Source: Xylographa opegraphella
Taxonomy: Eukaryota
Assembly: GCA_022813865.1 (NCBI GenBank)
Contig: JALDZX010000007.1
Coordinates: forward strand, 496,001-560,000
DNA length: 64,000 nucleotides
Direction: 5' to 3'
The notes beneath the pieces were generated by a model. That model ran no database searches. It saw nothing but the letters and a program-made list of their open reading frames with translations, and was not told where the DNA came from. A program made the position numbers and the translations under genes. Each line of letters opens with the position of its first letter. The first letter of the stretch is position 1. Of this stretch, positions 1 through 64,000 are shown piece after piece.

Positions 1-911
1 CGAATCCTCCATCCAAGCTTTGCAATTGGAAGTGCCCGGCTCATTTTGATGAGGAACTACTAAGCTTCAAGTACCCTGGTGGCGATCGCGTCATTAAAGT
101 AAGACGCCCAAAGCATCCAAAAATTATCGACACTGCTTTGCGCCGTGGTCATAAGAACAACGGCCTGATTGAAATCGAGAACGAAATCACCGACGAGGAA
201 GGGGAGCAGCCACATACCGTCCCTCGAATCTCGGAAATGCAGATCAAGCTTGACTTTATAGACCGTGCTAAGAGGTATTTACTCTCCGCTTGTGACTTGC
301 TTCCTGATATTAATTGCTGTCTACCTATAGAGCCAGGGAACAATGTGCTGCATATAATAGGCTCAACGAGCGTTTTGCTCAGCATGCAACGGAGAACTTC
401 CCAGAAGCTACAATTGCCCGTAGCATTGAATCTACCAACCCCCCTGTTTCGCTAAACGCTGTGGCAACTGAGAAGACGTTCGGCGTCTTAGCTGCAGGAG
501 AACAAGATGCTGTTCTGTCTCTTCTTAATCTCAGCAAACTGATTTCACAACCACGCGTTACCGGGATGCAGTCCAGTGCTACTCCTGTCATTCCCGTTCA
601 GAATCTTCAGAATTTGGTTACTACTTTAATGGTCAGTGACACACTTCGAGAAACACTGCTGTTTGTGTACCATGTCTAACATATTGTAGGCCGAAGCTCC
701 ACCTGAGGTTCTGAACATGGTCCGTAAGGATGAAGTCAGAGTTAGCAAAGAGGCAAAGGCTGCGAATGCAAAAGCCCCTAGTGTATCTCGTACTTCTCCG
801 CGGAGGAGCACTTCACAGAGCAACAAGATCAACACCGGAGAAGTCCAACAGCTTCTGATGCTTCAAGAGCTTATCCGTCTTCGTCTTGAGGGCTTTGGTG
901 CAGCTAAATAG
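1..911 (+). CDS. rco1: 3' part of a PHD-finger Rpd3S-complex subunit (Rco1/Cph1-like); 5' end lies outside the window
   Basis: Frame from nt 3 reads NPPSKLCNWKCPAHFDE...KVRRPKHPKIIDTALRRGHKNNGLIEIEN...IKLDFIDRAKR. This resembles the end of the second PHD finger (WxCPxH) and the following NNGxIEI/IKLDFI motifs of fungal Rco1. GT-AG introns at about 275-330 and 632-689 join ORFs 314-679 and 717-911. Confidence 0.7.
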
Positions 912-2396
912 ATACCCCCCGTCACAGTCGCGCTTATCATCAAGCAAGCATCCTTCTATCGCAGTTACATCTGCTCTCTTTCAGGCTCACAGCCTCTTTC
1001 TGTATCTTGTTACCAGCATACCCGGCAAACCTGCATGCATCATGGCGTTTTTGGAATTAATCGTGCGAACAAGCTGTTATGGCAAACAGTAGAAAGTTGA
1101 TGCAATGCCATTCTCTTACGTTAATACTATGTCTTGACTTGCAACGGGTCATCGACATTTCATCAATAACGCATGCCGTCAAGAGCATGTGTGGGTCTTT
1201 TTGCGGCCTAGTTGCTGTTTTTGCGGATCACTGTCTACAACGACCGCGAAGAGTGGCACTTCTCAACAGTGTTTTTTGTAACAATACGAGTTATGCCTCG
1301 TGGCTCGGTCTACCATCTTCTATCTTCTCGTGATAACTGCTAGCGTGCGGTCGAAGGGACCTGTCAGACGCCTAATTCTACACAGTGGGCTGGAAATCCT
1401 CCGCTCGCGCACTCGCTGGCTGCGGCTTTCAATTCTCCGCTGGCACAAGATCAGTTGATGAAGGTTCTACATTACACCACCTATCACTCAACCGTCTACC
1501 ACGTTGGAGAATACTGGATATCCACCTATCCCTAATCGTCCATGGCTGTCGCCTTTCACCAGTTCCGGTCTCCGCTCCTGGGTCGTTCAACCGTCAGCGA
1601 CACCGGACCCTTCCAAAGCAGATTCCTAGCTCTCTTGATTCCCCCCAAGGCTCCCCTACGAATGGCCACTCCTCTACGAGGTCCCCCCACCACTTATCCA
1701 AACGGTCAACCGGCTCTGCCGGGGCCCAATGCGCATGCTAGAAGAGCGCACTGCGTGCTGTTTTCCAGGGTTTCACTTACATAGAAGAGTAGCTCCAGCG
1801 ATAGAAATGCAAACATCGAACGAGGAACCCCCATATACGCGCCGTGATGCCCCAAGCGGGCGCTGTCACACCAAGTCATGCCCAGCGTATGCTGTGCTAC
1901 TCTTTTGCTTGCCCCGATGCGTGAATGCTCCACAGCCCAGGACATCCGGGTCCGAGTCCCGTAACGCAAGTCTGCCACGTCACGTTTCCCTTAGCGCCGC
2001 AATCACCGTAGGGCCCGCTCAAGCCACAAGCGCGCACCGCACTGCAGTGCTGCACCCGTACGCTGACTGTCATTCATTTATTATTATTGCCGTAGGACTA
2101 TACTATTGTAAGCTGGTCGAGCGAAGCCACAGGCTCTATGCTAAGGTACACGGTCTTACTCCTCGCCCCTTTCCTCTTCCAGCTCTCAGCTATGCACTTC
2201 CTTACCTATCCAGATACCTCGTAAACGTAGTGGCCGCTATCGCTATGAATTGGAAAAATCACGCTGTCTCGGACATATACTCGTAGCTGCAGAGCAAAAA
2301 AAGCAGATACGCACGCGCCTTCGCCGCCATCTGCCATGATACAACCTCTTCAACATGCCCACGGAATTCACAAGCCACGCTCCCGCCACCCGGTAC

Positions 2397-5300
2397 CTAT
2401 TTCGACTCCCCCAGCTCCGACAGCTCCGAGTCCTCCTCGCTGCCCGGGTGCATTTCTTCCGCGACGGGCTCGGTTTCTGCTGCAGCAGCAGCAGCATTGG
2501 TGCCGCGTGACCGTGTCGCTCTCGCCGCTACCGCACGCTGCGCCGGAGCAGGTTTGGCTTTCGCGGCCGCTTTGCCATTCGGTCGGCCCTTTGCGGCGGA
2601 CTTAGGCTTGGATGCGGGTGCGGGCTTCGCTTTGGACGGAGCCGGTGCTGTCTTCGAGGAAACGGGCGGTTTGGCTCGCGAAGGAGGCCGAGTGCCGGAC
2701 GATGGTTTCGCTCTCGCTCTCGCTCTTGCTTTCGACGTTGGCTTAGGCGTTGTGGGAGAAGCGGCTTTCGACGTGGAGGTGGGCGGGGTGGGAGGGTCTT
2801 CGATGTCGGCGTCCGCCGGAGGTTCATCTTCGGGGTTCGACATCGGCACATCAGCGTCTTCGTCGGCGGCTTCATCGCCGTCGCCGACGTCGTCATCGTC
2901 AGCAGCCAGTTCGTCAGGCCCGTTGAGCTCTTCCAGCTCGCGCTCGTCCTCTTCGTCGTCTCGCTCAGCGTAGCTCTTTCCCGCCCCGTTGGCAACGGCA
3001 CTGACTCTCCCGCTCCGCCGCCGTTCGCGCACCTCGCTGCTGCCTCTCTCGCGGACGTTGCCCGGCTCGCTATCGTCAGCATCGTCGTCCCACGATTCGC
3101 CCTTGCCGCTGGAGCGGACCTTCTTCCGCTCCTTCGTAGTCTTTCCGTCACGGATCGGGAGCGCTCTGGTCGTCTTAGCTTTCTTCGCTTTCAAGCCATC
3201 CTCTACGCCTTCGCTTTTCCGCTTCTTGACTCCGCTTTTGGGTTTGCGGAGTGTGTTCCGAACCTGGATTTCCAGACCCTGTTTCACGCGTTCTGGCAGG
3301 AAGTTCTTTTCCGCTGTTGTGATGGCCAGTTCATGGTCTTTGATCTCTGCGAATAGACTTTTGGGTAGTGTGAGACGTGTGAGAGAGGGGATAGTCTGTA
3401 GGGACCAGTTGTGGGCATCAATTAGGCTGTGGATAGCTTGCTGCGCAAGGTCGGATAGGACGTAGAGGCGCTCGGAGTAATCAATGGATTCGTCTGAGTC
3501 GCCAGGTGGCGATGATACGGCATCCCGACAGCCTTTGACACGCTGGGCGATGTGAAAGATGAGAGAGATATTGTCTTCGTTGGCAACGGTGGAGAGATAG
3601 AACATGATATAGCGTGCCGAGTCGAGTAATTCTTCTGATGAATCGCCGAAGTCCGGGTGATGGGCTAGGAGCGATAAGAGCTGCGCAAAGACGGATTCTA
3701 GTATAGTAGAGGCTTTGCTTGCCGGCTGAGTCTTTGAAGTGGTGCCAGGAGCTTGTTGGGACTTCAGCGAAGCGAAGAAAGCAGCTCTAGATCTGATCCA
3801 GGTGACTGTCTCAGCCTTGAGGATTTCGTCGGGCTCAAAGGCGAGAAGGAAAGGCATGACGTAAAATCTTGGGGGAAGCTTTGTTTGAGCGAGGTATTTC
3901 TTGAGTCGTTGTACAAATGAGGAGCGGACTGGAAAGAGAGCATCTTGAGCGACTTCGGCTAACTCATGAAACGCGGCTGGTGTCAGAAGAACTTCATGTG
4001 GCTTCGAGATACACAATTTCAACAGCAGGCGTGCTGCTGTGAGGCGGAGTCTGGATTTATGATTCGGTGGGGTGTTGTTTTCTGTTGAAAGTTCGCCTTC
4101 ATTCGACACCAAGGTTGTAAGGAGTGTATAAACTGGATCCGCCACCTGTTGTAACGTGGAAGCATCTCGATGGGAACGGATCTTATTTGCAAGGATCTTG
4201 AGAGCCCAGCATTTTGCATTGCATTCTTCGTCTATATCTGTGGCCCACTGGTATCGCTCAGTGCCTTTATCGAACGTGGTACGCACTTGCAGAAGGATCT
4301 CTTTTGTGGCAATGTCAACAATAACGTCACTATCAACGCCAAGTTCTGATGGGGCCAAAAGTGAGAGCTGCGAAAGCGCTGCCAAGCGCGATAGGAAGCC
4401 AGGGCTACCATATGTGAAACCCTTTATACATCTCCGTGCAAGATCTTTGGCTAGAATCTCCTTCTTCTTTGATGCTACCATCACAATAGAGATAGCATGC
4501 TTCGCAGTCTCTGGTGGACTTCCTCTTAATGCGAAGCTAGTCATTGCTTGTGTGAACTCTTGATCCTGAGGAATTTCGCTGGGAAACTTTCTAGCAAATG
4601 CCGCGCAGGCTTTGAGATCATCAACTGCACCAGCAACATTAGGCTTATCTAGACTGGGAGCCTTTTCTTGAAGTAGCCTGCATAGCTCTGAGACGTGAGC
4701 CTTCAGAACCTCTGGTGTCCGGGAGGATATATCTTTCATCACTTCGTGGGCGATACTGCCCAATGATTTTGCATCTGTTCTTGAAAATTCCATGATTGCA
4801 GGAACATGGCTTTTGTTGTAGATCAGGATGCTCGTCCGATACAATAAAGGAGTAAGTGTGTCTATCAAGCCGGACGGTGCGGCAGGTAGGGTCTCGATTC
4901 GCTTGTTGAGCTCTTTCTATTTGAGCATTCTTGTAAGCTGCGTCCTGCTGCAAATAACAAAAATTAACTCACGAGTGCTTTGTAAACCGTCCGATAGTCG
5001 CTCTCTGGTGCCATACAGAACCGTATCAGCTGGTATGCACGACGATCGTGCATCTTGGCAAACTTCCAAAGGTCTGCCGATACCTTTGATTGGTCTGGCA
5101 GCAGTTTGGCCAATTCGCTGATGAGCTTGCTTAGCCGGTCCTTAATCTGTACCTCGTTCTTATCCATGACACCATTCTAGAGAAGTTAGCACTGCAGGAA
5201 TCCAAACGACAGTCATCTTACATTGTAGTCCTCGCAGCTTTGTAGGTACGCTATGAGATACTTGGAGAGCTGAGCTTGCATGGCGCATCTTGCGAAGAAG

Positions 5301-7308
5301 ATTTTGCTTGCCCGCTCATCGAGACTTTTGCCCAATAGTAGCATTCTCTCTGTCCGAATTTTATCAGGATCAAGGCTTTTGATTTCCTCTCCATTTGTTT
5401 GACTGTCTTTGACCCGCTGTATGTCGCCATTGGTTGGCTTCACACTCTTAGATTTGATAGGAGGGTAAGATAATGGAAGTAATGCTTCGAAGAATACGTG
5501 ATCAAGCAGCACGTTTATTTCCAAGTCAGCAATGTATGCAGCATTCAGTATTTTACTAGGTGTGGCACCAAGGATACTGTTAACCTGCTCGTTTCCTGCT
5601 GCTATTTCTCCACTGGCCACCCCCCATAGCCGCGCCAGAACCCAGGTTGCCTCAATGCGAACAGGGTGCTTCCGGTCCTTAATCCTCTCTGCCAAATTAC
5701 TGAGGACAGACCCCGCAGTTGCAACGCTGCCATCTGGTCCGAGTTTATCGATAATGTCTCTGAAGCTGAATGTGGCCACTGCCTTTATCGCTGCAATCCG
5801 AACTTTTTCGTCAGCATCATTCAACATCCGTGAAAGATCCTCAACCAATCGTTGTTGATCAGATGGATTAAGACCAACTCCACCAGCTGACGTAGTCAAA
5901 ATACGACCTATACCTACGGTCCAAGCCGATCGAATGACTGCAGACTTGTCCTGTCTCCTGCTTAGGAAACTTGTATATGCATGTGAATGGGCTTGAGGGA
6001 AGGATTGAGGCGACCTTGGTTTAGTTAAAAGATTGATAGGTTGAGATGAATCGGACCACCCAGCAAGGTTGATTTGAGGATAAGTAGCGGGATCCATGAC
6101 TGGAGGAGGTGGGGGTCCAGCAGCCCCTATTCCAGAAATAATATCCCCCAAAGTCTCTGTGGCCAGAAGCCGCAGTTGCAGATTCTCGGCAGAGAGCTCA
6201 GCTTCAAGCTGAGGTATCACATTTTGAAGCACTGCTGGACACGCACGCCATAGCTCTCGAAGTAATCTGTGAGCTTTGTGTAGCTCCTTCAGGTCTTCTT
6301 CTGTAGGGCCCAAAGCTGAATCGTCCACATCCTCCATATCTCGACTACTCCTCCGGTTCTGATGTGATGACGCAGAGGCTTCGACGATAACATCATTGAA
6401 GTACTTGCTGATTTCGCGTGCCATCTTGTCCTCGCACGAGTTACATATCATTTTCGCCATGTTATATGCGGGTGGAAGCTCTTTTAATACTAACGTGGAT
6501 TGTTTCTGGTCCACAATGCCGCTCTTCTTGCCTTTGCTATGAGTCGAACCAATCACTCGAGGATCTGTCCTGAGAAACTGCGCAACAATCGTGTCTACGG
6601 CTTCTTGCGGTAGACTTGAGGACTCATCCACAATGGTCACTAGAATCGAGGTCATATTGTAGTCAACATTTTTCGGTAATTGCTCTTCACCAGACGCCCG
6701 TGAAAACCCGGATAGGATATCAAAGAAGGAGGTGAACAAGTAGAGAATCAGATTCTCAGAATTAGGAATATCCGTGACGAGTACAATGCTCTTGACTTGC
6801 GACAAGGACTGTAAAACATATGTGTGCTGGACATTGTAGGCATTCGAAGGGTCCGAAAGCGCTGGGAGTATAGACGTTATGAGCATTGTGAAGATATCCT
6901 GAGTATCCGTCAGCCTGAACAGAAACCGTAATGCTTCAGCAAAGCTTTACGAACTCTCAATTGCTGCTCCGTGTACGGTGCATCCGGTGCACATAACCTA
7001 AGTATGTCAACCAGACATGACGCTGTCCACGCCTTGACACCCTTATCCTTGTGTGTAAGCAAATTGGGGCTCGCCAGCTCCTTTGCAACCCTCGTGAAAG
7101 ACTGTCGCTCGTTCTCCTCCTGCTCCATATCTCTCATCTCTTTCGAGAGTGCCTGCAGGCGCCGCAGTAGATCGGCGACAGGTATTGCCTTCCCCGCCCG
7201 CCATGACAGCGCCTCGTTGAATTGGAGGCCTGGCATCATGTTCACCATATTTTCTTGAGGCGCCACTTCGGTCGCCGTGGAAGATGCGGGACGGGCACGG
7301 GCAGGCAT
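2397..7308 (-). CDS. pds5: Sister chromatid cohesion protein Pds5 (Spo76/BimD orthologue), multi-exon
   Basis: N-terminal LLTHKDKGVKAWTASCLVDILRLCAPDAPY, PQLEAELSAENLQLRLLATETLG, LLSLLAHHPDF, and a low-complexity acidic/basic tail. ORFs 6910-7308, 5213-6886, 4964-5167 and 2397-4868 are joined by short GT-AG introns. Confidence 0.95.
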
Positions 7309-7622
7309 ATTGGCTTCTTGCGCTTAGGATATGTATTCTGTCTCTCACCAACTAGTTAGAACGAAAGTGCAGACTCCAGCACTCAGATAACAATCATGTC
7401 TTCGGCTGAGCGTCCACATGGGAGCATGCAACATGAAATGCTCTTCGAGCTTGAGGATAGCTCGGCGCGTCCGAGGAGTCGCGTCCCACCAACTGAATGT
7501 TAGTGCGTCGTTTCGAGCTCTGGACCGACTTTCGAAGCGTGAAAGCTAACCGAGACTCTAGGACCTAGGTCCTAAATCGGCTATGATGTCTGTCATAGCT
7601 TAGCAGTGATGCATGGGCTACC

Positions 7623-7658
7623 TTAGATACCTACCTTAAGGTAAGGTAAGGTATCTAA
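7623..7658. repeat. TACCT/AGGTA-rich inverted repeat
   Basis: ttagatacct (7623-7632) is the reverse complement of aggtatctaa (7649-7658). It overlaps a perfect palindrome taccttaaggta (7632-7643). Confidence 0.8.
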
Positions 7659-8287
7659 ACATTCACTGCTATACCTTAACGATTGAGCACAAGTTGTTGT
7701 CACTAATGAAGATACTGTGGTACGTTTTAATTGGCTAAACTAAATAGTACAAGAGTTTGTATCAAGCTCTGATTTTATACACTGTTCGTCGCTGTTAGTA
7801 CCTTTCGCTGCTCTCACATTCGTTATTGGTGTCGTTTCTATAGCTGCAGTAACAATGCATACTGGTACTGCTGTAGTCAATTGGCTCTAGCAGATGTATG
7901 GGGCCCACGAGCTTTTCAACCGTTGCGATCACGCTAGATCGACTGCTACTTCATCCTTGTTTTCAGTGCCGAAGGAACCCCCATTGCTGGGAGCGTTCTG
8001 ACAGGCCATACGGCGTCGGTGAGTTCATCGTACATGTCAGGTTGGTCGTGCTGCTTGGCAGAGATAATGTTGTTATGATATGTCGACCTCCCTATCACTA
8101 TATGATATGAAGCACTGACGTAAACAATTTGGATAAATGAGGAACAGCAAATTCAGTGTCAAGACAATCAGGCGAACCTCAATATTATCTCAAGAATCAG
8201 CACGCTGATTTCGATATCACACGGCTTCCAGTGAGGTTCTCCACAGAAAGTGGAAACAAACGGACCGCACCAGAGGACGATGCATGT

Positions 8288-9697
8288 TTACGTCCGCAAC
8301 AGGACCTCGTAGTCATGTTTCGAATTCTTCAACGCCACCAGTTTCACTCCACATGCCTTGCTTGCGGTTCTAAGGGTCTCTTTTTCCGTTGGATCCCAGG
8401 CCAAGCGGACGCGTAATTCTGAAAGACGTGGTAAGCAGGAGTATTCCTGCTTGCGCTCGAGCAAAGAATGAAGTCCCGCTATCAGTATTCGTTTGTCTGA
8501 CTGCGAGTTGATGCCTAAGGTTGTTACACTCCGAGGGAAAAGTGTATCTAGTGGCTGTTGCGGAAAGTTTAGGTAAATATCGGAGATGATTATAATCTGG
8601 AGATTGGTGAAAGCCTGCAACTCGACGTAGCCGCCTAGCTGGCAAGTTCCCACCAGCTCCAGATGCACCAGTGTATCTTTCGCATTTGCAAGAAGAATCT
8701 GATCGAGGCGTCCGCTCTCGATAGACACTCTGCCAAACCCACCATTCCAGGCGAAGCTTTCCAACGGGGTTCCCCGTTTCAGAAGCTTAGCAAGTGGTTC
8801 AAGGTCAATCTCGGCATCGATCAATGCTAGATGTGTTATGCACGATGGAGGCAGACACTCACCCGGCGGACTCGAAAGCCGAGCGCTGCCAAAATTCTCC
8901 GTCGCCAACCCCGATACTACCATATTACGTATGCTAGGTAGCGCCATGAACCTCCTTATGTCATCAAAAGTAAAATGGATGTCGCCTACAGGTTGTTCAA
9001 TTGTTACCGTGGTCAGATTACAGAACGCGTCGCATTCTGGCTGCTCTAAGGATCTTCGAACGACTCGGTGCAGAAGAATAAGTAATCGATCATAGCAGAC
9101 GCTGTCATAACACCCAAGCTCGAGGACTTGTAAATTGGTAAGCAGCGGTATAAGGTCGCTCCTTGCGAGATCTGTTGAATAATATTCGCAGCCATTATAC
9201 CTTGGGTAACGAGTCCAGGTTGGGGACCAGTGTAAGGCCAATTCCTCGCTAAAATACTTGCAGTACTCTTCGGAGCTCATACCAGCTGCATGAGGATTGA
9301 AAGAGGAGCGAAGTTCTTTGTCGGCCATCGGCTGATACCGAACAAGTTGCATGTCATCTGTATCATCAACCCAGTCATGATCGACAGAACTTTCAGTTTC
9401 ATCTGGTTCGGGTACTCCAACGCGAAGATGCTCTATGTAGTAAGCTATGGGTGACCCAACGAGGCAATTCCGCGTCAAATTCAGCCAGAAGTAAGCGTAA
9501 CCTGCACCTCCTCCTTGCCATCCATGATCATCCACGATGGCCCATTTGGAATGAAGTTCATTGTGCTTGGCCCGTTTGGTAGTAGCCAAAGAGTAAGTGC
9601 GGCGGTTGAGGGTTGAGAAGCTGAATATATCGCGCGGATGAACGTAGTAGCATATCCGCAAGAGAAGCTCATCTGGCAGGATGGAAAAGGAAGCCAT
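8288..9697 (-). CDS. F-box domain protein with LRR-like C-terminus (469 aa, intronless)
   Basis: N-terminal F-box signature FSILPDELLLRICYYVHPRDIFSFSTLNRR, followed by LxxLxL segments (LTNLQVLEL, LPSIRNMVV, ITHLALID, FTNLQIIII). Confidence 0.8.
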   Translation of the reverse strand: MASFSILPDELLLRICYYVHPRDIFSFSTLNRRTYSLATTKRAKHNELHSKWAIVDDHGWQGGGAGYAYFWLNLTRNCLVGSPIAYYIEHLRVGVPEPDETESSVDHDWVDDTDDMQLVRYQPMADKELRSSFNPHAAGMSSEEYCKYFSEELALHWSPTWTRYPRYNGCEYYSTDLARSDLIPLLTNLQVLELGCYDSVCYDRLLILLHRVVRRSLEQPECDAFCNLTTVTIEQPVGDIHFTFDDIRRFMALPSIRNMVVSGLATENFGSARLSSPPGECLPPSCITHLALIDAEIDLEPLAKLLKRGTPLESFAWNGGFGRVSIESGRLDQILLANAKDTLVHLELVGTCQLGGYVELQAFTNLQIIIISDIYLNFPQQPLDTLFPRSVTTLGINSQSDKRILIAGLHSLLERKQEYSCLPRLSELRVRLAWDPTEKETLRTASKACGVKLVALKNSKHDYEVLLRT

Positions 9698-10068
9698 CTG
9701 GACCTTTCGGGAATTCGGCCCCGTGCTAGGAAGGCCTATGTTGCTGAATTTGTGTTTGTTTTACAAACTGCTTATACCATCGTTCGGTGTTACCTTGCGG
9801 AGGGCAAATAGCCACTGGGTGACATGGTCTCGTGTAGGCCTAAATCAGGGTCACTCGATCGATAAAGGATGAAATTGTATGAATAGTCCATATTCTGGAA
9901 CAGCAGTGGTGGATGATACAGAAATACAGAAAGCATCGACGAGGAATTCTGGCTCATGGACCATGCCAAGACATGCCAAGCCCCAAGGTGCAGGCTGCAG
10001 TGCCTCGGGTGCCTGGTAAGGTAGGATACAATATCAGTAGCGGAGTATGTATCACTAGCGGACGATAC

Positions 10069-10082
10069 CTAAGGTACCTTAG
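10069..10082. repeat. Perfect palindrome ctaaggtaccttag
   Basis: Read directly; same taaggtacctta core as 18488-18499. Confidence 0.8.
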
Positions 10083-10909
10083 CTATTATCTGTTCTCCCT
10101 AATTCTGATGGCGCTGTGTATAAGCCTTGTTCATTGTCAGAGGAGCCTGACTGGCTCATCAAAGCCTTTGAACAGGGTTTTGAATCCGACTTCGAACACA
10201 ATTAATCCGTGAAGTGATGGCTTTAAAATGGTAAATACCTTAATACCGCAAGGATTGAGTCGCATGACGGTATGGACGGAAGAAAGTTTGGTCGACGCAC
10301 TGAATTTTGCAGGAAACCTCGAGGGCCGGCCATGTTACAGGAAAGATGAAACAATGCTTCTTGTCAATGGCCCAATAGCAGGACCGTAATCGATCTATTA
10401 CCCTCGATGTTTATTTGCTGGGTAAAAGAACGATAGACCCTGGTTTCGAAATTTAAAGGACCGGATTATCTGTTTATACGGGATTTTATATTACAGAGTA
10501 TACGGTGTACTAAGGCTTAGTAGTAGGGGAGAAAATGCCGTTAAAAGCCTTCGCAATACAAGCCTCGCACTTGTGCACGTGCCCCGCGTTGGCGCGCATT
10601 CAGCTTCGCTTACTGGTTCCTATTCTTGCTTCCTCCATTCCCAGGCTATCTTATCCAGGCATCAGGATAAGGTACTCTCACAACTAATCGCTGTGCATTT
10701 GTGCTCAGCCTTGCATCATGTACATGGCTCTCCCAGAGCATTGCCAGTCAACCTCGCGACTGTGCCAAAGGGCTGCCTGAGAAGCAAGTGCTCCAAATGA
10801 AACCGGAGCATAACTTCCTCGGAAGTCGAAGACATGCGAGTCTTCCCATTGTAGCTCTGGTTACTGCCCGACTATCTCATTGCAGGCCGTTCTTCACTCC
10901 GCCAACGCC

Positions 10910-12688
10910 ATGAACGCTCTCTACGAGCGGCTGAGTGAGACTGACATTCGCTTGCTCACCGTCAGCGTGCACGAGGGAGCGGTAGCATCGCTGGAGCTTC
11001 ATACCTACCCACGGTCCGCGGCACCGGAGTACGATGCCGTCAGCTATGCCTGGGGCGATGATGCCTCGACCACGTCGGTGATGTGTAACGGAGCGCCGTT
11101 GGCGATCAGGACCAGTCTTTTCACCGCTCTGCCGTTCATCCATGGTTCCAGACCTGAGCCCAGAACGCGGCCGCTGTGGATCGACGCCGTCTGCTTGAAT
11201 CAGAGAGACCGCCGTGAGAAGGCAATCCACGTCTCATGCATGGGCGAGGTCTACGAAAATGCCACGCGGACGCTGGTCTGGTTAGGTGAAGCAGACGATA
11301 GCAGCGACCTTGCTATGGACAATATGGAAAGCCTGACGCAGAAGCTGCTGGCCGTCAAGGATCCGAACTCTCTGACCGTTCGGCAAAGGCTCGCCAATTA
11401 CGGCTTGCCTCCGCCCGACGATCCGAAGTGGGAGGCATTGAAGAGCCTGCAACAGCGCCCATGGCTCTTCCGGCTCTGGACGTTGCAGGAAATCGTCCTG
11501 GCAAAGGATGCCGTGTTGCTGTGCGGGTGCAAATCGACTTCCTGGGACGCAGTGGTTGCTTTGCACCGCGCCGCGATCCAGGCCGAGTTACACATCATGG
11601 TCAAAGCCGACGCGGAGCGGGAAACCCCCTACAAGCAAGCCCAAATCTTCATCACGCACGTCGACTTCCTGCGCCAACACAGGGGCATCCTGACCTTGTG
11701 CGAACTGCTCACGTTGAGCGTCGACCGCGGATACTCCGTCCCCGTGGACCGCGTGTGGGCCCTCCTCGGCTTGCTGAACAAGAACTACCAGCAGCACATC
11801 CGCAACGCCCGGCTCGTCGACTACAGCGACGCCGCCATAGCGCACTACCACGAGACCTTCCTGCGCATCACCACCTTCCACATCCAGCGCGACCCCGTCC
11901 TCGCCATGCGCATCATCGAAGACAACCTCCGCACGGCGCGCCACCCGTCGCTGCCATCGTGGTGCCCCGACTGGCACACCGACCGGGGCGACATGCCGCT
12001 GTCACGCTGGCCCGAAGCCCGCGCCGGCATCCCGGGCGGCCACTCGCGCCGCCTCGAAGCGTACATGCGCGTCACCGCAGACTCCCCCTCCCCCTCCTCC
12101 TCCTCCTCGCTCGAGCTCTGCGGCCTCGAAGTCGACATCGTCGAGCGCGTGACCGCCTCCCCGGGTGCCCGCATGCTCGACCTCGACAGCTACCCCTGGC
12201 TCAGCGAATGCCTGCGCATCATCCACAGCACGCCCTTCGTCCCGCACGGCGTCTACCCCGCCACCGCCACCGGGCTCATCCCCGCCTCCCCCACCGCCGC
12301 CGTCGACGGCTCCCCCATCCACCCCCGCAGGCAGAAATACACGCGCGCGGAAGAACTGCTCAAGTACGTGCTCTACCCGCCCGGCACCATGCTCGTCTCC
12401 TCCCCGCGCACGATCCTGCGCTGCAACGGCCGCACCTTCTTCGCCACGCGCGCCGGCCGTCTCGGCATCGGCCCCGCTGGCCTCCGGGCCGACGATCGCT
12501 TGTGCGCTATGTACGGCGCGCGTACGCTGTGGGCGCTGCGGCCGCTTGAGGGGGCGGTGGAGAGATGCCCCGGGGCTAGGGAGTCGGCGTTCGAGCTGCT
12601 GGGGAGTGCGTATACGCCTAGTTTATTGAAGGGCGAGGCGTGGGCGGGGAAGAGCTGCGAGGCGATGAGGAGGTTTACGTTGAGGTAG
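10910..12688 (+). CDS. HET-domain (heterokaryon incompatibility, HET-6-like) protein, intronless
   Basis: HET motifs IRLL, YDAVSYAWG, LWIDAVCLNQ, MGEVYENA..TLVWLG, PWLFRLWTLQE, LPSWCPDW and a HET-6-type C-terminus GRTFFATRAGRLGIGP...FELLGSAY. First ATG at 10910. Confidence 0.9.
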   Translation: MNALYERLSETDIRLLTVSVHEGAVASLELHTYPRSAAPEYDAVSYAWGDDASTTSVMCNGAPLAIRTSLFTALPFIHGSRPEPRTRPLWIDAVCLNQRDRREKAIHVSCMGEVYENATRTLVWLGEADDSSDLAMDNMESLTQKLLAVKDPNSLTVRQRLANYGLPPPDDPKWEALKSLQQRPWLFRLWTLQEIVLAKDAVLLCGCKSTSWDAVVALHRAAIQAELHIMVKADAERETPYKQAQIFITHVDFLRQHRGILTLCELLTLSVDRGYSVPVDRVWALLGLLNKNYQQHIRNARLVDYSDAAIAHYHETFLRITTFHIQRDPVLAMRIIEDNLRTARHPSLPSWCPDWHTDRGDMPLSRWPEARAGIPGGHSRRLEAYMRVTADSPSPSSSSSLELCGLEVDIVERVTASPGARMLDLDSYPWLSECLRIIHSTPFVPHGVYPATATGLIPASPTAAVDGSPIHPRRQKYTRAEELLKYVLYPPGTMLVSSPRTILRCNGRTFFATRAGRLGIGPAGLRADDRLCAMYGARTLWALRPLEGAVERCPGARESAFELLGSAYTPSLLKGEAWAGKSCEAMRRFTLR

Positions 12689-13279
12689 AGAGGCGGGGGG
12701 GGGGGGGGCAATGGAGCGAGAGGGGACGATCGTGGGGATTTACTTGTGGTGGGAGTCACGCGGTCAAGTGATGGAAACACCGGATATTTATATATAATGG
12801 AGAATGTTGCATATCAAGATAGAAGTCCTAGGGTTTATAACATCCGAACAATAGCCCCTCACCCCGCAGGGTGCGCTTACATTATATTCTCCGATCGTTG
12901 ACCCATACACGTGTAACGACGCCGCCCAATGCTCACGCTGAAACACATGACACACACGCCATGTGCGCACCGTCGACGGGCGCTGTATCAACCGGTTGCA
13001 CTATCCGATAGCAGCCAGCCGTGTCCCAAACACCACGATGCGACCCATCAAGAACGCCGTGACCCTCGGAGACGAACGAATACGCTGACGCGGAAAGGTC
13101 CCAGGGCCGTGCTCCACGGAGAACGCTGCATTTAAAATTTTTATGAATAAAAACTTTAGAAAAAGCGACGATTTCGATCGCTCGAGACGCGGCAGACAGA
13201 CCAGACGGCTCGCCCGCTCGCGACTGTCTCGAATGAAGGCCCAGACCTCGAGAGCCAGATACAGAGGCATCCGCAGCGG

Positions 13280-15025
13280 TCACTGCATCTTCTCCGTCGG
13301 GCTATAACGACTCAAAGCGCGGATCTTCTTCCCATAGAGGAAGAAGAGGATTGGCACGGGGAACATAGCCAGGGTGATGAAGCCCAACACGGAAGACGCC
13401 CAGGCCACGCCCAAGCGATCGTACATCGGGACCGCAAACAGGGGGAAGCCGGCGCCAGCGAGCGCACGAATGAGGGTGTTGGCCGCGATGGCGCTGTTGG
13501 CGTACATGAGGTACACGTCGATGATGTAGTTTAGCCCCTGCATGAAGATGATGAGAATGCCCATCCCGATGGGTATGCCGGCGAGGACCTGGGGCACCCA
13601 AGTAATGTCCGGGCTGCTGGTCCACGCGAACCAGAACAGGCCGGCGGGGAGGATGGCGCCGCCGAGGATCATGGGCGGGAGACGCTCTTCGGGGATGACC
13701 TTGCCGTGCTTCTTCAGCTTGCGGGCAAACCGCGTTTTCGTCACGATGGTGATGACGATGACTCCGAGGATGACGCCGACGGTGATGCCGAGGAATGGGA
13801 GGGCGCCCACACCCGCGTTCCAGCCACGCTGGCGCTGGAACGAAATTGGATAGGATTCGAAGAAAAGATATAATATACCATAAATGGTGGCCATGTAGAT
13901 GGTGATGAGGACGAGGATCGGTTCCAGGAATAGCATGGCGAAGGGTCGGGAGAGGTATTTCGTCACGATCTGCCGAAAATCCACCGGGTTCTCGTCGATC
14001 TTGGCGTGTATGGCCCAGTTTCGCGTCTCAAACCGCAATTTCTTGGCTCGTCGCTGCAGGATCACGGGGCCGAAGGACTCGGGTATGATGAATAGTCCCA
14101 GCGCGGTGAATAGAGCGACCATGATCAGTGTGATCCATTGTGTCCATCTCCAGCCCAGATAGCTTTGCGTGATAAAACCGCCCATAATGGGACCTGCAAC
14201 TGGGCCGATAAATGTCCTACAGAGAGGTCAATGACTGGTACACGTGCAAGATCTCACAATACGTACGCTGCCGAGAACATGGCCACGGCCACCCCTCTGT
14301 CCACCGGGCCCCAGAAGTCGTTCAAGGCCCCACCAACGATTGCCAACGCAGAGCATCCGAACACACCACCCAGGAATCGAGTAATCATAATCGTCTCGAC
14401 GTTCGTAGCGACGGCGACTGGAATCTGGAGGATACCCATGATTATGTAGCCGGTGAACAGAGGAATTTTTCGGCCGTAGAGTTCAGAGAAGGGCCCCCAT
14501 ATCAAGGGGCCTATAGCAAATCCCTAGAGAAGTCAGCCATCTTGTGTGCAGATAGCGAAGTGCCTAACGTACCAGTACGAACAGACTGGTCCCCAAAGTC
14601 ATCACCTCCTCCGACACGCCAAACTCGAGAGCGGTGACTTGCGTCGCAGTACTGAATACACTGCTCGCGAAGGTAATAACAAAAGTCGTCATGGAAAAAG
14701 TGAAAGTGACGAGGATCTTCTTGCGCAGCGGCCAGTTCATCGGATTGCCTGGGTCGTCCGGCCCATCCCATGTTACCACATTCGAATCGTCCTTCTCTTG
14801 AGGCGGCGTCGGCGGACCGCTTTGCTGCTCTTCATCTCTCTCCATGTTCACGGTCTTGTCGTTGTCGCCAAATAGTCTGAAGTGGTAGATGGAGTTGGAC
14901 AGCCACAATTTATCGTCGAACAAGCCGATGTCAGAGTCGTGCAGGGTGGCGTCGGAATCCCTGACGCCATGAGCGTGGACCATCTCGCTGCCGACAGGAG
15001 TCCGTCGTCCTGTTAGCGCTGCCAT
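13280..15025 (-). CDS. MFS transporter, DHA1 (drug:H+ antiporter-1) family
   Basis: VTWDGPDDPGNPMNWP, IWGPFSELYGRK, LGWRWTQW and PEERLPPM motifs with hydrophobic helices; two introns near 14517-14570 and 14217-14265. Start may be 15025 or 14845. Confidence 0.92.
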
Positions 15026-16078
15026 GCTAGCCACTTCTCGCTTCCACGAAGACGCGAAAGTGCGAGGTTCGTCGAATGAGCCGCTGGACGACAGCAACAG
15101 TTGTTCGAGATGAGGTCTTTGAGTCTAACAAGAACCGCAGCGCCCGAGCGGGCACAGAAGCCATATATGGGCAGCATCTCGACGAAGGCTTGCTCTTTCC
15201 CGTGGCCGTCACCGAGCGGCGACCGAAGTGCATGAAGTGATGGAAGACTTCGAGCACGAAAGCCGACGTTAGGACCGACCAATCACAATCAACTATGGAC
15301 CAGGCCAAGGCGTGCCACCGGCAAAAGAAGGCGATCGCGGGGCCGATTAGCGAAAGAGCCGAGGGAGAGGCAGGGGTCATCAATGACGCAACGAGCCGGA
15401 ATCTCGGAACGGACGGCATCGACGATGAGTCAGCAAGAAAAGCTTGGCGCAACATACCCAGTACCACGTGCAGATGCAGGTCCCGATGCTCGTACAGTCA
15501 GTCCCCTCTCATGAAGATAATATTGTCCACATCTTAAGAGCAGATCCATACAGTATCGTTCACCCCACACACAAGATCTCGGACGTCTTAAGCAGCCCAC
15601 CCTGAATGCTGGCGAGCACCGCCCACAGCTGATACGAAGAAGTAGTCGAGTTTGCCATTTGGACTTTTGTAGCTACCGCTCTCGTGGAGAATGCTTGATG
15701 GCCGTGAAGTGACTGTGAAGCGATGAAGGTATGGTGGGAGGGATACAATACTGGCGGGGACACCAGGTATGCGGTCGGCAATTTACAGAGGAGTGTCCTC
15801 GATAGGGGAGAAATTTCCGAGACGGTCATATTTCGCACCGAGTCGGCATGTAGAGATCACTTCAGCCGAACCGTGCCAGGTGGAAACCCAAAATAAAATC
15901 CATCGAGTATAGGCACATTGGTAAATCATAAATCAAGCAAACACCGTAGGTAGAGTATGAGAAACCCAGTCGCCTACGCCTTGACAGTCCTGTTCCCCCT
16001 CCTGAGAAAGCGTCTGGAAAAGAAATGCCCAACAAGCATTTCTCGCCCAAAGGCCTAAAACGTGCTCTCCCATCCCCA

Positions 16079-17818
16079 TCACACTCTCCTCTCTTCGCAG
16101 TATTTCCGCACCTCCTTCCGCAGCGTCGCCTGCTGCAGCACCACCAAGTCCATGATACCCTCGCAGCCCGGCAGTTGCTCAAACCTTCCCGCCACGTCGA
16201 CCATCAAGTCGAGCACGGCCTGCAGCTGATTCGGGAGCCACTACAGATCCCCAATCATCAGTACCCTCGCATTTCACCTCGAGAAAATGACTCTCGGACC
16301 CAGAGCAAAACATGATCAACGAGCCCCACTCACCGTGACAATCGGACTCCCCCCCGTCGCCACCGGATGCGCCGTCTTCTTGAGAATGTACTCCCGTGTG
16401 AAGCACCAATGCCTCCAGCGGAAATCCCGCACCTGGTCCAGTGCCTTCAGATACAACGCCGCAGAGCTGGGCGCCTGCATCGCGTAGCCCCGCAAATCGA
16501 CGGCCGCGGAGCGCGCCTGGACCCATTCGAGGAACTCGCGATGGTTGCCGGGGCGGTAGGAGCGGAAGTCAGTCAGGATGTCCGTCAGAGGGGTGGACGG
16601 CATCGGGATGGCGAGGAGGTTATCCATCAGTGGGATCTAGTACGGCGCGGATCATCAATGAGACACATTCTTTCACTCGCGATATGTAGGCATGGCGGAT
16701 GCTAGAACGGTGGGGTTATGGGAAAGGAGAACTGTACCATGGAGTCATTCGCACCGCTCTCTCCACGGAAACTCATCGGCTCGTCGCTTACGCCCTGATA
16801 CACCACACCGTGCGGGAACATACTCTGGCTCGTGATGCCGAAAATGAAGGTGCGGAAGCTGTTGTAATCGCCGGGTTTGCTCCGGCTCCACATGGTGTTC
16901 ATCACTCCGTTGATTTTGGTCAGCGCTGTGACGACTTCTCCCATGCCCTGTTCGAAGGCCGAGCGGCTGTTCGACGCGACGGCTGCCACGGCGGCTGTGG
17001 CACCAGCAACGAGGGGGCCGGAGTTTTGCACCACTGATACAGAAAGCTTAGCCAGTCAAGCACAGACTAAAGAGCGAAGGCGGAGGGTACACGCACTGTC
17101 AACATGGACGAGGACGAAACCAGCCTCGGAAGAGGATGGATCGAGACCATGCTCGAAAGCACGAATGAGGCGCAGGTTACTGTACTCTAGGCCTTTGGCT
17201 GGGTCGGCGAGACGGTAATTATACAGAGCATAAGAGCCAGCGTATTCCATGAAAGGCTTGAAGCCGGCACTGAGAAGGTATCAATAACGATGCGAGATCA
17301 TGAAAAGGTTTGGTGCAGTGTCTCGCCGCTGACGGAGACGACAAGACGTGTGAGATGAGGCATGAAGGGGTACATTACAGCTTAGCAACCTTGGCGATGG
17401 GCCTTGCAATGTTCGCCGGCAGCACGCTCCGTGCCAGGCCGTATCCCTCACCCCGAAGAAGGCTCATGTGGCAAGGCTCGAGCAAGTATGCCGAAGCTAA
17501 GAAGCTGTAGTCTCGGTACAAGGCGTTCATAAGTGGCAGGTCTGCCTTCACCAACTCGATTTGTTCAGTCAGATCTGGCAGACGTTTCACAGCGTCACCC
17601 AGAGACCCGGTAGCCAGTAGTCCGGCGCTGCCATCTTTGGTTTTGATCGGCATGCGCTGGAGAAGGGATTCCAGCTGCTCAAAGGCGGAGGGTAGGACGA
17701 ATATCGGGTCGGTATGGGGAAGAAAGCCACGGGTAGTTGAGACCAGGAAGGTGGTCGAAAACGGGTCAGCTGGGGCGGAGTGGAGGATGGGGAATGTTTC
17801 AGCGGCAGCGGCCAACAT
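16079..17818 (-). CDS. Indoleamine 2,3-dioxygenase, fungal gamma/IdoC type, multi-exon
   Basis: VSTTRGFLP, YRDYSFLASAYLLEPC, PFMEYAGSYALYNY, SSEAGFVLVHV, FRGESGANDS, FRSYRPGNHREFL, FRWRHW and ATGGSPIVTWLPNQL. The last exon ends KEVRKYCEERRV* at 16079. Confidence 0.9.
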
Positions 17819-18485
17819 CGCAATGATGAAGAACGGAAGACTATGGATGAGGATGTGCTAGAACAACGAATGATTCAGAGAGGTAAGAGCTGATACTGCT
17901 TCACGAAAACGAGCAGGAAAACTTTGGAGTTGAAGCTTGAAAGATAAGCAAAGCTGCCGAAGTCGTGTTATATGCGCCGTGGCCGGAACTCTTCCGGCCT
18001 CGTGAAGGACTTCATTCCGGCCTTGCCCCTCACTTGATCAAGTCCGAGCACGGAGCATTTCGGAGACTGATGCAACCATGTGAACAACATGTGAGAGATG
18101 ACAGAGCATAAACGATTGACGTTTCATAGACTGCAGTCAGCGAAGACCGTCGCTGGGTGCTACAATCGAATTTGATCTTCAGTCGAAGACACGATAAATC
18201 CATGGTGAATTTAGGATAACAGGGTTGGTTCGATATATTGCCTATAACAATGACAACGAACAGTCGCAGTAGTGAAGTTTCAGTAACGCAGAGTCCCGAT
18301 GATTATCACCGACAGAGGGTGCCTCATTTCACCCAAGAGCGTTCATGAGATGATGTTGAAGACCGCCAAGCCTCGAGCCGCTTAACGTCGGGTTAGCAAA
18401 TGCATAGGCTTAACGCTAGATGAACAGCCCACCCGCTAAGGGCTAAGGGTTTGCCGAGTAAAAGCTCAAGCTTGTGGACTGTTTC

Positions 18486-18501
18486 GGTAAGGTACCTTAC
18501 C
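18486..18501. repeat. Perfect 16-bp palindrome ggtaaggtaccttacc
   Basis: Read directly from the sequence. Confidence 0.8.
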
Positions 18502-18890
18502 TTAATCTGGAAAATACTTAGCATTGATATCACGGTGCGATGTATCATCGGCAGGCATCAACCAGGACCGAGGGACAAAAAAAACCGATTCTTCTGCCAT
18601 CGCGTGCCATAGTATATATCCCAACAAAAACGCTTATTATCACGGCTAGAGCGCGTGAAGTGCGGACAAGGTGGGAAAGTGACATGCATATCGGAATTTC
18701 CGCAGCATCAGCAAGTTCACTGTTCCTGGTTGCTTGGTGCAGCTTATTGGGACCCCAGTCGTGCTTGTGTCTGCTCAATACCGGCCTCGATGCAGTCGTC
18801 CCTGTATTTAGCTGAAGCGTCATTCATCTCGACGTGTTTCGGTTTGATGTCGCTGTCAGGCTTGGTGGATGTGTCACTTGTGGCGCACGC

Positions 18891-21866
18891 TCAACATAGA
18901 GAAGTCGGTTGTGATTGGATGAATCCAAGGGGCTCCGTATAGGCAACTTTCGAGCTTTCAATACTTGTTGTGGCGTCCTCTGCGTCCTCAAGTATCTTGA
19001 TTATGGTATCCAACCCACGTACCCTTGCGAATTCCAATGCCGTTAAGCCGTGCTCAGCACGAACCTCAAGCTTTGGGTTTGCAGAGAGCAGGATCCTTAC
19101 GGAACCGACTTGGTCATGAGCTACGGCCGTGCGCAGTGCTGTGTATGCGTCCCATGTAGTTAGATTAACGTCAGCTCCTGTAGCCAAAAGGGCTTTTAGG
19201 ACCTCGACGTGACCTCGTCTTGCGGCTCGGTACAAAGGTGTAGTTCTTGTATCACTCAACGCATCCACCTCACCCCCTGCAGCAATTAGCAGCTCAACCA
19301 CCTTGAAGTGACCTTCTTCCGCCGCCATGTGCAGCGGTGTTTGCCGTCGATTTGTCCTGGCACCAATCTCAGCATTATGATTCAAAAGCAGTTCGACTAT
19401 TGCCGCTTGTCCCGTAGCAGCCGCCCTGTGCAGTGCAGTCCAACGTTGATTGTCCGCGGCATTGACGTGAACATTGGCTCGGCACGCAAGCACTTCGACA
19501 ATTGCATAATCTCCTTGCATGACTGCCATTATTAAAGGCGTTCGGCCCATGAAGTCTAGAGACTCGGCTGAAAGTCCCCTTTCCCAGAGCTTCATGATCA
19601 GTGCTGAAATACCAAAGTACGTAGCAAGGTGCATTCCCGTGACGTTTCCCTTGACGTGTCCCGAAAAGCCGAAAGTTAGGTTGGCATCCTCGAACATCAC
19701 CTGGCCAAAGCACGAGACTCTCGTTCTATCTTCGAGTAATTGCAAAAGTCTATCCTCTGTGGCGTCGCCTTCGGCGATCCGAGCATGATAGCCCCAGAAG
19801 TTTGCAACATAGCCAAGGAAAGCGTTTTCATTTAGACGGGACCTAAAAGACCAGGATTCCTCACAAGGACCAGTTCCAAACTCGTCAAAAGACAGATACG
19901 TTATGCATGTTGCCAGTACAATATCCTTTGCGTCTGAAAAATGCGAGTCCCGTGTACGGTCGAAGTATTCTTGCGTCGTGTAATCTTTAAAAAATCAGAC
20001 TTTGTGATGGATACGCTTACGTTGAACATTATTGGAACTAGAAATGGGAACCTACGGATGAGACGAACAATACCGCTCTCAATGTCCACCATTATCAAAC
20101 CAGCACATACAGAAACAAGAATCTCCTCGTCCGGAAGAGCATCCAGATCAGTTTTCGTAGAAGTGTCATCAACTGCCAATGCATGCTGAAGCTCAATGAT
20201 CGATAACGGTCTCAATGCGAACGAAATCCAGAGAAGAACCTTTTCTCCAAGCTCTCTATCGTCAGGGTTTTGTGCTCGAATTCTGGCCATCGCATCATCG
20301 TATGTACCATCAATTCCTTTCGGTAAATGTTGCAGAGCTGCATGAATCGCCTTCCGGTTGCCCTTGTTCACCAGCGAGTCCAAGTGTAGCTGAGCTAGCA
20401 AAAACCTAAATAATATCAATTCTAAGCTTGCGGCAGTACACAACAAAATCCATCACACAACTTACATGCCTTTGGCTCTCCTTACTATTTCACTCACAAT
20501 CGTTTGCTGCAGTCCCGGATCCGCTTCAACATGCCGTGCAAGTCGATTCTCACGCTGTATGCGTGCCATGATATATTGGCTGATATCGCTGTCGGTAGCA
20601 TTGACCTCGGGAGTTATAGTGCCCTGAAAGCCAGCTGCGATAGAACTGTTGTGGCGCGATGTAACCAGCACATTGACGTTTCGCGGTAGGGATCGTAGCT
20701 CGTTCAGGAGATTCATTCTTCGGTTGCCTTCCTCCGTACACTCATCCAGAGCATCGACGACAATGAAAACTCTGCGATAAATTCCGATCTCGTACTGTAA
20801 TGCTTGAATAAGATCTTCTGGCCCTAAGCGGGCATTGCGCGCCACATGATCCTTATGCAGAGCTTTGACATTGTCTGACAAACTCCCACAGTCCTGAACC
20901 AACTGCTTGAGCAGACTTGCGAGTAGATCATGGACTGTTTGATTGTCTTTTTCCTTATAGTTACAGTATATGCACATCGTCAGAAAAGAGCTCTCTGGAA
21001 ATTGCTGTTGAAGATAATCCACCACGACAGAGCTGTTAATTAAATGTAAGTACCACCTAAGTACTATATACACAGAAGCACATCTTACGCAAGCAGTGTT
21101 TTGCCAGCCCTAGCTTGGAATATTAGTGAAATTCTTCGTCAAGTTTATGAGTATACCTACGAATGCCAAAACAATAGAGGGTCTGACCAGGTTCTAAAAG
21201 CCATCTCTGAAATTCTGGAGAATCGAGCAGCCATTGTCCAGTGCCATGCTATCGTCGTGAAAGTATGTCCCGTTGCCTGGCTTGGAAGTCAAGAGGGGTA
21301 AGCCAACTGGCGATTGATTGGCGAATCTCGATATCGGTAAATGCCTGCGTAGTCTCAACATGCGTTCTGATGAAAGAGACGTCGTCTTTCAGGGTCTTCG
21401 ACAAAGTGCTACCACCAATAAGCCCATACCATTGAGGTCTCTTGGTGCTTTCGACTTACAGCAAGTCGTTAGTCAAGGCGACGTTGATAAGGCTCTTGAT
21501 CCGCTCGATCTTCGACAAGATTCCAGCAATTTCTACCTTATCAAACTTCCACAATAATGCACGCCCGACTTTCGTTCCGTTTCGGGTATCGAGCTTCGCG
21601 GCGAGCAGCTTCAGTGCTGCTTGGTATTGGTCAAGTGCACCATTCTTTTCTCCCAACGTTCTGATAGCGATATACCATGCCTCAGTAGGGTGTGCATCTT
21701 CTACCCTATATTTAAGGCTTGTTAGCAGGCTGTAGACCATCGATGCCTCAACAGCGACCTGAGCTCTCTCCTTCGAAGCCCCTTTTACATCGTTTAAATA
21801 GCTTACGACAGTGGCAGTGAGCTGGAGTACGGCAACAATACTGGTAGTCAAACTCAAGGGATCCAT
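18891..21866 (-). pseudogene. Fungal NLR (N-terminal helical SesA/HeLo-like domain + NACHT/NPHP3_N + ankyrin repeats) with one in-frame TAG at 21249-21251
   Basis: N-terminus MDPLSLTTSIVAVLQL...LLWKFDK. Exon 2 reads IASWLTPLDFQARQRDILSRR*HGTGQWLLDSPEFQRW. Walker A GIPRAGKT is split over a 25-nt exon (21089-21113), followed by Walker B VFIVVDALDEC, GMFLLAQLH and about 6 ankyrin repeats (TPLIMA, TALHRA, TPLHMA, TPLYRA, TALRTA, TALEFA). All other exon junctions I traced stay in frame. Confidence 0.85.
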
Positions 21867-22459
21867 TATAAATGCGAAATGTACTGAGTGATTCACAAGA
21901 GCGTATATCTCAAACGGAGGTCCTGGAGAACGTCAACTATATGTGAACGATGATGGTCACCGTCATTAGACAGCGTTCATAGACTTTTCAAGCCGTGGAA
22001 GTCGTTGATGGTATCGACCGCCTCTGTGGACCCCATCGTCTTCGCATGGTCGCATGCTGAGGTCGCTCGAGGCTTTGGGCAAACGAAAGCCAATCAAAGA
22101 GCAATGATTGTAGCGAATCAATAGCGGCCATCCGAAGCGATAGGCCTTGGCGTGGAGTTGCCCTCGTCTGCCTACGGAGTACTGTGTACCTACTTACTCA
22201 GCTCTCTTGCATAAGGTAAATATCCTACATTGACGGGAGGGCCGGCCAGTCCACACCTGAGGACCATAGATGTAAGCACTTTTGCTCTTCCACTTCCTCG
22301 TATGATGACTTCTAACCTCTGTCTACAGCTTCTGGTGCTCAGGCTGGGTCCGGCTGTCGAACGTGATTCACGTTTGTGATGGGCATGCTCGCTGTCACTT
22401 CCCTTGAACATAATCACACGATCACTCGGCCCCGTCTATAGCATATACGGCGGAAAGGT

Positions 22460-23796
22460 ATGGCTTCTCGTCCGAGATTCTTGCTATGGAATACCTTTTG
22501 CCGGTTCAGCCGTCCTCTCAGCCCCTCTGGCCATCTCCAAAATAGCTTGCTCCAAGCTCGGCATCGATCCCAATATCCTTTCGCGGGTCGAGAAAGAACG
22601 CAATACAGGCGATTCAATCGTACCCAATCAATCAAATACCTGTGGCAGAGCAGTCCAGCATTTCGTTATGGCATTGGAGCAAGTGGTGTAGGAACTGTAG
22701 GATTCATTGGCTATAACATAGAGACAGTCCCGGTCTCTGGACGTCGGAGATTCAACTGGGTGTCTCCGGCGCAGGAAGAGCAAATGGGAAAGCAACAATA
22801 TGGGCAAATCTTACAAGAGTTTCAGGGAAAGCTCTTATCCAGCTGGCATCCTCATACGATGATGGTCCACAAGGTACTCAACAGGCTTATCCCGGCTAGT
22901 GGACTAGAAAGTCAGGAGTGGGAAGTTCATGTCATCGACGACAAAGAACAGATGAACGCTTTCGTCATTCCAGGGTAAGAGACTTCTGCTGGCAAGCTTG
23001 TGTAGAGCTATAACTGTGAGCGTGTCCTGTTACCATATGATGCTAAATCACCATAAGGGGAAAGGTCTTTGTATTCAGTGGCCTGCTGCCTATCTGTAAC
23101 GGAGAAGATGGACTTGCCACGGTGCTGGGCCATGAAATTGCTCACAACGTTGCCCATCACGCCGCAGAAAACTACAGTCGATTATCTCTAGTCCTGCCGT
23201 TAGCTTACCTGGTGTCTTTTATCTACGATGTTTCTGGCAATCTCACCTTCACATTACTCGATTATGCGTACAATAAGCCTGGTTCACGAAAACAGGAAGT
23301 AAGAACGAACGCAAAAACCTACCTCAAGCAATAATATGCTGATATCCTTTCAACAGTCCGAAGCAGATTACATAGGCCTGAGTATGTGGCCTGTATCCTC
23401 AGAGACCAATAATCTGACAAGCAACAGTGATGATGGCGCAGAGCTCATTTGACCCCGAAGCTGCCGTTGAACTGTATGGCCACCCCCTCAATTAGTCGAT
23501 CATAGTTGACAATACCAGATGGCAGCGGATGGAGAAGGCTAATCAAGTAGCCATTCCGCAATTTCTTTCCACTCATCCTTCTGTAAGACTTCGTCCTCCA
23601 CTGCATCGGGTCTTGTTCTCACATAACATAGAATCATAACAGGATAGCCAAGATTCGGGAGTGGTAAGCTGCACCTTGAAACAATCCGCGCCGGTCTTTC
23701 TAGTATATTGTTTCTAACGACAGGCTTTGTTCCAGGTTACCCAAAGCTCGAATCCTTGCTGAGCAGTCTAAGGAGGAATATAGTTATCTTTTCTAA
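22460..23796 (+). CDS. oma1: Mitochondrial M48 metalloendopeptidase Oma1
   Basis: Basic targeting-like N-terminus, ETVPVSGRRRF, WEVHVIDD..NAFVIPGGKVFVFSG, zinc motif LGHEIAH, SRKQESEADYIGL and FLSTHPS. Several short 3' exons end LPKARILAEQSKEEYSYLF*. Confidence 0.92.
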
Positions 23797-24346
23797 GGCC
23801 GCAGTGGGAAACCCCCAAAGACTCAAATTTTGAGCACATACCGTGGATAAGTCCATTAAGACATTAATCATCGCTACTCCAACGAGGCTCCGCAAGCTGA
23901 CTGCAAGTGCCAAGGTGGATCACGGGCGTTACCGGAATATGTTTGTCATTTGGTATCAAAAGACAAGAAAGTTATCTCGACAACCACAGATCCCGAGTCT
24001 GACATGCAAATTAGACGTATATAGTAACGGGGAAAACTGTATAATTATTATTCCCGGGTCAAGCCTGGCAATCGATTCCCATTTGTCTCAAGCTGTCAAT
24101 CCTACCAGGTGGTATATACGATTTTCGCGCTACCGACCGACCGACCTCTCCGTTATTATAAATAACAGGTTCAATCTGGACATCCATTGCTCGTTATGAC
24201 ACGTAACTGTTATTTGCATTGTGATTCCCCCATCGATCATGATGTAGGCCGCCCAGCTATCCAGGAGCAATACTCGACAAATTCAATCCGCTCCTTGAGC
24301 TTCTTTGGATACAACAGATATATCTATACACCTTGAGCACACCACC

Positions 24347-26118
24347 TCACACATTCCGCTTCACTCTACACGGTAACCCCCCTTCCATCGGCAGCGTCAA
24401 GCTATTCTGGCTCACCCTCTCCCCGCCCACTCCGCACCCGCCCTTCTCCTTCTCCAGCACCTCTTCGAAATCATACTCCCACACTAGCGAGGCGATCACG
24501 TAAACCGCTAGTAACTCTGCCATTTTCTTCCCCAGACACGCCCGTGGCCCGGCGTTGAAGACGGGGTTCTCGTATGCGGACTTGGTCAGAAGCACTGGCT
24601 TGTCGTTCCCATCGCGGTACTCCAGCCATCTCTCGGGCCGGAAAGCGGGAGCGTCTTCGCCCCAGATCATTGTGGATCGACCCATGGCCCAGGGGACCCA
24701 CAGGACGACGGAGTTAGCGGGCAGGAACGTCCCGTCGGGGAAGGTGGTGTCCGCGGTGGCTTCTTTGAGCTCGAAGGGGACGGGCGGGTAGAGGCGGATG
24801 ACTTCGTTGAAGACGGCGAGGGTGTAGGGAAGGGCAGTGGAGTGGACGATGTCGAAGGAGAGCGGGAGCGGAGTGGTAGCTGGCGAGGAAGTAGGAAATA
24901 AGGAAGCCAGTTCGTCGCGGATCCGATGCACGGTGGTGGGATGACGCATCAGAGTATACATCGTCCATGTTAGGGACTGTGCGGTGGTGTCACGCCCTGC
25001 GGAGAGGAAGTTCATGGCTGCATCGGCGACGAGCTCCTCCGTAGGGAGATGGTCGAGGAGGGAATTGATCAGATTGCCCTGGAGCGCCATTGGGACCCTC
25101 GGGCTGCTGTCGGGGCTAGATTTGGTAGCAGCATGTTCGGCTGAGGCTGATGATCGTTTCTCGACAGCTGATGCGACGACTGTCCGGCCAAACGATCTAA
25201 CATCCTTGATCGAAGCTCTAAGACGGGCGCCAAAAACGAGTTCTTTGATTTTCCAGAAGGGATTTGTGAAGCGGTTTGTCGTCTCTCCTGAAGCAAAGTC
25301 AAAGGCTCTCGAGAAGGGAAGGCCGCCATGCATGTCCATCTATAAAGTATATCAGTATGTGCATTCAGGTGCAATGTCGGCTGCTGGGTCTTACATCGTA
25401 AGCCATCTTACCCATCAAGCGCGTAGTCAGCTCCAACAAGACATGCTGAAGATCAAGGACGGCGCCGTCGTATAAAGCTGCGTCCAGGTCATACTTGGTG
25501 TTTGCCAGAAGGGGAGGGAGGATTTCATTGATGAATGTTTTGAGGTTGGTGTTGCTGAAAAACCGCAAACCGGCCTTCCGCTGGATCCTCCACAACTCCC
25601 CGTCGGCATTGATGATCCCATTCCCTGGGTCGAAAACAGATCAGCATCCTGATGATGAATCCGCAAAGCAGCACCCGATGGACGAAAGCCTACCTCGCAG
25701 CAGTGCATCACGTGCTCACCTACCAAAAAGATCCCATGACCTCGAGCGGAAGAAGTCCCCTTTGATGAATAATTCGTTGTTTTTCAGCACATGCTCTACG
25801 TTCTTTGGATCATTCACGACAATCGCCGCCGGCAAGGAGGGAATCGAGATCTCATAGGTGTCGACGCCTACCATAGGCTGGACCTGCGCGAACCAGTCCA
25901 ATAGCTTGTGCCGTGGCTGCAGGAACCAGAGACCATTCCCGGCGAAGGGTAGTGTTCCTGGCGGCCGTCTGTGCGGTCTGGTTAGTCTGAGATCATGCCA
26001 TCATCAACGGGCTCTGCGCTCACGGAAGCCGTTTTCCATTGCGCCGGATGTCCGATCTCTGGCCTTGGAGAAACCACAGTGCCACTGCCAGCAACAGAGG
26101 AACGACGACTCCAAGCAT
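24347..26118 (-). CDS. Cytochrome P450 (fatty-acid hydroxylase-like, CYP52/CYP86-CYP704 resemblance)
   Basis: N-terminal membrane anchor MLGVVVPLLLAVALWFL, I-helix AGRDTTAQSL, EVIRLYPPVP, FRPERW and heme motif FNAGPRACLG. Three introns. Confidence 0.93.
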
Positions 26119-26583
26119 GGCAATGCCTCGGTGTCGATGGTCTCACTGCCACGGCTCCGCACGTTCGAGGCTTCAGAAATGCAGTGAATTCGCTGGCTGG
26201 TCGTTCATGCCCTTGATGTTCGTGACTCTACTGAGGTAGAGCCGAGGTATAGGATATGGACTAGGATTATATCTACGTAAGTTATAGTCGGAGGAGTCGG
26301 AGGGACGCACAAGCGGCACCATTGATGTGACACCGCAACCGGTGCCTGCTACCAACTCCGTCTCACTGCTAGGCCTGGCTCATGCAGCGGGATGGCTGCA
26401 GCATTCACTCTCCATCATGGCCAGCTATTACAAGGCGGTGGCCAATCAGCCCGCCGCTAATTCGCATTTCGCACCCTGTTACGTCGTCGTCGACGTTGGC
26501 GCTTCTTTTCTGTTGATGATTGTCCCAACAAACCAGTCGTTACCTGCCTCGTGCCCTTCGCCCCATCTCTTTTCCACGCTCAA

Positions 26584-27954
26584 ATGTCCCCGTCAGCCGT
26601 ACCGCATAGCACTGCAAGCGACCATTTCAAAGATGACCTGAACCTGTCCATCCTCGGACTGGGAGTTGCCTATCCAGACGTCAAAAATGGGCCGGAAGCT
26701 CTCGACATCCTCGCGAGGCGCCACTACCCCGAATCAAAAGCGTACGTACTCTACCTGACAGCAATGCGCATGTGGTCGTGCGGGACAAACCGCTGAAGTC
26801 CCCTGATGAATACCAATCACTGACACTTTGCCAGGCTGAGCAAGGTCCTTTCCATCAACCAATTCACTGGCATTGACACTCGTTCGACCATTGCCACCGT
26901 TGACCATCCTGCTGTCAACAGACCCGAACCACCAAGTATAGCGGAGCTAGATAATATCTTCAGGAAGGAGGGTGTGCGATTATCCGTCAGCGCATGTCTG
27001 GACGCTATCAAGGAGTGGGGTGGCAATATTGAGGAGATCACTCATGTGGTCTCCACAACCTGCTCCAATTCTGCGAATCCTGGGTTCGACCACTACGTGT
27101 GCAAGCAATTGGGAATACGAAGCAATGTCGAGAAGGTCCTGCTGCATGGGATAGGATGTTCAGGTGGTCTGGCTGCCATCAGAACGGCGGCGAACCTGGC
27201 GTTGGGTCTGTCCTTTCGGCACAAACCTGCCAGAATACTGGTGCTCGCATGTGAGATAACAAGCATGATGGTCAGGTCCGAGTTGGACTCGATACATCAG
27301 AATCAGGAAGTACGAATAGGAGTTTGTCTTTTCGGTGATTGCGCTTCAGCGAGCATATTAAGCAATGGCGTCGGGGTTCCTCCTTCTACGGAACCTATAT
27401 ACCAGCTTCTTGGTTGGAAGCACGATGTAATAGAGGACACTGAGCAGGACCTCGGGTTTGATGTTGACCCTCATGGTATGTCTAATTACCGTCTAACCTG
27501 AGAAATCCATTCCAATCGAACCCAATTGACTTTTTTTCCAGGGTGGAAAGTTATTCTTACTCCCAGGGTTCCCATGCTCGCAGCTGCAAGTGTCCAGCCA
27601 GCATTCCAGGACTTACTCAACTCATTACCACGATACCACAAACAGGATCTCCCCACGACTGCAGCAGACTTCGATTGGGCACTCCATCCTGGCGGCTTGA
27701 CTGTCCTCACGGGGGTCGAAGCGGCCATGAACCTTACTCCGGAGCACCTACGCGCGAGCTATGAAATTTACATGGAGAACGGCAACAGCTCCAGCGCAAC
27801 GATCATGAGTGTAATGAATCGGCTGCGCAAAGACGAAGGCGGTCGAGAGAACGTCGTCGCCTGTGCTTTCGGGCCCGGCATTATCATTGAAATGATGATC
27901 ATGAAAAGGCCAAGCCTAGCAATAATCAACCTCCCGACTGAAGATCTAGATTAG
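26584..27954 (+). CDS. Type III polyketide synthase (chalcone-synthase-like; alkylresorcinol/alkylresorcylic acid synthase type)
   Basis: Catalytic triad intact: Cys in LLHGIGCSGG, His in WALHPGG, Asn in GNSSSAT. Also LFGDCASA and CAFGPG. Introns at about 26742-26834 and 27476-27542. Confidence 0.93.
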
Positions 27955-29993
27955 ACAAAAGTTCGTGGACAGGTGTTTATGAGTAGGAATTATCCGTGTC
28001 TAGCGAAAACGCGCTGTTGGCTGTTAAATTGCCGATCGACGATGTCTCCGGAATTGGGAAGATCCAGGTATTATTTCTCGTTCCTCACTATAGACTGTGG
28101 TAGATTGGGCGGGCTTACTTTGTTCTTCAAATCCTGGATCAGCGTCCTCAGCAAATTCGCTTCTAACAGATCACGAGACGCAGCTAGACGTTTAGATGCA
28201 ATAGATACACGGTCAGCGGAATGAATAGATGAGGTCCACAACCGAATGTCCTTTGATGTCTGTGCTTGGGGGCGGTCTCATAGCTCCAGCTGACCTGTGG
28301 GCGTGGCGGCAATAAATGCAATGACAAAGGTCTGGTAATGTCTTATCCAGGCAGTTGTCCACGTCTTGGTCTATAGCCTGCTTCATAACCGATCATCAAC
28401 CCTACCAGTAGTCCTCGAAGCTTAACCACTCACTGGCTGGCTGGCTGGCTGGGGTAGTTATTTCCCTAACCACAGATTCAGCGTTGCAGCCTTCATTTGA
28501 GATTCCAGCCACATCCAATGTTCCTCTTTAGCTTCTGTTGGTACTGGTCCATCTTAATTCTGAACAAGAACCTCATCTCTCGTCCAAGTCGCCGTAGACA
28601 TCGTCATATAGACCAAGAGCACCCTTTATGCTACCGACCTCCTCCTTTCCTCCTTCCCCCACAGCAGAACATACCGCCCCACTCCCCCTAGGGGTAAATT
28701 CCACAAGGGCAGATCCGGCATGATACAAATCACATGAAGGATAATACATAGGGCATCCTTTCAAATGCGACGGCACTCGATCCGCCATGTCGGGCGGCTG
28801 GAGCTGTCGACACGGCTCCGGTTCTCACGAGCCGATGCCTCTTTCCACAAAGCTGTTTTGGAGGGAAATGCTCAGAGGTTATATATTCACTGTCTCATGT
28901 CTGTGACTTTTTGAATTATCGATATCGCTGCCCTAGAGACCTCGTGCGGAGCTATGGGGTCTCGGGAAGTTCTGCTTTCTATGGCCGGCTTCAGAACGGC
29001 TATGTATTCTTCGTTCTTGGCCTCGTTTATTTATGGCACAGATGCATCGCCGACCGTTGGTCGGATTACTCGAGCCAATCTCATCTTGCGGGAGGAGAGT
29101 CCGTTTGGCTGCCTCAGCAAGGTAGTCTACCGAGAGTCAAGTTGCCGCCCCGGTACGGATGTATGGTCCTCGCCGATGCCGTCGCGTTGTTCACTTCCTG
29201 CAGGAAGGAACGCCACCAGGTCTGTCAAGCACGTAGATCATGTCAGCGGCCCAAATTATGTTTACATTTGACAAAAATTGAGTGAAATGCCATAAACGAT
29301 AGGCCGTGATGATATGTAGTTCTGTTCACGAATTATATCATTTCTGAAAGACGACCACATCATTCGTAACTCTATGCAACTCTGTCATATGAGACTATCG
29401 TGTGTACTATAGGATCTATACGAAGTCTAATGATGATATCTGGATCCTTACTCCAGCTCTTGGCCTCTCAGCTCTGCATGTCCACAGCCTAACAATTGTG
29501 TGTCGGGGCGTCGAGGTTTGGCCAGAACACCACGTGCCGCCGTCGTTACTGTGCTACCTACCATCATTGGCTCGTCTCCAATACGAAGTCCTGGCTGACA
29601 TTCCAATTCTAGCTTAGAACAAACGGAATCTCGAGTGTGGCTGCCAGCACCTCAGCCGCACGCTTCTAGATTTCTGCAATATCTTTTCTGCTTTCCTTTT
29701 TCGGCCCGCGATGTTACGTTCTTGCAGCATCGCACCCGCCGGTCGCCCTCCTTTGTGGTTGCTGCACCCCGGTGTGGCTTGATTCTAGACACCGGCTGAG
29801 CAGGGTAAACAATATGTGTGCGCTGGTGGAGGAAGAACATCAATAGGTATATATCCGTCCTTGTGGTGGTTGCCAGCATGTTTCGCTCGCCACCATTTTT
29901 TTTCAGCGACCGCTTTCCCAGTATATTTTTATACCGTTGCTGTATCTGCTTGATAGCTTATTCTCGAGCAAAATACTTCCTGTCCATATCGTC

Positions 29994-30778
29994 ATGATGC
30001 GTTCTTTCTTTCAATACGCAGCAGCTATAGCTTTCTGCGCATCCACATTTGCGAATGCTTCCGCACTCCCCAACCTACGGCATTCCGAACGCGCCGCCTC
30101 GTTAGCCGGTTACAACATGTATCTCCCCCATATCGCTCCACCCGTTCCGCTTTCCTACTAACCCTCCTTAGCGTCAACCTCCGCATTGAAGGCACCAACA
30201 CCATCTACGAAGCCCCCATCTTCTCCGGTCCGCGCAACGTCACCACTCCCAGCGGCGGGACGCACTTGTGCGACGGGACCAACGATGCCGCGAACCCCAC
30301 CCCTGGCAACACCTGTACCGACGCCCTGGACGCCGCCTCGAAGCTCCTCCGCTTTCCCTTCGACGGCACCTACGACGCCGAGTTCCAAGACTTCTTCATC
30401 ACCTCCATCGGTGGCACCACCGAGACCGCCACCGAGTTCTGGGGCCTGCTGCTGAATTACCAGTTCACACCTGTCGGGGGCTGCCAGCAGGAAGTCAAGC
30501 CCGGGGATCATGTCCTGTGGGCCTTCAACGCCTTCAACGCTGCCTATTTCCTCAAGGCCGAGCCCGAGGTGGTGGCGATCCTGCCGGGCAAGAGCGCGGT
30601 GGTGACGGTCACGGATGGGACGACCGGCGTGCCGGTTGCGGGGGCGGAGTTTGCGGGGCAGCTGACGAATGCGCAGGGGCAGGTGACGGTGACGGGGAAG
30701 AAGCCGGGGGTGAATGTATACAAGGCGACGAGGAGCGACTCGATTCGGTCGAATGCGGTGGTCGTCACCATAATTTGA
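29994..30778 (+). CDS. Secreted protein with DUF4430 / transcobalamin-C-terminal-like domain
   Basis: Signal peptide MMRSFFQYAAAIAFCASTFANA. Intron 30119-30171 restores VNLRIEGTNTIYEAPIFSGPRNVTTPSGGTHLCDGTN...DFFITSIGG...FWGLLLNYQFTPVGGCQQEVKPGDHVLWAF, a DUF4430-like pattern, followed by an Ig-like tail. Confidence 0.75.
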
Positions 30779-31824
30779 GCGGTGCGAAGGAGGGCAAATA
30801 AATAGGGGGGGTGGCGTACCGGTCCTGCTTGGGTGATTGAACTACCGCACGGAGCAAGACTTCTGATCCCTGAGCACCGTTCTCACATTGGATCGGAGGC
30901 ACTGCTCAAGAGTATATCACGAACTGATACTGTACATCGTCTTCGCTCCACTACTCAGTCGATGCAGTTGTCCGGAAACAGTATACTTCGCTTAAGGAGG
31001 ATACCTTATCGATGGATGTACAGAAAAGCAAGTCCCTAGACGGCTTCGAGAAAGCATACCGGATAGCTCGGTTGCTATTCGTTAAAGAATATACTGTCTG
31101 CTTCATGGACATTCATCAAGGGGAATACGCATACGTCAAGTCGCCTTATCAAGCTTACGGTATGGAATTTGAGTAGCAATGCTACAAGTGCAAACTTTTC
31201 CAATCAAAGTAATCACGGCCCATGTTTATATAGAAACTTGAATTAAATACGACCTTGATTGTAATACCACCAGTTGAACACATTTAATTTGTCTATCTAA
31301 CAGTCTGTTCACGGCTGACGGGCAAATCACAACCTTGACCTCGATAGCTGTCCTCGATAAGAGAGTTGGTAAATTATCTTTCTTTATTAAATAGCGCAGG
31401 CTACACGGGAGAAATTCAGGTTGCAGTCGATCTGTACCTCCGTACTTGGGCCTAGTTGAAGCTGGTTTGGCGAGGCTTTGGAAATGCGATGAATCAGATT
31501 ATGATGCCGCTTACAGCTCAATTCAGCAGCTCTGTTGGTCCGCTTGATATGTCTTGCATCGGGGCAAGGCTTGCAAGGTAGAGTACGACTCCTGTAGCAA
31601 TAGCATTCGATTACTATGTTGTGGACGGTGCGGAGATATCAGGATGTAAAGCTTCGGCCAGCTACGGATTTTAGTCAAAGGAGTGCAAACATGCCAAACA
31701 CATAGGTCCTACGCGAGACTCCGCGTGCCGCGCGCAAGGCCAAAATATTTCATAGGGCTTTCGAACTGGGGTATTTTTTGAAGGACCACCGTTCTCCCTC
31801 TGCAAACATTCACAATACACCAAC

Positions 31825-33599
31825 ATGTCTCTCACGATACCCAATGCACCCAACAGTGGGCTATTCAAGCAAGGTTACCAAAAGTGAGTCCGCAGGCGTA
31901 ATGCTGCATGTATACCTGGAGATCGTGTTAAGCTCTCTTATAGCTATGAATCCGAGGACGGCGCAGTGGTGCGAAACATAGAAGCATGCCGCGCGATCGC
32001 ACAGACAGTCCAGACCTCGTTAGGCCCCTATGGCCGGAGTAAAATCGTCATCAATCATCTCCAGAAAATGATACTCACCTCAGATGCGGCAACTATATTA
32101 AGGGAGCTCGACGTGGTGCATCCAGCTGCGAAGCTGATAGTCATGGCGAGCCAGCAGCAAGAGGCCGAGATGGGAGACGCCACGAACATGGTCATTGTCC
32201 TGGCAGGAGAGTTACTGAAGAAGGCTGAGGAACTGTTACGGATGGGATTGAAGGCCAGTGAGATCGCCCAGGGATACGAACGGGCTCAGACAGAGGCGCT
32301 GAAGTGCTTGGACCGTATGTGCTATGAACCCGCACCTGGGACGTTTTTGTTATGGATAGCACAGCTGATGATTGGACAGAGCTCGTGGTAGACGAGGTCA
32401 AGGACCTAAGATCGCAGGCAGAACTGAGCAAAGCTATCCGGACAGTCGTTGCCTCCAAGCAGTCCGGCAACGAGGACTTCCTCGCAGATCTCGTTGCCGA
32501 AGCCATTCTCGCCGTTCTACCCAAAAACCCCATCAACTTCAACGTCGATAACATCCGAGTCGTCAAAATCATGGGCGGCTCGCTCCCCCAATCGCGTGTC
32601 GTCAAGGGCATGGTCTTCGGCCGCGAGCCCGACGGGTCGATCAAGAAAGCCCGCAAAGCCAAAGTCGGCGTCTTCGCCTGCCCGATCGACATCTCCCAAA
32701 CCGAAACCAAAGGCACCGTCCTCCTTCACAACGCCAAGGAAATGCTGGACTTCACAAAGGGCGAAGAGAGCCAGCTCGAAGCCATCATCAAGGAGCTCCA
32801 CGACTCTGGCCTCCGCGTCATTGTCGCCGGCTCCACCGTCGGCGAGCTCGCGCTCCACTATCTCAACCGCTACTCCATCCTCGTCATCAAAGTACTTTCC
32901 AAATTCGAGCTTCGCCGTCTCTGCCGCGTCGTCGGCGCGACCCCACTCGCCCGCCTCGGGGCCCCCATGCCCGACGAGATGGGCTCGGTCGACATCGTCG
33001 AGACGCTCGAGATCGGCGGCGACCGCGTCACCGTCTTCCGCCAAGAGAACGACGCCACCCGCACGGCCACCCTCGTCCTCCGCGGCGCGACTCAGAACCA
33101 CCTCGACGACATCGAGCGCGCGGTCGACGACGGCGTCAACGTCATCAAGGCCATCACGCGCGACGCGAAACTCGTCCCCGGCGCCGGCGCCACGGAGATG
33201 CAGCTCGTGGAGCGGCTCACCGCCTTCGGCGAGCGCACGCCCGGCTTGCCCCAGTACGCCATCAAGAAGTACGCCGAGGCCTTCGAGGTCATCCCGCGCA
33301 CGCTGGCCGAGTCCGCCGGCCTCGACGCCACCGACGTGCTCGCCACCCTGTACACCGCCCACCACAAGGCCGCCGACGGCGACTGGACCGTCGGCGTCGA
33401 TGTCGAGAACGAGGACGGCTCTGGCACCCTGGATGCCCGCGAAGAGGGCATCTTGGACTTGCTCATCAGCAAGCACTGGGCGATCCGTCTCGCGACCGAG
33501 GCGGCTCGCACGGTGCTGAGTGTTGATCAGATCATCGTCGCGAGGCAGGCTGGGGGGCCGAAACCGCCGGGCGAGAACCCGAATTGGGATGAGGATTAG
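31825..33599 (+). CDS. cct8: T-complex protein 1 subunit theta (CCT chaperonin)
   Basis: MSLTIPNAPNSGLFKQGY, SLGPYGRSK, HPAAKL, GDATN, ERAVDDGVN and VDQIIVARQAGGPKPP...NWDED. Two introns. Confidence 0.97.
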
Positions 33600-34104
33600 G
33601 GAGGAGGGGCGGTGCTTCTTAGATCTATACTAGTGATGCCGAAACGGTAATGCGTTCGTCGGAGATTATCGGCTTCCCGCTGTGAGTGAGTATATCATGA
33701 AGCGAGTGATGAACTTGTGACAACCGTAGCAATGGACGAGCGTAGTGTGCTGGGGGGATTGTCGACGGGACAAAGTCATAGGCAACTAAGAGGGCGTGTT
33801 TACTCTACGGTGGTGTTGATTATGCCTCTCACGACATCGTAGTTACTAGTAGAAAGTACGTACTGAGAAGTCCGTCTGAGCGAGAGCTTCAGATCGGAAA
33901 ATTTTCATCTATACTATAACAAACTAGAAGATCCGACAAGCTCCAAGGCCAGTCCCGGACTCTAAGCAAAAAGGGAAAAAAAAGAAAAGAAAAAAAAAAC
34001 CAAAGAAAGAAAACCGATCCCGCTCCCTCTTCTCCCTTCCACGTCCCAAAAGTTGAAAGCCTGGCTGCATTGCAGCGTCCTGGCACCAAACGCTCCTCTC
34101 CTGT

Positions 34105-35031
34105 CTAAACGAACGAGGAGGGATGCACGTCGCTGCCCTGGAAGCTGGTCACCGTCGCCATCGAGGCGCTTGGGCGGACCGAGCGCTCAGGGAGAGCCTG
34201 CATCTCGATCTGCTCGAAGTTGTCGGCGCCAAGTCCGTGGTCTACCTCCACAGGATCGTGGCAGCGGGCTAGGACGACTATCAGCGCAATCCTGGCATGT
34301 CTCGTCCCAAGGAACTTACCGATGTGGATCTTGATGAACCGGCGTTCGCGGATCACCAGCCAGCACTGGGCGATGCAGAGGAAGCTGGTAAATGTTAGCG
34401 CTAGAGCCACGGGGTCAGTAGCAGTCAGAGGAAACATACATTTGAAGACCGGCGATTATCGTAGCGGTGCGGTAGACCGCTACCGGAGGTTGTTCGAACG
34501 CCAGACGGAAGTCCTTGCCATTGGGCCACAAGATCATGCAGACGAAGGTGGCGATCCAGAGGAGGACGCCAAGCGGCTCGAAGATGGCGTTCATGTTGAT
34601 CATTTGCGGAATGCCTTCGTCGAACCGATACTCTGGATCGTATGGAGTCCCTCGCAGGGTCATGGAAGACCCTTGGCGGTTCGCAGGATACAGACGCCAT
34701 TGCAAGCTGTACCAAAAGATTGCCGCAGGAATAACAGTGACTGTATAGTGATCGTCAGTAGAAGTACAGTAGTCGAACACCCATACCCGAAGGCGAGGCT
34801 TTGAATGTGATGGGAGCGTCAACATCAACGATGAGAGAACTTACGGTTCGCGATAGCAGCATATTCGAAACCAGTCCAATAGCCAGGATTCGCGTAACTG
34901 TAGCCAAACAATACAATGCCAACAAGGCATAACAAAAGTCTCATGATATAGAGGTATATGCCCGCGCTCATGACTTTGTAAGCCACCGGCCTGAGCTCAG
35001 ATGTAGGAGCAGTGAATCTAACGTCCCACAT
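34105..35031 (-). CDS. Hypothetical membrane protein, 5 exons including a 12-nt micro-exon
   Basis: Four GT-AG introns (about 34799-34844, 34741-34786, 34385-34439, 34269-34319) splice into one open frame with hydrophobic segments (IYLYIMRLLLCLVGIVLFGY, LGVLLWIATFVCMILW, IIAGLQIFLCIAQCWLVI). Confidence 0.7.
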
Positions 35032-35129
35032 GATGCTAGCTGTGCAAATTTCTATTGGAAGTGATGCTTTGCTATTGGCTGTATTCTTGAGAAGCTAGGC
35101 TCACGGAGTCGAAATGAGTAAAATGGGCT

Positions 35130-35790
35130 GACGGTCGAAAGAGCCTTAGGCGTGAAGTATGGGAGAGGAATCTCAAATCAACTGGCAGTCAAAGATATGT
35201 TGGGGAATTGTGTAGCGAAGCTAGACAACCTTCCGAGAATGTCGGTACTTGATCCTATGGATCGGCTAGGTTGACAGTCGAAGAAGCTTATCCAGACGTA
35301 GGTATGTACGGGATAACGTGGGTCAATTGACAGTCGGTGGTGTATTGAGGATGGATCTGTTCAAGCAAGACAAACTTTTGAAGAAGTAGGTATTCGATCG
35401 GGAGGAGTCAGCCGGTTCGACAGTCGAAGTAGTCTCGGGAATGTGAGGTACGACACAAATGGTTGAATCCTCCTGATAGTAGAACGTATCTTGGAGACTT
35501 CTCTGCCCGTAGTAATGTTGCAGTCCCGATATTTGAGGATGTTGGTAATCAGTCAGGATAGGCTAGATGGCTCGATAGTCGAAGCAGTTTCGTCAATGTG
35601 AGGTTCGTAGAAGGCAAGAGACCAGTGACAGTAGAAGTGTGTGAGGTACGTGTTCAACGAAGATGATAAAACCGGACTCCCCTTTCAGAATGTCGGTCTG
35701 TAGTCAGAAAGAAGCAGTCGGGTCAAGAGTTCACGAAGTCTGGCGACCGTAGGATGTTTACAAGACAGTCAAGCTTGCTTGACAGTACGA
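35130..35790. repeat. Degenerate higher-order tandem repeat, period about 140-155 bp, about 4.5 units
   Basis: Motif GACAGTCGAAG and variants at 35130, 35184, 35273, 35329, 35419, 35475, 35574, 35627, 35713 and 35764, with spacings alternating 54/89/56/90/56/99/53/86/51. Confidence 0.7.
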
Positions 35791-35892
35791 TGTATGTTGG
35801 TGTTGTCTCTTGATGAAATGATGAAGCTGGACTGCCTGTTGATGATCTGTGGAAGATACTGAAGGTGGATGAGATCGTTCACCAAGATTGCT

Positions 35893-36105
35893 AAACTTGA
35901 GGCTTCTCGCGAGGACTGGTCAGGAACAGGGTATTTCGGCTTAACAGCAGAAACGCGTCATGTATCTGGGTCTTAAGTAGGGGTGGTTCAACTTGAATGC
36001 AGAGCTTCACTGAGAGGCTTGGGTAGGAACAGGGTATTTCAATTAGATGCAAGAACGCGTTGTGTGTTTCGGCCTGCAGTAGAGATGGCTCAACCCGATT
36101 CTAGA
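35893..36105. repeat. Degenerate tandem repeat, about 103 bp x2
   Basis: aggaacagggtatttc at 35922 and 36025, each preceded by aacttga and followed by aacgcgt and agtag..tgg.tcaac. Confidence 0.7.
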
Positions 36106-36539
36106 GGCTCACCAAGAAGATTGATCAGTAGTAAAGTAGTTCAACTGGACAGCAGCAAGATGTTGGGTCTCGGGGTCTGCAGTAAAGATGATGGATTTTC
36201 ACAAGATGCAAGATGATAACGTGTCTTAGAAGAGAGGTGATGAAGACTGAAATAGCAGTGAAAAGCTCGAACAGCAGTGAACCGTGCGTAGCGAGATGGG
36301 ACGAAATTGGCTAATGTGCGCTTTAGGGCTTCATTCCGGCCATAAGTCGGAGATATGGCGTATTGGAAGAGGACGGAAGAGCCCTGCACAGGGCCAATAT
36401 ATCTGGCACCAAACAACAATAAGCCCCGCACCAAGCATCACCACACACGAGTCATAGCCTCTGAAAGATTGGATAATAAATGCCAGGTCTGGTTCTCTGT
36501 CAAATACTCCCATATCGAGGAGCAGATACATCGTGGCCG

Positions 36540-36865
36540 TACCGCTATCTCTGCCTCATATTGTGCGCCCGGCACAACGAATCAGACATTCAGCACTCAT
36601 ATCGACATGCCATTGAGGATGAAAGTTCATCATTGTCCTGCAAGGAGAGTCCGGGACAGCTTTCCCTAATCGTCATCGAGGAGGAGGATCTCTGCCCGTG
36701 TCACTGTGCTGAATGGAGAAGATCAGAATCAGACACCAGTGCTCATACCAGTCCGGCATTCTCAGAAAGCGTTCATGGCTTTCCAGCAAGAGGAGTCCTT
36801 ATATGTCGTCCCCTGATTATCATCAGAGATGCTAATCTCTGCATGTCTCAATGTGCTCGATAGGG
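36540..36865. repeat. Degenerate tandem repeat, about 141-147 bp x2-3
   Basis: atctctgc at 36547, 36688 and 36835; gaatcagaca at 36579 and 36726, each followed by ctcata. Confidence 0.7.
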
Positions 36866-37888
36866 CAAATAGAAAAGGCCAAGTCTGTGCATCGGTTCGA
36901 CGTCCTCAGCATCCTGAAGATTGTTCCTGATAGAGTAAGAAGCGGCCTATATCGGCAATCTCTCAGCGCTGTTGAATATGGGTGTCTCTGTTGGTGATAT
37001 AGCGCCTGATATAGCAGATCAAAAGGCTATGGTGTATACTGGTATGGTGCTCTTCGCAGACTGTGTCTATAATAGATCGAAATGGAGATTCCTGTTATGT
37101 CTCTGTTCCAAGATCTCTGCCTTGACCGGGACAGTTAACAACTCCTGCTGGAGGGCAAGTAGACCTGGCTTTCTCTATGTTGGGCTTCTCAGTCAACACA
37201 CGAGCCGGTGGTTCCATGCAAGGCTGAGATGCTTCTAGCTATCAGCATTAACCTACCTGCTATTCTGCGGCATAGAAAGTCACGGCAGAATTGTTAAACG
37301 AGTGGTTGGGGGCCGCAAGGAGAATGCAGGAGAAGCAGGAGTCGATCTGTCGTCTATTCGTGTGCCGTCCATTTGGCGGTTGTGGCATCCCTGGCATTTC
37401 TGGCGTGCCACAGCCGACCAACCTTCTCCTTCCCCTCTCCCAATTGGACATGACATGTGCCTTTTGATCCATCGCAAGGCTTAAAGCAAACCATACTAAA
37501 GCGGACTGCCAGACATATGGCATTCGATTCTTGATGATTGTATCTCTTTCTCTGCGAAGTCGTCACAATCCGGTGCCATACTTGCGGCGTGCCAGGTGTT
37601 TTGGCGGTGAAGCTCAACAGGACGCTCTGCCCGTGCATTAATCAGCTGAGTACTCTGGTCACGCCTGCCAGACGCAGTTCCCGTTCAGAATAGAAAGCAT
37701 CGGGGACGCTGCAGAGGCTCTGTACTCAGTGGCAGGTTCTGCAGAGACGTTCGTTAAGCAAAATAAACTGGTCAGTGTCGCAGGTCACGCCTTTCGGTCA
37801 GGCGCTTCGATTGGATCTCCGGTTCCTTCAGAGACAACGAACGTGATACTTTGACGCCTGCGAGAGCTGGCGCATTTCTGTGGAAAAC

Positions 37889-40178
37889 ATGGAGTCCAGA
37901 AATGGTAGAACGTTCACCGCACAGCCGCTCAACGACTCTGACGAGGAACTCTTCACTGCGGCTCGTGCTCAAGCCACGCCGGTGTCAGTTCGACATACAT
38001 CGCGCCGGAAAGATTCGACAAGGAATCCACACCCAAGACCTCCACTTACTCCAAGCACCGGCGTACCTCCCTCCATGCCTCAGAATATTACAAACCCTCT
38101 CCTCCCTTCAGCGGCCCCAGCGTCTCCACCAACGCCCGCTCCGAGTCCAACCCCCCATCAGAGACCCGCTCACTGGGCTCATACCCCAGAACCCGTCGAG
38201 GACTCCATACTTCACGAGGCGAGGCTGATGTTCAGCCGGCTGAGCGTGGTTGAAAAAGAGGCGTGGCTCACAAATATAGTTGATAGCTGCGACAATCATC
38301 TTCTGAGTTACTTGCACCAGCTTGTCAGTCCAAGGTTGAAGAAGGACCCATTCCAGACGCTGCCAAATGAGCTTTGTTTCCGGGTATGTACCATTCAAAT
38401 AATACGTCACGATCACATTTGCTCACTACGATACAGGTACTTAATTTTGTAGACGATCCACGAACGTTCGTGCGAGCATCACGAGTGTCACGACGATGGC
38501 GGGAAATTCTAAGTGACGATCAAGCATGGAAGAACCTTTGCGAGAAGCATGCATACCGTAGGATGTCTAGTGACTCGAATGGCTCGAATACCAGTCCATT
38601 CTCAACCGCCAATCATATCTTTCTCGACCAGCTTCCGCCATCCACTTCTCCAATTCAGAGCGCCGAAGCATCATCATCATCATCATTCAGACCTATGTCC
38701 TCCCACAACCCATCTGGATCTATCTCAAAAGACACTTCTTTCCTCAAATCTTCGGAGTATGTGCGAATATTAAAACGTCCCAGACCCAAATCGACACACA
38801 GATCACATTTCAAGCATAAGTTTTTGGTCGAGTCAGCGTGGCGGAAAGGTGGACAGATGACAGCTCGGCATATTACTCCGGATCAAGGGGTTGTCACAAG
38901 TCTACACCTGACCAAAAAGTACATCGTGATTGCCTTGGACAATGCTAAGATTCACGTTTTCAACACCAAGGGTGACCATCAAAGGACACTTGCTGGTCAT
39001 GTTATGGGTGTGTGGGCGATGGTGCCATGTGGAGACCTTCTTGTCAGCGGAGGTTGTGATAGAGACGTGAGGGTATGGAACATGGCTACTGGGTATGTAT
39101 TGTATGGCAAATTATCGAAGTCTTCAACTGACATGTTACTAGAATGAGTGTGCATACGTTGCGCGGTCACACGTCAACTGTACGCTGTTTGAAGATGTCC
39201 GACGGGTCTACTGCCATATCTGGATCTCGGGACACCACTCTTCGAGTGTGGGACATCCCTTCTGGTACCTGCCGAGGTATACTCATGGGTCACCAAGCCA
39301 GCGTGCGCTGTCTCGAGATACATGGCGACTTGGTTGTCTCGGGAAGTTATGACACGACAGCCAAAATCTGGAGTATCTCTTCCGGGCAATGTCTACGAAC
39401 CCTTCAGGGTCATTTCAGTCAAATATACGCCATCGCGTTCGATGGAGTCAGGATAGCCACCGGGAGTCTGGATACGAGCGTCAGGATATGGAATCCAATA
39501 GATGGGTAGGTGTTCATACCCTCAGATCACGACTTGCAATGCCCGTTCACTTATTTGATACATGCAACGTTTAATGCTGATACACGCTCTAGATCCTGCC
39601 AAGCAATTCTGCAAGGTCATACGTCTCTTGTTGGCCAACTTCAAATGCGCGGAACAACTCTGGTAACTGGCGGCTCCGATGGCTCCGTACGCGTGTGGTC
39701 ACTCAAGTCCTATTCTCCCATCCATCGGCTTGCTGCACACGATAATAGCGTGACTTCCCTCCAATTCGACGACACACGAATCGTCAGTGGAGGCAGTGAT
39801 GGCCGGGTGAAGATCTGGGACCTGAAAACCGGACTACTCATTCGGGAGCTTAGTCAACCGGCCGAAGCGGTCTGGAGGGTGGCATTCGAGGAGGAGAGGA
39901 GCGTCGTTCTAGCCACTCGACAAGGAAGGACAGTTATGGAGGTGTGGGATTTTGCGCCTCCCGGCGAGGAGGAGGAAAACCAAAGCGAGCACATGGAGTT
40001 CCGTGGTGGCAGTGAGGGGCTGCTGGATCACATCATGATGGATGCCCAGAGCGGGGCAGCATCCAGGACGGTGGATTACCAGCATGCGTCGGTAGCTGGC
40101 AGAGTGGTGGAGGCTGATGGTGGGGTGAATGTCGACATGGCGGATGCATCGGGTGGAGGAGCAGGAGCCGGAGAATAG
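37889..40178 (+). CDS. F-box/WD40 repeat protein (Cdc4/Fbw7-SEL-10-like family)
   Basis: Dimerisation-like segment, then F-box LKKDPFQTLPNELCFRVLNF...ASRVSRRWR, then multiple WD40 repeats (GHVMGVWAM, GHTSTVRCL, GHQASVRCL, GHFSQIYAI, GHTSLVGQL, AHDNSVTSL). Three introns. Confidence 0.92.
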
Positions 40179-43100
40179 GAGCAGGAGGCGAGTATGAGGT
40201 TAGGGAGCTGAGGGATGATGCAGGCGAATCGGACGGCTTCCGGGTCCGCGATTGGTACATTCTACTGTCTTGATCGGTCGATGTCGAGACTGGGGCTTTA
40301 GGGATGATTTATTGTGCGTGGTGTCCTTTGTCGGCTTGGATGGTCTTGTCCGTTCACGATTGCCTCGTGAATTCTAACATCGGTTCCCCCAGGACTCGGA
40401 GGGGATGGTCACGGAAAGGGGTTGTGATCGGGAAAGGACGCAGTCCCACCGGGGTCATAATTCGTGTCAGGAGGAGTGTCATAGCGATAGATTTCCATCG
40501 ACTCAGTAAACGAACTACCATGCTACCTTTTTTTACCGCCGGGCTTGCACGTGAAGCGTCCCCCTTGACCCTTCTCTCGTGTCTAACTTACGAAGTTTTG
40601 TCCTGGCGGCTCCGCATGACGATTTGACTCCCTTGGCCCTATCCCATCATCCCTACGCGTGAGACCCACACGCCGTACCAGTACTACAGATATGCTTCGC
40701 ACCGTCCTGAACCCAACTCGCAATAAGAAGTCCCCAATCCCGGGCTCGACGCGATGCTTGTTACCGAGGGAGTGCATAGCGGAGAGTGCTCTGCTCTGCT
40801 CCGCACTAGGACCGGATGCGGGGCCCGGCGCTGGGGTATGCTGGGATGAGCTTGGCTTTGGGGAATTGGATGCACCTGGAGGTGCCGGGTGGGTAAAACC
40901 TTACAGATGGATGGGATTCGTGCCTTGGGAGGAAAGTGAGGATTGGCCGTTGGAGGCTCGGAGTGTTTGGGTGAATGGTTATCGGATGGGGATGGGCATC
41001 TCGAAGGCGGGCTCCTACGATGCATGCGTGCGGAAGTGGGCTTCATGGTCCGCCACGAGAATAGTGAGCACCCGGCGTTTGCACGAAGGCGTCAAGCGAA
41101 TTTTAAAGGTGCTTGGCTGGTGCTGGGGGTTTTCGGGGAGGCGAGCAGTCTTGCGCGTGGCTATTTTATTCACACATTCTGGATCTTTGCGGGTCGAATT
41201 TCTGCTGGAACGGGCCAGATATCGCAAGTGGAGCAAACCCTAAGATCACGTGATATACACACAGCTGGGTGTTTAATTCGCCGTCCCACGATCAAAGCAG
41301 AAAGATCCCACACTGAGGCTCATCCCGTATTCCGTTCGTCATTCCTGGGAATCCGCAGCCAACAACCTGGCGACGGGTGGTGGTGAGATTTCGTCATTTC
41401 CCAACAGGCTTTGGCTTTGTCGCAGTTATGGTGTGCGGCATCCCGGTATGTTTCACATCACACGTGGGTGGCATTGTACTAAGTTGGAGCTGACGAGGTT
41501 CCGAAACGGATCCTGGGATTCCCTCGTGCGAAAAGCTTCGGGAGACTTTTCAGCGTTGGCTCATAAACCATGAGATGCTTCAAAGAACGAGAACGCAATC
41601 ATCGTTCGTCGATTATTGTTATTGTGGCTTCCGTCTTGGGCGTTCGATCCGGCCTCCGACGCGCTTCCGCCTTGGAAGGGAGCTTCTCTCCCATTGGTCT
41701 TTCGTCCTCGCTGGTCGATCTCTCGTCGCTGCGCCAGGACGGGTCTAACCTTATTCCACACCTTATCTCAGAGCAAACGAAAAGCCGCCTGACGCAATCA
41801 TCTCTCCCGACTCGTCCGGCTCCGATGTTCACCAAATGCAGAAGGCGTGGCCGCCGTGGCTTGCGAGCCAGTGGCTCCAAATGGATCGGGTCTTCAGCCT
41901 CGTTCGTTTTCGTACTTTACGCATACGGGGCCGAGGTGTCGTGGAGAACGTGCGACTCCACTATGAGGCTGGCCTGCATGTGGACTATGCTCCGTGGCTT
42001 CGCCATTACTGGATGTGCGGACGCGATGGAGGTGGGCACAGGTCATGGGGTCGGGGGAGGGAAATACACAATCATTGGGGTGGGTGGCCAGTGGAAGTCT
42101 TTCAAGGATCATGACTTATCTCTCTGTGCCTCAATGGCACATCCATTTGCTACACTCATGTTTGGGTGTGGATCGAAAGTGAGAGCCATGTGGCAGTCGG
42201 TTGCCACGCTCCGTCCCTGCCGTCTCGCTCCTCGAAGCAGCACCACCGCTCGTCGCAACGCTCATGCTACCTACGTCCCCCGACCCGATCCAGGCAATAA
42301 CCCGCAGGTGTGTGCCATGCAATATCATTCGTAGCTTGAAGAATTTGCCCACAGTGCGAAAAGCTTGGCCGGCTCTTTTGGGCTCGTGCCGTACCGTCCG
42401 CTGGATGAGAAACGGGTAGATGCTGCAGATTCAGTGCGACACGGGAGAAGCAACATCATTGATTGCTCGTGGTGGCCACTGCAACAAGTATTCGTGCATC
42501 CCACCTGTGGAAGCAAGACAGAATGCATCGACCGGAATACGACGAATGAATGGCACCCTCCTTCGGGGTAGATGCCGCACTTGGCTGTCTCGACAGGATG
42601 GCCTGCACCTTGTCGCTGCAGCAGCCTAACTTCCTTACTAAACGGCACGGGCAACGACTGACCGATGCAGCTTTGACAGTGCACACCCCCCATCACCGGA
42701 AGAAAACGCCAATGACGAAGGGCCAACGCGGCTGGGGGAAGTGGCCCTCGAACCATGCGAAACGCCTTTCGCTGTGTGCTCGGCACTTGCAATACGCAAT
42801 AATGGGCAATGTTTCACCATTGACGGTATTTTGACACCGAGTAAGGTGCGGCCCTTGGCAGGAAGGGGGACGGCTCTGTAGCCCATTCTACTCCCTACAC
42901 AAAACACCAAGAAGAACAAGCTCAGCAAGCCTTGCCACGGACGCTATCTGCTCAAACGCCGACCCGTACTGGGCTCTATTTAGTAAGTTATACGGGGACT
43001 CTTCGCAACCGAGAAACTCTTTCCCCCAGCCTAAGACGTTCGCATCTGATAAGAAGATTTCGGTCTGATGGCGTCCAGAGGCTCGGATCCAAGCGTAAGG

Positions 43101-45084
43101 AAAGTCCCTTTAGATATTCCGTGTGGTGAGTGTCGAGAAATGGTTCGCGGACGTGCTGGTGCTCGGATCTATGGTCTTGGCCATAGTACTTTTATTACCC
43201 GACCAGAACAGCCACTGGCGCGTCTTCATCTCCCCGTCGTTTTGCGTCTCGTTATTGGAACTCATCAGTGGCATTATTGTCGGTGTCATGCAGCACGAGA
43301 AGCAAGGCAAAGAGGCAATCTTCCCGTTCTTATACTCGCACATTATTGCCCCATCAACCACACGCAGACCGCGTTCGAAGCACACCTCCTGCCACGCCTT
43401 TTCCCCCAGGATGTTCCGCCATTCATTTTAGCCCATGCGGTTCAGGCTCGTGGCGGAGCCCCTAGCGGTTTAGCCTCTCCCCCCAATGGCCGGTTCGAGT
43501 GACGGTTAACCGGTAGGACGGCCACCAGGATCTGGAGGGGGAACGGTCGTGGGATGATCGATCGCTATGATGCGACGGAGAGTGAAAGTCTGTGCTACGG
43601 AAGGTCGTTGTGTGGTGGCGCTCAGCCGGTCAGCTGGTCAGCTTGTCTGCCTGGTGCCTCGTACCACTGTGGCCATTGTCTGAGTGAGATGACCATCAAC
43701 TCTCAGTAATGTTAGCCAGTTCCCGTTTCTCCTTCTCCCTCTGAGCCCGTTGTGGGCCCAGTAATTACGTGAAGTAACGGTAACGGTCTTTTCGGTGTCC
43801 TCCCCCCCCTTCCGCCCCCCCCGATCCACAGGGCCCCTGGTTGACAGCCCCCATGTTCGGAGCCAATAGAGCATGCTGTCCCGCCCAGACCCCCTGGAAC
43901 GGACAACCCTTCGCCAGCCAAGCGATATCAGTTCCAGCGACGGGTCCCTGTACGGGCTGCCTAGCGCTCGCCCTCTGGCTGCCACCCTGCCCCCTGGACG
44001 CCTGGACGCCTGGACATTGCCTGCATGGGCCCCGGAGGCCCGTAGCGTCATGTACTGCCTGCGCTTCCCGCAGGCGACCATCCGCGCTAGGGGCCCAAGT
44101 GCTTCAGCGCCCCCCCAAGCGGGTGAGTGCCAGTATGATGGAGAAGGCTTTTTGTGTGCTTCTTCCTACATAGATAGACCGCTTTAGTCCCTCGCAACAG
44201 TGGAAGCTGAGACAGTAACCTATTCAGCATTCAACCAGAAGTCCCACCACCGACGACACCCTCCCCCCTTCCCCCCCCCCGATCTGCTCCTGGCTCTCGC
44301 CCTCGCTGCCATTGGTCGAGCCAGTTACGCAAGTCGGCCATGCTTACAAGTCCTTCTGCACCCAGGTCTTTAGTGTAGCCACCTTTCACGCTCCAGGCAC
44401 ACGGTAGTCAGCTTCCGGCCTGCTTGAACTCTCTCCGTGCTGGAGCAGACTAAGCTACGAGAGCAGTCAGTCCCCTTGGCCTCTCCGCCGTCCATGTCGG
44501 ACAGCTTCTCTCCTTCACCTCAACGTCCCCATAGCAGTCAAAGGCACATCACCGACGCCGACCATCAGCGAATCGTCAACCTCCACGACCTGGGCTTACT
44601 GCCCAAACGGGTGTTGGCTGACGCACCTGTGAATAGCTCCAGCAGTACGTCAGGCAGATTTCTTACCCACCATCCGCTCCACATTCACCACTCAGACTCG
44701 ACTCGTGACTGCGCATGACAAACACCTGCAAATCTTTCGATGGGCTTCTTCGCGTCTCTACTTCATCTTGCTACCGCACCCCAGTGATTCAGACGAGACT
44801 GACTGGTCGTGTCCCGTTGTCTAGATCGCCCCCAAAGTACCTTCACGCCGGGTAATACCCGTCCAGGCGTTGAAACCCAGAAATCGAACCACTCTCTCCC
44901 GAGACCGGCTTTCAGCCGTCAGATCTCCAATATCTCGAACTTTTCAGCTTCCCGCCGGTCCTCGTCGAAAAAGGCCACAGGTTATCATCCTTTCGCAGGC
45001 CGCAGCGCCTCGACCCAGCCTTGGCAGCCGCCGCCTCACAGTAACGGGGTAGCCACGTCGTTCAATTGGCGATCCGGCCGTCCG

Positions 45085-48000
45085 ATGGCGGGCATGCTGG
45101 ATTTGGAGCGGTCGCGGACCCGTCGGGAAAGGACGTTCATCGGGAGCGAGTGCGCCGTGTGCGAGGAGCCTCTGGAGCATACCTTGCGAGGCGAGCGCAT
45201 CCTGCAGTTCTCGTGCGGTCACGTCTCACACGAGGCCTGCTTCTATGAATACATCAAGGAGTTTGAGTCGCAGTACTGTCCCACATGTAACGCCCCGTTG
45301 GGTCTGGACACCAGCCGAGGCGGGAATGTGCTCGATCTTGGTACGCTGTGTTCACTCCAGCGCTGCTCTTTTGCTCTCCACTAACGTCTCGACAGAAAAG
45401 CTAAGCAGTATTGTGCGATCCGTCTCCCTGAACAACGAAGCTCGAGAACAGCAGCAACGTAGCGCACAAAACACGCCCACGCCCTGGGATGGTCAGACCG
45501 TCCGGGACCGTCCGAGAAGCAGGGAATCGAACAGTCGGACACCTCAGCGTGATAGCCGAGAGTCTCAGTCACATCGAGATAGCAAGGAAAGCCAGAGGGA
45601 ACGAATCGAGAGATATGGTTCGGGGTTCTCATCCGCTCGCCAACAGCATGCTCGAAATGGCAGCTCGGGCACAGCCCCAACTTCGTCGCAGGGTGATTAT
45701 GGTGCGTCGGGTGACTCGCAGGGCGGTCGGCGCCACGACTACGATGTGCAGTCCATGGAAACCGACTTGAGTAGCCCGAGAGCCAGCATGGCACGGAATC
45801 CGATACCACCACCCTTAGTCACAGTCCGAAGCGAGTATCCTACTTTATCCCGGTCGCGACAATCTCAGACGCTGACCTGCTTGATCACGATCGAGGTTCC
45901 GGAAGGGAAATGGAGCCCTGACCCCGGAGATTTGCGAGGCGCACCTCCGTTGCCTCAGTTGCCACAAGAGAAAGAAGTTGTGCGATCCCGCTCTCCCAGC
46001 AACGACCGGCAACGTGATTGGGTCATCGAGTCACCGGAAACCTTGGAGCAAATCACGGAAGACCTTCGTGTGCGTGTGGACAACTGGCATGGCCTGGACT
46101 TCTCTAGGTATGTCCTTTCGGCATGTGCATCTCGATGCTGTACTGATGTATGTAGGTTTGGCAAACTGCGATTACACGGCACAATCCGTGTCGGCCGAGA
46201 CCGCCAGTCCTGGCAAGAATTGGAGTGCTTTCTCTTTGCCGAGATGCTTATATGCATCAAGGAGAAAAAGGGCGCTGTACCTCAGTATGCCGACGGCAAC
46301 TCTAAACGCAAGCTTACGAGATGCACCTTGAAAGGTTCGATATTGATCAAGAAGCACCTCCGGCAGGTCGAATCGAATCCCAGTAAGTCGCAATCAGAGT
46401 TGTGGCCACAGCAAGTTTTTCGCTAACAAGAGACTCTTGCAGGTGAACCTGTGCTTACCTTGAGCTTGGCCGTACAAGAGCTACCGCAATTTCACCTGCA
46501 GTTTCAAAGTCGAAGCCAGCTTGACCAGTGGAAGAGAGCACTCCTTGACCTGAATGCACCTGAGCCTCCCATCCGAAACAATGACTACGAACCTGAGCAT
46601 TCGGGCACCGATGAGGACGACTACCGGACCACGAAAACAAAACGAGTGTCTTCTGGCAACTCGTCGTTTGGTGCTGGGAGGTCGAACAATACTGCGCCAA
46701 CAGATTATACCAGCTCGGCCAGAGGACTGCCAGACCAGCGCCTGCCGGCTTCTATCCACGTACCCGTCGACTTGGTCGTGGTCATCCCGGTCTCTTCATC
46801 CATGCAAGGTCTCAAGATCACCTTATTGCGGGATGCACTGAGGTTTCTTGTGCAGAACCTCGGCGAGCGCGATAGGATGGGATTGGTCACATTCGGGTCG
46901 AGCGGAGGTGGAGTGCCACTCGTGGGTATGACAACCAAGACCTGGACTGGGTGGACAAAGGTTTTGAATTCTATTCGACCGGTTGGTCCAAAAAGCCTCC
47001 GAGCAGATGTCGTCGAGGGCGCCAACGTCGCCATGGACCTTCTCATGCAGCGAAAGTCCAACAATCCAATTGCCTCGATACTCCTGATCAGCGATTCGTC
47101 CACTTCCGACGGCGAAAGCGTCGATTTCGTGGTGTCCCGCGCGGAAGCTGCAAAGTTTGTGTCCCTTGCGCTCCAATTACATACTTTCTATCGACCTGCT
47201 GGCAACTGCTAACGAGTGCTTCCTAGGATTGCGATTCATTCTTTCGGTCTGGGCTTGACGCATAAGCCCGATACCATGATTGAGCTGTCCACTCGGACGA
47301 AGGCTTCCTACACTTACGTCAAGGATTGGATGATGCTCCGTGAGTGTGTTGCAGGATGCTTGGGATCAATACAAACGACATCGCATCAGAACGCCAAACT
47401 GAAACTACGCCTGCCCGAAGGGTCTCCTGCCAAATTTGCGAAGATTTCTGGTGCCTTGCAGATTACCAAGCGCACCGCTGGGAGGGATGCAGAGGCTGCA
47501 TTAGGTGATCTCAGATTCGGTGACAAGCGAGGTAAGGTTTTGCAACTACTGCACGCCATCACATTTCTGACATGTTGGCTGCAGACATCCTGGTGCAACT
47601 GGTGATATCTCCAGATAATTCGTCCGAAGAGCATCTTCCGCAAGATCACTGGGAGACCATTGTATCTGGTCTCGAAGCTCTTGGTGGTCCGCTCGACGCG
47701 GACGAGCACCGTGTGCTGAGTGTTGAGGAAGTCCCGCTTATCCAAGCCGACCTCACATATGGTGATATCCTTCGAGACGGTACTCTGACGCATCTACCCC
47801 GGCCTTCCCTCCTCGCCATTACCATGCTCCCGGCCGCACCCAAATCTAATAGACCACCACGACCGATGACTCCACCTATTCCACCGCACCCGTCCATTGT
47901 CCAACGGCGCATGGAACTTCTGACCTCCGACATGCTTACTCGCGCCTTGACTCTGGTTTCCCGAGGACAGCATGAACGTGCTCATACTCTCCTCCTCGAG

Positions 48001-48492
48001 ACACGATCGATCCTGAAAGGACTTGCGAAAGGCGGCTTGCCACCTATTCCAGCCAGGTCTCCCAAGCAGCCTGTCAACGCCGGCCCAGCTACCCCTTCGC
48101 TGCAAGCCAATAATCCCAATCCTGTAGGGAAAGACGATGCCTCCTCTCCACGTTCCGCCAATGGCTCACCGGAACGCCATCCCTCGCCGCCTCATTCCGA
48201 TTCTTCTACCTTCACGGCTGCGGCTGGTATTGACGCTGCCGCTCTTTCGGCTTTGGATACCGAGCTCGAATCGAGTCTCGAGTGGATTGGGCATCCTGCT
48301 GTCTTTGGACGAGATAGTCGGAAGGCGGTGCTTCAGGCGATCGGCGTGATCAGCAGCCAAAGAGGATACACCTTCAGGACGCCAATCGAGAGCTTGTGGG
48401 CCGCACGGGTAGGCGGTGTGAAGAGGTTGACTGGGCGAAGTAGAGAGTGGAGAGAAATCGGGGAAGGTGAGGCGCTGATGGAAGAGTCCTGA
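45085..48492 (+). CDS. RING-PH-vWA protein (Far1/Ste5-like architecture); true start may lie further upstream
   Basis: RING CAVCEEPL...CGHVSHEAC...CPTC, PH-like FGKLRLHGTIRVG...ECFLFAEMLICIKEK, vWA VDLVVVIPVSSSMQGLKITLLRDAL...DRMGLVTF...ILLISD...IHSFGLG. Five introns. The frame is open upstream to about 44800. Confidence 0.85.
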
Positions 48493-50169
48493 TACCCTGC
48501 CACGATCGATCACGACTCAACATCTCCTCGAACTTTGAGTGATGAGCATGATGTCTCTTGTGGCTCCATGGCCTCGTCATGGGTGAAATGGGATACATGC
48601 GGTTTTCTTCGATGATTGCAACGCCACCTCCCGCCGTACATACCGCCACGCAGATCCTTCACCTTCAAGCGGTCCGCAGCATCCGGACCCCCTCGTTCAT
48701 GCTATCGAAATTATGTACGATCTGCACGATACCCCACAAGTCAGATTCTCATCTAAAACATGATTTTTTTTTCCAATCTACCACACCGGTTGTCTTGTTC
48801 CTTTCGATGTATTTCAATTCCACAGCATACTTTATTGTCCGCGTACGCAGAGACGTGAACGCCCAACGCGGTATTGGATGGTGCCCCTGACACCGGGGGG
48901 GAGGATAAACAGACACACACACATACATAGCGGCCACGCCGGCGCATGCGTTCGTTCGATGGGAGGAATCTTTTGGCTTGAGTGTTTGGGATACCATTTT
49001 GCTTTCATCTCGTTTTCACTGTTTATGGGTTGTATGCGATCGCGTGGGTTGTATGGCTGTTTTGGGGGGGGGTTGGCATGAAGGTGGTGGAAGGGAGGTC
49101 TTTATTTTGGTTATCCGCGATGCGGGTGTGTGTTGGATCTGTTGGATAGATAGATAGCTGGCTGCCTCCTCCGTGTGGGAAGGGGGGGGCTTGATGGATG
49201 TATATGCTCGTTCTGACTACTGGTTGCTCTTTTTGGCTCGTTTTCCTTCGTTCGTGACTCTGTTTGCGTTGAGTGCCTATGCTATTGTGCGCTGCCGCGG
49301 GGGGGGGGGTGGTGGGTGGGGCATGGGGTGTGGTTTTCTTTCTCGTGGGAGATGTGGTCTTTTCTCTACGTGAGATCTGAGATGAGATACGTACCCACAC
49401 TCCGAATTCCGTACCCCAGTCACCCTCCCTCCCCCTTCCGTCCACTCCACAGCTCACTTCCCATCCGCGGCGGAGTAGAGTGCAAGACTGGAGCTCTCTC
49501 TCCATGTCCCCGCATCGGATCGAATCGGCTTCGCTATCCTGGTCACAGGCTTGGCTCTGGGGTACGTTCAACTACAGGGGGGGGAAGGGGGCGGATGGTC
49601 GGAGATCGGTATTGGGGAACGAGAGTACGGTATGTGGGGGCGCGTGTTCAGCGCCACGGGCGGTGCTGGGCATGGGTACTGGTGGTGGTGCACGGATATT
49701 GCATGGCGAGGAGACAGGGACGGCTGAGGCAAAGGAAGGTAAATCAGCGCTGGGAAGTTGCGAGGAAGTCCAAAAGTGCGTTGGAAGCAGAGAGAGACTA
49801 CCTTATTCCATTCAAGCTCAAGTCCCCAGAGATGTGAACACCCAGATCGCGGAAGAGCTTCCATGTTTTGCAGACACATGTTTAGATGTGCGTACCCAGA
49901 TGTGGAAGCCCGTCACCGTGGGCCCCTGGCCTCGAATGATATCTTACACGCTCGACCCACTCGACTGGTCTCGGAGATAGAGGAGCACAGGTCCTAATAC
50001 TACATGCAGAGCTCACACGCTCAAAATGCCGAATCGCGACGAGTGAACGCCCAAGCCCGCAGCCTAGAGACATTGCCGTGCCAGGCATGCATGGAACACA
50101 GTGCATTTCCCCGCCTCCTCGCAGCTGGCAGGTCCTTTTTCGCCGTCCTCGCCCATCGTACCCCAGCGC

Positions 50170-52407
50170 TCAAACCATAGCCACGGCCCTTGGCCTCGTT
50201 CCTCGCCTAGCGCCCCTGCTCTGCTCCTCGGGTTCGGGTTCACTCGCGCCCTCCACGATCGACTCTCCTCCAACTCCTACCTCGCTGACGCACCCTTTAC
50301 CTCTTCGTTTCACTCGCCGCTCCTCCTCGGGCCCAACGAACCGATGAACCGTCCGATGGTCCATGACTCTCCCCACCCGTTCGCCCTTGAGGCTCTCCGT
50401 CTTCGGCCACCGGTAGCCGTAGAGCTTGCTGTGCCGCTCGCAACGTGGACATTCCTTGCGGGTGTAGTACCCATTCGGTTGTACCCACGTGGAGCCGCAA
50501 GTGTTGCAGTCGACCCAGCGGGAGAAAGGTTCCGAGAGCAGGAGCGGCGTTCGGGTGTAGTCGCCAGGATGGCGGGATTTGGGGGTTTCGAGAGTTGCAG
50601 GTGCCTCTGGAGCGGTTTTGCGAGTGCGTGTGAATAAACCAGATTTTGATTTGAGGTTGGCTGTGGCAATCGTTTTAGAAATCGCCTTGCGGACTATCGT
50701 CATACTGGAGTCGTCGAAAACTTCGGAGGGAGAAAGCTCGGACAGTTCGGACAGCTCTGTGTCTGAAAAGTTGAAGGTTTCGAAATTTTCTGCATTGCGA
50801 GATTGAGCTGGTGGTGCAACTTCCACAGTATTTGGATCGTTGAATACCAGAACAATAGGTCCCATGGTTTTCGTCTCTATATTCTCTAGAAGCGGGGTGC
50901 TAGACTCTTCATGGTTTCGACTTGGCGTACTGGCCGGGCTGGAAGTACCTCTTTGTTCTCGATCGAAAATAGATTCGGCATCGCTAGAGGCATGAGAGTT
51001 CGGGAGATCATTCTGCTTTAAACTCGTAGGTGTTCTAAGTAATTTAGTAGCCTTTGCGGACGCATCTGTGTGCTCCACTTTCGAAGGTGGCAAAGGCGAG
51101 ACGGATCTTTTCCAGTCAGCCGAGAAAATCTTGTTCACTCGATCCAGGATCGATTTTCGGGCTTTAGTCTTCGGGCGTCTTATGGAACTCGACGCAACCT
51201 TTCCTTGAACTGCAATGGGATCGTGGCATAGCTCATCTTCGGATAATTCAGCGGCCCCTCCATCACTGGTAGGAACCTGCATTTTTGATGACAAGCCGGA
51301 GCCATGTGCATTGCTGATGTCATCTCGAGCCTCCACGGAGCTCTCAGTCGCTTTACTTTCAGCTGAAGACGAGCGTACCGGTGTAGATTTTCTCCGCTTC
51401 GCCGGTGTAGGTAGTTCGATGTCAATCTCCGCAGAGTCCAGAACACTCTCTGCACAGAAGTTATACTTTCTTTTGTTTCTGAATGAGTACGGTCTTGTAC
51501 TCTCTTCGACTTCCAGGGCCGCAGGGGTAGACATCCCACTCGTGGTTTTGCTGACATCTTGATCTACCCAGCCATTCCGTTCTTCCAACTCACATGTCCT
51601 GCACAGACATTCGGAGTTTCCAGCACCAAAGTAGTCGTCCCCATAAGTAACTGTGATCTCTTCCTTCACATCGATATTCCTGACTGCGACCACTTCCATA
51701 CCGTCGGATCCCCTTGTGACAAGCCGAGCGTTGGCATTGCAGTCATGGTTCGCGAAACGCGCAGGACCGAGGAAGAGGGAAGGAGTCTTCTTACGACTCG
51801 ACATGACTATGCTGAAGTCCCGTCGCGTCAAGTCTAAATCCTTTTCCTCTTCGGCAGTCATGGCCACCAGGTTTCCGCATAGATATTTGATGGTCTCGCC
51901 TTTCTTGATGAATCGACGTGCTGTAGCCGCTGCTTCTTGTGTCACTATAGTATACCTGTTCGTTGTAGCTACTTCAAATGGACAATCAGGCAGCCAGATG
52001 TTGACATATTTCCTCATGTGACGCCTAAAGTCTTCCTTCTCTCTGTTTGTCTTCAGTCTCTCAATGAACTTCCGCAGCCCTGATAGCTTGAGTAAGTGGT
52101 CCTCTGCTTGTTGGACGTTCTTGCGAACCACGACTTGGTGAAGGAGGATGTTTGTGATATCATCTTCCGATATTCCTCGGGTCAGATTGTATTTTGCCCT
52201 GTTTTTACGGATAGTGGTCCAGAAATAGACCTAGCATAAATGTCAGGACTCTGTAAGCAGCAGCAAGAGCAAGTCCATGAGTGTAGACAAAGGGTTAACG
52301 TTGTCACTGACATGATCAACCAACGCGTCGGTCAAAATATCGTCGTAGCTTGCCAATTGGGTAAGCGTAAGGCGTTCCCTTCGTACAGCGACATCCTTGA
52401 GGGACAT
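50170..52407 (-). CDS. set9: Histone H4K20 methyltransferase Set9
   Basis: LTLTQLASYDDILTDALVDH, intron, VYFWTTIRK; SET motifs DFSIVMSSRKK, LFLGPARFANHDCNAN, EEITVTYGDDYFG and post-SET ECLCRTCE. Confidence 0.95.
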
Positions 52408-52444
52408 CGTGGATAACTCGAACTCAAGAAACGGGCGTACGCAT

Positions 52445-52529
52445 GCCTCGTACCGCACAGAATGAGAGGATTATAAAGACTGCGCCTCGTACCGCACAGA
52501 ATGAGAGGATTATAAAGACTGCGCCTCGT
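52445..52529. repeat. Perfect 39-bp tandem duplication upstream of set9
   Basis: gcctcgtaccgcacagaatgagaggattataaagactgc at 52445 and 52484, plus a partial gcctcgt at 52523. Confidence 0.95.
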
Positions 52530-52855
52530 TGACGTCTGGAGAGCTGAAGCGGCTGAAGGTATGAGACATCGGGGCTATGAGGAGCCAGCTATTCAATCAC
52601 GCGTGAACAGCGCAGCACCTGACTAGCAAATAAGGCACAATAAGGAGTGTATGCAAAAAGGACAGTAGTTGCAAAAGAGTGTCATGATTGCTCAAGCAGG
52701 GGAAAGGGAGGCTGGTTCATTACTCTAGGTAGTTGCGAGGACCAATGGGATAACTAGCCTGCAGATCTCCCGCATCTGAGCGCCGAGGCGGTAACAGCTC
52801 GGCCTCACATCACTTCGTACATTTTACACGTTTTCGGCCTCAAATTGTTGCCAGG

Positions 52856-53473
52856 ATGATACAGCTGAAGGCAAGTCGAGGACAATCTACTGTGCAGGCT
52901 ATGCTAACCGCTCAACCTAGACGATGCTTAACTGCATCGATAACTCCGGCGCATCGATAGTCGAGTGCGTTGCCAACCTCCGCATGAAAAGACACGCCAA
53001 GATCGGTACATCATTAATACGTATCTACACACGTATGGCTGCTGATTATGTCGTGCCAGGCGATCGTATTATAGTCGTCGTCCAGAAACAGCGCAACTTT
53101 GGTGAAGGCTCCGGCCCTGGTGGGAGCTCCGCCTCGACGGCTGCAGCGAACAAGGTCAGACGAGGAGATATACGGCACGCTGTCGTTGTGCGGACAAGGA
53201 AGAAGCTGCAGAGGAAGGATGGGATGGTAGTCCGATTCGATGACAACGCTTGCGTCTTGATCAACAAGGCTGGAGAACCTCTGGGGACGAGATTGACGAG
53301 TGAGTCCCCTTTCATATTATCACGCTATACTTGGAAGACTGGGCTCAGTGGCGCTTGCGAAAGCGGTTGATAGTATACACGAGTATATCTGACGAGTTAT
53401 AGGTATCGTGGGGTCTGAATTACGAGACAAGCAATGGTCGAAAATTTTGTCACTGGCGCCCATGCATGTATAA
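52856..53473 (+). CDS. mrpl38: Mitochondrial ribosomal protein uL14m (MRPL38)
   Basis: [16 protein letters not shown]...[13 protein letters not shown]...[10 protein letters not shown]...[13 protein letters not shown]...[10 protein letters not shown]. Three introns, the first GC-AG (52871-52920). Confidence 0.95.
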
Positions 53474-53728
53474 TACGGAATTGTTCAGTTTTTGCATTGA
53501 TGGAGTCGGAATTCTTTGGGAACTGTAAATATAGTACATAACTGCTCGCTCAGATTCGCCTTTTGACCGCCACAGCCCACTGGGTATCATTTCTCTGTAC
53601 CGAACGCCCTGTCGCTTCATGCAGGTTGAAGTGCCCAGAATGCAATCACGCCGGACCTCAAATGCCAGATTGGTTTTATGTCCTAAAACTCCTTGAAAAT
53701 GAAAAATGACCTCCACGCATACCGTTCG

Positions 53729-54534
53729 TTATTGAAAGATCGTCCCGCAGCTGCAACAAACGAAAAAGAGTTTCTGGCCGAGCAGGTTTGATCAGCCCTG
53801 TCGAGCAGAAGACAGAGGCAAAGAACGTTCAACCAACATACCATCCCTGTTTCCGAAGTTCTCTGTTGCGACTGGAAGAACACGGCTTCCATCTCTCGGC
53901 ATTTCGGACATTGCTTGTTCGACCGTGGCAGCTAGCAGGTGTAAGTCGCGTTAGCTTAAATGTTCGCACAGATATCAGCTATCTATGCCTGTGATGGCCG
54001 GCTCATCATGCTCGTCATGTGGTTCCGATACCACGAAGCTCTCATCTAGCTCGTCTTCAAATTCCTCGGACGTGTCTTCTTCGGACGCGTCCTCCATAAG
54101 ATCCTCTTCATAGTCGCCAGGCGCGATATCAACGAATCCAGAGCAAGCGGCTTGCCCACACATGATGCAGATGAGCTCATCACCACAAAGAGTGCAAGTA
54201 CAGAAGTCAGGTAAACCAACCGTTGGATCAGCTCCCACATCCTGAGTGACACCAGCGGTTTCTCCGACAGTGTTGTGCAAGTTGTTCCGAAAGACACAAG
54301 ACGAGGCAGCAGGCTCACTGAATTGGCAGGTTCGACAGGAAAACATAAGGGTATTGTTTAGGCGGTCTTCTTTGGGGTAAAGCATATTCGAACTAAATAT
54401 AAGTCAGCCACAGCAAGACAGTTGTATGACGCGTGGACGACTGACCATTCTCGACAAAAGCGAAATGTGATTTGTTCTTGACCTTTTGTTTGTTGCTGCT
54501 GCTCGGCATCCGATGGGGCTGGAGAGGCGGACAT
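53729..54534 (-). CDS. rpb9: RNA polymerase II subunit Rpb9
   Basis: [16 protein letters not shown]...CRTC...[18 protein letters not shown]...[23 protein letters not shown]. Introns 54393-54445, 53932-54220 and about 53774-53841. Confidence 0.95.
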
Positions 54535-54993
54535 TTTGGAGTATGTGGAACTCCGGATATTGAGATGTGAGAGTCGTGATGGTGAAGTTGGTGCTAAGCG
54601 TAGAGTGTTCCAGCGGATTGTTTGGTGCTGATGTTAGGTCGATGCAAAAAATGTGACAGAACGCGAAGTTTGACACATTCAGAGAATGGCGCTAAGCAAT
54701 GACTAAAGTCGTCAGCACTGTACGCTAGGCCGAATTGAATCGCGAAGCTAAGATACCTATTCAGCCCTACGATCTTCATAATCACGTGCTTTTTATCACA
54801 ATGAGAATATATAAGCACACGCACTGTACATATCATCCCCGATAGGAAGCTGCCCGCTGGTTGCGATTGTTACCAACTATTTACAGTCCGGCACATTATA
54901 TCGTCTTCTTGTGCTTCTATCTTGCCTTGCTGTATCGCAATTAGCACTCGGATGCTTTTTCTTTCTTGATTCGAAGTACTCAAACTGTTCTTA

Positions 54994-55801
54994 ATGGTGT
55001 GTATACAAGATTTCTGTAAAGCATACCCCGCACAAGTCATCCTCCACCTGGGTCTGGCCCAACAAATCCATTTCTCTACAGTTTCCAGTCACTTATAGCT
55101 TACTAATTGCTCGATGCAGTCTACCGCCGGCCTCCCTCCATCATGGGAGGTTCGCCACTCCAACTCTAAGAACCTCCCGTACTACTTCAACACATCAACC
55201 AAAGAGTCTCGATGGGAACCCCCTTCGGGTACTGACACCGAAGCCCTGAAATCATACATGGCAACACACCATTCCTCCGCTCCCATACGCTCCCCAGATG
55301 TGGCTAAAGATGGAGGCAAGATTCGTGCGGCACACCTGCTTATCAAGCATAAAGATAGCAGGCGGCCGAGTAGCTGGCGGGAGAACGAGATCACGCGGAC
55401 GAAGGAGGAGGCCATCAGTACGTTATTAGGTCATGAAGCTAGAATACGAAGTGGACAGGCTAGTCTGGGAGACTTGGCCATGACCGAAAGCGATTGCAGT
55501 AGTGCTAGGAAGAAGGGCGACCTGTGAGTTTGAACCCCAAAACCGGCGAGGAACGACAAGATAGCCGGAATACTTGTGGGCATGTCAACGACTCTGACTG
55601 GCGTTATAAATAGGGGCTATTTTGGCCGGGGAGATATGCAAAAGGAGTTCGAAGAAGCGGCCTTCGCGATGAAGCCGGGAGAGGTCAGTAACGTTGTAGA
55701 AACAGCGTCGGGTGTGCATTTGATAGAACGGTTAGTGTACATGGATATTCATTCTCTGCAAAATACTAACAGGCTAATATTTCAACTCCAGGCTTGAGTG
55801 A
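54994..55801 (+). CDS. ess1: Parvulin-type peptidyl-prolyl isomerase Ess1/Pin1 (Ssp1)
   Basis: WW domain GLPPSWEVRHSNSKNLPYYFN...SRWEPP and PPIase KIRAAHLLIKHKDSRRPSSW...SDCSSARKKGDLGYFGRGDMQKEFE...SGVHLIERLE*. First coding exon is probably ATG alone (intron 54997-55119). Confidence 0.95.
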
Positions 55802-55949
55802 CGATAAAAGCGCATCCTCACATTTTGGTAAGTGTCATTATAGAAAACAATCTTTTGTGACTTCGAAGTGCTATTTGTCTACAAGTCCCACTGCAATAAC
55901 CAGGTTTCATCACCAGCATACAAGTCAAACACCAAAGGCCGTAGTCGCT

Positions 55950-56465
55950 CTACAACTGCAAACCCAACTCCCCCATCAATGTAAGACTGCGCTCTGGGAC
56001 ACCTCCCACCATACATCCGTCGTTGTCTCTCCCTCTATTCACCCCCCTATCTCCGTCAGCTTTCGTCTCCACAATCCCCTTCCTTCTTGGAAATGACCTA
56101 CTTGGCGTTCCGGGCATACGGTCGGTCGGCGGTGATGTCGTCTCCGACTCCGCAACCTCCTTCCCCGTCTTTCCTCCCCCTGAATTTTGCCCTGCTTCAT
56201 CCCCTTTCTGTTCAGTCGCCGCTTTCGCTTTCAGCACCGCTTCATGCTCGCCACGTTCCGTCACCGCTTTCGCCTTCAGCATCGTTTCATGTTCGTCTTC
56301 TCTCACCGCTTTCCGCCATAACATCGCTGCATATTCGTCCGTGCCGTTCTCGGAGCTGTCCCCGGTCCAGGGAGTCATATCCACAGATCTCCTCGTCGAC
56401 GAGCTCGTCGTTTCGTACATTCCTGTGGAGGGATCGTAATATGAATCCGTTGATCTGGAAGACAT
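55950..56465 (-). CDS. Hypothetical protein (171 aa), no recognisable domain
   Basis: ATG-initiated ORF after a C-rich leader; short internal repeat EHETMLKAKAVTE / EHEAVLKAKAATE. Confidence 0.45.
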   Translation of the reverse strand: MSSRSTDSYYDPSTGMYETTSSSTRRSVDMTPWTGDSSENGTDEYAAMLWRKAVREDEHETMLKAKAVTERGEHEAVLKAKAATEQKGDEAGQNSGGGKTGKEVAESETTSPPTDRMPGTPSRSFPRRKGIVETKADGDRGVNRGRDNDGCMVGGVPERSLTLMGELGLQL

Positions 56466-56899
56466 TGTGGTTCGTGGGTTTGGTTGGTTGAGGGTTGTGG
56501 AGAAGGGGATGGTGATTGTTGGGGTGATAAAGGGGGGGGGTGCGGTTCAAGGGGAATAAATAGTCGACTGTAGTGTCGAGAGAAGGTAATGGTAGAGTAT
56601 GGTGTCGAGAGGAAAGGAGCAGTCGAGTACAGTGAAGAATGCACTGGACGGAAGCGATTCTACAGGTTTCGGGAAGAGAAGAAGCGGGAGGATAATACAA
56701 CAGACTGCAGCTAAGATTGAGACACCTAGCATGATACCGCACTGATCGTGAGTCTATAACAACGCAGCCACGAATACCATATCAGACATGCTGAGACAAC
56801 TCTGAGAAGCCGTGGCAACGATGACCTCCGAGCTTTGGAAACCTATGGCGGACATTTCCAGAAATGGGAAACCGAAGCAGCAGAGTAACAAATGTTCCT

Positions 56900-57816
56900 T
56901 CAGGCATCATCCGCCACTCCTCCTTCGTCCTCCGCTCTGCGATCCGGACTCTCTGCTCTGCCGTCATAGCCATCGCTTGGCCATCGTCCACGGTACGAAG
57001 TCCTGCCGTATCTACCCTCGGGGTCACTTTCATATGGTCGCTCATATGCATTGCGACGCCCTCTGGTGCGCTGGTACGGCGGGAAACTTCCGCTTGCGCG
57101 CTGTGGCTGGGGCGGTATCCGATGGCGCTCCTCGGATTCATAGATATTCTTCTCGTCCTCCTGCATGCGGCCGCGACCCCGGATAGCGCTTCGTCGTCGA
57201 CTGCTCGGGTGGGTACGTGTAGGGTAGAAATTCGGAACGTGGTCGTCTTCGTCGAAGTCGTCCTCTTCTGATTCCTCATTGAAAGATCTGGAATCCTGAT
57301 TCGGATTCTGGGGAACCGGCCGAGTGGGTGCGTAACCCGGGACCCGATGCTGTGGCCAGACTTGTGGCCACTGTTGCTGCCTGGGTGGAGGTCGAGGATC
57401 TGCCCACCCAGCTTGCATTGGAGGCCATTGCGGTGGCGTATAAAAGACATCGTTGGGTGCTCTGATATTATCCCCTATCCTCCAAGGTCAGCATAGAAAG
57501 GGGCCTTCTCGGAGTGTGAGAGAATTGAAAATGACGCACCTGGCGGTCGTTCATCCAAATGAGGTCTTTTACAGCGGTACTTCTCCTTCTCCCTGCGGTA
57601 TTTCGCGATCTTGTTCTGTTCACAGAGATACTCTTCAAGATTTCTAGCTATGCCAGCCCATTGTGCGTTCTCGGGCCGGTATTCCATGCGGCGAGGGAAT
57701 TGGTGGACGTAAGTTATCTTCTTTGGCGGATAATCCACATAGTACTCATACGGGTATTTGTAGACCACTTTTGTCGGGGGTCCGAGGCCGTAGGACGTGC
57801 AGATGGTATTTCCCAT
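56900..57816 (-). CDS. Hypothetical Pro/Arg-rich protein, two exons
   Basis: ORF 57475-57816 is joined by a GT-AG intron (about 57475-57539, CTGAC branch) in frame to ORF 56900-57418: RPP|GDNIRAPNDVFYTPPQWPPMQAG. Confidence 0.55.
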
Positions 57817-58976
57817 GGCTTGGAAAGCATGTTGAAGGGATCATGGCGGTATGCTCTGTAGAAGAAGATGTCCTCGCGGCGCTGTATGTAGGTAGCACAA
57901 GGCTTCCGCTTGGTAGAGATGCGGTAAGTTTGCATCTCGTTTGTGATTGATTGGCGGCTTGATTGCTAATAGTTGATAATCCATACGTGGCAGCTGACAA
58001 TGTTCGGCCCATGCCACGATTAAACGTACGGGTTGATTGAACGTCTTGTTGTGCTTGTTGAGTTCGTCGCAAGAATATGTTGCGGGGGATGTGGGTTGCG
58101 GATAATCGTAGTGTAACCTCACGGATAGCTACATATTGTGCGGAGAAAGTGTGCTAGAATTTTGTGTACCTATCACTTCCATACGATTATTGCGGATGGA
58201 GTGTATCTACCTACCTTAGAATGACGGTCAGAGTCGATCGTTTTATCGGCTCGCGGTCACCGTTAACCAATCCTCGAATGCTCAAAGCTAATTGCGAAGA
58301 CAAGAACGAGCAAGAACATCCAGGTTGGGAAGTATCTATCAATCTCGAGACCAACGATCATTGTCGCATATACAGAAGTATGAATATCAAAACATTCATG
58401 CTGTAATACCGAACTTGCTGTCTTTCAGATTGCCCTATTGTGTTGTACCACAGCGATTCGGTAAAGATGTTCCGAAAAGCTTTATATAATATCACCGAAG
58501 TCCCTCATACTGATAAGCTTGGAGGCGTGGTATGGAAACACACAACTTTTCAAGACTGCAATGTCCTAGAAACAGCAGATGTTTGCTCTAGAGTGTAGAA
58601 ACGGAGGTACCTTGGAGAATCAGGTCATCTTCTTGTGATCCCACTACCCATCGGCTGGGATTGTAACTCGTATTCATGCAAACTGACCTCATCAATGAGG
58701 CTTCAAGTATGAAACCTCAGTTAATGAGTTTCTAAATTTCCTCCGATATCGTGTGATTTGGATTGGTAGAGTATGAGTAGGCCGAGTGTGGTGCAGCATG
58801 GGGTTGCATCGGATTCACTCAGCTTATCGACTCTGGCATGAATTATACTGCCACTTAACCATTAAGTCTCGACTATCGCCGTCCCTGGCTTCCTGCTTCA
58901 TGTTATTCACCACGGTTCACCGCACGGTGAGAAAAAACATCCGCTTTCGGTTACTGTGTGCTATTGGAAACTTGAC

Positions 58977-60378
58977 TCAACGCCCTAACACGCTTGCTTC
59001 AAGCACCACTCCAGCGTTTCGTAGGCGATCGACATACGCTTGGCCGAGAGTTGCGGGCGTAAGAACACCACCGCCAATTTTACTAGCGGGCGTCTTATCT
59101 CCATCTCGCACTATACTGAAGGCGGCCTCTGCCATGAGCACTCCTGTGAAATCATAAGCACTGCCATTGAAGCCGCATATGGCAGTGGCTCGTTCAGAGT
59201 CCGCGGTGTCGGCTGTAGCAATGGCTTTGAACTCCACTCGATCCTTTGCGGTACTCTCTTTTGTTGGTCCTTCGCCCGGTTGATGTACGAACATTTTGGC
59301 AAGCCACCGGACCGGAGGTATTGCGAGTGCAGCCATACCAAAGGTGATCATCAAATGCGTTACAAAGCCTGTGAAGCTGTTGCGTGTGCTGGCATATTCC
59401 TCATATTGAAAATTTTGGCCGTAGTAGTCACCCCTTTCCAAAAGCCCCCAGCTTCGTTGCACAATGCTGATATTGGCACCAGATGCTAAACCTGTGGTCA
59501 GTGTGCCAAGATCTGGCACGTAACGAACTCCAGAGAGGCGCGTTAGCAATGAGGCCAGCTTGTCCTTATGACCTGGTACCGGCGACAGCGCATATGGTTT
59601 CGAGGACTCGATGAGTTGCGCAATGCCGTAATGATCGAAGATACCAAAGACCGTAGCAAGAGTTCCACCCGACGGAAGACTCCTACTCTAATTGAGAATC
59701 TTGACTAATTATATATGAACGGAAAATGGAGAACCCACGTCAGCACAGAATTCGTTGCTGTGACATCCTTCACACCAACTTTAAGCTTATCTCGGATGAG
59801 GGAGACTACGAGGTACACCATGATATCTGAACATGCACTCTCGAGACCGCACTGGGGAATCATCTTCAAGGTATCAGCTTGGTTCGTTGTCCAGGATTCA
59901 CAATCATCTTACGATAGCTCTATTTGCTTGAGCAATATCGTGGTATTTCCGGATCATCTCGAGTACCCATGGAGTCTCCCCTGTGCTATGACTAGTCAGT
60001 GATAGCGAGAGAAGACATTGAAACTCGAAACACTTACGAGTCTACATAATGTGTACCATTCCCAGCACACGCTTCCACCACCGGCGATCCATACTTATGG
60101 AAGGGACCTACGGTGGTGATCAACAGCTTCGTCTTCTTCACAAGGGCGTCGAGATCTTCTGGATCAAGTGAAGCAATCTCGACTCCAGGTCCCAGCCGAT
60201 CAGTATTCAGCGACTCGAGCTCGTTAATCAGCGTGGAGAGTTTCACTTCACTACGGCCTGCTACAGCCCACCGCAAATCGGTGGGTAAGTTCTTGACGAT
60301 ATGTTCTGCGCAGTATTTGCCAGTATAGCCCGTGGCGCCGAGCAGAATGATTTCATACTTTCGATCTGGGGAAGGCAT
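58977..60378 (-). CDS. Saccharopine dehydrogenase-like oxidoreductase (SCCPDH family)
   Basis: YEIILLGATGYTG, WAVAGRS, TTVGPFHKYGSPVVEAC..NGTHYVDSTGE, PSGGT and GGVLTPATLG. Three introns. Confidence 0.9.
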
Positions 60379-60771
60379 ACTGGCACGGGCAATGATCACA
60401 GTGCTTTTCGAAATCGATTGAATGTTTCGAGTTCTTCTTATGATAGCACAGAGCGGGTTCCAATCTAGAAATTATATATACAAGAAAAGAAGAGAAATCA
60501 ATACCGCAAGAAAGAAGTTCGGTATTCTGCAGGAGGACACACCAAAGGAGACAAGCCGAGGTCGAAAAGATCTTCCATCCAAGAACCAGGCTGACTCAGC
60601 ATCATCCACTACTTCATCCCTGCTTAACCTAACCCTAGCCTCATGGCCCGTGCCCCTAGTCAGGTACGGCGATGATCGCCAATGGTGAGGTTGGGGACTG
60701 GGGATAGCTACCCACTTACGGGAGTACGGAGTACTTCCTTCCACTTCATCGCTGACCAGCCATTGCTTTTG

Positions 60772-60839
60772 TCGTAAAGCAGCTTTGCGCCAATCATCGC
60801 CTCAATCGTAAAGCAGCTTTGCGCCCATCATCGCCTCAA
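60772..60839. repeat. 34-bp tandem duplication (1 mismatch) in a divergent promoter
   Basis: tcgtaaagcagctttgcgcc(a/c)atcatcgcctcaa at 60772 and 60806. Confidence 0.92.
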
Positions 60840-60933
60840 ATCTATCGCATTTTGCTCATCGAGCAAGTTTCAACCTAAAATCTGTCTCTTTAATTGTAGA
60901 TAGTCGACCACTGAGCCCGATCTCATCGTCCTC

Positions 60934-61927
60934 ATGGCGGATCCCGAAGTCCGTATCGAAGGCTTCCAAGAGGTGGTGGATGAGGCCCTACAGGATGTAG
61001 ACATGGCCGGCGGAGATGATGCAGAGATCGTTGAGGCAGGAGACGGCGCCAATGGCGACGGCGCAATCGCGGATGAGGCGGGGCAGGAAGCGGCAGCGGC
61101 GCGCACAACATTCATTGAGTATGTGGGACTATCATGATACCTCGGATGCGTCTGACAAACTCGAAGTTACCTTAAATCACCCATCATCGAGCTCTTAGTC
61201 GGTCAAGGCGAAGAACAGACCCTCCTGACGGCGCATCAAGCCCTCCTAATCAAGTCCCCGTTCTTCGCAGATGCAGTAGCACATTTCAGCGAGCAAGCCA
61301 CGGTATCTAGCATCCCGGAAATAGCAGGAGACAAGAAGGCCCCACTCACATGTTTACCAGACAAGGCGGATTGAGTTCGCGAACGAAGACCTTGACGCCG
61401 TGGGCTGCTTCCTCCAGTACCTCTACACCGGCGAGTACTTCCCCAAGAAGATGGGTGACGGGCTCGAGTCCGATTCGGCGCAAGCTGCCACCGGTGACGA
61501 CGGGGAGCAGTTGCTCAAGCACGCGAAGGTATACACACTCGCAGACAAGCTCGGTGTCATGGTAACCCACTCCCCCTTCGCCCCTCCTCCCTAGTCCCAC
61601 GCTGACGACGCACCCCAGGAGCTCAAATCCCTCGCGCACTCCAAAGTCCACCGCATCAACTCGACCGCCCACGGCGAAATGGCCTACGCGCGTTTTGTGT
61701 ACGCCAACACCCCCCGCAGCGACGCTACCATCCGCAAACCGATCGCGTCCTTTTGGGGCCAGCGCAGCCACGTGCTGCGGCACGAGGCGGAAGATGACTT
61801 CCGGGCATTGTGTCTAGAGTATCCCGAGTTTGGGTTCGATGTGCTGAGCTTCGTGTTGGATGCCCGGGAAAGGAAGGGCGTGGAGGCGGAGCCGAAGAGC
61901 GGCAGGAAAAGGGCAAGGGGGATGTGA
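60934..61927 (+). CDS. BTB/POZ domain protein
   Basis: LKSPIIELLVG...LTAHQALLIKSPFF, IEFANEDLDAVGCFLQYLYTGEY and LLKHAKVYTLADKLG...ELKSLAHSK. Three introns. Confidence 0.88.
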
Positions 61928-62159
61928 GCGGCAAACGCGGTTGTACGATAACTGTATACTTTCTGGCCAACGGCATATATTCCGTCAGATAAAAGCTGCA
62001 ATATATAGTTATAGGATGTTCGGACAAATGGCAAAAAGCGATTTCATCATGCCGTGCTACATCTCAATGGCCACGGTGAAGAGATGATTCCAAAGCGTAA
62101 GCATCGAGTCCGTCTCCACGGACAGAGATTCATCTTCGCTACAAGCACAACACAAACCC

Positions 62160-63839
62160 CTACAAGCACCCGCCCCGACAGACATGGCGCGCCGCCTCCG
62201 TCCTCGAGTAATAATCCGCCCACACAGACGGCCTATCTAGCCTCCTCGTCTCCAAACCCGGCACGACGAGCTCCCCCTTCCCCTCCGGCACATACGCCGC
62301 CCTCGCAGGCGTGACGCACATGGTCTCCGTCCACATATCATCACCCCGCGTACCCCACATCGGGAACCGAGCCCAGTCATCCACATACACCGTCCGCGCC
62401 CGCTCGACACACCCCGCGTCCCGACACACGCTGTCCATGCTCAGCGGACTATCCGCGCACGCGCGCCGGATACACAGCGGCAGCACGAGCGCCGGGATGC
62501 GCTGCCGTAGATGGTGCAAGGCACTGGCGCAGCGGCACGCGGGACTGCGGTGATGGTGGCTGCGGCCGCCGCTTGCTCGGGTGGCGCAGGCCCAGAAATG
62601 GCGGGGGTGGTGGTGCGTCGTGTCCGGGTCGTTGTCTGTGAGGCGGAGGCGTTGCAGCGAGGGGCAGCGCAGCGGGAGGGCGTCCGCGTTGTATCGGAGG
62701 TGGGTGACGTTGGGCTCGAGGAAGGCGATGTCGAGCTGTCGGAGGCTGGGCGGCAGGTGGCGCAAAATGCTAGAGTCGCAGTCGTGTCGCAGACGTAGGG
62801 TAGCGATGCGGGGGAGGTGCTGCAGGAGGTTGACCATACTTCGGCACTCGGCGGGCGATAGCTTGAGGCGTTGGGCTCGGCGGGAGGTGGTGGCTGGCGC
62901 AGCTGGACCCGCTCCGGGCGTGGCGACGGTGTACTCGAGATGGAGTTCTTGCAGAGAGGCGCCGTGGCGAAGCTGGAGGTGCGCAGCGACGGCTTTGGGG
63001 AGGGTGCCACCTTTCCAGCCGAAACTCCGCAACGGGGCCGTACTGGCGAGGAAGTGCTCCGGAAAGAGAGCCATGTCCCCCTCGGGGACGCCGGTCACAT
63101 CCAAAAAGAGGTTCTTAAGGCTTGGGAGATGAGAGAAGGCGTTGTCCCAGTCCTCCGTGCCGAAACACAGGGGCTTCATGAACAGCGTCACCAGATTGAG
63201 CTTGTTCCTCAGGAAGTGCAGGCTGCAGTGGTGCGAGTCCAACCGAAGGAACGTTAGACCGTGCAGCGCGGATATCGCACGCTCTGCCTCGTTCCGAAGG
63301 GCAGCTCCTCCGCCCGTGTGCCGACTTGGTTTGCGCAGAAGATCCGGCTGGAGGACGGTCATCGAATTGATGCGCGGTAAGAGCTCGATAATTTCCGCCC
63401 AAGCGCCAGCCATGGTATCTTCCAGCCCTACCGAAAGCTCGCTGCTCCTGCTTATCACCACATGGCGGATATGGCCCACGTTCTGCCGCCCAATCGACTC
63501 CATCCATTCGTGCGTAAGATCTGGCGATGGGAGACTGAGTACTTGTTGGCCGTAGAGGAACGAAGCAACCTCCACGCTGCACTGACGGCACACGTACAGT
63601 AAGGCCGTCTCGAGCAGACCGGTGAACTCGGTGGCGTATCGAGGATAAAACAACTTGTTATCCCACCGGCGTTGAAATGCGGGTTGTTGTAGGGGCGGCT
63701 GTCCATCGGTATAGCAATTGCCCTTGATACGGACAACTTGGAGGTTCCCGTAGCCGTCTATCCGTGGGGTGAAAATCAGTTCGTATATCATACGCCGGAC
63801 CTCCAGTGGGAGACTAAGAAAAGAATTTTTCGAAGCCAT
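62160..63839 (-). CDS. F-box-like N-terminus / LRR-like hypothetical protein (559 aa, intronless)
   Basis: SFLSLPLEVRRMIYELIF and ALLYVCRQCSVEVASFLYG motifs, then LxxLxL segments. Confidence 0.7.
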   Translation of the reverse strand: MASKNSFLSLPLEVRRMIYELIFTPRIDGYGNLQVVRIKGNCYTDGQPPLQQPAFQRRWDNKLFYPRYATEFTGLLETALLYVCRQCSVEVASFLYGQQVLSLPSPDLTHEWMESIGRQNVGHIRHVVISRSSELSVGLEDTMAGAWAEIIELLPRINSMTVLQPDLLRKPSRHTGGGAALRNEAERAISALHGLTFLRLDSHHCSLHFLRNKLNLVTLFMKPLCFGTEDWDNAFSHLPSLKNLFLDVTGVPEGDMALFPEHFLASTAPLRSFGWKGGTLPKAVAAHLQLRHGASLQELHLEYTVATPGAGPAAPATTSRRAQRLKLSPAECRSMVNLLQHLPRIATLRLRHDCDSSILRHLPPSLRQLDIAFLEPNVTHLRYNADALPLRCPSLQRLRLTDNDPDTTHHHPRHFWACATRASGGRSHHHRSPACRCASALHHLRQRIPALVLPLCIRRACADSPLSMDSVCRDAGCVERARTVYVDDWARFPMWGTRGDDMWTETMCVTPARAAYVPEGKGELVVPGLETRRLDRPSVWADYYSRTEAARHVCRGGCL

Positions 63840-64000
63840 CGTTTCTACTGGTCGGATTTATTCGCTTTCTGCTTTGTTGATATGTGCAAGGCAGTTTTCG
63901 AGTAATGATTCAAGATCCAAGGAAGAAAGCAGTAGTAAAAGCCATGTGAGGAAGAGTAGAAATGCGGTCGAATGATTGAGTGAGAAGGAGTAGAGAACAC

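Follow-up and report, generated by a model that had tools for sequence, protein, structure and literature searches.

The second intron of rpb9 in the window, the 64,000-nt stretch of Xylographa opegraphella DNA analysed here, probably has two uses, serving both as an intron and as an alternative last coding segment whose retention would give an Rpb9 isoform without the C-terminal zinc ribbon (Zn2) and, with it, a variant of RNA polymerase II (Pol II). For decades, work on Rpb9, one of the core subunits of Pol II, has treated it as one protein with two ribbons. In the mechanism that we propose, splicing at a conserved weak donor, GTTGGT, would yield canonical Rpb9, composed of the N-terminal ribbon (Zn1), the linker and the TFIIS-type Zn2. 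Retention would let translation run past the DPT at the end of exon 2 into the intron and end at a TGA shortly before the branch point. The retained product would keep Zn1 and the linker, with Zn2 replaced by a Cys knuckle (C-T-x-C-G, usually followed by a CxxC) and an acidic tail. Such a Zn2-less variant may enter Pol II via Zn1 and the linker and may show altered TFIIS- or fidelity-related behaviour; in Rpb9, it is Zn2 that has been associated with fidelity and the TFIIS response. Retention typically affects introns that are long and have a poor donor, and we infer both that retention is the route and that the isoform protein accumulates. An initial sequence-only reading of this DNA had proposed a second Rpb9 isoform with an exchanged C-terminus that acts as a variant Pol II subunit; comparison supports a translated alternative C-terminus replacing the C ribbon, while the role as a variant Pol II subunit is what we infer from it.

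The gene model derived from the window sequence places rpb9 on the minus strand in four exons (window 53729-54534). Exon 1 (54446-54534) opens with the start codon at 54534, giving the same N-terminus as in the public protein model P0002, and is followed by intron 1 (54393-54445; 53 nt, donor GTCAGT); the first CxxC of the N ribbon crosses the exon 1/2 junction. Exon 2 (54221-54392) encodes Zn1 and the linker, with DPT at its end, and matched the Pfam family PF02150 (Rpb9 N ribbon) with 29.2 bits against a cut-off of 25.2 (E 8.6e-07). Intron 2 (53932-54220) separates it from exon 3 (53842-53931), the start of Zn2, which matched PF01096 (TFIIS-type ribbon) with 32.3 bits against a cut-off of 21 (E 9.1e-08). 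Intron 3 (53774-53841; 68 nt, donor GTATGT) and exon 4 (53729-53773), which holds the end of Zn2 and the stop codon, complete the gene. The spliced product is an ordinary Rpb9 of 131 residues, like canonical Rpb9/POLR2I, to which Rpa12, Rpc11 and the C ribbon of TFIIS are paralogous. With PF02150, PF01096 and the DPTLPR linker all present, the gene is rpb9.

Gene model and Pfam agree with the sequence-only reading that intron 2 is 289 nt long, has the weak donor GTTGGT and lies exactly between the two ribbons: it ends in TAG and splits the linker in phase 0, DPT closing exon 2 and LPR opening exon 3. From the donor onwards the frame stays open for 81 codons (P0001; 53978-54220) up to a TGA (53975-53977) that lies 43 nt before the 3′ splice site, and a candidate branch point, CTAAC, follows at 53950-53954, 23 nt from the 3′ splice site, as a consensus match only. 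Translation of 54220-53975 reproduced exactly the peptide reported earlier, including its two CxxC pairs and D/E-rich tail. The peptide has six Cys in the pattern C-x-C-x2-C-x6-C-x2-C-x4-C. According to alignments and to the AlphaFold model of its P0002 equivalent, a Cys-rich core with the motif C-T-L-C-G spans residues 6-27 (54140-54205); alignments and AlphaFold place an acidic tail, predicted to be disordered, at residues 36-81 (53978-54115). PF01096 is found only in the spliced form and is missing from the read-through form. The earlier remark that most other introns measure about 45-70 nt was compared with the two other introns of the window's rpb9 (53 and 68 nt) and with introns 1 and 3 at 12 loci of relatives (55-129 nt). 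When the interior of intron 2 was shuffled with dinucleotides preserved, 9 of 2000 shuffles (0.45%) remained open for at least 81 codons; the open frame is not a product of chance. A gene on the opposite strand over intron 2 was considered and set aside; the plus-strand ORFs are 52-54 aa long and Ser-rich, as expected for the antisense of acidic codons.

Orthologous introns were sought in metagenome contigs, which were scanned with patterns of the N ribbon only, so that the intron had no influence on what was retrieved. Of the 38 loci obtained, 27, representing 13 distinct sequences, carry an intron after DPT. Each of these 27 introns is long (185-419 nt), has a weak donor and contains an in-frame ORF of 23-128 codons that encodes C-T-x-C-G; among the 38 loci, none has an intron at the DPT site without an open frame. 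Two loci (L028, L029) are canonical, intronless and transcript-like, in L030, L031, L032, L036 and L038 DPT runs straight into LP or LQ with no intron there, and L033-L035 and L037 belong to more distant eukaryotes in which the N-ribbon frame stops before DPT. Exon 3 is intact in 25 of the 25 loci that reach it. The donor of intron 2 is GTTGGT in 9 of 12 distinct lineages and GTGGGT, GTTTGT or GTGAGA in the others, unlike the donors of introns 1 and 3, which are mostly consensus-like in the 12 lineages. Just 30-43 nt lie between the stop codon and the 3′ splice site in the window and in 8 of the 13 distinct sequences, with the stop shortly before the branch point; the frame thus takes up the whole intron apart from what the 3′ splicing signals require. 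Intron 2 lengths are 0, 1 or 2 modulo 3 across lineages, which rules out stop-codon read-through into exon 3. As a separate observation, intron 1 is absent in L013, L018, L019, L022 and L023 and the long intron 2 is kept there; it thus persists where another rpb9 intron was lost.

Selection on the ORF was evaluated with NG86 dN/dS and a Fisher test on three pairs of loci. For L003-L005, identity was 81.6% in intron 2 and 66.1% in intron 3, and the ORF gave a dN/dS of 0.08 (p=2e-9) with a dS of 1.04 against 0.44 for the flanking exons. The corresponding values were 87.7% and 66.7% identity, dN/dS 0.27 (p=1.7e-4) and dS 0.34 against 0.31 for L018-L019, and 67.3% and 50.0% identity, dN/dS 0.40 (p=7e-4) and dS 0.96 against 1.03 for L013-L018. 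Intron 2 was better conserved than intron 3 in all three pairs, and dS in the ORF was at or above that of the flanking exons, indicating that silent sites are not unusually constrained. All 11 indels within the ORF were multiples of three, and the three indels past the stop codon in the same pairs were of 1, 5 and 2 nt. Differences at codon positions 1, 2 and 3 numbered 3/6/22 for L003-L005 (p=4e-5); the bias was not significant for L018-L019 (12/9/19, p=0.14) and L013-L018 (31/31/40). These comparisons indicate that between lineages the intron ORF behaves as coding DNA under purifying selection at the protein level. The examination of orthologous introns that had been suggested in the sequence-only reading thus finds the open frame and the CxxC pattern kept across two fungal classes, with dN/dS below 1.

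Conservation is concentrated in the first part of the peptide. In 38 aligned sequences D, P, T, the following V and C-T-x-C are invariant, and the G and the third Cys are kept in at least 90%; the V after DPT is invariant as it is forced by the donor. In a 40-sequence alignment (A4) four Cys are invariant. The usual form of the core is CxxCG-x4-CxxC, and the second CxxC is absent in the lineage of L013, L018 and L019. Of the Cys4 motif described at first, therefore, the leading C-T-x-C-G is the lasting part, and the second CxxC has been lost in several lineages. In Dothideomycetes an acidic or His-rich spacer is followed by a very conserved core, PEMCT[LM]CGQEILCP[FI]C, and a predicted helix carrying the motif AE[QK]RER forms the C-terminal end of the peptides.

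The acidic tail contains an 18-residue stretch that is conserved within the Xylographa-like group, and its last approximately 25 codons are not conserved. In the window's clade, contigs of two related organisms align with the window only over 53713-54547 (coding region and introns), with 98 differences in 835 nt. The DNA-level comparison with one of them, organism B, covers the window up to 54071 and so the tail, not the Cys-rich part: 19 sites differ in the last 97 nt of the ORF (19.6%), compared with 9 changes in the 43 nt after the stop, 8 in the 68 nt of intron 3 and 5 in the 90 nt of exon 3. The 19 tail differences are distributed 4/8/7 over the codon positions, without an excess at the third, and an indel of +2 nt shifts the last tail codons, which indicates that the end of the tail drifts. 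The tail is hence weakly constrained, and in the window's clade it evolves about as fast as non-coding DNA. It is also shortened elsewhere, the ORF being reduced to 35 codons in L001/L002 and to 23 codons in L011/L012 and ending early in L016 and L026. Between L023 and L024/L025, whose contigs are 98.1% identical over the intron, a nonsense change at ORF codon 95 reduces the ORF from 128 to 94 codons, and database proteins of 219 and 185 aa match both tail lengths; this difference resembles a natural polymorphism that truncates the tail.

Fast evolution of the tail and its shortening in several lineages would suit a different explanation, namely regulated unproductive splicing, in which retention lowers Rpb9 output, the retained mRNA is degraded, and the peptide has no function, its conservation reflecting splicing-regulatory sequence and common descent. 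The conserved weak donor agrees with this, as does the position of the read-through stop, which in the gene model precedes the exon 3/4 junction by 133 nt; by the stop-to-junction distance rule of nonsense-mediated decay, the retained-intron mRNA may be a target of that pathway. Both transcript-like contigs are also spliced: L028 and L029, the only such contigs among the 38 loci, carry fully spliced canonical rpb9. They look like assembled transcripts from a Dothideomycete-like species with normal splicing at DPT|LPH; they share an identical N ribbon with P0048, a read-through ORF from genomic sequence on a 109-kb contig, and L029 also has the convergent uL14-like gene described below. However, constraint at the RNA level does not predict dN/dS values of 0.08-0.40, nor 11 of 11 in-frame indels and the 3/6/22 pattern of L003-L005, and it leaves unexplained a C-T-x-C-G that is invariant at the protein level where the DNA is saturated (dS >1 or not computable). 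Moreover, unproductive splicing needs an early stop rather than a frame that closes only 30-43 nt before the 3′ splice site. We therefore regard a functionless peptide as unlikely and favour a translated isoform.

Proteins carrying the peptide are present in public databases. A word-indexed search scored on the 81 residues only returned five proteins 54-77% identical to the peptide, in all of which an Rpb9 N ribbon precedes the read-through peptide; Xylographa soralifera and X. trunciseda are the sources of two. Four more distant matches were added when 1.84 billion representatives were searched exhaustively with HMMER. In P0007 the N ribbon is strongly diverged and the peptide core is kept, including DYEEDLMED. 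A profile built from 12 intron peptides and searched against protein databases retrieved 57 proteins of similar length and two longer ones. In all 59 the read-through follows an rpb9 fragment or N ribbon, and PF01096 occurs in none of them. Among the named matches are the Lecanoromycetes Xylographa, Gyalolechia and a Lecanoromycetidae sp., and the Dothideomycetes Cladosporium, Cercospora berteroae, C. beticola, Septoria linicola and Sphaerulina musiva; a further entry is listed as Quercus suber. The frame has been kept in many fungi that form lichens or are associated with plants. No named match in this profile search (59 proteins) came from Eurotiomycetes, Sordariomycetes or Leotiomycetes.

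The consistent lack of PF01096 in peptide-bearing proteins also bears on an in-frame insertion, in which an internal donor would be joined to the same acceptor and the Cys-rich segment would come to lie between Zn1 and Zn2. The window does offer phase-0 GT dinucleotides at 54034 (GTGGTA) and 54031 (GTATCG), 103 and 100 nt from the acceptor, but as donors both hexamers are poor, the 12 lineages share no consensus-like phase-0 donor at a corresponding position, and intron lengths are not consistently multiples of three, so that an insertion of this kind is very improbable. That the frame is a chance opening in a long intron, carried into the databases by gene predictors reading through, is hardly credible: an 81-codon frame at the frequency seen in shuffles is not impossible genome-wide and several of the database entries are automatic predictions, but the frame recurs in every locus with the intron, across two classes, with purifying selection and in-frame indels, and the divergence of the related loci rules out that they are mis-assembled copies of one sequence.

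The read-through form sits unremarked in public annotation as 'RPB9' or 'hypothetical protein', including a RefSeq model of Cercospora beticola. The public models P0105, P0091, P0049, P0042, P0002, P0004, P0022, P0038 and P0071 end in the read-through and omit the exons of the C ribbon. RPB9 models of this kind are likely mis-annotations of the canonical protein, and the annotation of RPB9 would be corrected accordingly (C. beticola RefSeq; Xylographa, Cladosporium, Septoria and Sphaerulina models).

Next to canonical Rpb9, the read-through product would differ in ending in a CxxCG-x4-CxxC knuckle and an acidic tail, with no TFIIS-type ribbon. The window peptide matched no Pfam family at E≤10. 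When 12 intron peptides were compared with Pfam, at most one of them matched any given zinc-ribbon model, and the matches, to Zn_Ribbon_TF, Zn_ribbon_3, Zn_Ribbon_1 and rubredoxin-like models, were weak and below threshold and came from single members of the alignment (best E 0.024). A profile search of PDB sequences with the peptide gave nothing above threshold (best E 2.1), and the ESM Atlas yielded only rpb9-named clusters, with scores of at most 0.84, which serve as leads only. Like zinc knuckles and ribbons of the rubredoxin type (CxxCG), the window peptide has two CxxCG knuckles; unlike them, it has six residues between the knuckles and reaches no family threshold. A further difference from known zinc ribbons is that only the first knuckle is invariant, so that not every lineage has a Cys4 site within one chain. 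AlphaFold was run with alignments on two read-through proteins, P0002 and one from a Dothideomycete. The predicted pLDDT was 80-92 for the N ribbon, a moderate 68-74 for the Cys knuckle and 53-60 for the acidic tail, which is predicted to be disordered, and the C-terminal helix of the Dothideomycete model was at about 75.

A protein of the proposed composition resembles constructs made in yeast. Yeast Rpb9 1-52, that is Zn1 and linker, is reported to be enough for its role in ATG1 transcription and autophagy, with Zn2 dispensable, and Zn1 and linker also suffice for the ATG1/autophagy role in orthologues tested in yeast (PMC9638876). The dispensability of Zn2 for the ATG1 role indicates that an Rpb9 without Zn2 can be functional, and the natural isoform would keep the same Zn1 and linker as these engineered truncations (PMC9638876). 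The yeast truncations are laboratory constructs, whereas here the cut would fall at a conserved splice junction, with a conserved Cys motif and an acidic tail added. If true, a maintained Zn2-less form would amount to a naturally occurring counterpart of the truncations with which Rpb9 function has been dissected. For SKI7/HBS1, another report describes an ancient conserved alternative splicing event in Ascomycota by which one gene gives two proteins (PMC3597508). That case concerns a different gene and is backed by transcripts; the mode proposed for rpb9 is retention of an intron with a coding frame of its own.

The distribution over two classes raises the possibility, which we put forward tentatively and consider doubtful, that a dual-product rpb9 dates from before the split of Lecanoromycetes and Dothideomycetes, with two kinds of subunit 9 whose ratio would be set by use of the weak 5′ splice site. 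If so, properties of the polymerase (TFIIS response, fidelity and start-site choice) would be coupled to splicing conditions. The proposed isoform, if real, would join a small set of fungal splicing events that diversify proteins and are deeply conserved. Literature searches retrieved no description of an rpb9 retained-intron isoform, although supplementary tables of fungal splicing surveys could list the event. A conserved coding retained intron is a known kind of event; none was previously known in rpb9.

The surroundings of rpb9 are partly conserved as well. Head to head with it lies a gene encoding a WW domain followed by a rotamase-like sequence (window 55099-55527 and upstream, plus strand), which we take to be Ess1/Pin1-like. 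The start codon of rpb9 (54534) and the neighbouring ORF, which starts at 55099, are approximately 560 nt apart, and the two Pol II-related genes may share a divergent promoter. By tblastn, 23 of the 38 loci (L001-L021, L026 and L027), the two Dothideomycete loci among them, have the same neighbour upstream of rpb9 and on the other strand. On the other side, convergent with rpb9, lies a ribosomal protein L14-like ORF (window 52921-53370, plus strand), which by its sequence probably encodes mitochondrial uL14; this convergent arrangement recurs in 14 of the 38 loci (L003-L012, L016, L017, L029 and L030).
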